Source: Nitrospinaceae bacterium (GTDB lineage Bacteria; Nitrospinota; Nitrospinia; Nitrospinales; VA-1). Taken from it: DNA of 64,000 bases. The DNA is taken from NCBI GenBank assembly GCA_029261455.1, contig JAJDBH010000017.1, positions 5,563 through 69,562 on the forward strand, given 5' to 3'. Positions 1-64,000 of the stretch are shown piece after piece. The number at the start of each line of letters is the position of its first letter. The first letter of the stretch is position 1. A model generated the notes under the pieces. It searched no databases. It was not told the DNA's origin and saw only the letters and a list, made by a program, of their open reading frames with translations. Position numbers and translations under genes: made by a program.

Positions 1-358
1 AGCAAATTCAGTTTTTTAAAAAATTTATCGAACATAATTCCCGTCCCACACAAAAATTACATCACCGCATTGTTGTGAAAGTTAAGTAGATATATAGACT
101 TTCTGAGTATATGCACCCTCCCCTTTAGGTGTTATATAAAAACGAAAAACTCTTGACTATTAAGGCTCAGACTCCGATAGTACGTTTGTTGTAGGATCGA
201 AAAACCACCTCATGTGTCTTCGCGAGTGACCATAGAGAGTGCGGCGATCTAACTACTCGACTTGGAGGTTTCTCGACCTGGATTGCTTCGTCGCCGCTGG
301 CTCCTCGCAATGACGACTTATGCGGATGGTATCTAACCAACTCTCGTAACTACCACCT

Positions 359-2245
359 ATGTGCGGCATTACTGGCTTCATAAATTTTGATCCTTCCGGT
401 CAACCAGAAAACCCAGGTAAAGTCCTGCGTAATATGCTGGACGCTCTGCGGCATCGAGGCCCTGATGATCGCGGTGAGGAACTTATTGAGGTTGCTAATG
501 GCCCTATTCTTCACATAGGCCATCAGAGATTTTCCATCATCGACCTTTCCGCTGCCGGGCATCAGCCTATGGCCAACGACGACAAGTCGGTTTGGGTTTC
601 AACCAACAGCGAAATCTATAATTACCAGGAACTGAGAAATGAACTGGCTAATAAGTTCCAGTTCCGCTCTCAATCTGACACTGAGGTTTTGTTGAGGGCC
701 TACGAACACTGGGGCGTTGGTTGTCTCGACAAGCTTATCGGGATGTTTTCTTTCGCCATCTGGGACCATGAACGTGAAGCGTTATTTGTGGCCCGCGATC
801 GATTAGGAATCAAGCCGCTCTACTATCATATAAAAGGCCAGCAGTTTGCCTTTGCCTCAGAATTGCGTTCCCTGCTTGCATCCGGATTCATAGACAAATC
901 GATAAACCCGACCGGACTATATCATTATCTTTCCTTTGGTCACTCTAAAGCTCCAGAGACCATCATCAATTCAGTACGCGAATTGAAACCAGGCCATTAT
1001 TTATGGATTGATAAAAACGGCAACTGGGAAGAAAAGGAATATTGGAATCCATTTAGCCAAAATGATTTCGCAGTCAGTGGTGTGGATATTCAGGAACAAG
1101 TTAGAAGTGTGATAACAGAATCCGTTCGATGTCGTAGTGTCAGCGATGTTCCTCTGGGGGCATTCTTGAGCGGTGGAATTGATTCGAGTGTCGTGGTGGG
1201 AAGTCTAGCCAGTATTTCTGATGACCCTGTCACCACTTTGACCATCGGTTTTCAGGAAAAAGAATTCGATGAGTCGGAGTACTCGCAGGAGGTTTCTGAC
1301 AGATTTAAGACGAATCATCATGTCTTACGGTTGGATGAAGAACAGCTTTTACAGGCTCTGCCCTCTTCCCTATCGGCTATGGATCAACCCACTATTGATG
1401 GTATCAACACTTACCTGATATCTCGTTCAGCCCATGAAGTTGGGTTGAAAGTAGCGTTAAGCGGATTGGGAGGCGATGAACTGTTTGGAGGTTACCCCTC
1501 TTTTCAATTGATCCCCAAGCTCATGCAAAGGAAAAAGTTATTTAAATACATTCCATTTATGAAGTGGGGCGTTGGTTTGTGCAAAGGATTGTTCCCTTCC
1601 GATCAGGCCACAAAGCTGGAACACTGGGTGCAGGGGAAATTAAGCGGAGCCCATGAATATTTTCTTATTCGCGCCCTATTCTGCCAAGATCCTCTCACCC
1701 ATTTATTTGCTGATAAAACACTGGCACGAACTGAAATCGAAAAAGACTATCAGCGTTCTCTGAATCAGATCGAACAATTGCCCTCAGATGATGTGTTCAA
1801 TCAGATCTCTTATCTCGAAACATTTCATTACCTGCAAAATATGCTTTTGCGCGATGTGGATATGATGAGTATGGCGCATCCGCTTGAGGTTAGAGTCCCT
1901 TTTATGGACCACCGACTGGTGGAAATGATGTTTCAATTATCAGGAAGTGAAAAATCCGGTACGGCCAAGCATCTATTAGTGGAATCCATGAAGTCCTTAT
2001 TACCGGATAATGTGTGGCAACGAAAAAAGATGGGATTCGCCTTTCCTTTTGATATGTGGATGCGTGGAGCCTTACGCCCGGAAATTGAAGCCGTGCTATT
2101 ATCTCCCCTGCAAAAGCTTGAGGGGATTGTGTCACAACAGGCTGTGGCAAATATCTGGAACGATTTTCTTTCTGGGCGAGTCTCTTGGTCGAGGCCTTGG
2201 TCACTTTATGTTCTAAAGTCCTGGATCAATAAAAACCTTTCTTGA
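359..2245 (+). CDS. asnB: asparagine synthase (glutamine-hydrolysing)
   Basis: 628-aa ORF beginning MCGI (Cys2 nucleophile of class II glutamine amidotransferases). Has the PP-loop motif AFLSGGIDSSVV typical of the synthetase domain. Confidence 0.9.
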   Translation: MCGITGFINFDPSGQPENPGKVLRNMLDALRHRGPDDRGEELIEVANGPILHIGHQRFSIIDLSAAGHQPMANDDKSVWVSTNSEIYNYQELRNELANKFQFRSQSDTEVLLRAYEHWGVGCLDKLIGMFSFAIWDHEREALFVARDRLGIKPLYYHIKGQQFAFASELRSLLASGFIDKSINPTGLYHYLSFGHSKAPETIINSVRELKPGHYLWIDKNGNWEEKEYWNPFSQNDFAVSGVDIQEQVRSVITESVRCRSVSDVPLGAFLSGGIDSSVVVGSLASISDDPVTTLTIGFQEKEFDESEYSQEVSDRFKTNHHVLRLDEEQLLQALPSSLSAMDQPTIDGINTYLISRSAHEVGLKVALSGLGGDELFGGYPSFQLIPKLMQRKKLFKYIPFMKWGVGLCKGLFPSDQATKLEHWVQGKLSGAHEYFLIRALFCQDPLTHLFADKTLARTEIEKDYQRSLNQIEQLPSDDVFNQISYLETFHYLQNMLLRDVDMMSMAHPLEVRVPFMDHRLVEMMFQLSGSEKSGTAKHLLVESMKSLLPDNVWQRKKMGFAFPFDMWMRGALRPEIEAVLLSPLQKLEGIVSQQAVANIWNDFLSGRVSWSRPWSLYVLKSWINKNLS

Positions 2246-2258
2246 AGTAGCTATTTTT

Positions 2259-3134
2259 ATGGAAATCCCGTTTTATCAGGTTGATGTTTTTACCGATCAT
2301 ATTTTTGGTGGTAATCCCCTGGCTGTTTTCACCCATGGGCAAAATTTCAAGAAAGAGGACTTACAGAGGGTCGCTCGAGAGATGAATTTATCTGAGACCA
2401 CCTTCGTTTACCCCTCCTCCACGAATGAAGCGGACTACGATGTGCGCATCTTCACCCCTACCAGCGAGATTCCTTTTGCCGGTCACCCTACCCTTGGCAC
2501 CGCATACGTTCTCAGGAAATATGGCTCGGCGACGGAAAATACTCTGCGTTTAAATTTCAAAGCTGGGATAATTCCTGTATCGATCGAAGGAGACAAAATT
2601 TTCATGCAACACCCCCCCGCACAGACCCTGCATGAACTGAACCAGTCAGAATTAATTGCCGAGGCTTTGGGGATACCGCTAAGCGGTTTGGATGAGAGTC
2701 TTCCCATCAGGGTAGTTTCTACAGGCTTCCCCGCATTATTTATCCCAGTAAATTCATTAAGCATTATCAATGAGATAGCGATTAATGCCCAGACTTTAGA
2801 TGAAGTTTTGCGGCCTCTGGAAATTGATATGATATATCCCTTTTGTCGCGAAACCCTCAATCCCGCTAATACCGTCCATTCACGCGCTTTTGCTCCAAGT
2901 CTGGGAATTCCTGAAGATCCTGCAACAGGCAGCGTAGCGGGGGCTATGGGTGCCTATTGGGCCAGTCTGAGTGATGAGAAGGAGATAAGCATGGTCATCG
3001 AACAGGGTTATGATATGCAACGCCCTTCATTGATCTATGTTGAAGTATCAAGTCGGGAAATTCAAAAAATACGTGTGGGTGGGCAGTGCCAACCGGTATT
3101 TACCGGCCTTATGAATCTTGAAGCAAGGTCATAA
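2259..3134 (+). CDS. PhzF-family isomerase-like protein
   Basis: 291-aa ORF. The N-terminus FYQVDVFTDHIFGGNPLAVF and overall length are typical of the PhzF/YddE family. Starts 14 nt after asnB. Confidence 0.85.
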   Translation: MEIPFYQVDVFTDHIFGGNPLAVFTHGQNFKKEDLQRVAREMNLSETTFVYPSSTNEADYDVRIFTPTSEIPFAGHPTLGTAYVLRKYGSATENTLRLNFKAGIIPVSIEGDKIFMQHPPAQTLHELNQSELIAEALGIPLSGLDESLPIRVVSTGFPALFIPVNSLSIINEIAINAQTLDEVLRPLEIDMIYPFCRETLNPANTVHSRAFAPSLGIPEDPATGSVAGAMGAYWASLSDEKEISMVIEQGYDMQRPSLIYVEVSSREIQKIRVGGQCQPVFTGLMNLEARS

Positions 3135-3158
3135 AAGCTTATCAGGCAAGCTTTTTTT
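3133..3158 (+). terminator. candidate intrinsic terminator after the PhzF-like gene
   Basis: AAAAGCTT-atcaggc-AAGCTTTT hairpin directly after the stop codon, followed by a T-run (ctttttttcc). It overlaps the 3' end of the convergent small ORF. Confidence 0.5.
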
Positions 3159-3402
3159 CCTGGTTTTCGGGAGCATATAAACAATTTGCGCAAACATGGC
3201 CTTTTTCACGGCCACACATCAAACAAGTTTCAATCTCTTCATGCCCTCTAAATGCACCGCTGCAGTGGTGGCAACGGACTTCATTGGCTGCTTTTTTCTT
3301 GATGCGGCGTTTAACCCGCCTTTTATTGACTAAAAGCTGACTATAAGAAATATTCATTGAAGCCTCTATCAAACTAATGAGTAACAGGTCGCTAGTGCTC
3401 AA
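3142..3402 (-). CDS. small basic Cys-rich (zinc-ribbon-like) hypothetical protein
   Basis: 86-aa ORF with three CxxC pairs (CHHC, CLMC, CANC) after a Lys/Arg-rich stretch. No family recognised. The true start may be the internal Met (MNISYS). Confidence 0.4.
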   Translation of the reverse strand: MSTSDLLLISLIEASMNISYSQLLVNKRRVKRRIKKKAANEVRCHHCSGAFRGHEEIETCLMCGREKGHVCANCLYAPENQEKKLA

Positions 3403-3492
3403 ATACTAAGATGAGGGTTCTACAAAATAGTTTCGAAAAAGTTAGCTCCCCCAGAATAGCAGGCCAAATTATTCTCAAGCTCGCACAATAGA

Positions 3493-4041
3493 TCATATTT
3501 TTGCGAGAACCCCCTTATTAACAACAACCACTCGTTCCCGACCAAATAGAATTTCGACGAGTTTGAGGGAAAACTCCATAGCTGTGCCAGGTGACTTACT
3601 GGTAACAATATGCCCATCTACGACCACCCTGTCGTCACTATAGGAGATGCCCTGCAACTCATTTTGAACTGAAGGGTGACTTGTTATATATCGGTCCCCC
3701 AGAATTCCTGCATCCATTAATACTAATGGAGCTGCACAAATCGCGGCGATATTTTTGCTGAGACCATCCATCTTTTTCAGCAAATGAGTAATCCGGGCAT
3801 CCTTTCTGAGATTATCGGTGCCGGGCTGACCTCCGGGTAAAACGATCAAATCGAAATCTTTTTCAAGTATATTGTTGAGTTGCTCATCTGGCTGAACATG
3901 AATACCCCTAGAGCCTTTCAGTGGACCTTCTTCAGTACCTGCAAGGGTTACCCGAGCACCGGCCCGTCGCAGGATATCTACAACCGTAATCGTTTCAATC
4001 TCCTCAAAGCCCGGTGCCAAAGGAACCAACACTGTCTTCAT
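3493..4041 (-). CDS. DJ-1/PfpI family protein
   Basis: Starts MKTVLVPLAPGFEEIE; the nucleophile-elbow motif AAICAAP is typical of DJ-1/ThiJ. I trimmed the start to the internal Met at 4041 because homologs begin MK..L. Confidence 0.85.
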   Translation of the reverse strand: MKTVLVPLAPGFEEIETITVVDILRRAGARVTLAGTEEGPLKGSRGIHVQPDEQLNNILEKDFDLIVLPGGQPGTDNLRKDARITHLLKKMDGLSKNIAAICAAPLVLMDAGILGDRYITSHPSVQNELQGISYSDDRVVVDGHIVTSKSPGTAMEFSLKLVEILFGRERVVVVNKGVLAKI

Positions 4042-4175
4042 AACAAAACTCCACAAACATTTTAACAAGAAGATTATAACAATTTCACTTATCCCCAGAC
4101 ATCACCTCAAGTCTCCCTTGTGCCTGATAGCGACTGATGCTAAAATTTGAACCTTGCCTTACTATATAAATCAAT

Positions 4176-4922
4176 ATGTTGGACATGTCACCTACTCAGT
4201 TCAAACAAGGTTTTAATGCTCCGACAGACAGGACAAGTCCCGTTCAGGATATGTTCAACGCTGTCGCGCCGAGATATGATTTTCTCAACGGGCTATTGAG
4301 CGCGGGCTTCGACCGATATTGGAGAAAAATAGCTGTTGATCAACTCGAGCCTATTGCCAATCGGCTTTTTCTAGATGTGGCAACAGGCACCGCTGATATT
4401 GCCCTTGAGCTGGCACTGCGTGATAAGTCTCGAGTTATCGGTGTTGACTTCAGTGCCGCGATGCTCCAACTGGGCAAAAACAAGGTAGTTGCACGAAACA
4501 TGCAATCTTCCATACAGCTATTTCCGGGAGCGGCGGAGAACCTGCCCTTGAAAAATAATAGTTTTGATGGTGCCATTTCTGCTTTTGGTGCTAGAAATTT
4601 TGCTGATATAGATCATGCCATTAGTGAAATCTATCGAGTTTTGAAGCCAAAGGGTAAAATAGTGATTCTTGAATTCTCTTTCCCTCAAAACGGATTTTTA
4701 CAATGGCTTTATCGTTACTATTTTGAGAAAATTTTACCTATTATGGGACGTTGGGTCTCTGGTCACAAGAGCGCATATACTTATCTCCCGGATTCTGTAG
4801 GCTCCTTTCCCAAAGGTGACGCTTTTGCTTCTATCCTGAAAAAATCCGGATTTGAGTCAGTCACTTTTAAAGAGTTAACTTTCGGAGTCACAACCATCTA
4901 TACCGGTTTCAAAAATGCCTGA
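4176..4922 (+). CDS. ubiE: demethylmenaquinone/ubiquinone C-methyltransferase
   Basis: 248 aa. Contains FNAVAPRYDFLNGLLSAG..YWRK and the SAM-binding LDVATGTADIA motif characteristic of UbiE/MenG. Confidence 0.9.
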   Translation: MLDMSPTQFKQGFNAPTDRTSPVQDMFNAVAPRYDFLNGLLSAGFDRYWRKIAVDQLEPIANRLFLDVATGTADIALELALRDKSRVIGVDFSAAMLQLGKNKVVARNMQSSIQLFPGAAENLPLKNNSFDGAISAFGARNFADIDHAISEIYRVLKPKGKIVILEFSFPQNGFLQWLYRYYFEKILPIMGRWVSGHKSAYTYLPDSVGSFPKGDAFASILKKSGFESVTFKELTFGVTTIYTGFKNA

Positions 4923-6084
4923 ATCAAAACCCGCTAATTACTTTCGAAAGCTTGCATGGGGTTGTTTTATTCTGGCCTTTGTCTTTATCAATGCCTCGTT
5001 TTTTCTGGACAGCTATAGTCCGTCAAATCCGCAAAAAGTTATTCCCAGCAGTCTGGAGAATAGTCAGGATTATAAAAACCTACTGGACTTGCAAAATGCG
5101 TTTATTCGTAATGCAAAAAAAATTAAGCCTTCCGTAGTCAGTGTGAACAAGGTCAAAGAACTGGTGGAGAAGTCGTCCTGGTATGAACCACATGGAACTA
5201 AACCATGGTATGCATCAATTAGGAACTGGTTCGCTGAAAACCTTAAAACCCGAAAATATAGCGTCGAGAATGTTGGGTCAGGCATTATATTGGATTCCAA
5301 CGGTTATATTTTGACTAACTATCATGTCGTTGAAAAACTCGATAGGATTTTAATCAAATTATCTGATGGAAAAGAGTATTTCGCAAAAGTCCTGGGCTAT
5401 GACACATACACCGACCTTGCTGCCCTGAAAATTTCGACACTAAGACGACTCCCTGAGCCGGAGTTTGGCGAGTCCAAAGCTTTGAGCGTTGGCGAATGGG
5501 TAATGGCTATAGGAAACCCATACGGGCTTGAAGGTACTGTCACTGTGGGAGTGATCAGCGGAATTGGGCGCACAGACGTCGGAATCAACCATTTTGAAAA
5601 TTTTATCCAGACCGATGCCTCGATCAATCCGGGCAACAGTGGCGGTCCCTTAATCAATCTGGACGGCCAAATTGTGGGGATCAATACAGCCGTGGCGGCT
5701 ATTGGCGCTGGAGTGAGTTTTGCTATTCCAGTAGAGATGGCTTTGGATATAGGAGTTCAACTGATCGAAAATGGTTCAGTAGAAAGAGGCTGGTTAGGAA
5801 TTGGAATTCAGAATTTGACACCGGAACTGGCAAACACATTCAACTTGAATACCTCAGGGGTTGGAGTGCTGGTCAACAGTATCGCAAGTCAAACACCCGC
5901 CCAATCAGGAGGAATGCTTCGGGGAGATATTATCATTCAGTTCGATGGTCAAACTATTTCCAATTTAAAATACTTTCAAAAATTAGTTGCAGATACGGCA
6001 ATTGGGAGAGAGGTTCCTGTTAAAATATTCCGCGATGGTCATGAAAAAACACTCAAGATTAAGATAGGGAAAATGAGCTCCTAA
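4915..6084 (+). CDS. htrA: HtrA/DegP-family periplasmic serine protease with one PDZ domain
   Basis: 389 aa with an N-terminal TM/signal. Catalytic triad contexts TNYHVV, TDLAALK and GNSGGPL. The C-terminal region looks like a PDZ domain. Overlaps the ubiE stop by 8 nt. Confidence 0.9.
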   Translation: MPESKPANYFRKLAWGCFILAFVFINASFFLDSYSPSNPQKVIPSSLENSQDYKNLLDLQNAFIRNAKKIKPSVVSVNKVKELVEKSSWYEPHGTKPWYASIRNWFAENLKTRKYSVENVGSGIILDSNGYILTNYHVVEKLDRILIKLSDGKEYFAKVLGYDTYTDLAALKISTLRRLPEPEFGESKALSVGEWVMAIGNPYGLEGTVTVGVISGIGRTDVGINHFENFIQTDASINPGNSGGPLINLDGQIVGINTAVAAIGAGVSFAIPVEMALDIGVQLIENGSVERGWLGIGIQNLTPELANTFNLNTSGVGVLVNSIASQTPAQSGGMLRGDIIIQFDGQTISNLKYFQKLVADTAIGREVPVKIFRDGHEKTLKIKIGKMSS

Positions 6085-6293
6085 TTTCCCATCACTTCAA
6101 ACCCCGCCTCTACAATCTGAGCAGATATTTCATCCACTTGAGTTTGTGACTCGTCAAAATCTACCGTCACTTCTTTTTGTTCGAGGCTGACCTCCACTTT
6201 TTCAACCCCTACTATTTTACCCACCGTTTCACTCACCGTTTGGACACAGTGCTGGCAAGTCATTCCTTCTACTTTTAAAACTTTTTGCATCAT
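6081..6293 (-). CDS. copZ: heavy-metal-associated (CopZ-like) metallochaperone
   Basis: 70 aa with an MTCQHC metal-binding motif near the N-terminus and HMA-domain length. Confidence 0.85.
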   Translation of the reverse strand: MMQKVLKVEGMTCQHCVQTVSETVGKIVGVEKVEVSLEQKEVTVDFDESQTQVDEISAQIVEAGFEVMGN

Positions 6294-6458
6294 CCGCTCC
6301 TATTTGGAGGTCTATAATATGGATCTCTCCTAATGACTATCTATCAGTATCACATTTTTTTCCACCACAATACGTCAAAAAAAGAATTAGCGAATACACG
6401 TAAATTGGATCAAATAACGTGCTAACTACTGTTTTTCAAAGAAAAACAGTAAAAAAAC

Positions 6459-6485
6459 TCAAGAATTCCCCATTTGAGCCGTAAC
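6459..6485 (+). promoter_or_regulatory. candidate sigma-28 (FliA)-type promoter for the flagellin gene
   Basis: TCAA-N15-GCCGTAAC at 6459-6485 resembles the TAAA-N15-GCCGATAA class-III flagellar promoter consensus. Located about 120 nt upstream of the flagellin start. Confidence 0.4.
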
Positions 6486-6606
6486 AAAATTAAGGCAGTT
6501 TGGAGACTGCGCAAATTAAGGGTTGTAACAAATAGCTAGGCCTTGGAGGGCCCGGTGCAGGAAAACCCTTTAACCTCATAAATTCCAATTTCACGGAGGA
6601 AATGGA

Positions 6607-7449
6607 ATGCCACTACGAATCTTCAATAATTTAAGTTCTACTGTTGCCCAAAATAGGCTTGATGTTAACAACCGCCATCTAGGTGAAGCAATTGGCAGGG
6701 TTGCATCCGGTGATCGAGAAACCAGCGGGGCAGAAAAATCCGTATCCGAACTACTTCGTTCTGATGCACGGACACTAAGACAGTCTGCGAGAAACCTCAA
6801 TGATGGAATTAGTCTGATCAATGTTGCCGAAGGTGGATTGAATGAACAAACAGGAATCCTAATACGAGTACGTGAACTTTTGTCTTCAGCAGATGGCGCG
6901 TTGGGTGAAACCGAACGAGGCGCACTGCAGCTTGAAATCAATTCACTGAGAAACGAGTTTAACCGGATATCGAATACTTCAGAGTTTAATGGACAAAAAC
7001 TTTTAGATGGTTCTCTGGCGGCAGATGCCACTACCGATCATGTAGTAGTGATTGTAGGTTTGAATTCCGAAGATAGTGGACGAATAGATTTAAATGAATC
7101 TGCAAATATAGGATCGACAGACACTACTACATTTGATCTTGATAGTCTGTCTGTCGCAAGCCTTGAGGAAGCTGTTAGTGGACTAGCTAAGGTTGACGAT
7201 GCAATAACAAAAATCAGTGCCTTTAGAGGCAGCATTGGAGCAACTCAAAATCGATTTACAAGAGCATTGAACACTTTAAATGTATCCGTTGAAAATTTGA
7301 CTGCGGCATCTGCAACTATCAAAAACGGAAATGTTGCCGAAGAGATTACTGAATTAACCCGGCAACAACTGCTGGTTCAGTCTTCAGCGGCAATGGTAGG
7401 TCAAGCAAATTTAATCCCTGAAGGAGTATTATTGCTACTGCAACAATAA
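6607..7449 (+). CDS. flagellin (short, divergent)
   Basis: 280 aa. N-terminal D0/D1 pattern (NNLSSTVAQNRL...NDGISLINVAEGGLNE...ELLSSA, EINSLRNEFNRISNTSEFNGQKLLDG). C-terminal pattern (RGSIGATQNRF...NLTAAS..I.N..VAEE..ELTRQQLLVQSSAAMVGQAN). GGAGGA RBS upstream. Confidence 0.85.
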   Translation: MPLRIFNNLSSTVAQNRLDVNNRHLGEAIGRVASGDRETSGAEKSVSELLRSDARTLRQSARNLNDGISLINVAEGGLNEQTGILIRVRELLSSADGALGETERGALQLEINSLRNEFNRISNTSEFNGQKLLDGSLAADATTDHVVVIVGLNSEDSGRIDLNESANIGSTDTTTFDLDSLSVASLEEAVSGLAKVDDAITKISAFRGSIGATQNRFTRALNTLNVSVENLTAASATIKNGNVAEEITELTRQQLLVQSSAAMVGQANLIPEGVLLLLQQ

Positions 7450-7457
7450 AAAATATC

Positions 7458-7769
7458 ATGAATGAACGAGAGATAACTACAAAAATAGGTCGGCGAAATC
7501 CTGTCAATGGATCTGCCAAGGGAAAAAACAAGCCGGTACACGGCAATAAGCTTTCCCCTGAAAAGGTTGATAAGGTAACGCTTTCTGAGCCTTCCAAGGC
7601 TCAAGCCTCAGCCAGTAAAAACAAGACCATCGCTAGCGAAATCCGTCATGAGCTGGTGAACAAGTTCCGCAATGTCTTGCAAAATGGCTCCTATGAGGTG
7701 AAAGCTAATGAGATCGCAGACAAAATAGTTCAAAAAATCCGGGAAAATAAAAACCGCCTGGTTTTATAA
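7458..7769 (+). CDS. flgM: anti-sigma-28 factor FlgM-like protein
   Basis: 103 aa. It has a disordered basic N-terminal half. The C-terminal ELVNKFRNVLQNGSYEVKANEIADKIV matches the FlgM pattern (kV..ik.aI..G.Y.vd...iAdk). Starts 9 nt after the flagellin stop. Confidence 0.6.
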   Translation: MNEREITTKIGRRNPVNGSAKGKNKPVHGNKLSPEKVDKVTLSEPSKAQASASKNKTIASEIRHELVNKFRNVLQNGSYEVKANEIADKIVQKIRENKNRLVL

Positions 7770-7801
7770 GAATTTTTTGAACAAACGGAGTGCCTATTGG
7801 C

Positions 7802-8344
7802 TCACGCTGTCTTCAGTGAAGATAGGTTTGGGAACATCACGCTTGATTTAAGCTTATTCTCCCAGGCCTTTCCTAACCTGTTTGATCTCAAGTCGAGAGA
7901 CTCCAGCTTTACCATTTTTCCTGATCCTGCCAAAATCCCCATCCCCTTGCGTGTAATTTGATTGTTTCTTAAATCCAGTTTGCGGATATTGCCCAACTTA
8001 TCCGATGACAACAGCGCGTCTAACCCCTCATCACCCAGTTGATTTTTTCTTAAGTCAAGATCTTCGACATTTTCCAAACCTGGGTACTGGCTCAAAAAAG
8101 CGGCTTCAAACCATGTCAAGTCCAGATTGACCAACCGTAACACTTTTGGGTTGAGCATCAAACGAGCTCGCACAAATTTCTCAAATAATGTGAGACTTCG
8201 GGTACGAGTTCCAAACAAATTTGCATCAATGGCGGCATTGATATCATCAATGTTTCCTTTAGTACTATAAAAAATATTCAGGAGATTCTCTTTATTTAAC
8301 TCGTCCTGATTCAACTCATCCTGGTTCAATTCCTCTGAACTCAT
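7802..8344 (-). CDS. leucine-rich repeat protein (ribonuclease-inhibitor-type LRR)
   Basis: 180 aa. Has about 28-aa repeats LDLRKNQLGDEGLDAL.../LDLRNNQITRKGMGIL.../LDLRSNRLG. The N-terminus carries a duplicated NQDEL peptide. Confidence 0.7.
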   Translation of the reverse strand: MSSEELNQDELNQDELNKENLLNIFYSTKGNIDDINAAIDANLFGTRTRSLTLFEKFVRARLMLNPKVLRLVNLDLTWFEAAFLSQYPGLENVEDLDLRKNQLGDEGLDALLSSDKLGNIRKLDLRNNQITRKGMGILAGSGKMVKLESLDLRSNRLGKAWENKLKSSVMFPNLSSLKTA

Positions 8345-8543
8345 ATTTATTCCTACTTTCTTGAAATTTAGATGGCAGCTAAAAGAGCTATAATAACTGA
8401 TTTTTCATATATATTTGTTATACTTTAAAAGAAAGCTCGCCCATTTGAGCAACTTAAGGTTTCTATCTTTCAAAACCAATATTTTCCGGTGGCAAATATA
8501 ATGAATTATTTCAATTTTACAACTCAAATAATTTCCTGACCCC

Positions 8544-9293
8544 GTGAATACCGCTAAATTCCTATTCTCAAAAATATTTTCGGCTTTCATGGATGTGTTT
8601 CCTATTATAGTCGTTATCGCTTTTTTTCAGCTCGCCATTATTCAAAAACCGTTTCCACAGTTGGGGCAAACTCTTTTTGGAGTCGTACTGGTCGTCATAG
8701 GACTTTTCATTTTCATATTAGGTTTGGAGAGCGCTCTCTTTCCTATTGGCGAAAAAATGGCTAATGAATTTGCTTTAAAAGGTAACCCTTGGTGGATTAT
8801 TTTTTTCGGCTTTGCCTTAGGGTTTTCCACCACCATAGCCGAACCGGCTTTGACCGTTATAGCTAGTAAAGCTGGAAACCTTGCCGCCGGCGCAGGTGCT
8901 ATCGCAGACAATAAAGATGCAGTGGCCAGTTTTGTTCTTGGGCTCCGTTTTACTGTCGCCTTTTCAGTTGGGTTGGCCATCGCCATAGGTGTAGTTCGAA
9001 TATTAAAAGGATGGCCCTTAATCTGGTTCATCATGGGTGGCTATGGTCTCATCGTCATCACCACATTTTTTGCGCCAAAAGAGATTATTGGTATTGCCTA
9101 TGACTCTGGCGGAATAACAACTTCTACCATCACCGTCCCATTAGTCACCGCCTTGGGTGTCGGGCTTGCTACTTCCATAAGAGGTAGAAACCCTATGCTC
9201 GATGGATTTGGGCTGATTGCCCTGGCAAGCCTTAGTCCCATTGTATTTGTTTTAGGGTATGGGATTTTTATTTATGGCGTGGGGGGTGTATGA
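8544..9293 (+). CDS. DUF1538-type polytopic membrane protein, paralog 1
   Basis: 249 aa and hydrophobic. Shares GFSTT(I/L)AEPAL and AYDSGG(I/V)TTST(I/V)TVPL..ALG.GLA...DGFGLIA motifs with the next ORF. GTG start. Confidence 0.7.
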   Translation: MNTAKFLFSKIFSAFMDVFPIIVVIAFFQLAIIQKPFPQLGQTLFGVVLVVIGLFIFILGLESALFPIGEKMANEFALKGNPWWIIFFGFALGFSTTIAEPALTVIASKAGNLAAGAGAIADNKDAVASFVLGLRFTVAFSVGLAIAIGVVRILKGWPLIWFIMGGYGLIVITTFFAPKEIIGIAYDSGGITTSTITVPLVTALGVGLATSIRGRNPMLDGFGLIALASLSPIVFVLGYGIFIYGVGGV

Positions 9294-10099
9294 ATACCGG
9301 AATGTTTGAATTGTTGGGAAACGCACTGAGCGGAACATTGCTGGATATTCTTCCAATAATTCTTGTATTGGGTTTCTTTCAGATGGCTGCAATTCGCAAA
9401 GCCATTCCACACTTGAAACAAAAATTAGTGGGGTTGATTCTGGTTGTTCTAGGGCTGGGAATTTTTATTGTGGGATTGGAACAATGTGTGTTCCCAATTG
9501 GCACACAAATGGCTCATCAGTTGACCGATCTTCTCTTTCTTGCTGGCAACGATTCTGTCAGAGCAGAATTCCTGCAAAACTCCAAGAATATAGCACCCGG
9601 AGTTTACTTGTGGACTTATGTCTTTGCTTTTTTGATTGGCTTTTCTACTACTCTTGCAGAACCAGCATTGATAGCTGTAGCGTACAAGGCCCGCGACATC
9701 ACAACTGGTGCGATTTCTGCTTGGGGTTTGCGAATTTCTGTCGCTCTCGGTGTCGCTGGGGGCGTGACACTGGGAGTTTATCGTATAGTGACAGGGAGTC
9801 CGTTACATTACTATATTGTTACAGGGTACGCCCTTTTACTAATCCAAACCTGGTTTGCCCCAAAACAGATTATTCCACTCGCATATGATTCGGGTGGTGT
9901 CACCACTTCAACCGTAACCGTACCATTGATCGCAGCATTAGGGATAGGATTAGCCTCAAATGTTCCTGGGCGTTCCCCCTTAATAGACGGCTTTGGGCTG
10001 ATCGCTTTCGCCTCCCTTTTCCCTATGTTCACTGTGATGGCATATGCTATGATCACCGAAAAACGGACGAAGCGTAAAGAGATTGATGAACTATCTTGA
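9290..10099 (+). CDS. DUF1538-type polytopic membrane protein, paralog 2
   Basis: 269 aa. Clear paralog of the preceding ORF with the same motif set. 4-nt ATGA start/stop overlap. Confidence 0.7.
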   Translation: MNTGMFELLGNALSGTLLDILPIILVLGFFQMAAIRKAIPHLKQKLVGLILVVLGLGIFIVGLEQCVFPIGTQMAHQLTDLLFLAGNDSVRAEFLQNSKNIAPGVYLWTYVFAFLIGFSTTLAEPALIAVAYKARDITTGAISAWGLRISVALGVAGGVTLGVYRIVTGSPLHYYIVTGYALLLIQTWFAPKQIIPLAYDSGGVTTSTVTVPLIAALGIGLASNVPGRSPLIDGFGLIAFASLFPMFTVMAYAMITEKRTKRKEIDELS

Positions 10100-10113
10100 G
10101 GAGTTAAAAGCTC

Positions 10114-10461
10114 ATGCGTTTTAAAGTTATATTAGCAATGGTAAATGAGAAGTATCAGGACGGAGTTATCGAGTCCGCAAAAACCGCTGGTGCTACCGGC
10201 GTCACTATTCTTAATGCTCGTGGTGAAGGCATTCACGCACAGAAGTCATTTTTGGGACTCACCATGGAATCTCAAAAGGATATGCTCCTTTTCCTGGTTG
10301 AAGATTTTATTTCCAATAATATTATGGAGGCAATTTATAAATCCGGGCATTTGAGTGAGCACGGAAATGGTATTGTATTCTGTCTGGATGTAGATAGGGC
10401 TATAGGCTTGGAAAGCCAGATGCCTACCATGGAAAAAGACGCAAAAGATCGTTATTTTTAA
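10114..10461 (+). CDS. PII (GlnB-like) family signal-transduction protein
   Basis: 115 aa. Ferredoxin-like beta-alpha-beta pattern with a T-loop-like segment (LNARGEGIHAQKSFLGL) and a GNGIVF strand. Starts 14 nt after paralog 2. Confidence 0.75.
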   Translation: MRFKVILAMVNEKYQDGVIESAKTAGATGVTILNARGEGIHAQKSFLGLTMESQKDMLLFLVEDFISNNIMEAIYKSGHLSEHGNGIVFCLDVDRAIGLESQMPTMEKDAKDRYF

Positions 10462-10479
10462 CTAGCCGAGGAGAGAAGA

Positions 10480-10869
10480 ATGGTCAACATTCAAAAAGTC
10501 CGTGACGTCATGATGTCTAATTTCACCAAAGTGGATGGAGTCATGAAAGTTTCTGATGCCTTGAATATGATGCGGGAAAAAAAAATTAATGCGCTTCTAG
10601 TCGAACCAAGGGATGAGAATGATGTTTATGGCATAATGACACTGAAAGATATCGCAAGAAAAGTTATTGGGCAAAACAGAAAACTTCACGAATCTCATGT
10701 CTATGAGATCATGTCGAAACCAGTTTTGTCGATCAATTCAGACATGCCTATACCCTATGCAGCAAGGTTTCTAAGCAATTTTGATGTTTCTTACGCAATG
10801 GTTATTGAAACTAATGTTGTAACGGGAATGGTCTCACTCAATGGAATGGTGAGTGGTTGGGAAGACTGA
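10480..10869 (+). CDS. CBS-pair domain protein
   Basis: 129 aa with two CBS motifs (VRDVMMSNFTKV... and VYEIMSKPVLSI...). GAGGAG RBS upstream. Confidence 0.85.
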   Translation: MVNIQKVRDVMMSNFTKVDGVMKVSDALNMMREKKINALLVEPRDENDVYGIMTLKDIARKVIGQNRKLHESHVYEIMSKPVLSINSDMPIPYAARFLSNFDVSYAMVIETNVVTGMVSLNGMVSGWED

Positions 10870-10877
10870 TTCTTCCA

Positions 10878-11426
10878 TCAACCTTTCTTAAGGGAGGTTC
10901 CAGCACGGCTGTCCCATATAACGGTGTCAGGACTTGACACATGCCCTGCTTCAGCACTCCAATGGTCAAACCCTGCCTGCACATTTAAAATCTTAACGCA
11001 CTCGTTCATGCCCCCTGCCCCACCAATGTGAGAATAAATTCTTCGCAGATCACCTATATAGTTCCCCTGCTCTGATTTATACCTGTCCTGCGCTTCGGCA
11101 ATATTGGCCAGGGTGGCTTCGGCCATGGCATTATGATTGAAAATTTCTTTTTTCATGCTGTTATAATCTACTAAAAAGTTCACATATACCCAGCCAGCAA
11201 ATGGAACTATTGCCATTATCAAAAATACTTTTTTCCAAAACTTGTGATCAAAAAGAATACCCGGAATCATAAGAGCTAAAGCCAGCCATAATGCATATTG
11301 GGAAATCTGCTCAAAAATCCCCAAGGGCGGAATCTTCTCTCCGCAGGATGTTTGGGCAAAAACCACACCCGGCACTGAAAGCAGGATGAATACCCATAAA
11401 AATATTTGATTAGTTTTATTACTCAT
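10878..11426 (-). CDS. hypothetical membrane protein
   Basis: 182 aa with a signal/TM plus two further TM segments. The soluble C-terminal domain includes ANIAEAQDRYKSEQGNYIGDL, loosely reminiscent of pilin-like alpha1-C helices. No family assigned. Confidence 0.5.
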   Translation of the reverse strand: MSNKTNQIFLWVFILLSVPGVVFAQTSCGEKIPPLGIFEQISQYALWLALALMIPGILFDHKFWKKVFLIMAIVPFAGWVYVNFLVDYNSMKKEIFNHNAMAEATLANIAEAQDRYKSEQGNYIGDLRRIYSHIGGAGGMNECVKILNVQAGFDHWSAEAGHVSSPDTVIWDSRAGTSLKKG

Positions 11427-11637
11427 CAGATCATAAAGTCAGCTATATTGAATAATCACCCAAGCAATGCGGTCGTTGGGTTGTATCAAATTAAAGCCAT
11501 GATTTCTAGCAGCAATTTCACTAGCCCTCTTAATTTCATCAAATTAGGGCTTCACAGAATAATTCAGCTGCGTTAATATTTTATTTTTAGTCTTTTATGA
11601 ATGTTCACAGTTCGGTGAATTTTTGGAGTTTTGACAA

Positions 11638-12063
11638 ATGAATGACACCAGCAGGTTTGAAGATAAAGGGGATGGAACACTGTTAGACCATGATTCCGGT
11701 TTAGTGTGGTCCAAAGAGGACTCCTGGCCAGTGGCTCAGGACTGGTTAACCTTCCAGGAAGCACTTTTATTCGTCGATGAAATGAACAAGAAGGATTACC
11801 TTGGATACCACGATTGGCGTATTCCCGAGAGAGAAGAAATCGAAAAAATTTATATTCCAGATAGCACTATTATGGGTCGGTCAAATAGTGAAGTTCACCT
11901 CGACCCACTATTCGCAGCGGGTGGAGGAAATGCCTCATGGTGTTTACCCTTTGACCAGCAGGCGGCATTCTATTTTTCCTACTCTTCCGGCAACGCACAA
12001 CAATTCGATCAGGATTATTCTCAGGGCTATGTTCGTTTGGTTCGGCTTTATCCTGATGATTAA
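11638..12063 (+). CDS. DUF1566 (Lcl C-terminal domain)-like protein
   Basis: 141 aa. DKGDGTLLDHDSGLVWSK...W..A......N....LGYHDWRIP..EE matches the DUF1566 pattern. Confidence 0.65.
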   Translation: MNDTSRFEDKGDGTLLDHDSGLVWSKEDSWPVAQDWLTFQEALLFVDEMNKKDYLGYHDWRIPEREEIEKIYIPDSTIMGRSNSEVHLDPLFAAGGGNASWCLPFDQQAAFYFSYSSGNAQQFDQDYSQGYVRLVRLYPDD

Positions 12064-12473
12064 GAAGCCACTCGTTTTCTGCAAGGCACAAGTTTAGGCA
12101 TTTCCTTTGGAGATGCCACCATCTGCCGGATTTCTACCTGATCGGATTCGTAAGCGATAGTGGCAATTTGATACCTGTCTGTATCCACTTCACGTTGACT
12201 GCCTTGATACTGGTCTAGAGCGGCCCCCAAAGCATCCCATTCTAAATAAAGTAAGAATTGCTCTTCCGAACTGGTCAAACCTAGATCAACAACCAAGTCA
12301 CTGAACTCCAACTGGATCACTTCTCCAACATGCTTACCTTGGCAAAACTCCACAAAACCTATTCCTCCACCCACAGACTTTTGGCAGGTTAGCTTTGCAA
12401 AATCAAAACTAACTAGACAGTCCTTTTCGTCGAGGATGACTGTTATTTGTGCTGTTGTATCTTTGCAGGGCAT
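12060..12473 (-). CDS. hypothetical protein
   Basis: 137-aa ORF with no recognised motif. Convergent with, and overlapping by 4 nt, the DUF1566-like gene. Confidence 0.45.
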   Translation of the reverse strand: MPCKDTTAQITVILDEKDCLVSFDFAKLTCQKSVGGGIGFVEFCQGKHVGEVIQLEFSDLVVDLGLTSSEEQFLLYLEWDALGAALDQYQGSQREVDTDRYQIATIAYESDQVEIRQMVASPKEMPKLVPCRKRVAS

Positions 12474-12624
12474 AGCTATTTAGCTTTCTCGAAATAGTAA
12501 TTCGAAGTATTCAAACATAAGAGGCAACCCACTCATTCCCCTTATTATAGGAACGATCAATTCCCCCGTGACAAGGGGAGTTAAGTATATTTAAAAATCA
12601 GATAAGACTAATACAATATAAGGG

Positions 12625-13473
12625 TTAGCTGGAAATAATGTTCATACTGATATCAACCGCTGGGGCCGAATGAGTCAATGCTCCTACCGAAACAAAATCT
12701 GCACCGGTTTTGGATATCTCATCTAAACATTCCAGAGTAACACCTCCGCTGATTTCAACTTTGGCCCTACCATCGATTAATATAACTGCATCACGAATCA
12801 TCTTTATACTCATATTGTCCAGCATGATGATATCAACCCGGTTCTCCAATGCTTCCCGAACTTCATCCAGGTTTTGGGTTTCGACTTCAATTTTATTTTT
12901 ATTGCCCATGGCTTCACGTATTTTTTCAACAGCTCGAAAAATACTCCCGGCAGATTTTATATGATTGTCTTTAATCATCACTGCATCATACAATCCGAAT
13001 CTATGATTCGTGCCGCCGCCACTGTACACAGCATATTTTTCAAAAATCCTCAGGCCGGGAGTAGTCTTACGTGTATCCAAAACAATCACAGGATGAGCCT
13101 TATCAACATATTTTCGTGTAAGCGTTGCGATACCACTTAGCCACTGCAATATATTCAGTCCCGATCGTTCTCCCTCCAGAATTTTAACTCCATCGCACCG
13201 AAACTTAATGATCGTGGAACCCTTTTCAATAGAGTCACCATCGTGAAAAGGTTCAGAGAGAAAAACAGTTTCAGGGTCCAGCTTCAGAAATAGAGTCTTA
13301 AATATTTCCAACCCAGATAGTATCAAAGAATCTTTAGCGATCAGTTCCGCTTCACAGATTTGACCATTAGATATAATGTTACGGGTCGTGATATCACCAC
13401 TCTGAATATCTTCATCCAGACAAGTGTTAATGAGCGACTCTATATCAGCAGTCATGAGTGTGTTTTTTAGCAT
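12625..13473 (-). CDS. nadC: nicotinate-nucleotide pyrophosphorylase (carboxylating)
   Basis: 282 aa. The TRKT.PG.R..EKYAV..GGG.NHRFGLYD..MIKDNH pattern is typical of quinolinate phosphoribosyltransferase. Confidence 0.9.
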   Translation of the reverse strand: MLKNTLMTADIESLINTCLDEDIQSGDITTRNIISNGQICEAELIAKDSLILSGLEIFKTLFLKLDPETVFLSEPFHDGDSIEKGSTIIKFRCDGVKILEGERSGLNILQWLSGIATLTRKYVDKAHPVIVLDTRKTTPGLRIFEKYAVYSGGGTNHRFGLYDAVMIKDNHIKSAGSIFRAVEKIREAMGNKNKIEVETQNLDEVREALENRVDIIMLDNMSIKMIRDAVILIDGRAKVEISGGVTLECLDEISKTGADFVSVGALTHSAPAVDISMNIISS

Positions 13474-13570
13474 CGTTTTAGTGAGGTTATAATGGTATAC
13501 AACAATGGTTTTTGCACAAGGCCACTTTATATATTCATTTTAACAACCTCATTCCCAAGAAGAAACACTT

Positions 13571-14824
13571 ATGTCTGAACTTCCCAAAAGTCTTAAAGCG
13601 GTTTCTCTTCCCTTAAAGAATCAGGCAGACCGTTTTTCGACAGCCTCAGATCTTGAAGCTGAAGACTCCTACAAAATTATTGACCCTGATAACCAGTCAA
13701 CCTGGGGATATATTTCCATCGATAACACACAGAGAGGTCCCGGCCTTGGCGGCATCCGCATGGTCCAAAATCTCAGTTTGAATGAAATCATGCGCTTGGC
13801 ACGCGTTATGACTTTGAAGAATAGCGCTGCCTGTCTCCCTTACGGTGGGGCAAAAGCAGGAATCATCCTGAAAACTAATAAACTAATCGATAATTCTGCA
13901 TACAGGAATGAATGTATTGAAAAATTTGCCCATTGCTTGTTTGAGATACCCACTTACGCCCCTGCCCCGGATATGGGAACCAATGAAAAAGACATCCAAA
14001 TAATTCACAATGACCATTCGCACAAACTGGGCACTGAAAAACATTCGCGAGGAGGAGCAGGAAGGCCTCTGGAAAATGGAGGTGTCCCCATCGACGATTG
14101 GGAGCTCACCGCTCACGGCTTATTTACAGCTGCAAAAGCACTTGAGTCCATGGACGAGCAATTAAATTTGTCTGGGACTAAATTTATCGTTCAAGGGTTT
14201 GGGAATGTTGGAGCCCCCACAGCTATAAAACTTCATGAATTGGGTGTAATTCTAGTTGGGGCTTCTGATATAAATATCGCACTGTGGAATCCTGAGGGAT
14301 TGGATCCATACGCATTAGACAAGGTTCGAAATAAAAAAGGAGGACTGACTAACTACCCTCTTAAAGTGAGCAAAAAGTTTTCATCAGATAAACTCGACTG
14401 GCTCCTCGAAGCACCCTGCGACATCCTGATTCCATCAGCCAGACCCGATGCTATCACGGCTCGCAATGCAGACCGCATTCAATGTCGATATATTCTTCAA
14501 GGAGCGAATACTCCCAGCAGCAAACCTGTAGAATATTATTTGCATCATCACCGTAATATCTTGTCACTCACAGACTTTATTGTTAACGCAGGTGGGGTGA
14601 TTGGCTGCGCGGTTGAAAGAAACTTAATTGTCGATGATTCTTATGCCAAAAAAGTAAAGCATGTCGGACTCAGAAACTATGTGGAAAGTTTGATCGAAAA
14701 GACCATTACTAAAAATGTTTGCGATACATACTCACGCATGCAAAATGATCGTGACACCATATTTCGGGACTCTGCAGGGGAATTAGCTCTGGAAAGGCTG
14801 GACAATCAAGAAATATGGCTTTGA
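13571..14824 (+). CDS. Glu/Leu/Phe/Val dehydrogenase family protein
   Basis: 417 aa. Has GPGLGGIRM, the catalytic-Lys region LPYGGAKAGI and the Rossmann motif VQGFGNVG. Substrate not inferable. Confidence 0.85.
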   Translation: MSELPKSLKAVSLPLKNQADRFSTASDLEAEDSYKIIDPDNQSTWGYISIDNTQRGPGLGGIRMVQNLSLNEIMRLARVMTLKNSAACLPYGGAKAGIILKTNKLIDNSAYRNECIEKFAHCLFEIPTYAPAPDMGTNEKDIQIIHNDHSHKLGTEKHSRGGAGRPLENGGVPIDDWELTAHGLFTAAKALESMDEQLNLSGTKFIVQGFGNVGAPTAIKLHELGVILVGASDINIALWNPEGLDPYALDKVRNKKGGLTNYPLKVSKKFSSDKLDWLLEAPCDILIPSARPDAITARNADRIQCRYILQGANTPSSKPVEYYLHHHRNILSLTDFIVNAGGVIGCAVERNLIVDDSYAKKVKHVGLRNYVESLIEKTITKNVCDTYSRMQNDRDTIFRDSAGELALERLDNQEIWL

Positions 14825-14826
14825 GA

Positions 14827-16755
14827 TTATTTCTCTTTCATCACAACTATCCCAAGCCAGTTTTCAGGAGGGGTAGCAATATATTCCCGGCACCGTTCTG
14901 ACATGTTTTTACTTGGAATATCTTTGCTGGTATTATACAAGGTAGCAAACGCTTCTTCTGACGGAACGAAGTCTCCCTTTCGATATAAAGCCAATGCAGA
15001 CTCATAGTCTGATTTTATTCTAATCTGTTCTGGGGATGCTTTTTTACTTTCTGCCATTACTTCATATATTTGAGCTCCCTGGGTCCTGCCTTTTACTTGA
15101 ATCGTATCCAGTTCTCTTAATAGGAGGTCATGCTCTACATTTTTCTTGGTGAACACATCAATGATGATATCGGTCCCATACATTTTGTTTATTCCTTCCA
15201 ACCTGGAACTATAATTAACAGTGTCACCAATACAAGTGTATTCAAGGTTTTTTTCTGAGCCAATATTGCCGACAATCATATGACCCGTTGCTACTCCCAC
15301 TCGCATTCTAATTTCAGGAAGTCCTTTGGCCAACCATTGCGGACGTAATATTTTAAGCTGCGCTTGCATATTCAGAGCAGCTTGACATGCCAATAAAGAA
15401 TGATTCCCCGGAGTGAATGGAGGCCCCCAGAAAGCCATGATAGCATCTCCAATATATTTATCTAAAATGCCATGGGTTTGTGATATTTCTTCCGTCATCG
15501 CACCTAAATATTCATTTAATAATTGAATCAAAGACTCTGGAGCCATGGTCTCACTGAAACTGGTGAAGTTGGCCACATCACAGAACAAAACTGATTGATA
15601 GCTTCTTGTACCTCCAGGCAGGATATTGTCGGGATTTGAAAGTATGTTTTCAACGATCGAAGGATGAACATATTTTCCGAAGGTATCCTGAATATATTTC
15701 TTTTCTCTCAAACCTTTGAGCATGTGATTAAAGGCCTTCGACAGCTCCCCCACCTCGTCGCTTGAGGTGTGCTTTATTTCAAAGTCGTAATTATCATCAA
15801 TCACACCCTTTGTACCCTCTAACAAGGATCTTAATGGCCGGGCTATTCTCTTTGAGAAAACTATCGAAAACATTAACCCCACCAACAATACAGCTATCCC
15901 CATCAGTAAAATTTTATTTTGAATTTCCTTAAAGGGTATTAGAGAGTAATCAAGGTTAGTTGCGTATAAATATCCGGCGCCATTATCATAAGAACCCCTC
16001 TGGGTTATATAACGTTCGCCTGCGATCTTTAACATTCCAGCGCCACTTGGAACTTGCGTCAACTTCTCAATAACGGTTTTACTAAATTTTTCGGATACAT
16101 TATCTGCTACGATTTTGGAATCACTGAAAAACACAATTTGCAAGGCATTCTGTGCCAAATTAGTGCCGATTAAATCTTCCACCCATTGATCATCTATATG
16201 TTTAACAACTATCATCACTCCCAAAGCATATTCATCTGTTAGAGATTCCTTCAGGGGTAAAGCAACCGAGCTCATCAATTTGCCATCACCAGAAATCATA
16301 CTCCGTCTATCTTCTCCCGTTTCCAACACATCCTTAATGGGAAACTTAGAAATATTATCTGTCACCCATTTAGTAATATTCTCATCTGTAGGGTAAATGC
16401 CACGAATGTGAAAGGAGTCATCGATCATGAAGACCCAATCTGCTTCGGTATCACGGGCGATCTCTTCAGAGAATGAGTAGAAATTGTCCTTGATCTGAGA
16501 AAGAAAGGACCGGAATTTCTGATCCAAAGTCAGTGTCTTGGCAAGCTTTAAGGTATGAACTTGTTCACGGTTCAACTGTTGGTTGAACCTGAGGTGGGTT
16601 TCTTTGAGTTTCGAAGATAGACTCTTGATCTCAAATTGTTCGGTCTGACTATTTGTTATGTAAAGAGTCAAACCCAACAGAAGAGTGAAAAATATAAAAA
16701 ATGAAAGAAATATTTTTACACTAAGTTTCATTTTTGCTTTGCAAAATTTTATCAA
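14827..16755 (-). CDS. membrane-bound class III adenylate/guanylate cyclase with periplasmic sensor and HAMP
   Basis: 642 aa. Order is TM1, a periplasmic domain of about 250 aa (Cache-like by position), TM2, a HAMP-like linker, then the cyclase domain (VLFCDVANFTSFSE, GDAIMAFWG, RVGVATGHMIVGNIG). The start may be the internal MKLSVKIF. Confidence 0.85.
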   Translation of the reverse strand: MIKFCKAKMKLSVKIFLSFFIFFTLLLGLTLYITNSQTEQFEIKSLSSKLKETHLRFNQQLNREQVHTLKLAKTLTLDQKFRSFLSQIKDNFYSFSEEIARDTEADWVFMIDDSFHIRGIYPTDENITKWVTDNISKFPIKDVLETGEDRRSMISGDGKLMSSVALPLKESLTDEYALGVMIVVKHIDDQWVEDLIGTNLAQNALQIVFFSDSKIVADNVSEKFSKTVIEKLTQVPSGAGMLKIAGERYITQRGSYDNGAGYLYATNLDYSLIPFKEIQNKILLMGIAVLLVGLMFSIVFSKRIARPLRSLLEGTKGVIDDNYDFEIKHTSSDEVGELSKAFNHMLKGLREKKYIQDTFGKYVHPSIVENILSNPDNILPGGTRSYQSVLFCDVANFTSFSETMAPESLIQLLNEYLGAMTEEISQTHGILDKYIGDAIMAFWGPPFTPGNHSLLACQAALNMQAQLKILRPQWLAKGLPEIRMRVGVATGHMIVGNIGSEKNLEYTCIGDTVNYSSRLEGINKMYGTDIIIDVFTKKNVEHDLLLRELDTIQVKGRTQGAQIYEVMAESKKASPEQIRIKSDYESALALYRKGDFVPSEEAFATLYNTSKDIPSKNMSERCREYIATPPENWLGIVVMKEK

Positions 16756-17437
16756 CAGATAGAATCTGATTTAATTCAATGTTTGCCCCCGCTTCAATAA
16801 AAATAGTCTTTTCTATAAAACCCAACCTCCAAAACCAGAATAAAATTTTATACTGACCTGGATTAAGGTTTTCTACTTTATATTTATCACCGGATGAATG
16901 CTGTTGTCCAACAAGACCTTTTCGAGACAAGAGGATTGTCATCAAAGATTCATTTTCATCACTTCCAAGTTCCAACTCGCCTTCCTGCTGAACTGTAATC
17001 GCCGAACGCTCCCCTGGCTTAGTTGGAGAATAGACTTGAATGTAATCATCTGCCCCGGCAATGAAAAAAGTCTGAGTTGTAGTTGAATTATTTTGCACCC
17101 ACAACTTGTCGCCTTTAGCAATTGCCAGAGATCTTTGAGACATTTTTTCGTCACTTGCAATAAGCAAATGTTCTTTTCCTCCTGAATATGAAGGGTCCAG
17201 CACACAAACAAACAGTTCCTTAAGTTTTTCATAATTAACCATTTGCTCGGTGAAAACTACTTTGCCATTAACACCATAGAAACCATCATAATCTTTAGAA
17301 GCTTTGGCTATAATATCTTTGTGACTTTCTGCTGTGATTGACCCATAAACAGCTCCCTTCCCAGGAATGATTTCGGGCGCGGACGAACATGAAATCAGGG
17401 CAATTAGAATCAAAGTAAAAGAAAAAGTTTTTATCAT
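16721..17437 (-). CDS. hypothetical lipoprotein
   Basis: 238 aa. Lipobox LISCSS. The C-terminal beta-rich segment (YKVENLNPGQYKILF) is like a carboxypeptidase-regulatory/Ig-type fold. Overlaps both neighbours, so probably translationally coupled. Confidence 0.55.
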   Translation of the reverse strand: MIKTFSFTLILIALISCSSAPEIIPGKGAVYGSITAESHKDIIAKASKDYDGFYGVNGKVVFTEQMVNYEKLKELFVCVLDPSYSGGKEHLLIASDEKMSQRSLAIAKGDKLWVQNNSTTTQTFFIAGADDYIQVYSPTKPGERSAITVQQEGELELGSDENESLMTILLSRKGLVGQQHSSGDKYKVENLNPGQYKILFWFWRLGFIEKTIFIEAGANIELNQILSVDKILQSKNET

Positions 17438-18042
17438 TTTTTCACCACCTTCAATTCAACAGCCTCATGGGATGAGTCTGTCACTGAAATATTTAACGGT
17501 GCGGATTTGTATCTTCGATGGGAAACAAACATTTTCACAATCCATTTTCCAGGAGGTATGTTTGGTAAAATAAAGCTACCGGGTTTTTCCAAAACCACAA
17601 AGTGTCTTGTGTTTAAGGAAACCAAACGGCCTTCCATTAATTTATGAACAGAACAATAAAAATTTCCCGAGCCATTCTTGTCGACACTCACTTCCAGAAC
17701 AGATCCCTTTTCTCCCAAGCCTAAATCAAAACTCTTTAGCTTGCTGAGGGAATAAATATTATGGTCAATTTCTCTATCTTCATCATTTAAGAATTGAACC
17801 TTGTCACCAGGACTCACCACTATCAGGTCAGGGCTAAACCTTCTGCCCTTTTGCATAATCTTATGCACCACAGGCTCATATTGAGTTTTGGATGAATCCG
17901 CTGGTTCCAAATATACGATCAGGTTCTTGAGGTTTTTATCCCCTTCAACTTTTACTTCACCACTTATATGGTGAGCATCAGCACTTGCGTACAAGGCAAG
18001 AGGAATGAGCACAGAAAATAGGATTAATCTTTTTAGAAACAT
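17434..18042 (-). CDS. secreted cupredoxin (amicyanin/plastocyanin-like) domain protein
   Basis: Signal peptide present. PGDKVQFLNDEDREIDHNIYS and FYCSVHKLMEG reproduce the type-1 copper ligand pattern H...C-x2-H-x2-M seen in amicyanin. I trimmed the start to the ATG at 18042; the ORF track begins at a TTG at 18060. Confidence 0.5.
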   Translation of the reverse strand: MFLKRLILFSVLIPLALYASADAHHISGEVKVEGDKNLKNLIVYLEPADSSKTQYEPVVHKIMQKGRRFSPDLIVVSPGDKVQFLNDEDREIDHNIYSLSKLKSFDLGLGEKGSVLEVSVDKNGSGNFYCSVHKLMEGRLVSLNTRHFVVLEKPGSFILPNIPPGKWIVKMFVSHRRYKSAPLNISVTDSSHEAVELKVVKK

Positions 18043-18227
18043 GTGTATCGAACCCTGCAAGCAAAAGAATTTACGCCTATATATGATATTCCATATTTAC
18101 TGATTTTGGGAGAATTTATGCCATTCGGAATTTTCTTAAATATAAATCAAAAATGGTATCCGCGTAAGAAGCGAAAATTGAATTGTTTTGGGGAGTTTTT
18201 GAAATAGCTAAATACAGTAGAGAGTAC

Positions 18228-19157
18228 TCACGTGGCATGAATTTCTTGCATGATTTTATCGCCACCCATTTCCAATAAGGTGTTGCCCAACTCTTTACCT
18301 ATGGATTTTGCGTCGAGCTTGCGACCTTTCAATTCTGTTTGATAGACTGTTTTACCATCAAGACTTGCGACCAACCCTTTTAAAGTCATTTCATCGCCTT
18401 CTATTGTCGCAAACGCGCCAATGGGAACATTGCAACCACCCTCAAGCTGGGTGACAACCGCCCTTTCTGCGTCCAAAGCCAGATGTGTATCTTCATCATC
18501 CATATCTGCTAAAAGAATCTGGTTGTCGACATCATGTTTGCGTGTCTCAATACCAACAGCACCCTGCCCCATTGCCGGCAACAAAATTTCAGGACTGATA
18601 ATTTCTGAAATTTTATCTTCCCAACCCATGCGGATGAGTCCTGCTGCTGCAAGAATGATAGCGTCAAGCCCTTCTGTTTCCAGTTTTTTAATCCTAGTAT
18701 CAAGATTACCGCGAAGAGGAACCAAGTCCAAGTCTGGACGATAGTGGAGCAATTGTGACATTCTCCTTAAACTGCCTGTCCCAACTTTTGCACCCTTAGG
18801 AAGTTCATCCAACTTGATATTGTTTTTAGAAATCAAGGCATCGAAAGGATTCTCCCTCTTTGTCACTGCCGCGATACACAAAGCAAAAGGAAACTTTATT
18901 GGCATGTCTTTCATGCTGTGGACTGCAAAATCGATCTCGTTCCTCAACATGGATTCTTCGAGTTCCTTAACAAATAATCCCTTGCCACCAATTTTGGCCA
19001 ACGGGACATCCTGAATCTTATCACCTGAAGTTTTTATGATGATAATCTCTACAGGAATATCCGGATGCAGCGATTCCAACTGGCCTTTGATCCAATTAGC
19101 CTGCCACAATGCCAAGGGACTCCCTCTGCTGCCGATTTTAATTTTTCTAGGTTCCAT
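18228..19157 (-). CDS. hemC: hydroxymethylbilane synthase (porphobilinogen deaminase)
   Basis: 309 aa. IGSRGSPLALWQA, TSGDK and LRGN..TR motifs. Confidence 0.95.
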   Translation of the reverse strand: MEPRKIKIGSRGSPLALWQANWIKGQLESLHPDIPVEIIIIKTSGDKIQDVPLAKIGGKGLFVKELEESMLRNEIDFAVHSMKDMPIKFPFALCIAAVTKRENPFDALISKNNIKLDELPKGAKVGTGSLRRMSQLLHYRPDLDLVPLRGNLDTRIKKLETEGLDAIILAAAGLIRMGWEDKISEIISPEILLPAMGQGAVGIETRKHDVDNQILLADMDDEDTHLALDAERAVVTQLEGGCNVPIGAFATIEGDEMTLKGLVASLDGKTVYQTELKGRKLDAKSIGKELGNTLLEMGGDKIMQEIHAT

Positions 19158-20438
19158 TCAATCGTCCAAATGAAATAAGTGACGAATGGCTTTTAAGTAA
19201 ACATGGCCATCCTGCGACTGGGTTTTCTTTTTCAAGTTGATCGTAGGCTTATGTAGAATCTTATTTACCAATGATTGAGTCAATTGATGAATTGCTTTCT
19301 GATCATTATCTGAAAGGTGGGTGAGTGTCTTGAGTGTTTTGTCCACTTCATTGAGACGCATCATTTCGGCGCGGTTGCGCATTTCAACAATCGTGGGAAC
19401 AGCATCCAGCGTGGAAAACCAGTTGTTAAAATTAGTGACTTCCTGCTGAATAATTTCCATCGCGCTCTCGGCTTCTTTTTGCCGTTCCTCCATATTCGCG
19501 TTCACCACATTTTGCAGATCATCGATGTCATACAAATAAACATTTTCCAAGTCGTTCACTTCCGGGGCAATATCCCGGGGAACTGCAATATCGATGAGAA
19601 ATATGGGCTTGTTTTTTCTCTTATCTATCGCCTGCTCGATCATTTCCTTCGAGATGATAAAATTAGGCGCGGCTGTCGAAGTGATAACGATATCTGCCCG
19701 ATACAACTCTTCCTTAAAAGCATCAAATCCCAAGGCACAGCCATTTAAGGTTTGAGCCAAAGAAACGGCTCTCTCATAGGTTCTGCTGGCGACATACACC
19801 GTTTTTACACCATAGGATATTAAGTGTTTCGCCGCAAGTTCGGCCATCTCACCTGTTCCTACCAACATGACCGAATGATTTTCCAAATCTTCAAAGATTT
19901 TCTTAGCCAGCTCCACAGCTGCCGAACTGATAGAAACTCCACGCTCAGAAATCCCGGTTTCTTCTCTTACTTTTTTGGCGACATTGAAGGCCTTTTCAAA
20001 TAACTGATTCAGAACCAGCCCGGTTGAGCTTGAAGCACGGGCAGTACTGTAAGCGTCTTTCACTTGCCCGAGTATCTGCGCCTCTCCCAGAATCATTGAA
20101 TCCAAACTTGCGGAAACTCTGAAAAGATGCTCGACAGCTTGGTTATCTGTGTAGCTGTAGAAATATTGATCCAGACTACCCCGCGATATACCGTGATAGT
20201 CACAAATGAAATCCTTTAGAAGCTTGATACCCTGATCCGTGTCATCAACACGGGCGTAAATTTCAACCCGATTACAGGTTGAGAGGATGATGTTCTCGGC
20301 GATTTCCGGGCGACTTACCAGTTGCTCCAAAGAAGCTTCCAGCTTGACTTGATTGAAAGCAAGTTTCTCCCGGATTTCCACAGGGGTTGCCTTATGGTTG
20401 ACCCCGACAAGAACAAGATTTGGTTCGGTTGATATCAT
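19158..20438 (-). CDS. hemA: glutamyl-tRNA reductase
   Basis: 426 aa. Active-site STCNRVEIY and NADPH-binding VGTGEM. Abuts hemC. Confidence 0.95.
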   Translation of the reverse strand: MISTEPNLVLVGVNHKATPVEIREKLAFNQVKLEASLEQLVSRPEIAENIILSTCNRVEIYARVDDTDQGIKLLKDFICDYHGISRGSLDQYFYSYTDNQAVEHLFRVSASLDSMILGEAQILGQVKDAYSTARASSSTGLVLNQLFEKAFNVAKKVREETGISERGVSISSAAVELAKKIFEDLENHSVMLVGTGEMAELAAKHLISYGVKTVYVASRTYERAVSLAQTLNGCALGFDAFKEELYRADIVITSTAAPNFIISKEMIEQAIDKRKNKPIFLIDIAVPRDIAPEVNDLENVYLYDIDDLQNVVNANMEERQKEAESAMEIIQQEVTNFNNWFSTLDAVPTIVEMRNRAEMMRLNEVDKTLKTLTHLSDNDQKAIHQLTQSLVNKILHKPTINLKKKTQSQDGHVYLKAIRHLFHLDD

Positions 20439-21229
20439 AAGATATGCAAAAAATAAGTCCCAATTACCGTTACAAAGCCCAAAATCGCACCTTGAGCGGC
20501 TTTTTTACCTCGCAACCCCACCATCATTCGACCAAAAAAAACGAGGCTATAAATCAGCCACGTTGCCACTAGTGGTAAGGTTCGAGTCAGATCCCAAGAG
20601 AAAAATGGCAGGTTCATTTGCGTGTTCGAAATAGACCCGGTCATAAACCCCAAAGTGAATAGCGGAAACCCAATCATTATCACCTTAAAGTTCAAATCGT
20701 CCAGAACTTCAAGGGATGGCATCCTGAAATACATGATGCCGAGTTTTTTCGTTTTAACCTGATGTTCTTGAATTAAATACATGATTCCAGCGGCAAATGC
20801 GATAGAAAACGCCGCATACCCCATGATCGATAAGGTTCGGTGCATGGTGAGCCAGAAACGCACCTCCTCCGATTCTGGCACCAGCGCCGCATCTTTCGAC
20901 AGGAACGCCGAAAACAACAAGACAATAAATACCAGAGGGATGACAAACGCCCCCAAGTCTTTAATCTTATATTTCCATTCGGTCAAAAAATAAACCACTA
21001 CCATCAACCAGGCCAGAAACAACGCCACTTCAAAAGAAGTCGTATAAGGCCCATGACCAGTCTGGCTTGAACGAATACCTATAGTGACCGTCTGGCAAAG
21101 CAGGCCAAATGCCACCGTCCATCCGGCAATGGTCGAAACCAGAGGCCTCCTGTACGCCAGATAAACGAAATACGCCAAAGAGGCCATTAGATAACTGAAT
21201 AAAGACAGATTGAACGAAATTTTATCCAT
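20435..21229 (-). CDS. cytochrome c assembly protein (CcsA/HemX-like)
   Basis: 264 aa and polytopic. Trp-rich (W-rich) segments. The position upstream of hemA, with a 4-nt overlap, is typical for HemX/CcsA-like genes. Confidence 0.75.
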   Translation of the reverse strand: MDKISFNLSLFSYLMASLAYFVYLAYRRPLVSTIAGWTVAFGLLCQTVTIGIRSSQTGHGPYTTSFEVALFLAWLMVVVYFLTEWKYKIKDLGAFVIPLVFIVLLFSAFLSKDAALVPESEEVRFWLTMHRTLSIMGYAAFSIAFAAGIMYLIQEHQVKTKKLGIMYFRMPSLEVLDDLNFKVIMIGFPLFTLGFMTGSISNTQMNLPFFSWDLTRTLPLVATWLIYSLVFFGRMMVGLRGKKAAQGAILGFVTVIGTYFLHIL

Positions 21230-21507
21230 GGCCGACCGCAGGTGCAGAATACCTCATAATAAATAATATGGAATGTATCGTAACATTTTGTTTTCTGGGA
21301 TTCAACTCCACTAACCGTGGGGGTAACTGGCATAAGATTCAGGGGCCTAGAGACTCTTGCCCGCAGGATGAAGATAGTACAATTCGTCTGTGGAGGCAAC
21401 TCCACGCGGGAAGAGATAAAAAGCTCAATTCCACCCACTAGATTGTCATATTCAACCTTATCTACATATCCAGAACGGTTGGTATATGGAAGGAAACCCG
21501 TTCGAAA

Positions 21508-23103
21508 TCATAAAGTTCCTTTGTTCTTCAAAAATTCTTTCACCAATTCTGGAATATCTCGTTTATTCTCATTCACTTCATAATTAAGAATCCTCATGGT
21601 TGTGTTGTCTATGAGGGAACCTAGAGGAGCCAATGCCATCCGCAGATCTGGGTAAGCGTTCAGAGTTTCTTCCCTGACTACTGGTGCTGCATGGTAAGGA
21701 GGGAAAAATTTCTTATCGTCCTTTAGGGAAACCAGGTTGTATGCTGGAATCCGTCCATCGGTCAAATAACCGTCGATCACATCCACCGATCCCTTGGCCA
21801 AAGCCTGATAAATCAGACCTGGGTCCAGATCATGAACTTTACTAAATTTAAACCCATAAACCTCCTGAAACCCAGGATATCCGTCAGGCCTTTCCTGAAA
21901 TTCCCCAGAAAAACCCGCTACCAATTTTGAAGACATCGGAATCAGGTCAGAAATAAACTCCCATTGATTTCGCAATGCGTCCTGCTTTCGGACGGTGATA
22001 GTATAGGTATTATTAAATCCAAAAGGTTGCAACCAAATCAGGTTGAACCGATTACGGTATTCTTCTGACACACGTTGATATACTTCATCTGGATTGTTTA
22101 TTGCGGGAAGTTTTAGAATGGCCATCAAGCCTGTTCCAGTGTATTCCGCGTACAGATCAATCTCCCCCCTTTTTAAGGCCTGATGGCAAATAATTGTTCC
22201 GCCCAAGTTGAACTTACGTTCCACGGAAAGTTGGGTTTTTTTTTCAATCATCTGGGCCATCATTTCGGCGAGGATAATCTGTTCTGTGAAATTTTTTGAT
22301 GCAATGCGAACAATATTAATACTTTTTGTTTCATTCTTTTCAGAAGATCCTGTGGTTTGCGAGGACCAGGGAAAAAAACTTATAAAAACAGGAATCAAAA
22401 GGAAAAGTGGGGCCAGAGCTATGGAGAGTTTCATACCAATGTGAAACCGGTGAGATCGATGTCTGTTTCGTTTTGGGTCACAAACCTTTTCTATATAACC
22501 CAACACAAAATCTACCAGTAAGGCCAGTAGTGCCGCAGGAATCGCACCAAGAAAAATCAAACGAGTGTTGGAAAGTGCCAGACCGCGATTGATAAATTCT
22601 CCCAAACCTCCCGCTCCGATAAATGCTGCGAGGGTTGCAATGCCTACTCCCGCTACTGAGGCAGTCCGAATACCCGCCATAATTACTGGAATCCCCAGAG
22701 GAATCCTGATCAACCGCATTTTTTGCCATTCTGTCATGCCTATTCCCTGAGCCGCTTCGATGATCTCCGGTGCAATTCCCTGAAGCGCAGCAAGAGTGTT
22801 CCGAACTATAGGGAGAAGAGCATAGAGAATGAGCGCAACAATTGCCGGTATTACTCCGATTTTCTGGAAAAGGGCTAAAAGGATAACCAACATAGCCAGA
22901 CTGGGGATCGTTTGCAAAATACTGACTGTTCCCAAAAGCGGACCGCGCAACCCAGGTCGGTAGAAAGCCAAAATACTCAGGGGAATGCCGACAAGCACCG
23001 CTGTCAAGGTAGATATCCCTGTAAGAAAAATATGTTCCCCGATGCGCTGCCAAATCTCTGGCAGGCGTTCGATAATGTAATCTGGCAAGGGTGTATTATT
23101 CAT
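21508..23103 (-). CDS. ABC transporter fused permease/substrate-binding protein (glycine betaine/choline-type, OpuB/OpuC-like)
   Basis: 531 aa. The N-terminal half is a permease with an EAA-loop-like region (EAAQGIGMTEWQKMRLIRIPL). The C-terminal half is a periplasmic-binding-protein-like domain. Confidence 0.85.
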   Translation of the reverse strand: MNNTPLPDYIIERLPEIWQRIGEHIFLTGISTLTAVLVGIPLSILAFYRPGLRGPLLGTVSILQTIPSLAMLVILLALFQKIGVIPAIVALILYALLPIVRNTLAALQGIAPEIIEAAQGIGMTEWQKMRLIRIPLGIPVIMAGIRTASVAGVGIATLAAFIGAGGLGEFINRGLALSNTRLIFLGAIPAALLALLVDFVLGYIEKVCDPKRNRHRSHRFHIGMKLSIALAPLFLLIPVFISFFPWSSQTTGSSEKNETKSINIVRIASKNFTEQIILAEMMAQMIEKKTQLSVERKFNLGGTIICHQALKRGEIDLYAEYTGTGLMAILKLPAINNPDEVYQRVSEEYRNRFNLIWLQPFGFNNTYTITVRKQDALRNQWEFISDLIPMSSKLVAGFSGEFQERPDGYPGFQEVYGFKFSKVHDLDPGLIYQALAKGSVDVIDGYLTDGRIPAYNLVSLKDDKKFFPPYHAAPVVREETLNAYPDLRMALAPLGSLIDNTTMRILNYEVNENKRDIPELVKEFLKNKGTL

Positions 23104-23858
23104 TATAAAATGGTTTTGAAATCCTTCCAGTACTTGACAGATTTCGCAAATAGATTCTGAACGAATTCGGTGGCAGGATTTTCCAGGATTTCCGCACTGG
23201 TACCAATTTGTTCCAGTCGCCCTTCATGGAGGATGGCGATACGATCCCCTAGAGTAACGGCTTCAACAATATCGTGAGTGACAAAAATAATCGTTTTATT
23301 CAGTTGTTGTTTCAAATCCAAAAATTCCTGTTGGAGAGAATCTCTTGTGATTGCATCCAACGCTCCAAAAGGTTCGTCCATCAAGAGATAAGCCGGATCA
23401 GCTGCCAAAGCACGGGCAACGGCTACGCGCTGTTGCTGGCCACCTGAAAGTTCATCAGGAAATCGATCAGCATGAATTTCGGGAGACAGGTGAACCAATT
23501 CAAGCAAATCACGACACCGGTTGTTTATCCGGGCTTCGGGCCAGCCTAAAAGGCGTGGGACCATGGAGACATTCTCTCGAATAGACAAATGCGGGAATAA
23601 GCCGATACCCTGGGTAACGTATCCGATGGATCGTCGAAGTGCTATCGGATCTTGATGCTGAATATCTTTTCCATCCAAAAATATCCTTCCTTCTGTCGGC
23701 TCGATCAAACGATTGATCATTTTAAGTACTGTCGATTTACCGCAACCAGAAGACCCAAGGACCATCAAGATTTCGCCTTCCAATACTTCTAAGGAAAGGT
23801 TGTCAATGATTCTGGAAACTCCATCATAAGATTTACTGATTTGATCGAGGGCAATCAT
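23103..23858 (-). CDS. ABC transporter ATP-binding protein
   Basis: 251 aa. Walker A GSSGCGKST, signature LSGGQQQRV, Walker B LLMDEPF. Its stop overlaps the permease start. Confidence 0.9.
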   Translation of the reverse strand: MIALDQISKSYDGVSRIIDNLSLEVLEGEILMVLGSSGCGKSTVLKMINRLIEPTEGRIFLDGKDIQHQDPIALRRSIGYVTQGIGLFPHLSIRENVSMVPRLLGWPEARINNRCRDLLELVHLSPEIHADRFPDELSGGQQQRVAVARALAADPAYLLMDEPFGALDAITRDSLQQEFLDLKQQLNKTIIFVTHDIVEAVTLGDRIAILHEGRLEQIGTSAEILENPATEFVQNLFAKSVKYWKDFKTIL

Positions 23859-24277
23859 AGATACTATTTGAATCCAAAACAGGTTTCATCAAAGGGACCT
23901 CAAGGAAAATTTCCTTCAGGTAGTATAAGCTTGGTTGCATTGAGGAGGCGAGAAAAGAAAGGTTATATTCCTCGGTGTGGTTTCATTGAAGACACACAGA
24001 TTCAATAGACCAAAACCACAGAGCTTTGGTGCTTACTGTACTCTATGCATCTTGTTTATAATTTTCCCCGTATGATTTTATGAACATTTTCGTAGCAGTT
24101 TTATTTTGCATTCCGGCATCTCACACCGGGAACATCTTCATTGACTGCATAGTAGTGCCAACAAATTACGAACGAAGCCACATCTCTAACGCCGATGGTC
24201 TCCGGGGGTTTCACCTTCTTTCCCACCTACCCTCTTGTGATATTAAACTTTGGCTTCATGCCGGGGAAGGTAATATT

Positions 24278-25132
24278 CTATCTGAATAATAACAGAGGTA
24301 TCTTGCAGGCCTTGATCAATGATGCGGTTGTGCTTCCCAGAAACAGGCTGTGCATGCGCGAATGGCTATAGGCGCCTGTAATAAGAAGGTCAATTTCATT
24401 TTCAACAACATAAGACGATATGGCTTTGTCTGGATGCTGATTTTGTTCCATCTTGACCACAGTTTCAAATCCGGCCTGGCTTAAGATTTGTTCGACTTCC
24501 GAGGTTTGGATATTGTCTTTTGCACGTTCAACAGCCAGCAGGTGACACTCTCGAACATTTTTCAACAAGGGTTGCTCGGCAACATAGTCGATCGCTTTAC
24601 GCACACTGTCTTTACCATCATAGGCTATCAAGAAGCGTTTGACCGGCCGAACTACAGAAGATGTGATGAAGAGAGGTTTGTGGATTGCTCGCGCGACTTT
24701 TTCCAGGTTCGATCCTAGAAATATAGAACTCAAGTTAGCGTGCTCACCGCGCTTACCCATAAAGATCATCTCGGCAGAGTCTTCAAACTCTTGAATAGTT
24801 TCAACCAGGCTACCACGCCGATGGATAAGGTTTATGTTTTCAACACCGGCTTTTTGCAGAATTTTCGCCCCATGCTCAAGAATAATTTTCCCCTTCTCTT
24901 GATCCAGACGACCTCGCTCTTCATCAACCTTTGTTAATTCTTCCAGAAGATTACTGCGTACCTCAAGGTTCATTAATCCAGTATGGTCTGTAGGTGCCTG
25001 ATAGTCTGAAGGGCGACGCAAAACATGAAGAAGGTCAACTTCGGCATTTATTTGCTTGGCAACCCAGGCGGCATTGGCGCAGAGATTATCTGCGTAAGCC
25101 GATCCGTCAACACATACTAATAGTTTTGCCAT
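24278..25132 (-). CDS. tandem universal stress protein (UspA) domain protein
   Basis: 284 aa with two Usp-like halves, each ending in G.....S......GS....... (GKRGEH...FLGSNLEKV and GAYSHSRMHSLFLGSTTASL). Confidence 0.85.
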   Translation of the reverse strand: MAKLLVCVDGSAYADNLCANAAWVAKQINAEVDLLHVLRRPSDYQAPTDHTGLMNLEVRSNLLEELTKVDEERGRLDQEKGKIILEHGAKILQKAGVENINLIHRRGSLVETIQEFEDSAEMIFMGKRGEHANLSSIFLGSNLEKVARAIHKPLFITSSVVRPVKRFLIAYDGKDSVRKAIDYVAEQPLLKNVRECHLLAVERAKDNIQTSEVEQILSQAGFETVVKMEQNQHPDKAISSYVVENEIDLLITGAYSHSRMHSLFLGSTTASLIKACKIPLLLFR

Positions 25133-25145
25133 TGTTTCTCTCCCC

Positions 25146-26678
25146 TTAATGTTTTGGTATCAGTTCAAGCGCGTTGGGTTTGTCATACACTGCCAGACTA
25201 TCAACAATCGTGGCACTTGCTTCATTCATTCCAAGCAGCTTAACGCTAGTTCCTTCACGACGGAATTTCATGACAACTTTATCCAAGGCGCCTACAGCGG
25301 ACAAATCCCAGAAGTGAGCTACGCTGACATCAATGGTCACACGTTGAATCACTTCCTTGAAATCGAAAGATTCAGAAAACCTGGCTGCGGAAGCGAAAAA
25401 GACCTGCCCATAAACTTTGTAGATACGCTCCTCAGCATCGTCTGACAAATGAGATTCAATTTTCAACAGTCGCGATACTCTGCGAGCGAAGAAAAGAGCG
25501 CTCGTCAAAACTCCAACAAAGACACCCATCGCCAAATCATGTGTAATAACGACGACTATCACGGTGGTTATCATTACCAGGCTGGAGGTTTTTGGATGTG
25601 TTCTTAGATTTTTAAAAGACGACCAACTGAATGTTCCAATCGAAACCATTATCATGACAGCAACGAGGGCGGCCATCGGGATCTGGCGAACCCAATCACC
25701 AAGAACCAAAAGCAGAAACAATAGAAACAGTCCCGCGAAAAGTGTAGACAGACGACCACGACCACCGGACTTAATATTGATAACCGATTGCCCGATCATT
25801 GCACAACCTGCCATACCACCAAAAAATCCAGACACGATATTTGCAACACCTTGTCCTACGCATTCGCGATTTTTGTTGCTCGGCGTGTCTGTCAGGTCGT
25901 CGACAATGGTTGCTGTCATCAGTGACTCAAGCAGGCCAACAGCCATAAGCGTCAGGGAATATGGGAAAATAATCCGCAATGTATCTAAATTGAAGGGTAT
26001 GTCGGGTAACAGAAAAATTGGTAACGTAGAGGGAAGCTCACCCATATCACCGACCGTGCGTAAATCTAATCCGAAATACATGCAGATACCAGTCACTACT
26101 ATGATGCTGACCAGCGGTGATGGAATAGCTTTTGAGAAACGCGGAAAGATATAAATAATAGCCAACCCAAGAGCAACCATGCCGTACATCTGGATTCCTG
26201 CACCTTTAAACTCGGGCAACTGAGCCATGAATATCAGAATGGCCAGAGCATTTACAAACCCGGTTACGACAGAGCGTGATACAAATCGCATCATGGAGCC
26301 TAACCTGAAAAAACCCGCAAGAGTTTGTAAAATCCCTGTCAGGATGGAGGCAGCAAGAAGGTATTCAAGCCCGTGTTCTTTCACAAGCGAAACCATAACA
26401 AGTGCCATAGCACCAGTTGCAGCAGAAATCATACCAGAACGGCCCCCGACAAACGCAATGATAACAGCCATGCTGAATGAAGCGTATAAACCAACCTTGG
26501 GGTCAACGCCAGCAATGATCGAGAATGCAATCGCTTCAGGAATAAGTGCCAGCGCGACAACCATACCAGCAAGTATGTCATTGCGTATATTCCCAAGCCA
26601 GTTACGTTTTATATATAAAAGTGATAAGGAAAGCATATAGTAATTTTTATAAAATTTGAGCGAGAAAAGTTTTCTCAA
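25146..26678 (-). CDS. SulP-family anion permease with C-terminal STAS domain
   Basis: 510 aa. N-terminal [20 protein letters not shown], many TM segments and a STAS-like C-terminus. The start could be the internal Met 15. Confidence 0.9.
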
Positions 26679-26811
26679 AAGTGAAGAGTTTTACAAGACT
26701 TCGCTTTGTTTTAAGTTGGTAAACCGGAGATCTTGTCCTTGAACTGTGTATTCTTCGAAAACAAGAAAAAGGACTCGACCAAATGGCCGAGCCCTTTCAC
26801 ATCATCATATG

Positions 26812-26847
26812 AAACCAAAAGGACTCTGGCAGAATTGAAGTTCTGCC
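26812..26847 (-). terminator. candidate intrinsic terminator after cspA
   Basis: On the minus strand: GGCAGAA-cttcaa-TTCTGCC hairpin about 20 nt after the stop, followed by agagtccTTTTggTTTc. Confidence 0.45.
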
Positions 26848-26866
26848 TGATGGTGTTTTGCGGAAT

Positions 26867-27067
26867 TTATTTAGGTATTACGCGAGTGGCTTGTGGACCT
26901 TTCTGGCCCATACCTTCTTCAAATTCGACCGACTGACCTTCTACAAGAGTCTTAAACCCTTCTCCCTGAATCTCGGAGAAATGAACAAAAAGATCTTTGT
27001 CATCTTCGGATTGAATGAAACCGTAACCCTTACTTTCGTTAAACCATTTTACTGTTCCTACTGCCAT
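26867..27067 (-). CDS. cspA: cold-shock protein (CspA family)
   Basis: [18 protein letters not shown] (RNP-1) and DLFVHFSEI (RNP-2). I trimmed the start to the ATG at 27067, giving the canonical ~66-aa length. It is preceded by a long (~360 nt) non-coding region typical of csp leaders. Confidence 0.9.
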
Positions 27068-27428
27068 GATAAATACTCTCCTGCAAGTGTGTGGAAACGT
27101 ACAACCAGAAAGTCTGGCTAACATTCTCACTGATATTAAATGGGGTTGGATTGATGCAAGAACTTTTAGCGAACCACTTGGAGAAAAAACAAAACGACTT
27201 TTGATCTGACAGACTAAAGTGTTTTTTAAGATTTACTCAAGGCGAGAAACTAGAAAGAATCAACTTACACTACAACTGAACAACCTTTATTAGATAAACA
27301 GTGTAGCATAACTTCCGGGGATAACCTAACTTTATACTTTTTAAGCAAAATGCCAGAAAACTGTATGATAAACATGCCTCCCTGCCTACAGAGGTACACC
27401 CACTACTGGCCCTAGAGGCAGAGAATGG

Positions 27429-27911
27429 TTACTGCAAATGGTCGGGGGTTTTGCCTTCTTTACTCTTGAGGACTTCTTTGAGCTCGACCATGAATTCATT
27501 CACATCTTTAAATGATCGATAGACAGAAGCGAAACGGACGTAAGCGACGTCATCAAGGTTATAGATTTCACTAATAACCTTTTCGCCAATCTTGACGGCG
27601 GATACTTCCTTCTCACCTAGTTCCTGAAGGTATTGTTCGACACGGTCTACAAGTTCTTCTATATCTTTAATGCTGACCGGTCTTTTCTGGCAGGCTTTTT
27701 TAACGCCATCAATGATCTTGTCGCGATCAAACTCCTCACGCCGACCATCTTTCTTAATCAGCAGGGGTAAAGACCTCTCCAGTTTTTCATAGGTGGTGAA
27801 CCTTTCTGAGCAACTTAGGCATTCCCTTCGCCTTCGTATAACCGTGCCCTCTTTATTCAAGCGGGAGTCGATAACTTTGTTTTCCATGCCGGAGCAGCCT
27901 GGACATCTCAT
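27429..27911 (-). CDS. nrdR: transcriptional repressor NrdR
   Basis: 160 aa. [17 protein letters not shown] zinc ribbon plus ATP-cone. Confidence 0.95.
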
Positions 27912-27914
27912 AGT

Positions 27915-29162
27915 TTATTTATTGGTGAGTTCCAGGTGAAGTGGAAACTGGTCGCAGAGTTCACGAACTTTTTTACGGGTTTCGGCGTGTAAACTATCAT
28001 CCTCAACTTTTTCGAGTGTCCGGATAATCATTTCTCCGATTTTACGCATTTCATTTTCTTTCATTCCCCGAGTGGTCAGCGCGGGTGTGCCTATTCGAAC
28101 ACCAGATGTTACAAATGGACTCCGGGTTTCAAAAGGAACGGTATTTTTATTCACTGTGATACCGGCCTTTTCAAGAGCGGCTTCGGCATCTTTACCTGTT
28201 ATATCTTGAGGACGCAAATCGAGCAACATCAAGTGCGTATCGGTTCCACCACTGACAATTTTATAACCCTGATCGATTAAAAACTGCGCCAGGCATTGAG
28301 CATTCGCAATCACCTGTTTTTGATAGGTCACAAAGTCTGGACTTAATGCTTCCTTAAAAGCAACAGCCTTTGCGGCAATCACATGCATGAGGGGTCCGCC
28401 CTGTATACCGGGAAAGATCTTTTTGTTGACCTCTTTGGCATCTTGTTCCCGACATAAAATCATTCCACCACGAGGACCCCTTAAGGTTTTATGCGTGGTA
28501 GTTGTGACAAAGTCTGAATAGGGTACGGGTGAGGGGTAAAGCCCCGCCGCAACCAATCCCGCAGGATGTGCTATGTCGGTCATGATTTTTGCCCCAACCT
28601 CATCGGCAATTTCCTTGAATTTAACAGGATCAATCACCCTGGGGTAGGCACTCGCACCCACTATGATCATTTTTGGCTTATTTTCTTGAGCCAATTTTCG
28701 GACTTCATCGTAGTCAATCTGCTCGGTTTCCTGATTCACTCCATAAGCAACAACGTTGTAGGTGTAGCCAGAAAAGTTTACCGGACAGCCATGAGTCAGG
28801 TGCCCACCATGCGACAAGTTCATCCCCAGTATCGTATCTCCGGGCTGACAAACCGTGTGATAAACCGCCATATTGGCCTGAGAGCCTGAATGCGGCTGGA
28901 CATTGGCATGCTCGGCACCGAATATTTTTTTTGCCCGCTCAATAGCAAGGCTCTCGGCGATATCGACAAACTCACAGCCTCCGTAATAACGTTTGCCCGG
29001 ATAACCTTCGGCATATTTATTAGTCATGACTGAGCCTTGAGCTTCTTGCACTTCAGCACTGACAAAGTTTTCAGAGGCGATCATCTCAAGGGTATTATTT
29101 TCCCGCTCGGTCTCATCTTTAATAGATTGGGCGATCTCTGGATCAAAATCGGCAAGTGACAA
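27915..29162 (-). CDS. glyA: serine hydroxymethyltransferase
   Basis: 415 aa. PLP-lysine region [14 protein letters not shown]. Confidence 0.95.
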
Positions 29163-29180
29163 TTTAACTATCTCCTTAAA

Positions 29181-29645
29181 TTAAATATTTTTTTTAGACT
29201 TTAAAGAAGCATCTATTTGATTGATTTTATCGAGCCGCCTTTGGTGGCGCCCCCCCTCAAATGGTGTGTTGAGCCAAGTATTGACGATTTCAGCGGCCAA
29301 CCCCTTACCTATCACCCTACCCCCCATGACCAGAATATTTGAGTCATTATGTTCGCGGCATAATTTAGCCGTGAAGAGATCGGAGCATAGAGTCCCGCGA
29401 ATCCCCGGAAAGCGATTAACAACGATGGACATTCCTATGCCCGTCCCGCATATCACGATGCCGCGTTCTACTTTTTTTTCTGAAACCTCTTCGGCAAGCT
29501 TTATCCCGAAGTCAGGGTAGTCCACAGAATCTCCGCTATGGGGCCCCAAATCATCAACTTCCCAACCTGTATTTAACAGGTGAGCTATAATACTTTCCTT
29601 AAGGTCGAATCCTCCATGATCGGAAGCGATAGCAATTTTTTTCAT
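29181..29645 (-). CDS. rpiB: ribose-5-phosphate isomerase B
   Basis: 154 aa. MKKIAIASDHGG and CGTGIGMSI motifs of the RpiB/LacAB family. Confidence 0.9.
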   Translation of the reverse strand: MKKIAIASDHGGFDLKESIIAHLLNTGWEVDDLGPHSGDSVDYPDFGIKLAEEVSEKKVERGIVICGTGIGMSIVVNRFPGIRGTLCSDLFTAKLCREHNDSNILVMGGRVIGKGLAAEIVNTWLNTPFEGGRHQRRLDKINQIDASLKSKKNI

Positions 29646-29842
29646 GATATTTTCCGGTTAAAAACTTGCCTCATCAATTTTGAGGAGAATGGTTGGTCCT
29701 TAATGATGTATATATGCCCGGGTGGGTGGCTATGGGTAGTTTAACTTAAACGAGATACTAAATAAAGAAGCAGGTTTTGTCAACTAAGTAGGTGAGCTTG
29801 GCTATTAAGTTGTAATTACCAATAAAACATTTTAAAATACAA

Positions 29843-30097
29843 ATGGTATATAACCAATTTAACCAATCTGTTATGTGGAAAAACATATTCCTTGAGTCCT
29901 GCATACTTTCCGGCCTAATTTTCGGGGGGTTTTATCTCAATGCCACTCTATTGCAGGATGAGCTTTACTCTGATGATAACAACAAAGTCCATATCAGTGG
30001 TATCCCTCACCCCGTAGAAAATCATATCAGTGGTCTACTATCTGAAGAAGAACCTACAGTTCATATATCTGGCAACGCCGCAAAAACCCCGCAATAA
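29843..30097 (+). CDS. small membrane-anchored hypothetical protein with three HISG repeats
   Basis: 84-aa ORF with one predicted TM (IFLESCILSGLIFGGFYL). The tail contains VHISG / NHISG / VHISG. No homolog recognised, so coding status is uncertain. Confidence 0.3.
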   Translation: MVYNQFNQSVMWKNIFLESCILSGLIFGGFYLNATLLQDELYSDDNNKVHISGIPHPVENHISGLLSEEEPTVHISGNAAKTPQ

Positions 30098-30159
30098 AAT
30101 TCCCGTGACTCAAATCACGAATCCCGGGCAGGATTAAACGCCGATCTCAATATCACAGT

Positions 30160-30813
30160 GTGAAAATTATCACTCCAATTCTAGCCTTCTACTTTCTGGT
30201 CCTTTTCCCGGCGGTCAATCTTGCTTTTCCCGGCAATCGTTTTATTTATGAATTCTGGCCTATTCTTTATTTTGCATCTGTTCTACTGATCACTCTAGTT
30301 TCGAAACGAGTATCCCTGCAACAATTAGGCTTCAACAACATCGGCAAAATACTGGCAGGAGGCATTCTACTGGGACTTCTGCCTGTCATCAGTGTGCCCT
30401 TAATTGATAGCTTGATAATTAGGGCAGGACTTTCCCAATCCGAATTGTTTGCAGGAGCGGACCTTAGAGTTCCTGCAGAAATTGCATTCAAACCGTCTTT
30501 ATCAGGCAACATTTTAATTGCCATCGTCATAACAGTTTTTGATCAAGTGTTCGTGATAGGCTTGGTTGTTAATCACTTATTAAAAAATCAACCTAATGGT
30601 CAAGCTGTCATTGGCGGGGGTTTGCTATACAGTTTGTTTCACTTCAAACCAAGTATGGGGAATTTATTTCTAGGGATGATATCAACGGGATTGTTACGGG
30701 CTACAGGCTCAATAGTTGTCCCAATACTGGTGCATACAGGTTTTGCCATCGCAAAAGTATTAATCGTCTTTCACTATCCACGACTAATTTCCCTACTGGT
30801 CTTTTTAGTTTGA
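30160..30813 (+). CDS. CPBP (CAAX-protease/Abi)-like membrane protein, degenerate motifs
   Basis: 217 aa and polytopic. LLYSLFHF and ILVHTGFAI resemble CPBP motifs 2 and 3. The EExxxR motif position reads FDQVFVI, so the catalytic Glu pair is absent. GTG start. Confidence 0.45.
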   Translation: MKIITPILAFYFLVLFPAVNLAFPGNRFIYEFWPILYFASVLLITLVSKRVSLQQLGFNNIGKILAGGILLGLLPVISVPLIDSLIIRAGLSQSELFAGADLRVPAEIAFKPSLSGNILIAIVITVFDQVFVIGLVVNHLLKNQPNGQAVIGGGLLYSLFHFKPSMGNLFLGMISTGLLRATGSIVVPILVHTGFAIAKVLIVFHYPRLISLLVFLV

Positions 30814-31749
30814 TCAGGAAGTTTTACGAGTTTTCTTAGAAGCCTTAGCTTGTTGTTTAGCTGCCATCGTCGCCCTTTGTGCAGCTTCCTTGGCGGCTTT
30901 CTTGGCGACCGCTTCTGCTTGCATTTGCTTGAAAGCTAATTCTCGGTTTTTGGGGTCTTCAAAAAATCGGGATACCACAACACCGAACTCATACAAACCA
31001 TAAAGCGGAAATGCCAATAATACTTGAGTAATAATATCGGGTGGGGTTAAAACTGCTGACAGAGCAAATGTTCCGAGAAATGCCCATTTACGGTAAAGCT
31101 TCATCTTGACTGTATTGACCACACCAAACTTGGTCAATAAAATCATGATGAGTGGAGTTTGAAAAGCAAACGCAAAGGCCAGAATCATTTTCACAACAAA
31201 GGAAAAATAAAATCCGATGGTGACCTGCATTTTCCACCATTCCGAGCCGTAATTTAGTAAGAATTTTAATCCCAGAGGTACAACGAGAAAATAACAAAAC
31301 AAGCCACCAAAAAGGAAAAAGGCAGTTCCAAAGGCAACAAATGAGGCGGTGATCTTTTTCTCTTTAACCTTTAATCCAGGAGCTATGAACCCCCAAACAT
31401 GGTACAAAATCCAAGGCATGGAAATGAACACCGACCCCATGAAGGAGACCTTCATGGCGGTAAAAAATGGCTCTGTTGGTGTTATAAAAGTAAGTTCAGC
31501 ATACTTTGCGGGCAACGGGTCTTGCAGCCATAGTAAAAGGAAATCGACGAAATAAAAACAAACACCAAAAAATAACGCTACAACCAAGGTCACTTGTATC
31601 AGCCGGTTTTTAAGCTCAATCAAATGATGAGTAACTGGTATCTTTTCCTTAAAGTTTATTTCTTTAACCACAAATTTCCTCGCTGGAGCCTTTTTGAGCC
31701 CTAATTTAAATAAAAAGTGGGAACCTGGAAAATAGCCATGTTCCCGCAA
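30814..31749 (-). CDS. tatC: twin-arginine translocase subunit TatC
   Basis: 311 aa. HLIELKNRLI start of the TatC core, six TM segments and a Lys/Ala-rich C-terminal tail. TTG start, so the N-terminal extension is uncertain. Confidence 0.9.
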   Translation of the reverse strand: MREHGYFPGSHFLFKLGLKKAPARKFVVKEINFKEKIPVTHHLIELKNRLIQVTLVVALFFGVCFYFVDFLLLWLQDPLPAKYAELTFITPTEPFFTAMKVSFMGSVFISMPWILYHVWGFIAPGLKVKEKKITASFVAFGTAFFLFGGLFCYFLVVPLGLKFLLNYGSEWWKMQVTIGFYFSFVVKMILAFAFAFQTPLIMILLTKFGVVNTVKMKLYRKWAFLGTFALSAVLTPPDIITQVLLAFPLYGLYEFGVVVSRFFEDPKNRELAFKQMQAEAVAKKAAKEAAQRATMAAKQQAKASKKTRKTS

Positions 31750-31997
31750 CTTTTTGTGTTTTCATGAGTTATTTTAATTTGTCATCTTACTCAATTGATA
31801 GAATAATTTCAATAACCTTTCTCAAACAAAATTCTGGGAATTACATTTTGTGTCGGTTTCCCAATTAATATTGATTACAAAGACTAAATAGTGGATAATG
31901 ATCGAAAATTTAGTCACACCCTAAAACTTGTTTTCCCTTTAAATACAAAGGGAAATGGTCTATGGACGGGCAGTACGCCGGATCAATTTTAAATTGA

Positions 31998-32186
31998 ATG
32001 TCCCTTAACAGCAAAAAAGTCACAGGTATCAGAGTTCTCGACATTGCCGAAGAAGGTGCAACGGCGATAGAGACCATGGTGAACAAGGTCATTCAGGAGA
32101 TGCATCAGCAGAAAACCCCGATCATTGATATACAGGTAACTGACACAAACTGTTTTTTAATTCTGGGTGAAAAAAACGCCGACTGA
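31998..32186 (+). CDS. small hypothetical protein
   Basis: 62-aa ORF ending 4 nt before tRNA-Gly. No motif recognised. Confidence 0.3.
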   Translation: MSLNSKKVTGIRVLDIAEEGATAIETMVNKVIQEMHQQKTPIIDIQVTDTNCFLILGEKNAD

Positions 32187-32190
32187 TTGT

Positions 32191-32263
32191 GCGGGAGTAG
32201 CTCAGTTGGTAGAGTGTCAGCTTCCCAAGCTGAATGTCGCGGGTTCGAATCCCGTCTCCCGCT
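32191..32263 (+). tRNA. tRNA-Gly (anticodon CCC)
   Basis: Cloverleaf read by hand. Acceptor GCGGGAG/CTCCCGC, D arm GCTC-AGTTGGTA-GAGT, anticodon stem TCAGC/GCTGA with loop TTCCCAA, T arm GCGGG-TTCGAAT-CCCGT. CCA not encoded. Confidence 0.9.
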
Positions 32264-32296
32264 CTTTAATAAAATTAAAATCGAACTGCCTAAATA

Positions 32297-32578
32297 ATGC
32301 GTATCACTAAAGAATTTACCGAGCTTCTCTCAAAAAGAATTGTCAAATCTCTAATTGATCAAGACCTGGTTATCTGGGAAGAAACTCCTGAAAAATTGCA
32401 AGCAGTCATTAATGCAATCATAACTGATGACCTCATGGTTGAAGATCTGCTCAATGAAGAAGTGAAAACCTTGCTAGAATCCAAAACTCAGGAGTATGAA
32501 AGAGACATGATGGATTACGGGCGGGTGTTCCAGATGGTGAAATCAAAATTAGTCCGTGAGCGTGGACTCATCCTTTAA
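32297..32578 (+). CDS. small helical protein (possibly DUF507-type), paralog 1
   Basis: 93 aa. Weak but colinear similarity to the next ORF (M.I......S..IV......D........I...I..D....D...E). Confidence 0.55.
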   Translation: MRITKEFTELLSKRIVKSLIDQDLVIWEETPEKLQAVINAIITDDLMVEDLLNEEVKTLLESKTQEYERDMMDYGRVFQMVKSKLVRERGLIL

Positions 32579-32593
32579 AGTTCCCCAAAAACT

Positions 32594-32869
32594 ATGAAAA
32601 TCAGCCGAGATAAAATTAATCACATAAGCAGTCTCATCGTCCGCGATTTTGCTAAACGAGATGAACTGGATTATAAAGCCGATCTCAACGACATCCGCTT
32701 GGATATCACTCGAGTGATGACGGATATTCTGCAGCTAGATGATAAAGCAGATACAGAAGCCAGACGGATAATGAATACCTATGCCAACGCACCCCGCGAA
32801 GGTTCCCCCGAATGGGACATTATGTATCACAAACATTTCGAAGAATACATGAACAAACAGGGACAATAG
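32594..32869 (+). CDS. small helical protein (possibly DUF507-type), paralog 2
   Basis: 91 aa. Starts 15 nt after paralog 1, with the same length class and pattern. Confidence 0.55.
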   Translation: MKISRDKINHISSLIVRDFAKRDELDYKADLNDIRLDITRVMTDILQLDDKADTEARRIMNTYANAPREGSPEWDIMYHKHFEEYMNKQGQ

Positions 32870-33067
32870 AGCCACAAGTTATTTATATCAAACCTCTTCA
32901 CGCCGGCACTCCCCCCCCCAATTCTAAGCTATGCCTATTGACCAGTGGGAAGGCTATATCTGATCTCTCGACCATTTATCAACAGTCGGAATCACTTGAC
33001 TCGGCAACATTCTTACCATTATTCATATATTTCCCTGCTACAAACACCCTAACTAAAAATTATACAA

Positions 33068-34090
33068 ATGAAATTTAAAAATATCTGTTACACCTCTTTA
33101 TTTGTGTTTTGCTTTTTACTTTTTGCCCCAAAGCATGGTTATTCAGATGAAATTTACTTGAAAAATATGGACAAAATTTCAGGAAAAGTTCTGACCCTGT
33201 CAAAAGGCATTTTGAAAATTTCCACTCCCTATTCAAAAAGTATTGAACTGGATAAGTCTCAGGTTAAATCACTAAGAACCAATCATTCAGTTCGTGTGCA
33301 ACTTGAGAATGGGTGGTCGGTTAAAGGAAAACTGAACCCAACCAAAGATGGTCTTTATTCAATCAAAGGGGCAAATTCTTCCAGAAGAGCTATTATTCCG
33401 TTTGAAGAAATAATTTCAATCAATGCACCCAAAGTAAAACCAAAAATCTGGAAGGGTAAAGTTTATGCTGGTGGTTCTCATCAGACAGGGAACACGGACA
33501 GGTTAACTATTTCTTTTGGCGGTGAGGGCAAACTAAAACTCGACACAGAAAGGTTTGAGGTCAAGTTTCGTACTATTTACACAGAAGAAGACGATAAAAT
33601 CACTTCCAGAAACACTTTTGGACGAGGACAGTATAATCATTTCTTTAACGACAAATGGTATGGACTATTATCGCTCGAAGCACTCAAGGACAAATTCAAA
33701 AACCTCAATTTACGTTTGGCAATTGGGCCGGGGGTTGGCTATGTTGTTTGGGATGATCAGGTAAAGAATTTGAGTTTAGAGGCTGGGCTTACTTATTTTT
33801 CTGAGGATTTAAAAACCGGTGTTGACACTCAATTCATGACAGGTAGATTTGCTGGAATATTCGACTTTCAATTTTCAGAAATTTTAAGTTTTAACAATAA
33901 AACCATTTTGTTCCCCAGTCTTGAAAATGTAGGAGACTATAAGCTTCGCAATGAAGCGGAGTTGAATACCCGTTTAGCTGAGGCATGGGCTTTAAACCTA
34001 TCTCATATTCTCGATTATGACAACGCCGCACCTGTGGATGTAAAAGCCACCGACTCAATTTTCATCCTAGCCTTGCAATACGACTTCTGA
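33068..34090 (+). CDS. outer-membrane beta-barrel protein (DUF481/YdiY-like)
   Basis: 340 aa with a signal peptide. Alternating beta-strand pattern and a C-terminal ...LALQYDF terminal aromatic typical of OMPs. Confidence 0.65.
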   Translation: MKFKNICYTSLFVFCFLLFAPKHGYSDEIYLKNMDKISGKVLTLSKGILKISTPYSKSIELDKSQVKSLRTNHSVRVQLENGWSVKGKLNPTKDGLYSIKGANSSRRAIIPFEEIISINAPKVKPKIWKGKVYAGGSHQTGNTDRLTISFGGEGKLKLDTERFEVKFRTIYTEEDDKITSRNTFGRGQYNHFFNDKWYGLLSLEALKDKFKNLNLRLAIGPGVGYVVWDDQVKNLSLEAGLTYFSEDLKTGVDTQFMTGRFAGIFDFQFSEILSFNNKTILFPSLENVGDYKLRNEAELNTRLAEAWALNLSHILDYDNAAPVDVKATDSIFILALQYDF

Positions 34091-34180
34091 GTTGAGCTAA
34101 ATAATATTTAAATCGGGCACCGTATATCACAAGCACTTTGAAGAACACACGAACAAACAGTGGTTATAATCTTCCCAAAC

Positions 34181-34588
34181 CTATTGGGTCTCTAACTTAT
34201 CCGTAGCAAAAATGAAATCTTCAACCCCAGCCGCTCGAATTTGTTCTATTAAACTGCCAAACAACTCAAATTGAATATTTTTGTCTCCGTGTATCTCGAC
34301 CGCTTTAATTTTAGTTTGAGCTAAAACCTGTTCCACTTGGCTTTGAAGCTCATCACGTCCAACAACTATTCCATTAAGCTCAAGCGATCCTGCACGAGAA
34401 ATTTTAATCACAATATTTTTTCCGGGAATTTTACTTGCAGAAAGTGCTTTGGGGAGTTCTGCCTGCAAAGCACCGCTCATCGAACTTGAGGTCAGCATAA
34501 AGAAAATCAGCAATAGAAAAACAATATTGATCAGTGGAACTAAGTCCATCTCAATATTTCTCTTTTGATTTCCTTTAATTTTGATCAT
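34181..34588 (-). CDS. exbD: biopolymer transport protein ExbD/TolR
   Basis: 135 aa. N-terminal MDLVPLINIVFLLLIFFM, typical of ExbD. Confidence 0.85.
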   Translation of the reverse strand: MIKIKGNQKRNIEMDLVPLINIVFLLLIFFMLTSSSMSGALQAELPKALSASKIPGKNIVIKISRAGSLELNGIVVGRDELQSQVEQVLAQTKIKAVEIHGDKNIQFELFGSLIEQIRAAGVEDFIFATDKLETQ

Positions 34589-34611
34589 AGCTATCCACGT
34601 TAAAACAATAA

Positions 34612-35001
34612 CTACAATACCAGTGAAAAGTCACTGGCACCAGCTTGACGCGCCATATCAAAAACCTGAACAAAAATATCGTACAAGGCTTTATCATCAG
34701 TGTGCACAACTACGGCTTTATTGTTTCTACGGTTAATCTCTGACTGCAAAATTGGCATGAGACTTTTCAAATTGGTTGATAGATCACCCACTTGAATATC
34801 ATCAGCCTGATTAATCCTGATAACCAATGGCATTTCTTCAAGGATATTGGGTGAAGTTTCATTTGGCAACTTCACATCCAGACCTTGCGCAGGAATAGCA
34901 AAGGTAAGCATATAAAATATCAGCAGAAGAAAGACCACATCGATCAAGGGAGCAAGATCTGGTTTGAAGCGTTTAGGATTGCCTTTGGTAATATTCAACA
35001 T
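34612..35001 (-). CDS. exbD: biopolymer transport protein ExbD/TolR (second copy)
   Basis: PDLAPLIDVVFLLLIFYM motif. I trimmed the start to Met30 of the track ORF (MLNITKG, 35001), which removes the overlap with exbB. Confidence 0.85.
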   Translation of the reverse strand: MLNITKGNPKRFKPDLAPLIDVVFLLLIFYMLTFAIPAQGLDVKLPNETSPNILEEMPLVIRINQADDIQVGDLSTNLKSLMPILQSEINRRNNKAVVVHTDDKALYDIFVQVFDMARQAGASDFSLVL

Positions 35002-35008
35002 AGCGAGA

Positions 35009-35659
35009 TCAGGAAGACTTTTGATCAGTCGGGTAAAACTTAATATCCATAGAATAAATAAACTGTTGGCCATATTTATTGAGGGCAAAAGCTAGCTTCT
35101 CTTTCTTCCGGTCAAAATAATGCAACATGATTACAGTCGGAATGGCTACAGACAATCCAGCTGCGGTTGTTAACAAAGCCTCCCATATACCACCCGCCAA
35201 AAGGCTCGGGTCCACCTGCCCCTCAAATTCGGCGACTTTATTAAAAGCCTGCACCATTCCAATAACGGTACCCAACAGACCCATTAAGGGAGAAATCGTA
35301 GCAATGACCTCAAGACCACGCATATTTGTTTCCAAAGAATTTACTTCTTCCTGACCTGCGAGCGTTAGTTTTTCTTCCAGCTTCCAACGAGGAATATCTT
35401 TTTCCCCGAGCCCAGCTTCAATAATGCGCCCTAAGGGGTTGGGGAATTTTTGACACTGATCCAATACTTTGTCAGCATGACCTTCTTTTATCAAATTAAG
35501 GACAGGATTAAAAAAACCATCAATATCCACAATATATTTTTTAAAAAAAATTATGCGTTCAATAACGATCGCAAGGGCAATGACCGAGCAAAGAAAAATG
35601 GGGAGCATTATTATCCCACCCTTGGAAATCAACCCGACCAAATCATTAATCACATCCAT
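35009..35659 (-). CDS. exbB: MotA/TolQ/ExbB proton-channel protein
   Basis: 216 aa with three TM segments. SPLMGLLGTVIGMV..F motif. Confidence 0.9.
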   Translation of the reverse strand: MDVINDLVGLISKGGIIMLPIFLCSVIALAIVIERIIFFKKYIVDIDGFFNPVLNLIKEGHADKVLDQCQKFPNPLGRIIEAGLGEKDIPRWKLEEKLTLAGQEEVNSLETNMRGLEVIATISPLMGLLGTVIGMVQAFNKVAEFEGQVDPSLLAGGIWEALLTTAAGLSVAIPTVIMLHYFDRKKEKLAFALNKYGQQFIYSMDIKFYPTDQKSS

Positions 35660-35705
35660 TAAAAACCCTTTCTTATAAAGTTACTAAACAAAGAGACTCA
35701 GAGCT

Positions 35706-36452
35706 TCATTGTTCCTGAACCATATCTGGTTTTCCGTCGAAGTTTCTGTCCATCTCAATTCGAGTCAATTTTCCGGATGAATTAAAAATCTCCCAACGAT
35801 CTGCCTTACCATCAAAATTGGTATCATTCTCGATTTTTACTAAAACATTGAGTCCTTTGAAAAACTGCCATTGATCAGGTATCTGATCAGAGTTCGTATC
35901 AAATCCTACCCTCTCTATTTTTTCACTAACGAAATAATCCCAACGGTCAGTAGTGCCATTAAAGTCGGTATCGTAGTCGGTCTGCTTTATCTTTTGATTG
36001 CTATCAAAGTATTGCCAGATATCTACCTTCCCGTCACCATTTTCATCGATTTCGACACGCTCAATCTTTTCATTATCATCAAATTTTTCTTTCCAATCAA
36101 ACTTGCCGGTATTTTTACTATCCTTTTCGATTTTCTCCAGTTTACCCTGATCAGAGTAATGCTGAATTTGATCCATTTTTCCATTCTTGTCGACATCAAA
36201 TTCTGCCTTGACTAAAACTTTATCACCCACGAAATGTTCAACCTGGTCAATAATGCCATCGAAGTTGGTGTCGTGTTCAATCTTAGAAATCATTCCATCA
36301 GTGGTGGTATGTCTCCATTGATCCATCTTGCCATCAAAGTTAGAGTCAATTTTTGCAACCTCTGCAAAAACCACAGAGCTGCTCAACGCGTTCAATATAA
36401 AAAAACATATTGAAATCAATCTTAATGAATTAAAAAAAATATTTTTTGTCAT
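35706..36452 (-). CDS. secreted repeat protein with about 10 DxNxDGKxD (EF-hand/calcium-loop-like) repeats
   Basis: 248 aa with a signal peptide. Reiterated ~23-24-aa units such as DSNFDGKMDQWRH, DTNFDGIIDQVEHF, DENGDGKVDIWQYF, DTNFDGKADRWEIF and DRNFDGKPD. Confidence 0.6.
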   Translation of the reverse strand: MTKNIFFNSLRLISICFFILNALSSSVVFAEVAKIDSNFDGKMDQWRHTTTDGMISKIEHDTNFDGIIDQVEHFVGDKVLVKAEFDVDKNGKMDQIQHYSDQGKLEKIEKDSKNTGKFDWKEKFDDNEKIERVEIDENGDGKVDIWQYFDSNQKIKQTDYDTDFNGTTDRWDYFVSEKIERVGFDTNSDQIPDQWQFFKGLNVLVKIENDTNFDGKADRWEIFNSSGKLTRIEMDRNFDGKPDMVQEQ

Positions 36453-36455
36453 GGT

Positions 36456-37457
36456 TTATCTCAAAATAAATGAAACGGGAAGTTTTAATGATACATATTG
36501 TTTGTTTAGTTTTTCCGGGATTGGCGGAAATGGTCCAGCATTTTTAACCGCATTTCGAGCCGCTTCATCAAGCATTTTATAACCGGAGGAATTTTCTACT
36601 AAAAGCTTAAGCACGTCGCCTTTCTTTCCTAGTCTAAATGACAGATTAATTTTACCTTGTTGTCCTTTATCGCGAGCCTTTGGGGGATAAACCTTAGCAA
36701 GAGCGATCATCTGCCTCACTGTGGTGGTGTAGCCAACCCAGAGCTCATTCAATTCCTCATTCGAAATTTCGTCCTGTTTATCAAGAGACAATGCGGCTAC
36801 ATTTCTTATCTGTGGATTAAAAGAATTATTAATGACACCATGAGTGTTAACTAGTGCTGAATATCCAACAGATCCTCGATTGAGTTTATGTACTTTATCC
36901 ACTCGAGTTCTGGGTTGAAATGCTTTGCGATCAAACGCTGCATGAACACCTGATGAGGTTAACCTTGAAGTTCGCGGATTCCCCAACCCCAATTTTTTTG
37001 TTGGAGTAGTATTGATTTTTGCAAAAACGTTTACCCGTGCATTTTTTGCCACAAACCTGCCAGCCTGAGTTATACCGACAGGAGAAGGAATCGTCTGATG
37101 ATATCTTGGTGCTTTATTTATTACTGGATCAACCGTTGGCTTGTTGGACTGTATGGAAGCACTTTTAATTTGGCTTATCGGTTTATTCATCATTGTAACA
37201 ACTGGTTTTGAAAGAATCGGTTTCTTGCGTAGAACCGCTCTTTTTGGTACAACTATTTTTTGAGACACCCGAACAACTTCCGGTTTCTTGACTACTTCCA
37301 GTCGAATCTTTTCATATTTCTTTTCCTGAACCATTGGCTTGTCAAACAATCCAAAAGGTTGTGTTGCAAAGAATATAGAATGCGCGACAATAGAGATAAA
37401 AGCTGCATGGCTCAAATCAAAAGAGTGCTTAAAATATTTTGAAACAAGATTTTTCAT
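36456..37457 (-). CDS. tonB: TonB-family energy transducer
   Basis: 333 aa. N-terminal TM anchor, long Pro/Lys/Val-rich spacer and a C-terminal TonB domain (YPPKARDKGQQGKINLSF.L...G.V....V..SSGYKMLDEAA..AV). Confidence 0.8.
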   Translation of the reverse strand: MKNLVSKYFKHSFDLSHAAFISIVAHSIFFATQPFGLFDKPMVQEKKYEKIRLEVVKKPEVVRVSQKIVVPKRAVLRKKPILSKPVVTMMNKPISQIKSASIQSNKPTVDPVINKAPRYHQTIPSPVGITQAGRFVAKNARVNVFAKINTTPTKKLGLGNPRTSRLTSSGVHAAFDRKAFQPRTRVDKVHKLNRGSVGYSALVNTHGVINNSFNPQIRNVAALSLDKQDEISNEELNELWVGYTTTVRQMIALAKVYPPKARDKGQQGKINLSFRLGKKGDVLKLLVENSSGYKMLDEAARNAVKNAGPFPPIPEKLNKQYVSLKLPVSFILR

Positions 37458-37475
37458 AAACTGTTCGACGTTAAA

Positions 37476-38750
37476 TTATGACTGAATCCGCCCACGGCAA
37501 AGCATTACCTGCGGACCTTCTTCACCAAACTCAGTCCACATGGCATACACACGACCACCATTACCTTTGAACAAATATGGATAAGCTACACCACCCCCTG
37601 TGGACGGAAGCGGCAAAGGGTTTGAAACCTCTACCCTCTCATTGATCTTAACCAGCCAGGCTGTCTCCCGGCTCCATCCCCCAGCCTGTTTCGGATCTCG
37701 ACCTTGAAAAATGACCCATGCTTCTTTTCCAATTACTGTTATATCGGGATGATTGGCATCCAGAATTGCACCTTGCAGATTCTTTGCTTCTTCGAATGAT
37801 TTTCCATTATCCGAAGAATAGGAATATTTTAAACTGGCCTTGTCATCTTTCCCGGTGTACCAGGTGATGAATAGTTTTCCACCTGTATACTTCATAGCAG
37901 GACCAGAATGAGCGCAGCCATTAATCTTCCAGCCTTTCTTTGACACTTTCACCGGTTTGCTCCATGTCTTGCCTCCATCCAGTGAAGTGGCGACGACAAT
38001 AATCCTCTCGCTTTCATCATAAATATGGCGCCATGAAGCGAATATTTCACCATTATCCCCAAAAGCCAGTGCAGTGCGACAGCACGGACATATGTCTCCA
38101 GAAATTTTTATATTTTTTTCGAAGGATTTACCCTGATCGACAGAACGGGCAATATAGACAGAAGAGGTTCCGGGTTTTCCGGACTTTCTATCGCGTCCAT
38201 CCAACCAAATAACATAGATAGTGCCATCGGGAGCCACCTCCATAGTGAAAAATGATTGCGATGCTTTCCCTTCATCATCATTAACTCGAATAGCCGTACT
38301 AAAACTTTTACCAAAGTTCATGGAACGGGCGAATTTGATATCTCGTTTTCCCACCCAGGCGGCAAACATACCTCTGCCCTTTCCATTTCTTAACTTAGGA
38401 CCGTTTTCTCCATGAGCACTGACTTCGCCCTCTTCCGAGTTCACTGTTATCGACCCGGAAAAACTGTCACCAATATTCTTTGTTTTGGCCATGAACAAGT
38501 TCTGTTTACCCTTGTTATTGTGTGCTACATAAAGCAGGTTCATGGACTCAGAAGTTCGGATCAATAATTGACCGTCATTTCCTTTAGCAACAGGTCGTGG
38601 CACTGGTTCCCAAACAATTTCAGAACTACTCTCCTCGGTCTTAGCACTATCACTCAATTTATCTGGAACAACATCCAGCCCAGGTCCAGCACATGAAGTA
38701 AGAAATATAAAACCTGCAAATATAAATTTAATCCACTTTTGACTTCGCAT
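37476..38750 (-). CDS. BNR/Asp-box repeat beta-propeller lipoprotein (sialidase-fold-like)
   Basis: 424 aa. Lipobox LTSCAG. Repeated Asp-box variants SMNFGKSF, SVDQGKSF, SLDGGKTWS and SSDNGKSF. Confidence 0.75.
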   Translation of the reverse strand: MRSQKWIKFIFAGFIFLTSCAGPGLDVVPDKLSDSAKTEESSSEIVWEPVPRPVAKGNDGQLLIRTSESMNLLYVAHNNKGKQNLFMAKTKNIGDSFSGSITVNSEEGEVSAHGENGPKLRNGKGRGMFAAWVGKRDIKFARSMNFGKSFSTAIRVNDDEGKASQSFFTMEVAPDGTIYVIWLDGRDRKSGKPGTSSVYIARSVDQGKSFEKNIKISGDICPCCRTALAFGDNGEIFASWRHIYDESERIIVVATSLDGGKTWSKPVKVSKKGWKINGCAHSGPAMKYTGGKLFITWYTGKDDKASLKYSYSSDNGKSFEEAKNLQGAILDANHPDITVIGKEAWVIFQGRDPKQAGGWSRETAWLVKINERVEVSNPLPLPSTGGGVAYPYLFKGNGGRVYAMWTEFGEEGPQVMLCRGRIQS

Positions 38751-38795
38751 GAAACTTGTCTCCGGTCTTTTCAGACAACGGTGTTAGTAAATTTT

Positions 38796-38836
38796 AGGAA
38801 AGGAAACGCTCCGGATCACAGGTCATTGTGATCCGG
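38796..38836 (-). terminator. candidate attenuator/terminator hairpin inside the receptor-to-propeller spacer
   Basis: Perfect 10-bp stem CCGGATCACA-(6 nt)-TGTGATCCGG. On the minus strand it is followed by agcgTTTccTTTcc. Confidence 0.35.
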
Positions 38837-38880
38837 GCGTTAACCATTCCTATCGTGTCCGCTTAGGAGGATACAGACAC

Positions 38881-38912
38881 GATAAACAAGAAGCCCCTGA
38901 CCAACCTCAGGG
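38881..38912 (-). terminator. candidate intrinsic terminator downstream of the TonB-dependent receptor
   Basis: Minus strand: CCCTGA-ggttgg-TCAGGG followed by gcTTcTTgTTTaT, about 115 nt after the receptor stop. Confidence 0.4.
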
Positions 38913-39024
38913 ATCTTCCCGCGGTGCAGCGTATTGAGAAGTAGTTAGTCATTACTTATACTTCTCAGTACCACTTACGAACTACAAGGCAGAAACAACC
39001 TGCCCGTTTAAAGGATTAAACTCC

Positions 39025-41331
39025 TCACATGAATTTCCATTTCAAGTCAATAGAGTAAGTTCTGTTTGGAAAAGTATGCGGACCTGTATTTGCGGACTCA
39101 TCAGTTAAGTTGTTAATACCAAAAGAAGCATTAACATTTTGAAATCTATAAGTGGTTTTAAGATCCATGAAAAAATACTCATCCTGTCCACCATCGCCTT
39201 CGAAAATGTCGTCATTCTGAATGCGACCAAATGCTTTGTCCTGCCACCGACCTGCCAGCATGGCATCCCATTTGGTATTGATGTGATACAAAGACTGGAA
39301 CTTGGCTCTAAACTCAGGAACACGAGGTATCTTGTTTCCTTCAGTTGAAGTATTTGAGGTGTGTTCTCTGATTTCAGCGTTGGTGTAAGAAATATTAAAA
39401 TCAAAATCATGCTTCGGAACTAAAAAATCTCTTCTTTTAACTACTATTTCAGCTCCAAATGTTCTGACCTTATCAATATTTACGAAAGTGTTTGTGGTTA
39501 CCGTACCCGTTATATCCTGATCACTGAAAATAGTATCTTCAACATCATCAAAAAACAGGTTCAATTGTGTTGTGGCCTTCGGACGGTAATGCCCCACCAT
39601 CATAGTGACATGCGTCCCAACTTCAGGTTCCAAACCAGAACTTGATAAACTGTTATTTTCCAAGTCATCAATATTTTCAAATAACTCTTCCGGCAAAGGG
39701 AAGCGAGTCGCACGGGCAACGGATAGTCTCAAGTCCAAATCACTATTGGGTTTGAATCCCAAGGAAGCTTTGGGAGAAAAGGCCAAGTCATCACGCTCCA
39801 ACTGTCCCCCTATCTCAGTTGCCGATTCATGCTTGAAACCATTGAATGATCGCCAAGCCTCAGCGCGCCCGCCAATCTGAACATCCCATTTAGAAGCAAA
39901 CTTCCAACCCAAGTTGCCATGAATAGCATGCGTATCTGTTTGACCGCCACTGGAGTTCCTGAAAGAACTATCCTCATCGTCAAAATCAGAACGCTCCCAA
40001 TCTGTAGTGTTGTATTGAGCAACCTTAAGTTTTGCGTGGTCATAATGATAACCAGCCTCAAAGGAAAGATCAGGACGGGCAAGCAATTTATCTTTATTGA
40101 ATTTCAACTCAAACAACTGCCAACCCGTATCAGAAAATTGCGTTATACGTCCTGATCTGTCGAAAGCGGGAGAATCAGGATTCTCATCGGACTGACGTGC
40201 AACATCTTGCATAACGTCATATGCACTCAAGACCGCGTCATAGTTCCACCCATCCCCAAACTTTCCACTTACACCCAACCCAAGGATCAGATCTTGTTTA
40301 TCCTGCTTGGAGACATTAAAATCACTCTCTGATACGGTAAAATCCTTACCATTTAAATTCAATGTGCCAGTCCAGAGTTTATTGCCATTGGCATCCCTGA
40401 TATAGTTATTTACATTCTCTTGATCCCTATGACGATCGAGAAAACCGATAATCCCTCTTAATTTGAGTTTGGATGAAAAGTCATAATTCATTTTCATCTT
40501 AAATAAATCGTTGATGCTGCTTTCTTCACCATCATCGGCGTAAGCAATAGAATCCCGCACTCGTGCATCTAAAAAATTAACGGCTCCTGTAACAGCAGTT
40601 CCAGCACCGGCAGCCACATTATTTTTAACCGTAGTGTTTGTGGGTTGAGTCTGAGTATCCAAACGGTTGTAAAAAACATAATAAGAAAGATCACCAATTT
40701 TATTTCCGTGGGAAAAAAATGTTTTATAGCCTGGCGCACTTCCCTTACTTTCAAAAACCTCCCAATCCTGAACCCAGCCTGTGGTTTGTAATGTCCATTC
40801 TTCACCCTCAGGTTGCCTTGATGAAATATCAATCACTCCCCCCATGGAGTTACCACTATGCTTGGGAGAAAAAGGTCCATAAGTAATATTGACAGCTTCT
40901 GTTTCATCAGCAGCCACAAAGTTCCACTGAGGTGCTCCGTTAAAACGCGTTCGTAACATGCTGTGAAGTGGGAAACCATCCACAAAAAGCATATGGCGAG
41001 CAGTTTGAAAATTCCCATTACCTCTCATGGAAATAACCCCATTAGGGTCACCAAAGTATCGCCGCCTTATTTCCAAATTAGGAGCATATCTAACTGTATC
41101 CTCTGCTGAAATAGTAGTTATCGCATCTATTTCTGAACGATCCACTTTGAATTTTGATGTTGGAATCGGCATGAAATCTTCAAACGTATCGCGGATTTCT
41201 GCTCTGGGAGCATCAATGACCAGCTCTTCCAAGTTTTTGGCCTCATTATCATCGGCGGCATGCACCACTGCAGAAGAAAAAAGGAACAAACTTAGAGACA
41301 ACATTAAAAAATTACGGTTTAAACTATACAC
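39025..41331 (-). CDS. TonB-dependent outer-membrane receptor
   Basis: 768 aa with a signal peptide. It has a plug-domain N-terminus and a long beta-barrel. The C-terminus is ...YSIDLKWKFM. Substrate not inferable. Confidence 0.9.
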   Translation of the reverse strand: MYSLNRNFLMLSLSLFLFSSAVVHAADDNEAKNLEELVIDAPRAEIRDTFEDFMPIPTSKFKVDRSEIDAITTISAEDTVRYAPNLEIRRRYFGDPNGVISMRGNGNFQTARHMLFVDGFPLHSMLRTRFNGAPQWNFVAADETEAVNITYGPFSPKHSGNSMGGVIDISSRQPEGEEWTLQTTGWVQDWEVFESKGSAPGYKTFFSHGNKIGDLSYYVFYNRLDTQTQPTNTTVKNNVAAGAGTAVTGAVNFLDARVRDSIAYADDGEESSINDLFKMKMNYDFSSKLKLRGIIGFLDRHRDQENVNNYIRDANGNKLWTGTLNLNGKDFTVSESDFNVSKQDKQDLILGLGVSGKFGDGWNYDAVLSAYDVMQDVARQSDENPDSPAFDRSGRITQFSDTGWQLFELKFNKDKLLARPDLSFEAGYHYDHAKLKVAQYNTTDWERSDFDDEDSSFRNSSGGQTDTHAIHGNLGWKFASKWDVQIGGRAEAWRSFNGFKHESATEIGGQLERDDLAFSPKASLGFKPNSDLDLRLSVARATRFPLPEELFENIDDLENNSLSSSGLEPEVGTHVTMMVGHYRPKATTQLNLFFDDVEDTIFSDQDITGTVTTNTFVNIDKVRTFGAEIVVKRRDFLVPKHDFDFNISYTNAEIREHTSNTSTEGNKIPRVPEFRAKFQSLYHINTKWDAMLAGRWQDKAFGRIQNDDIFEGDGGQDEYFFMDLKTTYRFQNVNASFGINNLTDESANTGPHTFPNRTYSIDLKWKFM

Positions 41332-41487
41332 AGAGCAATCCTCCCTACAAGGCGCAGAAATTTCAAAATCACGTAATTCTCCACTTTAGAGCCTGAACTC
41401 TTCACTCTGATTAAAAATAAAGAAAGAACGGAGTACGGGCCTTGAATGGAATCACACTAAATTATTTTGGGAACTAAAAAGGATGTA

Positions 41488-41907
41488 CTAAAGAACTATG
41501 GGGGGAGGATCCAAAGAGTCGATGAAACTTTGATAAGACATCAATACTATAGGGGTGAATCTTTCATCTGGGGAAATTTGAATCAGAGGCGTAGCTGATG
41601 CCTCCACAAATTCGCTACCAAAAGAGGTAGAGTTGGGAATGGCACCTGAAGTGTTACCACCACAATCTGTGGCAATATGAGCAGTTTGACTACGCTCAGG
41701 CTTTGAATGCGGACAAAAACCTTGGTGAGTATGAGCTCTTAGAAGACAGTGCAAAGACCGATCTTCTTTTTTCCCATCAAAAGGAGAAACTGAAGTGGTC
41801 TGATGCTGATGGTGATCTCCATGCATATGGGGCTTTGCCAGCGCACTGGTGGCGCCGAAAAGGGCCCATACCAAAACCACAATCAAAATGTTTCTCATCA
41901 GGGACAT
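41488..41907 (-). CDS. secreted His/Cys-rich hypothetical protein (possible metal binding)
   Basis: 139 aa with a signal peptide. Mature N-terminus KPHMHGDHHQHQ, then LHCLLRAHTHQGFCPHS and DCGG. First gene of the TonB locus. Confidence 0.5.
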   Translation of the reverse strand: MSLMRNILIVVLVWALFGATSALAKPHMHGDHHQHQTTSVSPFDGKKEDRSLHCLLRAHTHQGFCPHSKPERSQTAHIATDCGGNTSGAIPNSTSFGSEFVEASATPLIQISPDERFTPIVLMSYQSFIDSLDPPPIVL

Positions 41908-42031
41908 ATCTTATATTCAAAAAATATTTGTATAAAAAAAATCAATATAGGTCTTATAGAGCTTTATTGTCAATATTTTATTCCTACTTTCTCAACACAA
42001 AAATGAAACAATGATAAAAAATTTATTCAAA

Positions 42032-42685
42032 TCACTTGCTCAATTGCTTTTGTAGTAGGGAAATTTCTCCTTCAGAAAATTTAAAGTGAAAGCTGAAGTA
42101 GTTTGAGGACTGGTTTTTCATATGCCTCAATATTTCAACATACTTACCAAACTTTAAAGAAAGTTTTTCTAACACATCGGACAATCCCGAACGCCCCCCC
42201 CTTGCATTTCTCAGGCTACAGGCTGCGGCGTTGTAATATGATCCGCCCTTATCAAAATACTTTTCGCCCAAAATATTGGTGTCTGAACTAAACAATCCTA
42301 GATGAAAGAGGAGAAAGTCCGCATTAACCCTGAAAGCCTGGTATTTTTGGGATTGGAGTTTTAGATCAATGGCAATTTGCCCGACATCGGAATTGGTACC
42401 CACTAAATACTGTTGAGCTAGAATTGTTGACCTTGGGTTTACCATTTCGGCAAGCATCAAGCTGATGTATTGATTGACATCTTCCTCATATTCCAAATTA
42501 TTAGCTTTGATCTCTTTTTCGTGGGACTGAAGCCAAGTCTCGTTTCTTCCTTCTTCAAAAATGGGATCGTATTCATCATTTGAGGGTTTATTGTCGCTGA
42601 TACGCGCTCTCAGAAACTGATCCGAAAAAAAAGATTCTGTAGTATCCGTTTCCATCGTGTCCATATATGAAAATTGAACTGGCAT
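42032..42685 (-). CDS. hypothetical protein
   Basis: 217-aa ORF. Acidic N-terminus; no motif recognised. Confidence 0.5.
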   Translation of the reverse strand: MPVQFSYMDTMETDTTESFFSDQFLRARISDNKPSNDEYDPIFEEGRNETWLQSHEKEIKANNLEYEEDVNQYISLMLAEMVNPRSTILAQQYLVGTNSDVGQIAIDLKLQSQKYQAFRVNADFLLFHLGLFSSDTNILGEKYFDKGGSYYNAAACSLRNARGGRSGLSDVLEKLSLKFGKYVEILRHMKNQSSNYFSFHFKFSEGEISLLQKQLSK

Positions 42686-42879
42686 GCGAACCTCCTGTTA
42701 GAAAAGTTAACCCATCAGGCACTCTTACAGGTTTGCATAAAATAGAATAAATTCAATGATTAAAACTACTTAGAGGGTAGTTTAGCAGCCAACACATGAG
42801 TCTGCTAACAATCAGCCTGATTTAAAAGTATAGGTGCTGATAAAATATTTGTTCGCTTTAATATCACAGGGTAGGAAGT

Positions 42880-42923
42880 AAAAAGAACCAACACTCCGAG
42901 TCCTGAAAAGGACCACCGGAGTG
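42880..42923 (-). terminator. intrinsic terminator after the chemoreceptor gene
   Basis: Minus strand: CACTCCGgtGGTCC-tttt-caGGACtCGGAGTG hairpin followed by ttggTTCTTTTT, about 45 nt after the stop. Confidence 0.6.
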
Positions 42924-42966
42924 CTGGGGATTGTGCTGGCTTTAACTAGGAAAAGTTTCTTTCCTC

Positions 42967-45654
42967 TTATACCTTGAACTTGCTAACCAATTGCTGTAGA
43001 TCAACGGCCATTTTAGATAACTCTTGCGTGGCCTGTTGGCTCTGTGCAACACCGGTTGAAGTTTCATTTGCAGCCTGAGCAACACCGGTAATGTTTTGAT
43101 TGATCTCCTGACTTCCTTTGGCGGCCTGCTGAACATTACGCTCCATTTCTGCTGTTGTTGCAGTTTGTTCTTCCACCGCACTAGCTATGGTGTTGGAAAT
43201 ATCATTGATACGATTAATAATTTCGCTAATCTCTCCGATAGCCTGAACCGAGTTTTGCGAATCCGTCTGGATGGTTCCAATTTTCTGGCTGATCTCATCC
43301 GTGGCCTTTGCAGTCTGATTAGCCAGTTCTTTCACCTCATTGGCCACCACAGCAAACCCCTTACCAGCTTCTCCGGCACGAGCAGCTTCAATAGTAGCGT
43401 TGAGGGCTAGCAAGTTAGTCTGTTCAGCAATAGAAGTGATGACCTTGATCACCTTACCAATCTCCTCACTACTATCCCCTAACTTGGTTACATTCTCGTT
43501 GGCCTTCTTAACCACCGTAACAGCCTCGCCCGCTACCCGTGCAGCTTCGGTGGCGTTCCTGGAAATTTCGTGGATGCTGGCACTCATCTCTTCAGTACCC
43601 GTAGCCACGATTTGTACACTGCTACTGATTTCTTCCGAGGCTCCAGAGACCACATTTGCCTGGGCAGAAGTCTCTTCAGCTGCGGCTCCCATCTGTTGAC
43701 CTGTCGCTGTCAATTCCTCTGAAGAACTGCTTAAAACCTGGGCCGATTCAGAAATACTGGATATATCATTCTTTAGATTGCCCAGTAACGTTTTCAAACC
43801 TGACGCCATCTGACCGATCGCATCCTGCCCGTTCTGAGTAATTGTGTGAGTGAGGTCGCCTTGCGCTGCCGCATTCACAACCACTAACAGGCTGTCGACT
43901 TTCTCTTTCAATATTTCAGCCTGCTTTTGTTCTTTCTCTGCTTGTTCTCTCTCTAGTCGGGCTTTTTCCTCAACACTCTTTCTTTCTTGTTCTGCTTGCT
44001 CTAACTTGAGAGCTTCCTGCTCTTTGGCAACACGTGTCATCTCAGCATCAGTTTTTACTTTCTCTCTGAGAGAGTTGACCATACTCCCAAAGGATTCCGC
44101 CAATTCGCCCTTAAGGTCATACTCATTACCCAGTTCACCGTTGGCAATGTCTCCGGCTTGAGAAGCAATATTCTGCATCGCTTCACTCATCTCATTATAA
44201 GTCCCCTGCAATTCACCTATCTCATCGCCAGAAGTAATAATCAGAGTTTGGCTTCTCAGATCACCATCAGCAATTTTGCGCATGGCCCTTGCGATTTGAC
44301 GAATTCGTTTTGAAAAACTCGTAGCAATAAACAGAGCAATGATGAGGATACCTATAACTAAACCAATACCAAGGTAGATGCTTGCTTCACGAATATTTTT
44401 CTGTACTATAAAAGCTTCTTCTTCGTCTATTTCGGCAAGAATTCCCCACTTCAATCCTAGAATATCAACGGGGCCATAGGCACTCAGTACCGAAACCCCA
44501 CGATAATCAGGAAAAACTTGAAAACTCTTATCACCTTTCAAGCTGGCGATGGAACCAGCAGTTTTCACTTCACTGATACCTATGTTTGTCTTTAAAGATT
44601 TTTGCTTTTCAATGCTCTCTGAATCTACTCCCAGTTCATTGAGGAATTTAAAATATTCATCGGGAGATTCGATAAGAAACCGCGAGTTGTTTCGCATTTT
44701 AAAATCCTGCCCAACCAGATAGACTTCTCCTGAATATCCCAGACCAACGCTCTTCCAATCGTTTCCGCTCGTCATTACATCGTTGATTCTATCCACAGGA
44801 GCCTGGAATATCAGAACCCCAATGACTTCACCGACATCATAAATGGGTGAAGCAATGAAAGATGCCGAAGCATTATAAGAAGGTTCATAGGGGTCAAAGT
44901 CTTCAATAACTACCGCGTCTGGACTACCAGCGGCCAAAGCCTTTCGGAACACTCTTCCAATGCCGGAGTCTTTGTAGGGACCGGTTTTAAGGTTTGTCGC
45001 GAAATCTACTTCCTTAAAAACACTGTATGTAATGAATCCAGAATCCGCATCGACAAGAAAAATATCATAATACCCAAACTCCTCGAGAAACTGGCGAATT
45101 GTCGGATGGTATTGCTCATGGATCTGACTGTACCGGCTCTTATCACTGGCGGCATCAAGTTTATGTTTTTCTCCAATAGCACTGGGGTTATCAGCAATAT
45201 AAAGTTTTTGCAATATCTGTGAGGCCTTACCTTTTGGCGTCCATCGTCCCACTGCATCACTAGTTGCTCCCGGAGTATTTGCTTTTTGGTATTGGTAACG
45301 TTGAGAAAGCTTACTTTCCAGGTTTATTGAATCACTGGGTATAGTCTGCTCTTCCACCTGCTTAAATGCTGTGGTGAATTTATCCATAGCATCAACCACC
45401 ATGAAGCTTTTGGAAAAAGTGACTGCCTGTGAAGCAATGCCCTTGAAATAATTTTCTACTTGAATCCTTTTGGTTTCACGTAGGGATACCAAGCGTTCCT
45501 TGTTCGTCTGTAAAGTCAGGCCTGCAACTTTTTCAGAGGAGTAGAAATAAAAAATCACGAATGGTGTTAATCCAATGAATATTAATAAACCTGTAATTTT
45601 TTGTTTGAGACCCCACTTTCCAGCCCCTTTATTCTTCCCCGTGTTTATTTTCAT
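42967..45654 (-). CDS. methyl-accepting chemotaxis protein with large periplasmic Cache-like sensor, HAMP and Glu/Lys-rich coiled-coil insert
   Basis: 895 aa. Highly conserved signalling hairpin [31 protein letters not shown]. Two TM segments flank a periplasmic domain of about 400 aa. Confidence 0.9.
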
Positions 45655-45896
45655 TGTTCACCTTCCGTTAAAAGCTATGGTTTAACTCTCATTAAACTTC
45701 GAACGCCCGCGCACATAATCACATGCAAGGTTAATATTTACACAAAAACCAACACACTTTGAAATCAATATTCAATTGTCATAAACAATTGATTTATTGT
45801 CAATGAAATTCTAACAAACACACCAAAATAAATTATAGATACAATTAAATATATATTTTACAATATGTTATGGTATTACAGTGAGGATAAATCAGG

Positions 45897-47087
45897 TTAG
45901 CAGAACAACTTTCTAGCTTGAAAAGTTGCTTCATCGTGGATTTTCTTAACAGGGACTTTTCGCTTACTAGCGGTTTTCTTACAATCTTCGTACTCAGGGG
46001 ATACCTGAATGACTTTTCCATTTAATTTTCCAACCTTTACTTTTATGGAACCCCATGAAGTTTTAACGGTTTTCATTTCTCGGTCCAATACCGTTCTATC
46101 AACCTTGTAATAGCGGATACCAAAACTCGATGTTTCCTGAAGAATAATTTCGGTCAATGCTTGTCTATTAATCTCATTAGAAAGAACGGAAATTTTGGTA
46201 GCGGGACGATTCTTTTTCATAATTATCTGACTCAAATAAACATCCAGAGCTCCAGCTTGAAATAAAGAGTCCATAGCCGCCTCATAAAGTTCTGGATTCA
46301 TATCGTCTATATTAGTTTCGATTAAAACAAGTTCTTCATCGGACTCTTCATCAACTTCACCAAGTATAACTCTCAGCATATTGGGCATTGCTGGGATGAT
46401 GTGGTCCCCTGCCCCGTATCCATCATCGATAACTTTCATAGCAGGTAAAGACCCAAAATGATCGGCATAAAACCCAATCATGGCGGCTCCCGTTGGAGTC
46501 GTCAGCTCCTTTTTAACACCACTTGAAAAAGTGGGCATACCTTTTAAAAGTTTCAATGTAGCCGGAGCAGGAACGGGAAGGCAACCATGAGTGCATTCAA
46601 CAAACCCTTCACCCACATTGAGAGGAGAGGAATAAATTCTATCAAGTTTTAAGGATTCAATAGCAATCACACCGCCTACTACATCCACTATTGAATCCAC
46701 AGCCCCGACTTCATGAAAGTGAATTTTCTCTAGGGTTGTTTTGTGTATAGCTGCTTCAACTGCAGCAATACGTCTAAAAACTTCCAGAGAATTTTTTTTT
46801 ATCGTTGAAGACAGATCTGAATCGGCAAGCAGTCTTTTGATATCAGAATATTTCCGCGCTTTATGGAGGGAATGTGCAACTTTTTCTATTTTGACCTGAG
46901 CCTTGGTACCAGCGATGAGACCGCGCTGAACTTGACGGGTTTGTAGTTTGTAACCTTTGAGATCAAGAGTTTTAAGAGCCTTACGAATTTTACCGGGGCT
47001 CACCCCTAGGTCAATCAAGGCACCCAAAATCATGTCCCCGCTGATACCGGAATAACAATAAAAATAAGCGACACGGAGGGGTTTCAA
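45897..47087 (-). CDS. larC: LarC-family nickel insertion protein (DUF111)
   Basis: 396 aa. The N-terminal YFYCYSGISGDMILGALIDLGV and HFHEVGAVDSIVDVVG motifs are typical of LarC. TTG start. Confidence 0.85.
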   Translation of the reverse strand: MKPLRVAYFYCYSGISGDMILGALIDLGVSPGKIRKALKTLDLKGYKLQTRQVQRGLIAGTKAQVKIEKVAHSLHKARKYSDIKRLLADSDLSSTIKKNSLEVFRRIAAVEAAIHKTTLEKIHFHEVGAVDSIVDVVGGVIAIESLKLDRIYSSPLNVGEGFVECTHGCLPVPAPATLKLLKGMPTFSSGVKKELTTPTGAAMIGFYADHFGSLPAMKVIDDGYGAGDHIIPAMPNMLRVILGEVDEESDEELVLIETNIDDMNPELYEAAMDSLFQAGALDVYLSQIIMKKNRPATKISVLSNEINRQALTEIILQETSSFGIRYYKVDRTVLDREMKTVKTSWGSIKVKVGKLNGKVIQVSPEYEDCKKTASKRKVPVKKIHDEATFQARKLFC

Positions 47088-47093
47088 AGTAGT

Positions 47094-47645
47094 TTATTTT
47101 CTGAAGGAGACTTCAAATAAATCCTTAATTGCCTTTTTACCGTTAGCACTTAAAAAACGGGTGCCGGTTCCAGCAAAGGATTTGCATTTTATTTTTGGCT
47201 GTTTTTCTTTTTTCCAAGAGTCGCTACTCCACTTGAACCAACAGTCCTGCTCCTGGTCAAAAACGTGGAGAGGTTTGTTACACAGTTTGCTGAATTCCGC
47301 GCCCCACCCTGTTCCACCTTTGACAGTTCCATCATCGAGAATTTGCCCTACAACAAACACTTCTTCAGCACAATTGATCTGATGCCAAATACTCTGCAGA
47401 ACTTTTTTGAACAGCTTGCCAGTATTAAATTTACGATTCATCAGTTTGGAGATATAAGCTAAGCTGACATCACCTTTAAGCAGTTCATCGGTGGTCAACA
47501 CCCTCACCCCTCGTGAGCGAAAGATTTTATGTCCCTCAAAAGTCAAATTCACTTCTTGGGCACCCACCTTCTCGCTCTGCTTGCCAAACTCAGCCTCGGC
47601 ACCTTGAGCACCACCACTGTATAAAACAAAATTTTGCGGTTTCAT
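47094..47645 (-). CDS. LOG/DprA-like (SLOG superfamily) Rossmann-fold protein, function unknown
   Basis: 183 aa. N-terminal strand plus Gly-rich loop VLYSGGAQGAEAEFG, and a later GGTGWGAEF motif. These resemble the GGxxGxD and GGxGTxxE loops of the LOG/DprA/YpsA clade. Ends 6 nt before larC. Confidence 0.4.
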   Translation of the reverse strand: MKPQNFVLYSGGAQGAEAEFGKQSEKVGAQEVNLTFEGHKIFRSRGVRVLTTDELLKGDVSLAYISKLMNRKFNTGKLFKKVLQSIWHQINCAEEVFVVGQILDDGTVKGGTGWGAEFSKLCNKPLHVFDQEQDCWFKWSSDSWKKEKQPKIKCKSFAGTGTRFLSANGKKAIKDLFEVSFRK

Positions 47646-47761
47646 TTTATTCTGGGGATTAAAGGTTAAAAAAATTACTCGTGGAATTCAAATTATCAAA
47701 AGGATCAGGCTTTGGAAAGGACAATTAAGAGGAGGTTTCCTCAAGAAGTGGTTTTTGAGGT

Positions 47762-48046
47762 CTAAACTTTTTTAAAGAAGCGGCTCAAAATACCCTTCTT
47801 CTTCACCTTCTGACCATGATCATGGACAAGATCCTCCATGACTGTGGCCTTTTCCTGATTCTGGTCGATAAAGAGTTGAATGAGAATATGGCAGGAATGA
47901 CAACCTCCACCGGCCTCACAAGCACCTGTGACGGAATCAATATCTTTTAAATTATCCTTGGCAATGACTTCGCGAATAGTGCTCTCTTTAACCTGATAGC
48001 ACTGGCAAATGACTTCGTCGATTTCAACAGCAGGCGGAAGATTCAT
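47762..48046 (-). CDS. BFD-like [2Fe-2S]-binding domain protein
   Basis: 94 aa. C.C....................C.AGGGC.SC pattern (ICQCYQV...TGACEAGGGCHSC). Confidence 0.75.
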   Translation of the reverse strand: MNLPPAVEIDEVICQCYQVKESTIREVIAKDNLKDIDSVTGACEAGGGCHSCHILIQLFIDQNQEKATVMEDLVHDHGQKVKKKGILSRFFKKV

Positions 48047-48223
48047 GAATTCAAAGCAATAAAGTGTGAGCCCAGAATGATAACGATTCTCAATATTTTA
48101 ACTCAATCGTGGCCTGATGTCTACTATGCTATAAATATTTGCTGTGAGGATAACAAGCTAATAAAAAAGATCCTATTTGGTGAAATTTATTCCCGATTTT
48201 CAGTATCCAAGTTAGTGTCAAGC

Positions 48224-48496
48224 TCACCATTTTACTATCTCAAATAGGTTACTAAAATCATCCGTCCAGTTGATGGGCTTGAGTACATTGTACCAATCAT
48301 CCTGAAAACTTCCAACATCGTCATCATTGATAAAGGCTTGATTACTGGTAATATTCACCCAATCGATACTGACATCAAGGCTATCACTACTGACACCATC
48401 TTCTATGAAAATCGCTTCTTTGTATGCATGGATAGCCATTTGACGTATAACATCTGCAATCTGCGTTCTCACACAGTCTGGGCCGAAAGCGGACAC
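48224..48496 (-). CDS. acidic hypothetical protein
   Basis: 90-aa ORF with a GTG start and no clear RBS. Asp/Glu-rich (for example INDDDVGSFQDDWY) and contains Trp. No homolog recognised, so coding status is uncertain. Confidence 0.35.
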   Translation of the reverse strand: MSAFGPDCVRTQIADVIRQMAIHAYKEAIFIEDGVSSDSLDVSIDWVNITSNQAFINDDDVGSFQDDWYNVLKPINWTDDFSNLFEIVKW

Positions 48497-48650
48497 TAAC
48501 GCCTAAAGTAGCAACTGCGTAACAGTCTAGCCATAAATTGGCGATACAACCATCCTTGTTATTTTTGAAGGGGTCAAGTCGCTACTTGACTATATCTCAA
48601 CCCTGAGTTCTGTTGTTGGGTTTTATCTTTGTGGCACAAATAATGGTAGG

Positions 48651-48772
48651 GGGAGTATCCTTCGAGTGCCTCAGGATGGCGATGGAAAAAGCCAACTCTC
48701 TCTCAAACATCAAACCTTCAAACGATCAGGCTTGAGCACCTATGAAGGGAGGGAAGTAAACTTCACGTCTTC
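48651..48772. repeat. copy A of a ~120-nt intergenic repeat
   Basis: My hand alignment with 49943-50062 shows about 13 substitutions and one 1-nt indel over about 117 nt. The shared core is atccttcgagt.cctcaggatg...aagccaac...ccttcaaac.atcaggcttgag..cctatgaagg.agggaagta. Confidence 0.75.
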
Positions 48773-48865
48773 GAGTGTTTTCCCTTTTCAACTCCAACTA
48801 CTGATTCAATAAGAGCTCCTATAGTTTCCTTCTAGTTTTCATCTGGATTAATATATATCTATTAC

Positions 48866-49918
48866 CTATTCAGAGCTTTCACCGTCAAAGGTTGATGGAA
48901 TACTGTGGTGGGTTTTAATAACTTCAAAAATGTCCATCACTTCTTTATGTATATCACTCGAATCAAATGCCACCCTTAAGTTCTCATACGAAGAATATGC
49001 TCCAAAGTCAGGAATTTTAAAATTTTCAGCGACGGCTCCCATGTCGAATCTGATATCGCTTAAATTATCAGTATTCTGGTGGTTGGTTAACAAAATATAA
49101 GCGGGAGAAGCATCTTTCCCTTTTATTGTCAGTCTATCTTCAGCCCCTCTAATAGAGGCGACAGCTTCATTTATCCATTTAGTTGACTCTAGGTTTGTAA
49201 TGTCTTCGGGGGTGTTGATGTTGATGAAAATAATTCTTTCGTAATCGGCACTCTTCTTTAGAGCAAGGTGTAGCTGGCTGGAGATTGCACCTGAGTTTTT
49301 ACCGTGAGTTCTTGCCTTGGCCTCAACAGAAAATTTTCGACCGCTCTTAATATTTTTAGCCGTGAATTCGCAGTGAGTAGTACTTAGATCATCTTCATTC
49401 TCAAGGTCGACCTCAAACCCTGCTAATATGCAAAACGCTGCCACTTGTGTTTCATAATGTGCACCCAAAAATTGATTTGGGTTTTTTAGTCGCTCTATTA
49501 ACTTCTCTTGCAATTCTGAGTTATCTGCCATGAGGTATAGATTGTAGGAAAGCCTTAATAATGCAGATATCGCTCCCAGGGTGGAGACAGTTTGGGTTTC
49601 ACCAGGGCCTTGTTTGTTTTCCCTACGATAGGAAACCATAGCATGATGCCATTGTAGAATTGGATGTCTAGACTCTTTACTCAATTCCTTCTCTATCCAT
49701 TCCTCGCCTAAAAGCGCTCTAAGGTAAACGGGAAGAACATCGTGAAATGTTTTACATTCTCCTGAATCAAAAATTCCCCTTCCAATTGCAAGAAATCTTC
49801 TTCCTTGAAATTCGGTGGAGATAATGGGCCTTCCGTGACCTTGCTCTGCAATTCTCTCTTCCTCTAGCACCTTCTTTTCTTGAAGTGATTTTAATACTTC
49901 AGGAGGGATTTCTGACAT
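48866..49918 (-). CDS. hypothetical protein with a PD-(D/E)xK nuclease-like motif arrangement
   Basis: 350-aa ORF. The central segment HYETQVAAFCILAGFEVDLENEDD...CEFTAKNIKSGRKFSVEAKAR gives helix-E, strand-D and strand-ExK in the order expected for the restriction-endonuclease fold. No other domain recognised. Confidence 0.45.
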   Translation of the reverse strand: MSEIPPEVLKSLQEKKVLEEERIAEQGHGRPIISTEFQGRRFLAIGRGIFDSGECKTFHDVLPVYLRALLGEEWIEKELSKESRHPILQWHHAMVSYRRENKQGPGETQTVSTLGAISALLRLSYNLYLMADNSELQEKLIERLKNPNQFLGAHYETQVAAFCILAGFEVDLENEDDLSTTHCEFTAKNIKSGRKFSVEAKARTHGKNSGAISSQLHLALKKSADYERIIFININTPEDITNLESTKWINEAVASIRGAEDRLTIKGKDASPAYILLTNHQNTDNLSDIRFDMGAVAENFKIPDFGAYSSYENLRVAFDSSDIHKEVMDIFEVIKTHHSIPSTFDGESSE

Positions 49919-49942
49919 CGGTATTTGCTTTAATTATAAAGG

Positions 49943-50062
49943 TGGAACATCCTTCGAGTACCTCAGGATGACAATGGGAAAAGCCAACCCTCCCTCAATC
50001 ATCAAGCCTTCAAACAATCAGGCTTGAGTCCCTATGAAGGTAGGGAAGTAACTTCCCGTCTT
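49943..50062. repeat. copy B of the ~120-nt intergenic repeat
   Basis: See copy A. Copy B ends 25 nt upstream (in the minus-strand sense) of the 350-aa ORF start. Confidence 0.75.
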
Positions 50063-50142
50063 TGCTGGTGTATTTTTTGGCCCTGCGCCGAGCAGTGTAA
50101 TTGTACTCAGGGAGTAGCACCGCCGACCTACTGAATTAAGTG

Positions 50143-50838
50143 TCAGATACTGAGAATCAGTTTGAATAACGGCACGCGACTATAAAGAGAAAAAAACTCT
50201 CGCTGAACATCAGAAAGCTCGATGTCCAGATGGGCTCCTGGCTTCAGACCAAATGCCTTCATCTCAACAACAGGTAATCCGTCGGCAAATACATTTGAAG
50301 CCAAGACATCATGATAGGTCAATTGGTCATTTTCTAATTGAATCACTATGCGGGATCGGCCGAAATCAAATTTTTGAAAGTATTTGCCTTCTATCGCTTT
50401 ATTGATCCTCCTGAAGCGCTCTTGATTTAGCATCAGGTTCACATCCACCCCACCCACCTGACTCGAACGACCTGCGGTGATAGCTATCAGACTATTGGAT
50501 TTTTGTGGCCAGTCCTTAGCAGATGGTAAAATTGGAATTTGAAATGCGGCTACAAAATAAGTTTCCATACCCACCTGTTCGCAGGGGCGGATTTTGAAGT
50601 CCTCAAAATGATCCCCCAAAACTGATGAGAAAAACTGGCCTTGACTCTGACACTGATCTAAAGTGCCAACCTCCAGCTTAATGGTTCCCCAACCCTTCAC
50701 ACCACCGTCCTGACTCAATGCAACGCGGTTCAAGTCTCCAATATTCACCTTTGAAGACAGTTCGAGCTTGCAGGCACTTAAAGACAGAGCCAAAAAAAAG
50801 GAGAACAATAAATGTCCGGTGATTTTCATGTCAGACAA
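50143..50838 (-). CDS. hypothetical lipoprotein
   Basis: 231 aa. Signal peptide with lipobox LSLSAC. No family recognised. Confidence 0.55.
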   Translation of the reverse strand: MSDMKITGHLLFSFFLALSLSACKLELSSKVNIGDLNRVALSQDGGVKGWGTIKLEVGTLDQCQSQGQFFSSVLGDHFEDFKIRPCEQVGMETYFVAAFQIPILPSAKDWPQKSNSLIAITAGRSSQVGGVDVNLMLNQERFRRINKAIEGKYFQKFDFGRSRIVIQLENDQLTYHDVLASNVFADGLPVVEMKAFGLKPGAHLDIELSDVQREFFSLYSRVPLFKLILSI

Positions 50839-50885
50839 AATAACAGATTAAACGGGAGTTACCCCGTTCATGAAAGGCGGGATAA

Positions 50886-52271
50886 CTACAGATGAGACAA
50901 TGCTGGTTTCCCTACAGGATAAACATTAAAACCTATCTCGTAGAGAGCTTGATGATCCAGATGATTTCTTCCATCAAAAATAAAAGCGGGTTTTTCCATC
51001 TTATCAAAAATTTTCTGGTAATCCAGATCCTTATATAAAGACCATTCGGTGATCAACGCAATGCCATGCGCGCCCTCAACCGCTTGGTAGGGATCTTCAA
51101 TGAACTCCACATTCTCTTTAGTATCATGCAGGTCTTTACGGGCATTGTCCAGAGCATAGGGATCGGTAATTTTCAAGTCGGCCTTTTCTTCAAGAAGCCG
51201 TTTGCAAATATAAATCGCCGGAGCATCTCGGGTATCCCCTGTATCTGGCTTAAAGGCAAAGCCAAATACCGCCAACTTCTTCCCGACCAATGTATTGAAC
51301 ATGGCCTGTAGAATACGGCTGACATATCTTTCCATTTGGTAATCGTTGATAGATACAACCTGCTCCCAAAAAGCAGCCACTTCATTCAATTGGTAATACT
51401 CGCATAAATAGACCAGGTTCAAGATATCTTTACGGAAACAAGACCCACCAAACCCTGGCCCAGCATTTAAAAATTTGGAACCGATCCGAGAGTCCATACC
51501 AATCGCACGAGAAACCTCCGTCACATCAGCCCCTGTCACCTCACATAGGGAAGCAATTGTGTTGATGGAAGAGATTCTCTGGGCGAGAAAAGCATTAGCT
51601 ACGAGTTTTGAAAGCTCGCTACTCCATAAATTGGTGGTTATCAAGCGTTCTTTAGGAACCCAATGGAGGTAAATATCCATCAAATCATCACGGGCCGCTA
51701 TCCCCGATGGAGTATCTTTTGAACCAATTAAAATCCGGTCCGGAGATTCCATATCTCTGATCCCCGTCCCTTCGGCCATGAATTCAGGATTCGATAGAAT
51801 TTCAAACTCGACAGAATTATTTCCGGAATGAAGGATCGTCGACAAGGCCTCAGCGGCACGAACAGGAAGTGTGCTTTTTTCCACAACAATTTTATTGGTT
51901 TTTGAGTTTTCTTTTATGCGTCGTGCTATTTTTTCAATAAACTGCAGGTCCACAGCTTTTCCGGCGCCTTCTCCAAACATTTTGGTTGGAGTGTTGACAC
52001 TGACAAAAATGATGTCAGCCTCATCAATACAACGGTCAATATCCGTAGAGAAAAACAAGTTTTTCCCACGGGCAGTCAGCACACGTTCCTTCAACCCTGG
52101 TTCAAAGATAGGAAGCTTGTCGGAGTTCCAAGCATCAATCCTTTCCTGTGAAATATCAACAACCGTCACCTTATACTCAGGACATTTATTGGCGATAACG
52201 GTCATGGTCGGTCCCCCGACATAACCTGCCCCAACACACAAAATATTTTTTTTGAAATTTTCAGATGTCAT
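50886..52271 (-). CDS. ugd: UDP-glucose 6-dehydrogenase (long, eukaryote-like form)
   Basis: 461 aa. N-terminal Rossmann motif CVGAGYVGG and catalytic Cys region GFGGSCFRKD. Confidence 0.9.
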   Translation of the reverse strand: MTSENFKKNILCVGAGYVGGPTMTVIANKCPEYKVTVVDISQERIDAWNSDKLPIFEPGLKERVLTARGKNLFFSTDIDRCIDEADIIFVSVNTPTKMFGEGAGKAVDLQFIEKIARRIKENSKTNKIVVEKSTLPVRAAEALSTILHSGNNSVEFEILSNPEFMAEGTGIRDMESPDRILIGSKDTPSGIAARDDLMDIYLHWVPKERLITTNLWSSELSKLVANAFLAQRISSINTIASLCEVTGADVTEVSRAIGMDSRIGSKFLNAGPGFGGSCFRKDILNLVYLCEYYQLNEVAAFWEQVVSINDYQMERYVSRILQAMFNTLVGKKLAVFGFAFKPDTGDTRDAPAIYICKRLLEEKADLKITDPYALDNARKDLHDTKENVEFIEDPYQAVEGAHGIALITEWSLYKDLDYQKIFDKMEKPAFIFDGRNHLDHQALYEIGFNVYPVGKPALSHL

Positions 52272-52304
52272 TAATAACTTTTCGGTAAAAAGGGAAAGAG
52301 GCTT

Positions 52305-52345
52305 TAAGAAAAAAGGCCTAGCCCTGAACGGACCAGGCCTTTTTA
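52305..52345 (-). terminator. intrinsic terminator after the multihaem cytochrome gene
   Basis: Minus strand: AAAAAGGCC...(loop)...GGCCTTTTTT, about 20 nt after the stop. Confidence 0.6.
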
Positions 52346-52363
52346 TTTAGGAAACAGTAAAAA

Positions 52364-53278
52364 TCACTTTTTATAATTATAGGCTTTTTTCTTGCCATTA
52401 TAAGGTTTAGTACCTTTTGTGAACTTCAGCTTACCTTTGTCATTGATCTCAAAATCTTCAATTAACAGAGGGGTTTTCTCCGTCTGACCAACTTGTTTGG
52501 CACGTTCGTCTTTCTTCTCCAGTTTCTGGTCCGCATTATCCTCGTTCCAGTAATCTGCGATTTTATGAACTTTCAACTTTCTTTCTTCAAAGTTGAATTT
52601 GTATTTATCGTGAACCTCAGGTTTGAAAGGCGTGTTCTTATGTGTGTGACACCGGGTACAGACATTGGAATAATCCCATCGCTGCCCGTAGGTTTCCGTC
52701 TCTGCTTTAGTGAAATTTCCTTTGGATGATTTCATCACCGCACGGAACTGAGAACCACCAGCAACCGCGTGACACATTTCACATCCAACCTGCTCCTTAT
52801 TCGGCTCAGTCGGGTCTATTTTAGTAGCTGTATCTTTGCCCTTTTTATTCTTGCTACCTGCTGGTTTGAATCCACCTTTTTGACGATACCCTGTAGTGTG
52901 ACAACGTAAACAAAGTGGGGTCGTGGTGTAATCTTTTTCAGGATCCAGTTTAACCCTTAATTTAGCTTCTTTACGCTCTCCTGGCTTCAACAATTCATAA
53001 GTGCCACCATGAGGTGACTTGGCCCAAGCCTGGTAATAGGCATCATGGCAACTGCCGTTACATTTAACAGCGCCAACATATTTTGGTTTTTTCCTCATAT
53101 CCTTAACCGCTTTAGCACGTTTTTTAGGTTTGACTTCCCACTTGTCAAACATGGCTATTTCTTCTGCAGTCAATTTAACTTTCTTTTTCTTCTTTTTAGC
53201 GTCCGCCTCAATACCAGTTCCAAAGACCAAGACTAAGGAAACCAAAACCAAACTCAGAACTTTCACTATTCTTCCCAT
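52364..53278 (-). CDS. tetrahaem c-type cytochrome
   Basis: Signal peptive present. Three CxxCH sites (CLRCH, CEMCH, CTRCH) and one CxxxCH site (CNGSCH). I chose the ATG at 53278 (GGGAG 6 nt upstream) over the TTG at 53284. Confidence 0.8.
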   Translation of the reverse strand: MGRIVKVLSLVLVSLVLVFGTGIEADAKKKKKKVKLTAEEIAMFDKWEVKPKKRAKAVKDMRKKPKYVGAVKCNGSCHDAYYQAWAKSPHGGTYELLKPGERKEAKLRVKLDPEKDYTTTPLCLRCHTTGYRQKGGFKPAGSKNKKGKDTATKIDPTEPNKEQVGCEMCHAVAGGSQFRAVMKSSKGNFTKAETETYGQRWDYSNVCTRCHTHKNTPFKPEVHDKYKFNFEERKLKVHKIADYWNEDNADQKLEKKDERAKQVGQTEKTPLLIEDFEINDKGKLKFTKGTKPYNGKKKAYNYKK

Positions 53279-53638
53279 TTTCAACTCCCTTTTCTCCAGA
53301 AAACTTACAAGTATTCGAGGCTATATTTATGCAATAGTCTTGATAGATAAATGAACCCATCAGTTCTATATGCTTAACGACACGATGAAGGATAATATAA
53401 AACCCTTATTGGGTCAATAGCCATTGGAGGAGTACTTTAATGGCGATGAGCATAGACTTTATATAGCCAATAAAGAGATATAGACGGCTTAGCAACCACT
53501 TGCTATATTTACCCCTGCAATTTAAGGATTAAATGAAGTGGCTACCACCTCTTCCCAAGGGATCGAGTTAGTTTCTTGCGTAAAACCACTCTCTCCACTA
53601 TCTATAAATAAACAACATCAAATCTCGGGCTAACCTCT

Positions 53639-54691
53639 TTGAAACATAAGCTTTCCCATTACGATTTTGACTTACCAGTAGAGCTGATCGCCCAAAAACC
53701 AACCCAGCGTCGAGGTCAATCACGTTTGCTGGTCGTTAATAGGGAAAAGCAAACCCTGACCCACGATTCATTTATCAATTTAAAAAATCATCTCAAAAAT
53801 CATCCTCTGATGATTTTCAATGATACCCGTGTTATCCCGGCAAAACTTATTGCACAGTTGGGGCCTAACTCCAAACAGGTAGAAATTTTACTCATTCGTG
53901 AGATGGAACCTGGATTATGGGAAGTGATGATGAAGGGATTGAACCGGCTAAAACCAGAAACCACGCTCAAGTTCGGAAACAGCGGATTAAAAGCTCAATT
54001 CATCAAGAGGCAGGATAACCGAGCTCTTATAAAGTTTTCGTCTCTAGAAGGGCTTACAGCGCATTTAACCGAAAGTGGGCGGATGCCCTTACCCCCATAT
54101 ATCCATAGACCTCTGGATACGAACCCACAAACTCTGGCACTGGATAAAAAGCGCTACCAGACTATTTTTGCCTCACATACTGGGGCTATAGCTGCTCCCA
54201 CAGCTGGATTGCATTTCACCCAGTCTCAATTGACAAGTCTGCGAGAAAATACGGTCGACACCGCCCGCCTGACATTGCATGTAGGACCGGGAACTTTTGT
54301 TCCAATACGTGAAGAAAATATTATCAACCATAAAATGCAAGCTGAGTATTTTCAAATTTCACCCATTAATTGGAACAAGATCACTCAGGCAAAGAAAAAG
54401 GGACAAAAAATTTTAGCAGTGGGAACAACATCAACCCGGGTCTTGGAGACCCAGGGGTTTGAAAGGACTATACGGAAAAAGGTAACCGGTTGGAGCAATT
54501 GCTTTATCTATCCGGGATGGGAATTCAGGAGTGTGGATCACCTGCTCACCAACTTTCATTTGCCCAAATCAACGCTATTTTTACTGGTATGCGCCTTCAT
54601 GGGAGAAAAGTTGGCAAAAACAGCCTATAACGAGGCCATTAAGCATAAATACAACTTTTTCAGTTATGGTGATGCAATGTTAATTCTATGA
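53639..54691 (+). CDS. queA: S-adenosylmethionine:tRNA ribosyltransferase-isomerase
   Basis: 350 aa. YDFDLP.ELIAQ.P...R..SRLL, PPYI and AAPTAGLHFT motifs. TTG start. Confidence 0.9.
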   Translation: MKHKLSHYDFDLPVELIAQKPTQRRGQSRLLVVNREKQTLTHDSFINLKNHLKNHPLMIFNDTRVIPAKLIAQLGPNSKQVEILLIREMEPGLWEVMMKGLNRLKPETTLKFGNSGLKAQFIKRQDNRALIKFSSLEGLTAHLTESGRMPLPPYIHRPLDTNPQTLALDKKRYQTIFASHTGAIAAPTAGLHFTQSQLTSLRENTVDTARLTLHVGPGTFVPIREENIINHKMQAEYFQISPINWNKITQAKKKGQKILAVGTTSTRVLETQGFERTIRKKVTGWSNCFIYPGWEFRSVDHLLTNFHLPKSTLFLLVCAFMGEKLAKTAYNEAIKHKYNFFSYGDAMLIL

Positions 54692-54717
54692 AAGTAAGAC
54701 CCTTGGCCAAGATTTTA

Positions 54718-55002
54718 TCAAGTCGTACCGTCATCCACCACTTGCTTGAAAAATTTACCAGATTTAAATCGAACTACCTTCCGTGCAGAAATTTCAGCTT
54801 CTTCACCCGTTTTTGGGTTTCTGCCAACACGCTTGGTTTTTGCACGTACTTGAAATGTTCCGAACCGACGTAAGATAACCGGCTCTCCATGACCCAGTGA
54901 TTCCTTTATCAATTCAATCACTGTTTCAACAGCCTCTTCAGCCTTGGCTCTTGACAAGCTGGCACGAGATGAGACCTGATTTATGATGTCTTGTTTGGTC
55001 AT
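54718..55002 (-). CDS. HU/IHF-family DNA-binding protein
   Basis: 94 aa. MTKQDII...FGTFQVRAKTKRVGRNPKTGEEAEISARKVVRFKSG is the canonical HU/IHF arm. Confidence 0.9.
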   Translation of the reverse strand: MTKQDIINQVSSRASLSRAKAEEAVETVIELIKESLGHGEPVILRRFGTFQVRAKTKRVGRNPKTGEEAEISARKVVRFKSGKFFKQVVDDGTT

Positions 55003-55386
55003 ACTCCCTCCTCAAAACAAACTAATTATATTTTTAAAAAAATTGTTGGCCAGAATATAAATTTTTATGTTCGCACCTTGGTAGAAAAAAATTTCATCTC
55101 AAAGCTAACAACACCAAGGTTAAAAACTAAGTAGCTCAACGGCTAATTAATAACATCCTATTATTTGAATCGGTGGCATTACTTTATCACTTAAATTAAA
55201 AATATCAATAATTAATTCAAGAATTTAGCAGTAATTCCCTATTATAAAATCTTTCAAAATTCCTCACTTGACCACGTCTCAATAAAAGCAAAAAAGAAGG
55301 ATTGAGATAACCCTTTCTTTAAAAAGAGTTATGGAAACACCTGGTTTGTGGGGGATGCCGTCGGCCAGAAACCTCAGTAGTTACAA

Positions 55387-55701
55387 CTATGGAGAAACAG
55401 GTAATGGGTTTTGAGTTTGAACAATGTGGTACACATGATCGCCGGGTTTGATCAGATGCAGTTTTTCACGGGCAATTTTTTCAATTTCGTAGGGATCAGA
55501 TTTCAAACCTTTAATTTCCATCCGAAGTTTTTCATTCTTCGTCTGTAAACTTTCATTTTCGTATTTTATTTTTAGTTGCTGCTGTTCTAATTGATAAGCA
55601 TTCAAAATGCCATTCTCGTGAAAAACTGCCATCAAGAGTAGTAGTAAAAAAAACCCCAGGCTCAACAAAAATATTTTTTGGTATCGAGAATTTTCAGTCA
55701 T
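55387..55701 (-). CDS. ftsB: septum formation initiator FtsB/DivIC-family protein
   Basis: 104 aa. Single TM, coiled coil and a C-terminal DPYEIEKIAREKLHLIKPGD motif. Shows the classical position downstream of eno. Confidence 0.75.
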   Translation of the reverse strand: MTENSRYQKIFLLSLGFFLLLLLMAVFHENGILNAYQLEQQQLKIKYENESLQTKNEKLRMEIKGLKSDPYEIEKIAREKLHLIKPGDHVYHIVQTQNPLPVSP

Positions 55702-55751
55702 AAAGTTTATGGCATTTTCTATCGTAGGTAATAACTTTAAAAACTTTGCAA

Positions 55752-58336
<2,585 letters not shown>

Positions 58337-58342
58337 AAAATA

Positions 58343-59194
58343 TTAACCAAATAAAATTGAGAGTTCATCTTTCAGCTTCTGCGGTATTTTCTCAGGAGCA
58401 GTGACCACGGCAAACTTAGCAGCGTCGCAACAGGAACAAAGTTTAATAGTTCCCAACATAGGTATCAATTCTCTTATCACCTTCTGCGCCTGCTCTACAT
58501 TTTTATGCATGATTTCAAGGATCGCTTCAAGAGTGACAGGCTCTTCATCCACATGCCAGCAATCGAAGTCAGTCACCAGAGCCAAGGTCGAGTAACATAT
58601 CCCCGCTTCACGAGCCAACTTAGCTTCTGTAACTTTGTTAATTCCTATAACAACAACACCCCACTGGGGTTATAAACGCGACTCTGCTCGAGAGGAAAAC
58701 TGTGGACCTTCAATACAAATATAAGTTCCCCCTTCGTGCACATCGGCGCCAGCCTTTTGAGCGGCATTAAAGAGGGTTCCTGCCGTTGCAAGACAAACAG
58801 GGTCTGCCATGCTGACATGACCAACCATTCCCTCTGTAAAAAATGTGCTGATGCGCTTATAGGTTCTGTCAATAAATTGATGCGGCACCACAAAATGACC
58901 GGGAGGCATATTTTCCTTCATGCCACCCACGGCACTGACAGATATGATTCGCTCAACACCAATTTTTTTCATCGCAAAAATATTTGCCCGAAAATTTATC
59001 TCAGAGGGTGGAATGACATGCCCTACTCCATGACGAGGCAGGAAAGCCAATTTAACACCTTCCAGTTTCCCGATAATGATGCTGTCGGAAGGAGAACCAA
59101 AGGGTGTATCCACGGCTATTTTCTCGATAACTTCAAGGCCCTTCATTTGGTACAATCCGCTCCCGCCGATCACACCTAGCAATTTTTCCGCCAT
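58343..59194 (-). pseudogene. mtnP: S-methyl-5'-thioadenosine phosphorylase interrupted by one in-frame TAA
   Basis: The two track ORFs (58670..59194 and 58343..58618) are in the same frame, since 852 nt = 284 codons. Reading through gives ...[51 protein letters not shown], colinear with MTAP. The stop (58670-58672) sits where homologs have an aromatic residue. Confidence 0.8.
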
Positions 59195-59361
59195 GAATAT
59201 TTACTCCACTAATTATTGAAAGGGGTATAACTCAGGTCATTGAGTTTAAATAAGGGTAAAAAGTACAGGACCAGCAGAGAGCTCATCCGATTAAAAATAA
59301 TAGTCTCCTTCTCCTTTATCGGGAAAAGGTTATTGGTATTTGATCTGTTTGTTCAACCCGG

Positions 59362-61683
59362 TTAAACCGAGTCTTCTTTTTTTCTTTCTACTTCACCCAA
59401 CAAAAACTTCAATTCTGCAATCTGATCTCCAGCCTTGCTGAACAAGGCTTCGTCTTTTTTGAGGTTTTGAACCTTCACACTCACATCCTCAGCAAGTAGG
59501 TTTAAAGAACTCAACCGTTTTTCCACCTCACCAAGCACATTGATTTTGCTATTTAGCTGATCAATTTTGGACTCAGCATCTTCGGTAATGGTGGTCAGTT
59601 TTTCAATGTTCAGGTTGATTTTATCGAGGTTGTCCCTTTCCTTATCGATTCTTGCTTTTTCTACATTGGTGCGGTTAATAACTACCTCAAGTTCACCAAG
59701 AGCCTGCTGGGTACGCTTAACTTTTTCTTCGCCCTCATGAACCTGACTGATCCGGTTTTCTGTTCTTTCAAGCATATTGCTGAGTTGATCCATTTTCTTT
59801 TCAACATCCAGCATGAACTCCTGCTTTTCATCCAGAGCATCCTGCCTGTTGCGTAAATCTTTCATCAGGCTATCGAGCTCCTGAAGTTTGGAATCTGTCT
59901 TTTCCACCTGAGCTGAGTCTTTGTTCAGCTCTTCCATCTTGCCTTCAAAGTTGGAGGCTATCTGTCCCAGTTCTTCGCGAATCTGATCGATGCGGGAAAT
60001 CTCGTCCTTTGCCTCTTGCACCTCCTTAAATCGAGTACGTAATTCAATCTCTTGAATACTCAGTTTAGAAGACATATTATTCATCCGTTTTTCTTGATCA
60101 TCGATTGCCGCTTTTTCTTTGGCCATATCGAGGATTTTTTCCTCAAGAGTATTAGCCATGGACTTCAAGTCTTCAAGCTTCTGATCCACTTTTTCGAGGA
60201 AGTCGATTTTCTTGGAAACCTTGGCAATTTTGATGTTTGCCTCTTCAATGAAAAAATCCAGCCCATCCACCTTCTTTTCCATTTTTTCAATGAGAGCTTT
60301 CCTCTGCATCTGGGTTTCCATCTTCACATCAAGGCTAATAACCATCGAACTGAGGTCGTTGATTTTTTTATCCACCTGATCGACAAGCTGTTGCTTGCGA
60401 ATGATCTCATCCATCTGCTGCTGGGTGGATTCATTCATCACCTCAACCTGCTTTAGAATTCCGGCAAGTGTGTCAATTTTCTTGATGTCATTATCCAGTC
60501 TTCCGACCTTGTGTTCCGCCTCCTCTGCCATAACGTTAAAGCGGCTCATTTTCTCATTGGCATCATCAATGACTTTCATCTCATCTTTCAAAATTTTCAT
60601 TTTGTTGCTGAGATTGTCAATCAGAAAAGAATTGAGTTTGTGTATCTTCTCCTCAGTCTTTTCGATCATGGACTTTTCGTCATGAATCCGGGCTATCTTG
60701 GTTTCCACATCCACAGATAAAGAGTCCAAGTCTCGCAAACGTCCGGTGATACTTCGGATCATTTCATTTTTAACAGAAATATTTTTGGACTCAATTTTCA
60801 AATCACTGATTTGTTGCATCAAGCTGTGGAGGGTTTCCTGAGTGTCGCTAATCATATGGCTCTGCCCAAGGAGCTTTTCATAATCTGTCTGTACACTGGC
60901 AAGAATACGCTTTAACTCTTCCGTATCGCGGGTATGACTTTCTATAGTTTCCTTATCCTGTTTGATCCTCTCATAGCGGCTATCGAGCTCGCCAAGAGTG
61001 TCCTTCATGACGCCAACTTTCACAGCGGCAGTTCTCAACAAGTCCTTCATGTTGACTACATCCTGCACCTGACTCGAAACGCTATCTAGCATATGCTCTA
61101 GTCGGTCAATATTGCGATCGGCGGATTTGAGAAGTTTGCTTTCCTCTCTAATTTTTTTTACTTTGGAGTCCATGTCCCAGACTAGGACATTCAGGCGACC
61201 GGCATCTTCATTGGCCTTTTCAACAACTTGCTTTTGCTGACTCAGGCTCTTAATTTTGCTGTCAATATGCTCGTTAAGCAGATGCAATCCATCTAAATCC
61301 CTTTTCAGGGTGTTGTAATTAGAATTAACCTCTTTTGATACACGTTGAAAGTCACGCACTCGGACATCAAAAGTCTTGATCTCCTCAAAGCGGACTTCCA
61401 GCGAATCCAGTTTTCTTAGAGCGTCAGGCACCTGACTGCTAACACGGTCAAAAGACCTTTGCTTATCATCCAGTTCACCCGATTTTTTCTCAAAATACTC
61501 AACAAGTAACTGCAAGTTCTTGCGTTCATGAGAAGCAACCTTAATGAGCTCTTTAAATTCTTTGGAATCAAAACCAGCTTTTCCGGAGGGGAAAGAACTT
61601 TGTGGATTCTCAGGTTTAAATTCTTCAGCCATATCGGGACCTGGGTCAAAGAGGATTAATTTTTGGCAAAGGGCATCGCCCAA
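59362..61683 (-). CDS. very long coiled-coil protein, function unknown
   Basis: 773-aa ORF (TTG start; an ATG at 61632 gives 756 aa). Almost entirely heptad-like Glu/Lys/Leu/Asp-rich sequence, with recurring K(I/M)D.L / E.K...L units. No enzymatic motif or TM segment. Confidence 0.7.
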   Translation of the reverse strand: MGDALCQKLILFDPGPDMAEEFKPENPQSSFPSGKAGFDSKEFKELIKVASHERKNLQLLVEYFEKKSGELDDKQRSFDRVSSQVPDALRKLDSLEVRFEEIKTFDVRVRDFQRVSKEVNSNYNTLKRDLDGLHLLNEHIDSKIKSLSQQKQVVEKANEDAGRLNVLVWDMDSKVKKIREESKLLKSADRNIDRLEHMLDSVSSQVQDVVNMKDLLRTAAVKVGVMKDTLGELDSRYERIKQDKETIESHTRDTEELKRILASVQTDYEKLLGQSHMISDTQETLHSLMQQISDLKIESKNISVKNEMIRSITGRLRDLDSLSVDVETKIARIHDEKSMIEKTEEKIHKLNSFLIDNLSNKMKILKDEMKVIDDANEKMSRFNVMAEEAEHKVGRLDNDIKKIDTLAGILKQVEVMNESTQQQMDEIIRKQQLVDQVDKKINDLSSMVISLDVKMETQMQRKALIEKMEKKVDGLDFFIEEANIKIAKVSKKIDFLEKVDQKLEDLKSMANTLEEKILDMAKEKAAIDDQEKRMNNMSSKLSIQEIELRTRFKEVQEAKDEISRIDQIREELGQIASNFEGKMEELNKDSAQVEKTDSKLQELDSLMKDLRNRQDALDEKQEFMLDVEKKMDQLSNMLERTENRISQVHEGEEKVKRTQQALGELEVVINRTNVEKARIDKERDNLDKINLNIEKLTTITEDAESKIDQLNSKINVLGEVEKRLSSLNLLAEDVSVKVQNLKKDEALFSKAGDQIAELKFLLGEVERKKEDSV

Positions 61684-61762
61684 ACACCATAAGGTACTAT
61701 GTTTTTATATACTTATGGGAAATAAATGTCAAGCAGGATAGCTACTTTTGAGGAAAACCAGA

Positions 61763-62782
61763 CTAGGCTCTTTGAACAAGATACTCTGCAATTTGAACGG
61801 CATTGAGTGCCGCCCCTTTGCGCAAGTTGTCGGAAACAACCCAGAAATTGATGGCATTCTCGCAGGAAATATCATCGCGAATTCGACCTACAAACACCTC
61901 ATCTTGGTCAGCGCCATCACATGCTAACGGATATTCGCTGTTTTCGGGATTATCAACCACTCGGATTCCATCACTCCCAGCTAAAAGTTCTTTAACCTCT
62001 TTCGCGCTGATAGGCTTTTCAGTTTCCACATTCACAGATTCAGAGTGACAATAAAATACGGGCACTCGAACGGCGGTGGGTGAGACCAGTATCGATGAAT
62101 CCCCCAGAATTTTCCGGGTTTCATCGACCATCTTCATCTCTTCTTTCGTGTAACCATTTCCCATGAAAATATCTATATGTGGAAGGCAGTTAAATGCAAT
62201 TTGATGAGGGTAAACATCAGGTTTTGCCGTCTCCCCATCCAGTAGATTTTTAGTCTGTTCTTGCAGCTCATCAATGGCTTTTTGACCGGAACCAGAAACA
62301 GACTGGTAAGTGGAAACCACAACCCGCTTTATTTTAAATTTATCGTGAATAGGTTTTAATGCCACCACCATCTGAATGGTTGAACAATTGGGATTAGCAA
62401 TGATACCCGGATCAGAATCGATCGCATCCGGGTTCACCTCCGGCACAATCAGTGGAGTGTTCGGTTCCATGCGAAACGCACTGCTGTTATCAATCACTAT
62501 GCAACCCGACTTCACTGCAAAAGGTGCATATTGACGACTCACGTTTGCTCCAGCAGAAAACAGGGCGATATCCACTCCATCAAATGAGTTTTCTCTCAAC
62601 TCCTCAACGGTAACAGGGTTCCCCTTGAAAGTAAGAGTTTGTCCTGCCGATCTAGCTGATGCCAAAACCTTTAAATTAGCGACAGGAAAATCTCGATCAG
62701 CAAGAATTTCGAGCATTTTCCTTCCTACCGCTCCCGTAGCACCAGCCACGGCCACATTATATTGATCCTTCTTAACCAACAT
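61763..62782 (-). CDS. asd: aspartate-semialdehyde dehydrogenase
   Basis: [12 protein letters not shown] Rossmann motif and active-site [10 protein letters not shown] trimmed the start to the ATG at 62782, which overlaps the leuB stop by 11 nt. Confidence 0.9.
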
Positions 62783-63866
62783 TCTTCTTCTCCAGTTCTT
62801 CTGCGACCAAATCACCCATCTCTTTGGTCCCCACCTGCTTCATTCCATCAGACATGATATCTGCGGTGCGAACTCCTTTTGCCAATACAGCTTCAACCGC
62901 TTCCTCAATCCAAGTATTCGGCTCCTCTCGATCCAAAGAATATTTGAACATCATCCCTACCGACAATATTGTTGCCAGCGGGTTGGCCAGTTCCTGACCG
63001 GCAATATCCGGCGCACTGCCATGAATCGGCTCATACATGGCATACTTTTCCCCAAGGCTTGCAGAAGGCAACATGCCTATTGATCCCGTCAGCATAGATG
63101 CCTCATCACTTAATATATCGCCAAACATGTTGGTTGTCAGGATCACATCAAATTGTTTGGGGTTCCTCACCAACTGCATGGCACAGTTATCCACATACAT
63201 ATGCGAAAGGTTCACATCCGAATATTCGGAGTGTAAATTCGTCACAACTTCACGCCAGAAACCAGTCGCCTCTAGAACATTGGCTTTATCCACCGAACAA
63301 ACAGATTTATTACGCTTGCGAGCAACATCAAAGGCGATGCGGGCAATACGCACGATTTCTGGTTCCGTATATACCAGGGTATTGAATCCTCTTCGCGTGC
63401 CATCTTCAAGGGTGTCAACACCACGTGGCTGACCAAAGTAGATTCCACCAGTCAATTCACGCACAACAAGAAGGTCGAGGCCTTCTACCACTTCACGTTT
63501 CAATGTGGATGAATCCACCAAAGCCGGAAAAATACTGGCAGGGCGAAGATTAGCATAAAGACCCAGGCTGGATCGGAGTCCCAATAATGCCCGTTCCGGT
63601 CTCAGAGAAAAGTCAATATTTTCCCACTTAGGCCCCCCAACTGCACCCAACAAGACCGCATCGGCGTTTTGCGCTGCCTGCAGTGATGCTTCCGGCAAAG
63701 GGTGTCCGGTAGCTTCATACCCTGCCCCTCCTACTGGTGCCTCATTGAGGCTTATCTTTAACCCCAGTTTGGACTCAATGATTTTGAGTATTTTTAATGC
63801 TTCCTGAATCACTTCCGGCCCAATCCCATCACCGGGAAATACCGCGATATTTAATTCGGTTTTCAT
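62772..63866 (-). CDS. leuB: 3-isopropylmalate dehydrogenase
   Basis: 364 aa. [13 protein letters not shown] and the signature [25 protein letters not shown]. Confidence 0.95.
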
Positions 63867-63949
63867 AATTAATTCAAACTCCTAAATATGGGAATAGTCC
63901 ATCCTATACCCGGTACTTTTACAAAAAGATCTTTACGGATCCAAGTCGG

Positions 63950-64000
63950 TTATACATTGCCAGCGGCGGCTTGCCGCAGTATACGGGCATAAATTTCGTT
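63950..64000 (-). CDS. 3' end of an unidentified CDS running off the window
   Basis: The minus-strand frame reads ...NEIYARILRQAAAGNV* with a stop at 63950-63952. Only 16 codons are visible, so no identification is possible. Confidence 0.2.
   Translation of the reverse strand, partial: NEIYARILRQAAAGNV

Follow-up and report, generated by a model that had tools for sequence, protein, structure and literature searches.

The window analysed here, a 64-kb stretch of DNA, contains a four-gene cluster at 8544-10869, in which all open reading frames lie on the + strand. The features of the cluster and of the region preceding it are as follows.

8367..8394, + strand: promoter-like site TTTAGA-16-TATAAT, a weak candidate from a consensus scan (10/12 matches)
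8544..9293, + strand: gene 1, UmpA-like DUF1538 membrane subunit, 249 aa, with an alternative start at ATG 8589 (Pfam, NCBIfam, AlphaFold)
9290..10099, + strand: gene 2, UmpB-like DUF1538 membrane subunit, 269 aa (Pfam, NCBIfam)
10114..10461, + strand: gene 3, DUF1538-dedicated PII-like protein, 115 aa (Pfam P-II, AlphaFold, lineage profile)
10480..10869, + strand: gene 4, stand-alone CBS-pair protein, 129 aa (Pfam, two CBS domains)

The preliminary description of four tightly spaced, co-directional genes proved exact: genes 1 and 2 meet in a 4-nt ATGA overlap (9290-9293), and gaps of 14 nt and 18 nt separate gene 2 from gene 3 and gene 3 from gene 4, respectively. The promoter-like site falls in the 199 nt that separate the operon from the preceding gene (7802-8344), which occupies the opposite strand. 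A GGGGG site precedes gene 2 and GAGGAG sites precede genes 3 and 4; for gene 1, no clear ribosome-binding site was seen at either start (8544 or 8589). Many database orthologs of gene 1 are called from Met16 (8589), and the 15 residues before it have tblastn matches across phyla, which makes translation from the GTG at 8544 plausible at the sequence level.

A DUF1538 pair related to UmpAB

The two membrane proteins are paralogs (45% identity, E 4e-72 in a pairwise comparison), and the motifs GFSTT(I/L)AEPAL and AYDSGG(I/V)TTST(I/V)TVPL align in both, as first described. Each matches DUF1538 (PF07556) over the full profile length, with 224.8 bits for gene 1 (E 9.6e-67) and 217.7 bits for gene 2 (E 1.4e-64) against a gathering cutoff of 22.6 bits. 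The best NCBIfam match of gene 1 is UmpA (309.7 bits vs 196.9 for UmpB) and that of gene 2 is UmpB (291.1 vs 214.5 for UmpA), and our own A and B profiles gave the same reciprocal assignment (380 vs 248 for gene 1, 247 vs 393 for gene 2), so that the first gene is A-type and the second B-type. The scores fall below the equivalog cutoffs of NF041627 and NF041628 (490 and 500 bits), which were reached by none of the loci that we gathered; because gammaproteobacterial orthologs also miss them, at 344-401 bits, these models are evidently narrow.

The closest characterised system is UmpAB of Halomonas zhaodongensis, a DUF1538 pair reported in 2017 to form a heterodimer, as shown by co-immunoprecipitation, and to catalyse pH-dependent Na+(Li+,K+)/H+ antiport in everted vesicles (PMC5484666). 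With UmpA and UmpB as the best NCBIfam matches, the preliminary statement that substrate and mechanism of DUF1538 proteins are not established is outdated. The same description had counted prior definition of the family's substrate and regulation against its reading of the operon: UmpAB supplies the substrate, and the regulatory half of that objection found no counterpart, as no literature tying PII or CBS proteins to DUF1538 or UmpAB was found among sources outside subscription journals. The cloned Halomonas fragment, for which no ORF is listed after umpB, was active in E. coli (PMC5484666), which indicates that the regulators are not needed for basal antiport.

The likeness to UmpAB extends to gene layout and subunit detail. 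Both systems consist of two adjacent, overlapping DUF1538 paralog genes, A then B, with comparable A-to-B identity (~45% in the window, 43% in UmpAB), and both have subunit-specific loops and a basic C-terminal tail on B: gene 1 shows the longer loop after its GFSTTIAEP motif (loop III-IV) that the UmpAB paper gives for UmpA, and in gene 2 an insertion ahead of the first motif (loop II-III) is joined by the hydrophilic basic C-terminal tail EKRTKRKEIDELS, both as in UmpB. They differ in that neither window protein reaches the narrow equivalog cutoffs, that the host is a member of Nitrospinota rather than a halophilic gammaproteobacterium, and that UmpAB was both described and tested as just two genes, in a paper that does not mention PII-like or CBS genes. 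Homologs from Scalindua, Desulfobacula and Methyloglobulus fall within the well-supported UmpA and UmpB clades (PMC5484666), and the loci that we examined from these three genera all carry the four genes.

The AlphaFold model of gene 1 (pLDDT 79.9) is all-helical, and its helices are broken at the two conserved motifs, a prediction consistent with the suggestion that these motifs form re-entrant or substrate-site loops. Glu100, Asp187 and a Thr/Ser cluster are invariant in the membrane proteins. No sequence relatives of solved structure and no related Pfam families were found for DUF1538, and in Foldseek searches its fold was unmatched among solved transporters (best E 0.27) and therefore gives no substrate clue. 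An internal duplication within the subunit was considered and dropped, the profile-profile comparison of N- and C-terminal halves being non-significant (E 0.24). Clustered at 50% identity, the family comprises 3,796 representatives, and it occurs also in Thermotogota and in Clostridia of the gut, for which salt stress is not obvious. In the literature, DUF1538/UmpAB correlates with marine and brackish cable bacteria and appears in a list of key pH-adaptation gene features; these data lend independent, correlative support to an antiporter activity whose assignment rests on heterologous assays from one laboratory.

The PII-like protein

The 115-aa product of gene 3 had been described as a PII-fold protein with a T-loop-like segment, and both its Pfam P-II match (41.9 bits, cutoff 25) and its AlphaFold model agree with this. 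In the model (pLDDT 75.8), which has the PII fold, the T-loop is disordered and a further helix is added at the C-terminus; Foldseek relates it with probability 1.00 to many PII structures (TM-scores 0.55-0.64), with canonical PII, CPII and SbtB matched about equally. No match to the PstA/DarA c-di-AMP receptor type was seen in Pfam, where the sole hit is PF00543 P-II.

Given this match, and the database names 'P-II family nitrogen regulator' and 'nitrogen regulatory protein P-II', the gene might be taken for an ordinary GlnB/GlnK nitrogen regulator that lies beside transporter genes by chance. We find this scarcely credible. On the NCBIfam GlnB equivalog the protein scores 20.2 bits against a cutoff of 202, whereas a profile of its own lineage gives it 147 bits and E. 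coli GlnB 27. The canonical Mg-ATP/2-oxoglutarate residue set (Q39, K58, K90, R101, R103; Tyr51/Ser49) is not retained: among 77 lineage members, K90 is replaced by Ile in 91% and R101 by Gly in 99%, positions 38, 39 and 103 are variable, K58 belongs to a run of five residues that is deleted, and the T-loop modification site Tyr51 has no aligned Tyr. Moreover, amtB and glnA are absent next to the operon, and the linkage to DUF1538 is kept across phyla (see below). Equivalog score, ligand residues and conserved linkage effectively refute GlnB/GlnK identity. Since the basic residues that contact ATP phosphates and 2-oxoglutarate are absent, nucleotide binding by the PII-like protein is not assured.

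The T-loop, 5 residues shorter than in canonical PII, has a motif of its own, with invariant F46, G48 and L49 (an F-x-G-L core, usually K-T-F-F-G-L). A short T-loop with F-(F/L)-G-(L/I) and a B-loop of the form P-G-x-G-(I/L) recur from Nitrospinota to Clostridia. Judged by sequence, the PII-like protein represents a distinct lineage that is found essentially only with DUF1538 proteins.

The CBS-pair protein

Pfam recognises two CBS domains (E 2e-17) in the 129-aa product of gene 4, in line with its description as a tandem-CBS protein. Among proteins of solved structure, the CBS module of CBS-CP12 is its nearest relative (E 5.7e-20), and with CBS-CP12 and stand-alone Bateman modules it shares two CBS motifs and the ribose-binding Asp of CBS1 (D57), which is invariant in 69 orthologs. 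Unlike CBS-CP12, it lacks a CP12 domain or any other effector domain. It further differs from CBS-CP12-type sensors in its degenerate second site, where the consensus Asp of CBS2 is Gly in the window protein, and in the coupling of its gene to the PII-like gene, which is usually translational and often takes the form of an ATGA overlap at the PII-CBS junction.

Gene linkage across genomes

The gene arrangement is conserved far beyond chance. In 67 of 74 related informative loci, which span at least six phyla, the genes occur in the order A-B-PII-CBS on the same strand, and the PII-like gene is kept in 73; the full arrangement is found in Nitrospinota, Gamma-, Beta- and Alphaproteobacteria, Desulfobacterota, Bacteroidota and Planctomycetota. 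Neighbours overlap or are spaced by <=30 nt in 73/79 A-B, 68/76 B-PII and 53/68 PII-CBS pairs. When nine distant loci were picked by the DUF1538 membrane protein alone, eight had an adjoining PII-like gene or a fused PII domain, and the ninth had a fused kinase-like nucleotide-binding domain in place of PII. Some of the divergent PII-like partners escape detection by Pfam. The reverse look-up, starting from the PII-like protein, found adjoining DUF1538 genes in 5/5 loci, and a natural single polypeptide DUF1538-DUF1538-PII exists. The neighbourhood check proposed at the outset thus came out very strongly in favour of a heteromeric transporter whose genes are locked to those of a PII-like and a CBS protein. 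DUF1538 proteins of 600-736 aa are not PII fusions in general (a P-II domain in 1/47 and a kinase-like domain in 1/47), and the halves of fused DUF1538 proteins showed a weak tendency only towards A or B type. A search among plasmids returned distant DUF1538 members only, and among the matches listed in a protein search there was no Halomonas entry.

In another reading, the transporter would be mainly a membrane anchor or sensor, capturing and releasing the PII-like/CBS pair in response to ion or pH conditions, with the soluble pair controlling other cytoplasmic targets. Precedents are the sequestration of GlnK by AmtB and the extra soluble targets of SbtB, and the activity of UmpAB without PII-like and CBS proteins would suit such a role. 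We nonetheless regard it as quite improbable, because the PII-like lineage was found only beside DUF1538 genes (5/5 reverse look-ups), because the occasional covalent fusion of PII to the membrane protein is more in keeping with a dedicated subunit than with a shuttling signal, and because the flanks hold no third conserved partner gene (nadC, ampD and ampE recur as gammaproteobacterial synteny only).

The flanks also bear on the substrate. Well-understood PII-gated transporters carry nitrogen or carbon species, and the DUF1538 pair could likewise be a PII-gated transporter whose physiological substrate is not Na+/K+ but a different small ion or solute (e.g. ammonium, bicarbonate or another inorganic ion), the antiport seen in E. 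coli KNabc being a side activity. That all functional data come from one heterologous study, that the family occurs in non-halophiles and that its fold offers no substrate clue leave room for this reading. However, genes for nitrogen or carbon assimilation do not recur beside the compared loci, and neither a riboswitch nor any other RNA clue to a different substrate was found in the window or in 12 loci. The habitat and pH correlations independently indicate cation/proton homeostasis, and acidic and Thr/Ser residues such as those that are invariant here typify cation sites; genes for CPA2/Kef-type antiporters adjoin the operon sporadically, which also speaks for cations. On balance, another physiological substrate seems unlikely, though it carries some weight.

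Proposed mechanism

With modest confidence, we favour the view that the operon encodes a UmpAB-type monovalent-cation/proton antiporter heterodimer together with two cytoplasmic regulatory subunits; the antiporter type was known already, and no paper on its partnership with PII-like and CBS proteins was found outside subscription journals. The direct basis here is homology, conserved gene linkage and natural fusions, and antiport by UmpAB alone comes from the literature. The UmpA-like and UmpB-like subunits would lie next to each other with the same orientation. Each would contribute two helix-break-helix elements, and Glu100, Asp187 and the Thr/Ser cluster that these carry are the probable sites for ions and protons. 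If GlnK-AmtB and SbtB-SbtA are a guide, the PII-like protein most likely docks at the cytoplasmic face via its conserved T-loop, so as to open or close the exchanger. The CBS-pair protein most likely joins the PII-like protein as a second, adenosine-ligand input and, as a co-sensor, most likely reads the adenine-nucleotide state. Proton-driven Na+/K+ extrusion would then follow the cellular energy or second-messenger state, and the dual nucleotide/metabolite control predicted in the preliminary description is plausible. T-loop docking, the identity of the ligands and inhibition rather than activation by the regulators are inferred. Two further points argue against this model: a PII trimer has threefold symmetry, which is not readily reconciled with a pseudo-twofold heterodimer, and the gut Clostridia and Thermotogota that carry the family do not obviously face salt stress.

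In GlnK-AmtB and SbtB-SbtA, PII-family proteins plug a co-encoded transporter by means of the T-loop. The DUF1538 operon resembles these systems in the PII-fold gene directly 3' of the linked transporter gene, a placement conserved across taxa as expected of PII-gated transporters (73/74, 8/9 and 5/5 loci in the three comparisons above), and in a T-loop that is both conserved and flexible. It differs from them in several respects: the partner is a DUF1538 heterodimer and not a homotrimeric channel or carrier, with no detectable similarity in sequence or fold to other transporter families; other residues stand where canonical PII contacts ATP and 2-oxoglutarate, and the T-loop is shortened; and the window has an additional CBS protein. 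Docking of the T-loop, which is presumed here, has indirect support in the natural DUF1538-DUF1538-PII polypeptide and in the invariant T-loop motif.

Few signalling proteins are as widespread as those of the PII family, whose small number of understood transporter targets handle ammonium and bicarbonate. Cytoplasmic pH and sodium levels are set by cation/proton antiporters, and to our knowledge little has been reported on the fast post-translational control of these exchangers in bacteria. The operon is of interest as an antiporter pair almost always inherited with two small sensor proteins, one PII-like and one CBS. If these proteins do gate UmpAB-type exchangers, they would add a new target class to the PII superfamily, put right the label 'nitrogen regulator' on thousands of entries (at least 3,119 sequence clusters) and explain how a proton-consuming exchanger is coupled to energy state; the family's only functional study would then have been run without the native partners. 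More tentatively, DUF1538 transporters may constitute a third, hitherto undescribed major class of PII-gated transporter beside AmtB and SbtA, in which a dedicated PII-like lineage that co-evolved with the membrane pair across bacteria (single, tandem, two-gene, multi-domain or fused) would plug a cation/proton exchanger via one conserved T-loop per A-B unit, and in which CBS would add an adenosine-ligand input in the UmpAB clade, giving energy-state or second-messenger control of Na+/K+/H+ homeostasis. As the DUF1538 fold has no solved relative, the complex would be well worth structural study.

Other DUF1538 clades have a tandem PII, a pair of PII genes or a larger PII-like protein with several domains as the partner. 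Such partners recall heteromeric or multi-domain PII systems, of which NifI1/NifI2 is an example, whereas the window has a single PII-like gene with a CBS gene and no nitrogenase link. Where PII copies are paired or in tandem in these clades, one copy is consensus-like and the other degenerate.

An operon built around a UmpAB-type membrane pair

Four tightly spaced, co-directional ORFs had been proposed at this locus in the preliminary description, and ORF positions in the window bore out both their placement, all on the plus strand, and their spacing, with a 4-nt ATGA overlap between genes 1 and 2 followed by gaps of 14 nt and 18 nt.

Features of the operon (window coordinates)
8367-8394: promoter-like site upstream of the operon
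8544-9293, plus strand: gene 1, UmpA-like DUF1538 subunit, A (ORF, Pfam, NCBIfam)
9290-10099, plus strand: gene 2, UmpB-like DUF1538 subunit, B (ORF, Pfam, NCBIfam)
10114-10461, plus strand: gene 3, PII-like protein (ORF, PII-fold model)
10480-10869, plus strand: gene 4, CBS-pair protein (ORF, CBS pair)

Ribosome-binding-type sites precede gene 2 (GGGGG) and genes 3 and 4 (GAGGAG). Because opposite-strand genes flank both ends, the operon comprises exactly four genes. By its named homologs, the window belongs to Nitrospinota. The start of gene 1 is ambiguous between 8544 and 8589, with a clear ribosome-binding site at neither; the internal-Met start (234 aa) is the call in many database orthologs, and the 15 extra N-terminal residues of the 8544 start gave tblastn matches across phyla.

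Both membrane proteins match DUF1538 over their full length (Pfam, E = 1e-66 and 1e-64), are 45% identical to each other and, as pairwise alignment confirmed, have in common the two motifs quoted previously. The top NCBIfam match is UmpA for gene 1 and UmpB for gene 2. Their scores (310 bits for A, 291 for B) fall under the NCBI equivalog cutoffs of 490 and 500, but other gammaproteobacterial orthologs are likewise under these cutoffs (344-401 bits), indicating that the models are narrow. The pair is classed here as UmpAB-type orthologs rather than as proven equivalogs.

A 2017 study (PMC5484666) characterised the UmpAB system of Halomonas zhaodongensis: rescue of E. coli KNabc required both overlapping DUF1538 genes, umpA and umpB, the two proteins co-immunoprecipitated, and everted vesicles displayed pH-dependent Na+, Li+ and K+/H+ antiport. 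In that study A is marked by a longer loop III-IV and B by a longer loop II-III and a hydrophilic C-terminus, and every subunit-distinguishing feature it describes is also present in window A and B. Cable bacteria from marine and brackish settings have been reported to carry UmpAB homologs, and a 2026 machine-learning study placed DUF1538 among key pH-adaptation gene features; these reports lend independent, correlative support to a role in cation/pH homeostasis. Alongside these data stand two rival readings, that the pair has a physiological substrate other than Na+/K+, or that it serves as a signalling anchor.

Linkage of PII and CBS genes to DUF1538

A genome-collection scan returned >596 DUF1538 matches, of which the best-scoring 80, a subset that is not a random sample, were analysed (55-82% identical to subunit A). 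These close loci span Nitrospinota, Gamma-, Beta- and Alphaproteobacteria, Desulfobacterota, Bacteroidota and Planctomycetota. Where enough downstream sequence was available, the order A-B-PII-CBS was found on one strand in 67 of 74 loci; five end after PII (in L014, L020, L022 and L033, whose downstream ORFs were read, unrelated genes follow), one contains the four parts despite a frameshift, and the last has just A. Overlaps or gaps of ≤30 nt separate 73/79 A-B, 68/76 B-PII and 53/68 PII-CBS pairs, including an ATGA overlap in 38 PII-CBS pairs. No other flanking gene in the 80 loci is conserved past local synteny.

Distant loci, a small sample, were picked by the membrane protein alone at ~30% identity. 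The arrangement DUF1538-DUF1538-PII occurs on two alphaproteobacterial plasmids; on three clostridial replicons a double-length PII comes after a fused double DUF1538 of ~500 aa. A CBS gene was present in 0/5 of these loci. One metagenomic protein is a single-chain DUF1538-DUF1538-PII, for which linker sequences ruled out a frameshift artefact, and behind another fused DUF1538 form lie two PII-like genes, of which the one is degenerate and the other consensus-like. The sole distant exception without a PII gene, on 7 contigs, is a DUF1538 with a fused NMP-kinase-like domain whose P-loop has no lysine.

Unusual distant loci
L092, 5093-6175: gene after a long-loop DUF1538 fusion, 360 aa, no Pfam hit on record
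L093, 3001-5175: P0338, a DUF1538-DUF1538 fusion with a C-terminal cytidylate-kinase-like domain, P-loop GSGVST (no lysine), no PII gene after it

The kinase-like domain of P0338 appears to give the same transporter a different nucleotide-sensing module. The L092 protein scored 47.7 bits on the lineage profile, our own profile of DUF1538-partnered PII-like proteins, with a clear middle domain and two weak flanking segments, and may possibly be a three-domain pseudo-trimer in one chain. Its PII-like segments lie ~120-130 residues apart, and directly upstream is a gene for a 1,831-aa multi-domain biotin carboxylase.

Searching with the lineage profile yielded 3,119 clusters, every named one labelled as a nitrogen regulator; in the reverse look-up, PII-like clusters lay directly after DUF1538 genes in 5/5 cases looked up. 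PII is thus the family-wide DUF1538 partner, and CBS is added only in the UmpAB-like clade.

Features of the PII-like and CBS proteins

The nitrogen-regulator labels bear on the rival reading of gene 3 as an ordinary nitrogen PII. Its model shows a PII fold in which the T-loop is disordered and a further helix is added at the C-terminus, and is about equally similar to canonical PII, CPII and SbtB. When 77 orthologs were aligned with what we take to be the E. coli GlnB sequence, the glycine framework was kept, K90 was replaced by Ile and R101 by Gly, the K58 region was deleted, and positions 38, 39 and 103 were variable. By comparison with GlnB the T-loop is shortened by 5 residues, and it carries the motif K-T-F-F-G-L-x-L-E-x-Q-x-D, with F46, G48 and L49 invariant. 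On the lineage profile the window protein scores 147 bits versus 27 for GlnB. Partners of distant DUF1538 systems have the same traits, and in tandem or two-gene versions one copy only keeps them, which suggests that each A-B unit could make do with a single functional T-loop.

Gene 4 encodes a plain CBS pair, nearest to the CBS module of CBS-CP12; the ribose-binding Asp of CBS1 is invariant, and the window protein has a degenerate second site.

Topology and proposed regulation

The predicted subunit model is all-helical (pLDDT 79.9), with helix breaks exactly at both conserved motifs. Among the polar residues that do not vary over 159 sequences of A and B are E100, D187, T192-T197, R135, R152, R215 and D220. 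Neither sequence search nor Foldseek returned a solved structure resembling a DUF1538 subunit. Judging by the natural fusions, A would have its C-terminus, and B both its ends, on the cytoplasmic side; A and B would therefore be parallel, each with an even number of membrane crossings, in contrast to the seven segments predicted in the UmpAB paper (PMC5484666).

We propose that the membrane pair would act as a proton-coupled Na+/K+ exchanger, with the dedicated PII-like protein sitting on its cytoplasmic face via the T-loop and the CBS pair as co-sensor, such that exchange would follow adenine-nucleotide or second-messenger state. Since UmpAB is active without them in E. coli, both regulators are probably modulatory or inhibitory. 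The steps from linkage to docking, to nucleotide binding and to inhibition are all ones that we infer. The antiporter itself is already known, as are PII-partnered transporters as a kind; in a literature search with most subscription journals outside its coverage, nothing was found on PII or CBS partners of UmpAB/DUF1538.

Neighbouring genes

The commonest flanking gene elsewhere, in 18 of the 80 related loci, is nadC (quinolinate phosphoribosyltransferase), found here at 12625-13473 (minus strand), ~1.75 kb beyond the operon's downstream end; elsewhere it mostly sits upstream in divergent orientation, with ampD and ampE often on the downstream side. Its adjacency is probably synteny, though recurring in two phyla. 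At 14827-16755 (minus strand), ~4 kb from the operon, lies a gene for a membrane protein with HAMP and class III adenylate/guanylate cyclase domains, and a class I adenylate cyclase gene is also near the operon of Methylomonas locus L090. If cAMP is sensed by the PII-like protein, such cyclases may be relevant, but they do not recur in the other loci's flanks.

Antiporter-type neighbours are sporadic, with no flank cluster common to ≥4 of the 80 loci: in L090 the gene immediately before the operon (847-2406, plus strand) has Pfam Na_H_Exchanger and TrkA_N domains, and in L020 (8109-10097, minus strand) and L022 (4063-5157, plus strand) the operon-adjoining gene looked Kef-like on sequence inspection. 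Two window ORFs, 10878-11426 (182 aa) and 12060-12473 (137 aa), both on the minus strand, have no Pfam match; the former ends 8 nt past the operon's final stop codon, on the opposite strand. The flank of Desulfobacula locus L044 (10149-12011, minus strand) contains group II intron RNA domains. Upstream of and divergent from the window operon, 7802-8344 (minus strand) encodes a small leucine-rich-repeat protein, and homologs of it are likewise placed in four related loci, one of them Nitrospinaceae locus L002.

What the first reader, a model, noticed from the sequence alone, without database searches (positions are those of the whole stretch)
48047..50142. Repeat-bracketed accessory pocket: PD-(D/E)xK-like 350-aa protein plus acidic 90-aa ORF
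Seen in sequence:
- Between a BFD-like ferredoxin gene and a lipoprotein/ugd block lies a ~2.1-kb stretch with unusually low coding density for this window.
- It holds two minus-strand ORFs with no recognisable homologs.
- Two diverged copies of a ~120-nt element (48651-48772 and 49943-50062) bracket the larger ORF. One copy ends 25 nt upstream of the 350-aa ORF start. The other lies 94 nt past its stop and about 155 nt upstream of the 90-aa ORF.
- The 350-aa protein has helix-E (YETQV), strand-D (EVDLENEDD) and strand-ExK (FSVEAKAR) in the order and spacing characteristic of restriction-endonuclease-fold nucleases.
- The small ORF is strongly acidic.
- No methyltransferase, integrase or transposase is adjacent.
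Inference: this could be a stand-alone nuclease-based conflict module (defence, toxin/immunity or a homing-type selfish gene) acquired or duplicated via the flanking repeats. It is the most accessory-looking locus in the window.
Basis: partly seen in the sequence, partly recalled or inferred. Interest (0 to 1): 0.65.

Follow-up and report, generated by a model that had tools for sequence, protein, structure and literature searches.

The report
Inserted nuclease-like gene plus small repeats
A marine Nitrospina-type bacterium carries, at a spot where its relatives have nothing, a single inserted gene for a restriction-enzyme-like protein of a large unnamed family that often sits beside phage-defence genes; the two 125-base repeats near it are separate small mobile-type elements that did not bring the gene in.

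Summary
The ORFs and the two ~125-nt repeats are real and lie where stated. The 350-aa protein (X) does have homologs: more than 2,500 clusters, none named in Pfam, NCBIfam or PADLOC. Typical members are ~540 aa, with an N-terminal SEC-C zinc motif and a C-terminal extension that X lacks.

The AlphaFold model, the invariant E156/E184/E199-x-K201 and consistent but weak Foldseek hits support a PD-(D/E)xK fold.

X is accessory. Three X-less relatives (71-90% identical neighbour protein) have an uninterrupted DUF7424→←RidA-RecO junction. X sits there only in the window and two close relatives, as a ~1.2-kb single-gene cassette.

Elsewhere the family lies on plasmids and near type I, III and IV restriction, Abi and toxin-antitoxin genes. 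A solitary defence-type DNA nuclease is therefore the best guess; it is untested.

The 125-nt repeats did not bring X in. The upstream copy is missing in both close relatives and the downstream copy in one of them. They are mosaic REP/MITE-like elements built from hairpin modules, one of which recurs across many phyla. One copy sits at a synteny breakpoint.

The acidic 90-aa ORF has gene-like codon usage but no homolog anywhere, and it never accompanies X elsewhere.

Overall this is moderately interesting: a new variant of known kinds.

The parts
48866..49918 (-). Gene X: 350-aa core-only member of a large unnamed family. It has an N-terminal domain of unknown fold (residues 1-145) and a PD-(D/E)xK-like domain (residues ~146-345).
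   Evidence: ORF. 967 and 2,569 homologs. AF2 pLDDT 82, pTM 0.86, with an alpha-beta-beta-beta-alpha-beta core. Invariant E156, E173, E175, H182, E184, E199, K201, R203. Foldseek top hits are PD-(D/E)xK nucleases. dN/dS 0.15-0.24.
49940..50064 (-). Repeat copy B: ~125-nt mosaic REP/MITE-like element. It lies 78 nt after the DUF7424 stop codon and about 21 nt before the X start codon.
   Evidence: 87% identical to copy A. Absent at the orthologous site in L005 and L006, so it reads as an insertion of ~130 nt. A copy 96% identical sits at a different junction in L006.
48648..48773 (-). Repeat copy A: the same element, 93 nt after the X stop codon, at the point where synteny with relatives ends.
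   Evidence: Similarity to L005 ends at window position 48838, and the RidA-RecO block expected downstream is nowhere in the window.
49948..49972 (-). Hairpin module 1 inside copy B: GTCATCCTGAGGTACTCGAAGGATG. The copy A equivalent is at 48656-48680.
   Evidence: The pattern CATCCTGAGGNNCTCGAAGGAT occurs in more than 119 genome stretches from many phyla. The stem covaries around a constant loop. No Rfam family matches.
50000..50028 (-). Hairpin module 2 inside copy B: CTCAAGCCTGATTGTTTGAAGGCTTGATG. The copy A equivalent is at 48708-48736.
   Evidence: Found in 9 marine metagenome stretches with unrelated flanks, some next to a TGCAAAGGTCTC terminal motif of Nitrospina MITE-like elements.
50126..50137 (-). 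Left short direct repeat bounding the X cassette (AATTCAGTAGGT), directly after the DUF7424 stop codon.
   Evidence: Three-way comparison: X-less relative L146 has one copy exactly at the junction, and L005 has two copies flanking X. In the window the match is 10 of 12, reached by 153 of 5,000 shuffles.
48796..48806 (-). Right short direct repeat bounding the X cassette (AATCAGTAGTT).
48224..48496 (-). ORF90: acidic 90-aa lineage-specific ORF. It is not part of the X cassette and lies beyond the rearrangement point.
   Evidence: It hits only itself among 5.8 billion clusters. Its codon-usage score of 0.171 is within the range of real genes (mean 0.247, sd 0.10; off-frame 95th percentile -0.10). 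There is no tblastn hit in the hotspot regions of relatives.

Best explanation
**Shown**
- The interval is a variable spot at a junction of convergent genes in a marine Nitrospinaceae genome.
- The ancestral order is ...cytochrome c554-ugd-DUF7424 → ← (small ORF)-RidA-RecO-Ogt.
- In the lineage of this window, a ~1.2-kb single-gene cassette carrying X was inserted directly after the DUF7424 stop codon. It is bounded by a short imperfect direct repeat.
- X is a truncated, core-only member of a very large unnamed family. The usual architecture is an N-terminal SEC-C zinc motif, a conserved N-domain, a PD-(D/E)xK domain and a C-terminal extension.
- The two 125-nt repeats are later, independent insertions of a mosaic REP/BIME/MITE-like element made of hairpin modules. 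Each landed about 80-95 nt downstream of a stop codon, in the sense orientation.
- The copy downstream of X coincides with a rearrangement that replaced the RidA-RecO side with ORF90-BFD-LarC.
- ORF90 is an unrelated lineage-specific ORFan.

**Inferred**
- X is a Mg2+-dependent DNA nuclease whose active site is formed by E156, E184, E199 and K201.
- It acts alone as a defence or conflict enzyme, either like a type IV restriction enzyme or like an abortive-infection (Abi) effector. The conserved N-domain would supply target or trigger recognition.
For: **Fold**
- AF2 models have pLDDT of 82 and the canonical alpha-beta-beta-beta-alpha-beta order.
- Invariant acidic and lysine residues sit at the canonical positions.
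- With the domain-only model, named Foldseek hits in both PDB and BFVD are almost all PD-(D/E)xK enzymes. Examples are the SPARDA nuclease (E 8e-3), Hjc (probability 0.94), HindIII (0.91), EcoRV, SfsA, MGME1, RecU, Mrr-like and VRR-NUC.

**Accessory status**
- X is absent at the same junction in L145, L146 and L149/L150, and present in L005, L006 and the window.
- Cassette boundaries and the short direct repeat.
- Purifying selection, dN/dS 0.15-0.24.

**Conflict context of the family**
- Type I RM directly adjacent, twice, once with an integrase on a 20-kb plasmid.
- Type III RM with an HTH_17 gene.
- GmrSD and HEPN_AbiU2 two genes away.
- MazE/PIN, AbiEi and IS3, an RHS toxin island and a plasmid leading region.

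**Repeats**
- Empty sites in relatives.
- Modules dispersed elsewhere.
- Covarying stem.
- No Rfam match.
Against: - No Pfam, NCBIfam, PADLOC or PDB sequence match exists for the core.
- In the window itself, and in L002, the neighbours are housekeeping genes, so the defence context is borrowed from distant relatives.
- X lacks the SEC-C motif and the C-terminal extension of typical members and might be functionally reduced.
- The flanking direct repeat is short and only modestly significant on its own (p about 0.03).
- No target-site duplication or terminal inverted repeats could be defined cleanly for the 125-nt element.
- No transposase or RAYT (REP-associated tyrosine transposase) was found near the hairpin motif.
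Confidence: 0.6

Rival explanations
1. X is a selfish, homing-type endonuclease cassette. It cleaves the empty DUF7424/RidA junction in related genomes and is copied in by recombinational repair, and it confers no defence.
For: - It is a single-gene cassette inserted at one precise intergenic site with short flanking repeats.
- Synonymous divergence of X between the three carriers (dS 0.22-0.27) is lower than that of flanking genes. It rises with distance: DUF7424 0.33-0.52, ugd 0.40-0.55, cytochrome c554 0.87. This is the pattern expected for recent spread with co-conversion of flanks.
Against: - Family members occur in many unrelated contexts, such as plasmids and RM or Abi islands, rather than at one conserved target.
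- The dS gradient is equally explained by ordinary homologous-recombination transfer or by different codon constraints.
- Only three carriers were compared.
Confidence: 0.12
2. X and the acidic 90-aa ORF form a two-gene toxin/immunity or toxin/antitoxin module.
For: - The two genes share a strand.
- ORF90 is acidic (pI 4.05), as nuclease inhibitors often are, and has gene-like codon usage.
Against: - ORF90 has no homolog anywhere.
- It is absent beside the X orthologs that are about 90% identical in L005 and L006, and beside all other family members examined.
- It is separated from X by 369 nt containing a repeat and a synteny breakpoint.
Confidence: 0.04
3. The two 125-nt repeats are the ends of a composite mobile unit that moved or duplicated X.
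For: They bracket X in the window as direct repeats 1,292 nt apart.
Against: - L005 carries X at the same site with no copy, and L006 lacks the upstream copy.
- The L006 copy is 96% identical to copy B but lies on the other side of X, fused to its 3' end, which argues for independent insertion.
- No second copy of X is present in the window.
Confidence: 0.04
4. The 125-nt element is a functional structured RNA, such as a 3'-UTR stabiliser, a processing site or a small RNA, rather than a mobile repeat.
For: - Both copies, and the L006 copy, are in the sense orientation 0-95 nt after a stop codon.
- Across phyla, hairpin module 1 is co-oriented with the upstream gene in 62 cases against 30, at a median of 84 nt after the stop codon.
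- A C-to-T change in copy A keeps a G-U pair only on the transcribed strand.
- The stem covaries.
- Copy B folds better than shuffles on the minus strand (z = -2.2).
Against: - Copy A does not fold better than shuffles (z = 0.26).
- The element is present or absent at orthologous sites and has a mosaic module composition.
- No Rfam family matches.
- The two readings are not exclusive, since REP elements act in both ways.
Confidence: 0.15
5. X is a housekeeping DNA repair or recombination nuclease (resolvase-like, as Hjc or RecU) that happens to sit next to RecO in relatives.
For: The best structural neighbours include Hjc and RecU. In L005, X lies near RidA-RecO-Ogt.
Against: - X is absent from close relatives that keep RecO-Ogt.
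- Its distribution is patchy, on plasmids and in defence islands.
- It is much larger than resolvases and has an extra conserved N-domain.
Confidence: 0.05

Closest known systems
PD-(D/E)xK (restriction-endonuclease-like) nucleases: Hjc/RecU resolvases, type II enzymes such as HindIII and EcoRV, and the nuclease domain of short-pAgo SPARDA systems
   Same: - Predicted alpha-beta-beta-beta-alpha-beta core.
- A glutamate in helix 1, an acidic residue at the start of beta2 and ExK in beta3.
- These enzymes are the top structural neighbours.
   Different: - No sequence-profile match to any Pfam or NCBIfam PD-(D/E)xK family.
- 'D' is replaced by E within an invariant H-C-E-F.
- There is a 145-residue conserved N-domain with no match.
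- Structural E-values are only 0.003-0.1.
Solitary type IV (modification-dependent) restriction enzymes such as Mrr and GmrSD, found next to type I RM systems
   Same: - A single-gene nuclease-like protein directly beside hsdRMS twice, and near GmrSD once.
- A Mrr-like protein appears among the BFVD structural hits.
   Different: - No Mrr_cat or GmrSD domain.
- No evidence of modification dependence.
- In this window no RM system is nearby.
Rugutis, a 359-aa single-gene lactococcal plasmid antiphage (Abi-like) protein. It has an N-terminal SEC-C motif and a fold reported to have no PDB match, and it is triggered by the phage terminase large subunit (PMC11381338, PMC12184496, PMC13064643).
   Same: - The family of X typically starts with a SEC-C motif. 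P0004 (394 aa) is SEC-C plus core, similar in size to Rugutis.
- It is single-gene and occurs on plasmids or in defence islands.
- It gives no strong PDB match.
   Different: - Homology could not be tested because the Rugutis sequence was not retrievable.
- tblastn of X and of P0004 against 72,556 plasmids listed no Lactococcus record.
- The window protein itself lacks the SEC-C motif.
REP/BIME/REPIN elements of Proteobacteria, and MITEs such as Correia or Nezha elements
   Same: - Short intergenic elements built from imperfect palindromic units, combined as mosaics.
- Located after stop codons, present or absent between close relatives, and sitting at rearrangement points.
- Inverted doublets that form long hairpins occur in Mucilaginibacter.
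   Different: - Module 1 is nearly identical across many phyla, whereas classical REPs are species- or genus-specific.
- No RAYT or transposase partner was identified.
- No clean terminal inverted repeats or target-site duplication were found for the 125-nt element.

Membership tests
PD-(D/E)xK nuclease superfamily | Core fold alpha1-beta1-beta2-beta3-alpha2-beta4 | tested here: met
   DSSP of the AF2 models gives H150-165, E168-172, E185-189, E195-202, H213-221, E227-233. pLDDT is 82 in both the full-length and the domain-only model.
PD-(D/E)xK nuclease superfamily | Conserved acidic residue(s) and (D/E)xK on alpha1, beta2 and beta3 | tested here: met
   E156 (alpha1), E184 (start of beta2) and E199-A-K201 (beta3) are invariant in alignments of 30 and 63 sequences down to 42% identity.
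PD-(D/E)xK nuclease superfamily | Significant structural or profile similarity to established members | tested here: inconclusive
PD-(D/E)xK nuclease superfamily | Metal-dependent phosphodiester cleavage | not testable with these tools
   Needs biochemistry.
Rugutis-type SEC-C antiphage proteins | N-terminal SEC-C zinc-binding motif | tested here: not met
   The window protein starts directly with the core. The motif is present in 14 of 30 aligned relatives (PF02810, SecA C-terminal peptide hits at E 1e-5).
Rugutis-type SEC-C antiphage proteins | Sequence or structure homology to Rugutis (pUCCL633_059) | not testable with these tools
   The sequence is not held in the paper text or supplements. 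No Lactococcus record was listed by tblastn against plasmids.
Defence-island genes (guilt by association) | Recurrent location next to known defence systems or on mobile elements | tested here: met
   About 8 of 13 distinct family contexts carry RM, GmrSD, Abi, TA or toxin genes, or integrases, within about 5 kb. This is not true of the window itself.
Known anti-phage system models (PADLOC-DB 2.0) | Profile match | tested here: not met
   No hit at E ≤ 1 for X or ORF90.
Two-gene toxin-antitoxin or toxin-immunity module (X + ORF90) | Conserved co-occurrence and tight linkage of the two genes | tested here: not met
   ORF90 has no homolog. It is absent beside all other X genes. The gap between them is 369 nt, with a repeat in between.
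Composite transposon or repeat-mobilised cassette | The gene travels together with both flanking repeats | tested here: not met
   L005 has X with no repeat. L006 has X with only a 3' copy.
REP/BIME/MITE-like intergenic repeats (the 125-nt element) | Dispersed copies with presence/absence polymorphism at orthologous sites | tested here: met
   Copy B is missing in L005 and L006. L006 has a 96%-identical copy at another junction. Modules occur in 9 metagenome and more than 119 genome stretches.
REP/BIME/MITE-like intergenic repeats (the 125-nt element) | Palindromic hairpin units | tested here: met
   Of 322 loop-motif occurrences, 188 have a stem of at least 5 bp (chance is about 0.7% each), with many different complementary stem sequences.
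REP/BIME/MITE-like intergenic repeats (the 125-nt element) | Terminal inverted repeats plus target-site duplication (MITE), or a cognate RAYT/transposase (REP) | tested here: inconclusive
   A possible CACC/CCACCTT junction repeat is the only candidate. No recurrent transposase was found in 119 loci. Whole genomes were not available.
Described RNA families (Rfam 15) | Covariance-model match | tested here: not met
   Nothing matched at the repeats in the window or in 26 related loci.

The most novel reading that the evidence does not exclude
X represents a very large, unannotated family of stand-alone anti-phage nucleases (more than 2,500 clusters at 50% identity). Its architecture is a SEC-C zinc motif, a novel sensor domain, a PD-(D/E)xK effector domain and a C-terminal extension. 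The family may be the one that includes the experimentally validated but mechanistically blank Rugutis, which would give that system its first catalytic-domain assignment. Separately, the 25-nt hairpin embedded in the repeats (GTCATCCTGAGGnnCTCGAAGGAT, with a covarying stem and a constant loop) would be an undescribed REP-like module shared by Bacteroidota, Nitrospinota, Nitrospirota, Armatimonadota, Patescibacteria, Chloroflexota and Alphaproteobacteria. That breadth implies a conserved mobilising or binding factor.
Probability: 0.3. Interest if true: 0.6.

Novelty: new variant of a known kind. Interest (0 to 1): 0.42.

Why it matters
**The protein family**
- If the inference holds, a family seen in thousands of genomes and annotated only as 'SEC-C domain protein' or 'hypothetical' gains a testable function. 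That function is a solitary restriction-fold nuclease in defence islands, with a clear mutagenesis target (E184, E199, K201).
- It also suggests a direct comparison with Rugutis, whose effector chemistry is unknown.

**The locus**
- It is a clean natural example of a single-gene cassette gained at a junction of convergent genes.
- It also shows small hairpin repeats marking rearrangement points in uncultured Nitrospinaceae.

**The hairpin module**
- If it is not already described, it would raise the question of what conserves a 25-nt palindromic unit across phyla.

Tried and rejected
**Searches that found nothing**
- Pfam, NCBIfam, PADLOC, PHROGs and PDB sequence searches found nothing for the X core or for ORF90.
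- Rfam at gathering and at E-value thresholds found nothing at the repeats, in the window and in 26 loci.
- tblastn against phage genomes matched only the SEC-C motif.

**Structure searches**
- Full-length Foldseek against PDB gave no hit below E 0.06. The domain-only model was needed to see the consistent PD-(D/E)xK signal.

**Attempts to reach Rugutis**
- A literature search for the hairpin sequence returned only unrelated primers.
- The Rugutis sequence could not be reached. The paper has no held supplements, tblastn of X and P0004 against plasmids listed no Lactococcus record, and a 25-aa SEC-C peptide query returned nothing.

**Other checks that led nowhere**
- Looking for a transposase or RAYT near the hairpin motif by all-vs-all clustering of 2,112 ORFs from 119 loci found only a regulator-like family in 14 loci.
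- The promoter/terminator scan of the pocket was not above shuffles.
- Looking up ORF90 to identify its source contig returned only the short Logan contig.
- Cluster-member names gave only 'SEC-C motif' or 'hypothetical protein'.

**Readings rejected**
- The TA-pair reading, for the reasons given under rival explanations.
- The composite-transposon reading, likewise.
- A protein-coding origin of the repeat. Differences between the two copies are mostly non-synonymous in every frame (read by eye from the alignment).
Full report
**Observation**

The region is as described. Minus-strand ORFs of 350 aa (48866-49918, called X here) and 90 aa (48224-48496) lie between a BFD-like [2Fe-2S] gene (47762-48046) and a DUF7424 lipoprotein gene (50143-50838), which is followed by ugd. 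Two direct copies of a ~125-nt element (48648-48773 and 49940-64) are 87% identical. They are the only long repeat family in the 64-kb window. Base composition is unremarkable.

ORF90 finds only itself.

**What X is**

No Pfam, NCBIfam, PADLOC, PHROGs or PDB sequence match covers X.

The closest relatives (70-91% identity, 344-373 aa) come from Nitrospina/Nitrospinales metagenome bins. At about 45% identity, typical members are ~540 aa, with an N-terminal SEC-C zinc motif (PF02810, matching SecA C-terminal peptides at E about 1e-5) and a ~170-aa C-terminal extension. X has neither. In a 75% relative (L002/L003), the non-coding DNA just after the short gene still reads ...ELIDISQLAKLYCECLTYHAMKTQR, which is the end of the long-form extension. 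The short form therefore arose by internal deletion.

AlphaFold2 models are confident:
- Full length: pLDDT 82.4, pTM 0.86.
- Residues 135-350 alone: pLDDT 81.8.
- Both show H150-165, E168-172, E185-189, E195-202, H213-221 and E227-233, which is the alpha-beta-beta-beta-alpha-beta order of restriction-endonuclease-like enzymes.

Invariant residues sit where the catalytic set is expected. These are E156 on helix 1, E184 (in H-C-E-F) at the start of beta2, and E199-A-K201 on beta3. E173, E175, H182, R203 and Q215 are also invariant.

Foldseek with the whole model gave nothing below E 0.06. With the domain-only model, the named top hits in two independent libraries are almost exclusively PD-(D/E)xK enzymes:
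- PDB: the SPARDA nuclease (E 8e-3), Hjc (probability up to 0.94), HindIII (0.91), EcoRV, SfsA, MGME1, RecU and DdmD.
- BFVD: 'nuclease', RecU, Mrr-like, VRR-NUC and 'restriction endonuclease' entries.

**Accessory or core**

The neighbouring DUF7424 protein was used as an anchor. Relatives whose DUF7424 protein is 90%, 79% and 71% identical to the window's were examined (L145, L146, L149/L150). All share the order enolase-DivIC-HU-QueA-cytochrome c554-ugd-DUF7424 → ← small ORF-RidA-RecO-Ogt-DctMQ, with no X. X is present directly after DUF7424 only in the window and in two close relatives, L005 (Nitrospinaceae bin OFTM91) and L006.

Comparing junctions gives the cassette limits:
- L146 reads ...TGA CTCTTAATCAGTAGGT|TTCCAAAAAC...
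- L005 reads ...TGA CTAGTAATTCAGTAGGT|CGGCG...[X]...CTAATTATTAGTAGGT|TCTCAAAAAC....

A ~1.19-kb cassette (5' leader, X, about 70 nt of 3' sequence) is therefore bounded by a short imperfect direct repeat that is single in the X-less genome. In the window the two copies are at 50126-50137 and 48796-48806. The match there is 10 of 12, which 3% of shuffles reach, so this detail is suggestive only.

X is under purifying selection (dN/dS 0.15-0.24). Its synonymous divergence between the three carriers (0.22-0.27) is lower than that of DUF7424 (0.33-0.52), ugd (0.40-0.55) and cytochrome c554 (0.87). This suggests more recent sharing of the cassette and its near flanks.

**Context of the family elsewhere**

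| Context | Neighbours |
|---|---|
| Metagenome contig | hsdS-hsdM-hsdR follow X after one small gene |
| 20-kb Caballeronia plasmid | tyrosine integrase, X, then hsdS-hsdM-hsdR |
| Metagenome contig (L131/L132) | type III Res/Mod and an HTH_17 gene upstream |
| IMG/VR contig L127 | GmrSD two genes downstream |
| IMG/VR contig L129 | HEPN_AbiU2 two genes downstream |
| Metagenome contig | MazE/PIN |
| Rhizobium plasmid | IS3 and AbiEi |
| 4-Mb genome | RHS toxin with orphan cassettes |
| Agrobacterium pAt plasmid | leading region |
| Nitrospinales contig L002 | housekeeping genes |

About 8 of 13 distinct contexts carry known conflict genes within ~5 kb, and no partner gene is conserved. This is the pattern of a stand-alone defence gene. 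Isolated phage genomes do not carry it.

The only experimentally studied protein I found with the same headline architecture is Rugutis. It is a 359-aa lactococcal plasmid protein with an N-terminal SEC-C motif, a fold reported to have no PDB match, and toxicity triggered by the phage terminase large subunit (PMC11381338, PMC12184496, PMC13064643). I could not obtain its sequence, so homology is a lead, not a result.

**The 125-nt repeats**

They did not carry X:
- L005 has X with no copy. L006 lacks the upstream copy, and the alignment shows a clean ~130-nt insertion in the window.
- L006 has a copy 96% identical to copy B, but fused to the 3' end of X, where it supplies the stop codon. Beyond it the sequence is unrelated.
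- In the window, similarity to L005 stops at 48838, next to copy A. The RidA-RecO block is nowhere in the 64 kb. In both genomes that have a copy 3' of X, therefore, it marks a synteny break.

The element is a mosaic, with no full-length copy elsewhere:
- **Module 2** (CTCAAGCCTGATnGTnTGAAGGCTTGATG) occurs in 9 marine metagenome stretches with unrelated flanks. Some lie beside a TGCAAAGGTCTC end motif that forms the terminal inverted repeats of other Nitrospina MITE-like elements.
These come from Bacteroidota, Nitrospinota, Nitrospirota, Armatimonadota, Patescibacteria, Chloroflexota, Omnitrophota and Methylobacterium, include cultured isolates, and are often multi-copy or in arrays.
- In those loci the loop GAG-S-nn-S'-TCGA recurs with many different complementary stems, such as ATCCT/AGGAT, ATGCT/AGCAT and GTGCT/AGCAC. 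Of 322 occurrences, 188 have a stem of at least 5 bp, and S/S' are complementary in all of the common loop variants.
- The motif is mostly intergenic. It is co-oriented with the upstream gene in 62 cases against 30, at a median of 84 nt after the stop codon. The window copies match this, at 78 and 93 nt after the stop codon and in the sense orientation.
- No Rfam family matches, and no transposase recurs nearby.

The best description is a REP/BIME/MITE-like element. An RNA-level role in 3' UTRs is compatible and not excluded. Copy B folds better than shuffles on the minus strand (z = -2.2), but copy A does not.

**ORF90**

Its codon usage is gene-like: 0.171 per codon, against 0.247 ± 0.10 for real genes and -0.10 for the 95th percentile of off-frame windows. 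It is acidic. It is an ORFan and lies beyond the rearrangement point. It is 369 nt from X and never accompanies X elsewhere. It is not a conserved partner.

**Verdict**

X is an accessory, restriction-fold, probably defence-type nuclease gene. It was gained as a single-gene cassette, it belongs to a big family rather than being an orphan, and neither the 125-nt repeats nor the acidic ORF are part of its system.

- Shown: the anatomy, the homolog counts, presence and absence across relatives, the polymorphism of the repeats and the dispersal of their modules.
- Inferred: nuclease activity, the defence role and the way the cassette was inserted.

Interest is moderate. The kind is familiar (a solitary PD-(D/E)xK gene in variable regions, plus REP/MITE-like repeats). 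The family is large and unnamed, a link to Rugutis is testable, and the cross-phylum hairpin module deserves a separate look.

Noticed in passing
window 49948-49972 and 48656-48680; loci L008-L126: A 25-nt hairpin unit (GTCATCCTGAGGnnCTCGAAGGATG) is shared almost exactly by genomes of many phyla. It is often multi-copy, in tandem arrays or in inverted doublets. The stem covaries around a constant loop, and the unit is biased 2:1 toward the sense orientation after stop codons. It is not in Rfam. I do not know whether it has been described.
   Followed up: partly
L002 9057-9200 and L003 1982-2125: Non-coding DNA just after the short X homolog still encodes the last ~25 residues of the long-form C-terminal extension (ELIDISQLAKLYCECLTYHAMKTQR). 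The short Nitrospinales forms therefore arose by internal deletion.
   Followed up: partly
window 48866-53284 versus L005 and L006: Synonymous divergence rises with distance from X: X 0.22-0.27, DUF7424 0.33-0.52, ugd 0.40-0.55, cytochrome c554 0.87. This looks like recent recombinational sharing of the cassette together with its near flank.
   Followed up: partly
L146 7195-8544; L145 6730-6987; L149 6690-6975: The DUF7424/RidA convergent junction is a hotspot. L146 carries an HDOD/HD-domain gene plus a 62-aa ORF there. A conserved ~85-aa ORF with CxxCH-like motifs lies on the RidA side and is not always called as a gene.
   Followed up: no
L031, L069, L075 (Nitrospina bins), around the motif hits: Other Nitrospina MITE-like elements have terminal inverted repeats (GAGACCTTTGCATAA ... 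TTATGCAAAGGTCTC). These enclose two hairpin units in inverted orientation.
   Followed up: partly
L009, L042, L051, L059, L112, L121 (one Armatimonadota bin): Runs of a ~20-nt tandem unit ending in CGCCATCCTGAG(G) or CGCCAAGTTACCAA lead into the full hairpin motif, followed by a conserved GAGCAGCATGATAA. This is a distinct array-type element in that genome.
   Followed up: no
L029 347-462: Two hairpin units in inverted orientation form a ~110-nt perfect hairpin in Mucilaginibacter. It is picked up only as weak microRNA-precursor-like matches in Rfam, and it resembles a REPIN doublet.
   Followed up: no
window 47094-47645 (-): A 183-aa ORF between LarC and the BFD gene has no Pfam or NCBIfam match. 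It starts with a YSGGAQGAE-type glycine-rich motif and has gene-like codon usage.
   Followed up: no
L006 3203-3216: In L006 the repeat element is fused to the 3' end of X and provides its last residues and stop codon (...IPSTFSS*). The junction has a CCACCTT repeat on both sides of the element.
   Followed up: partly
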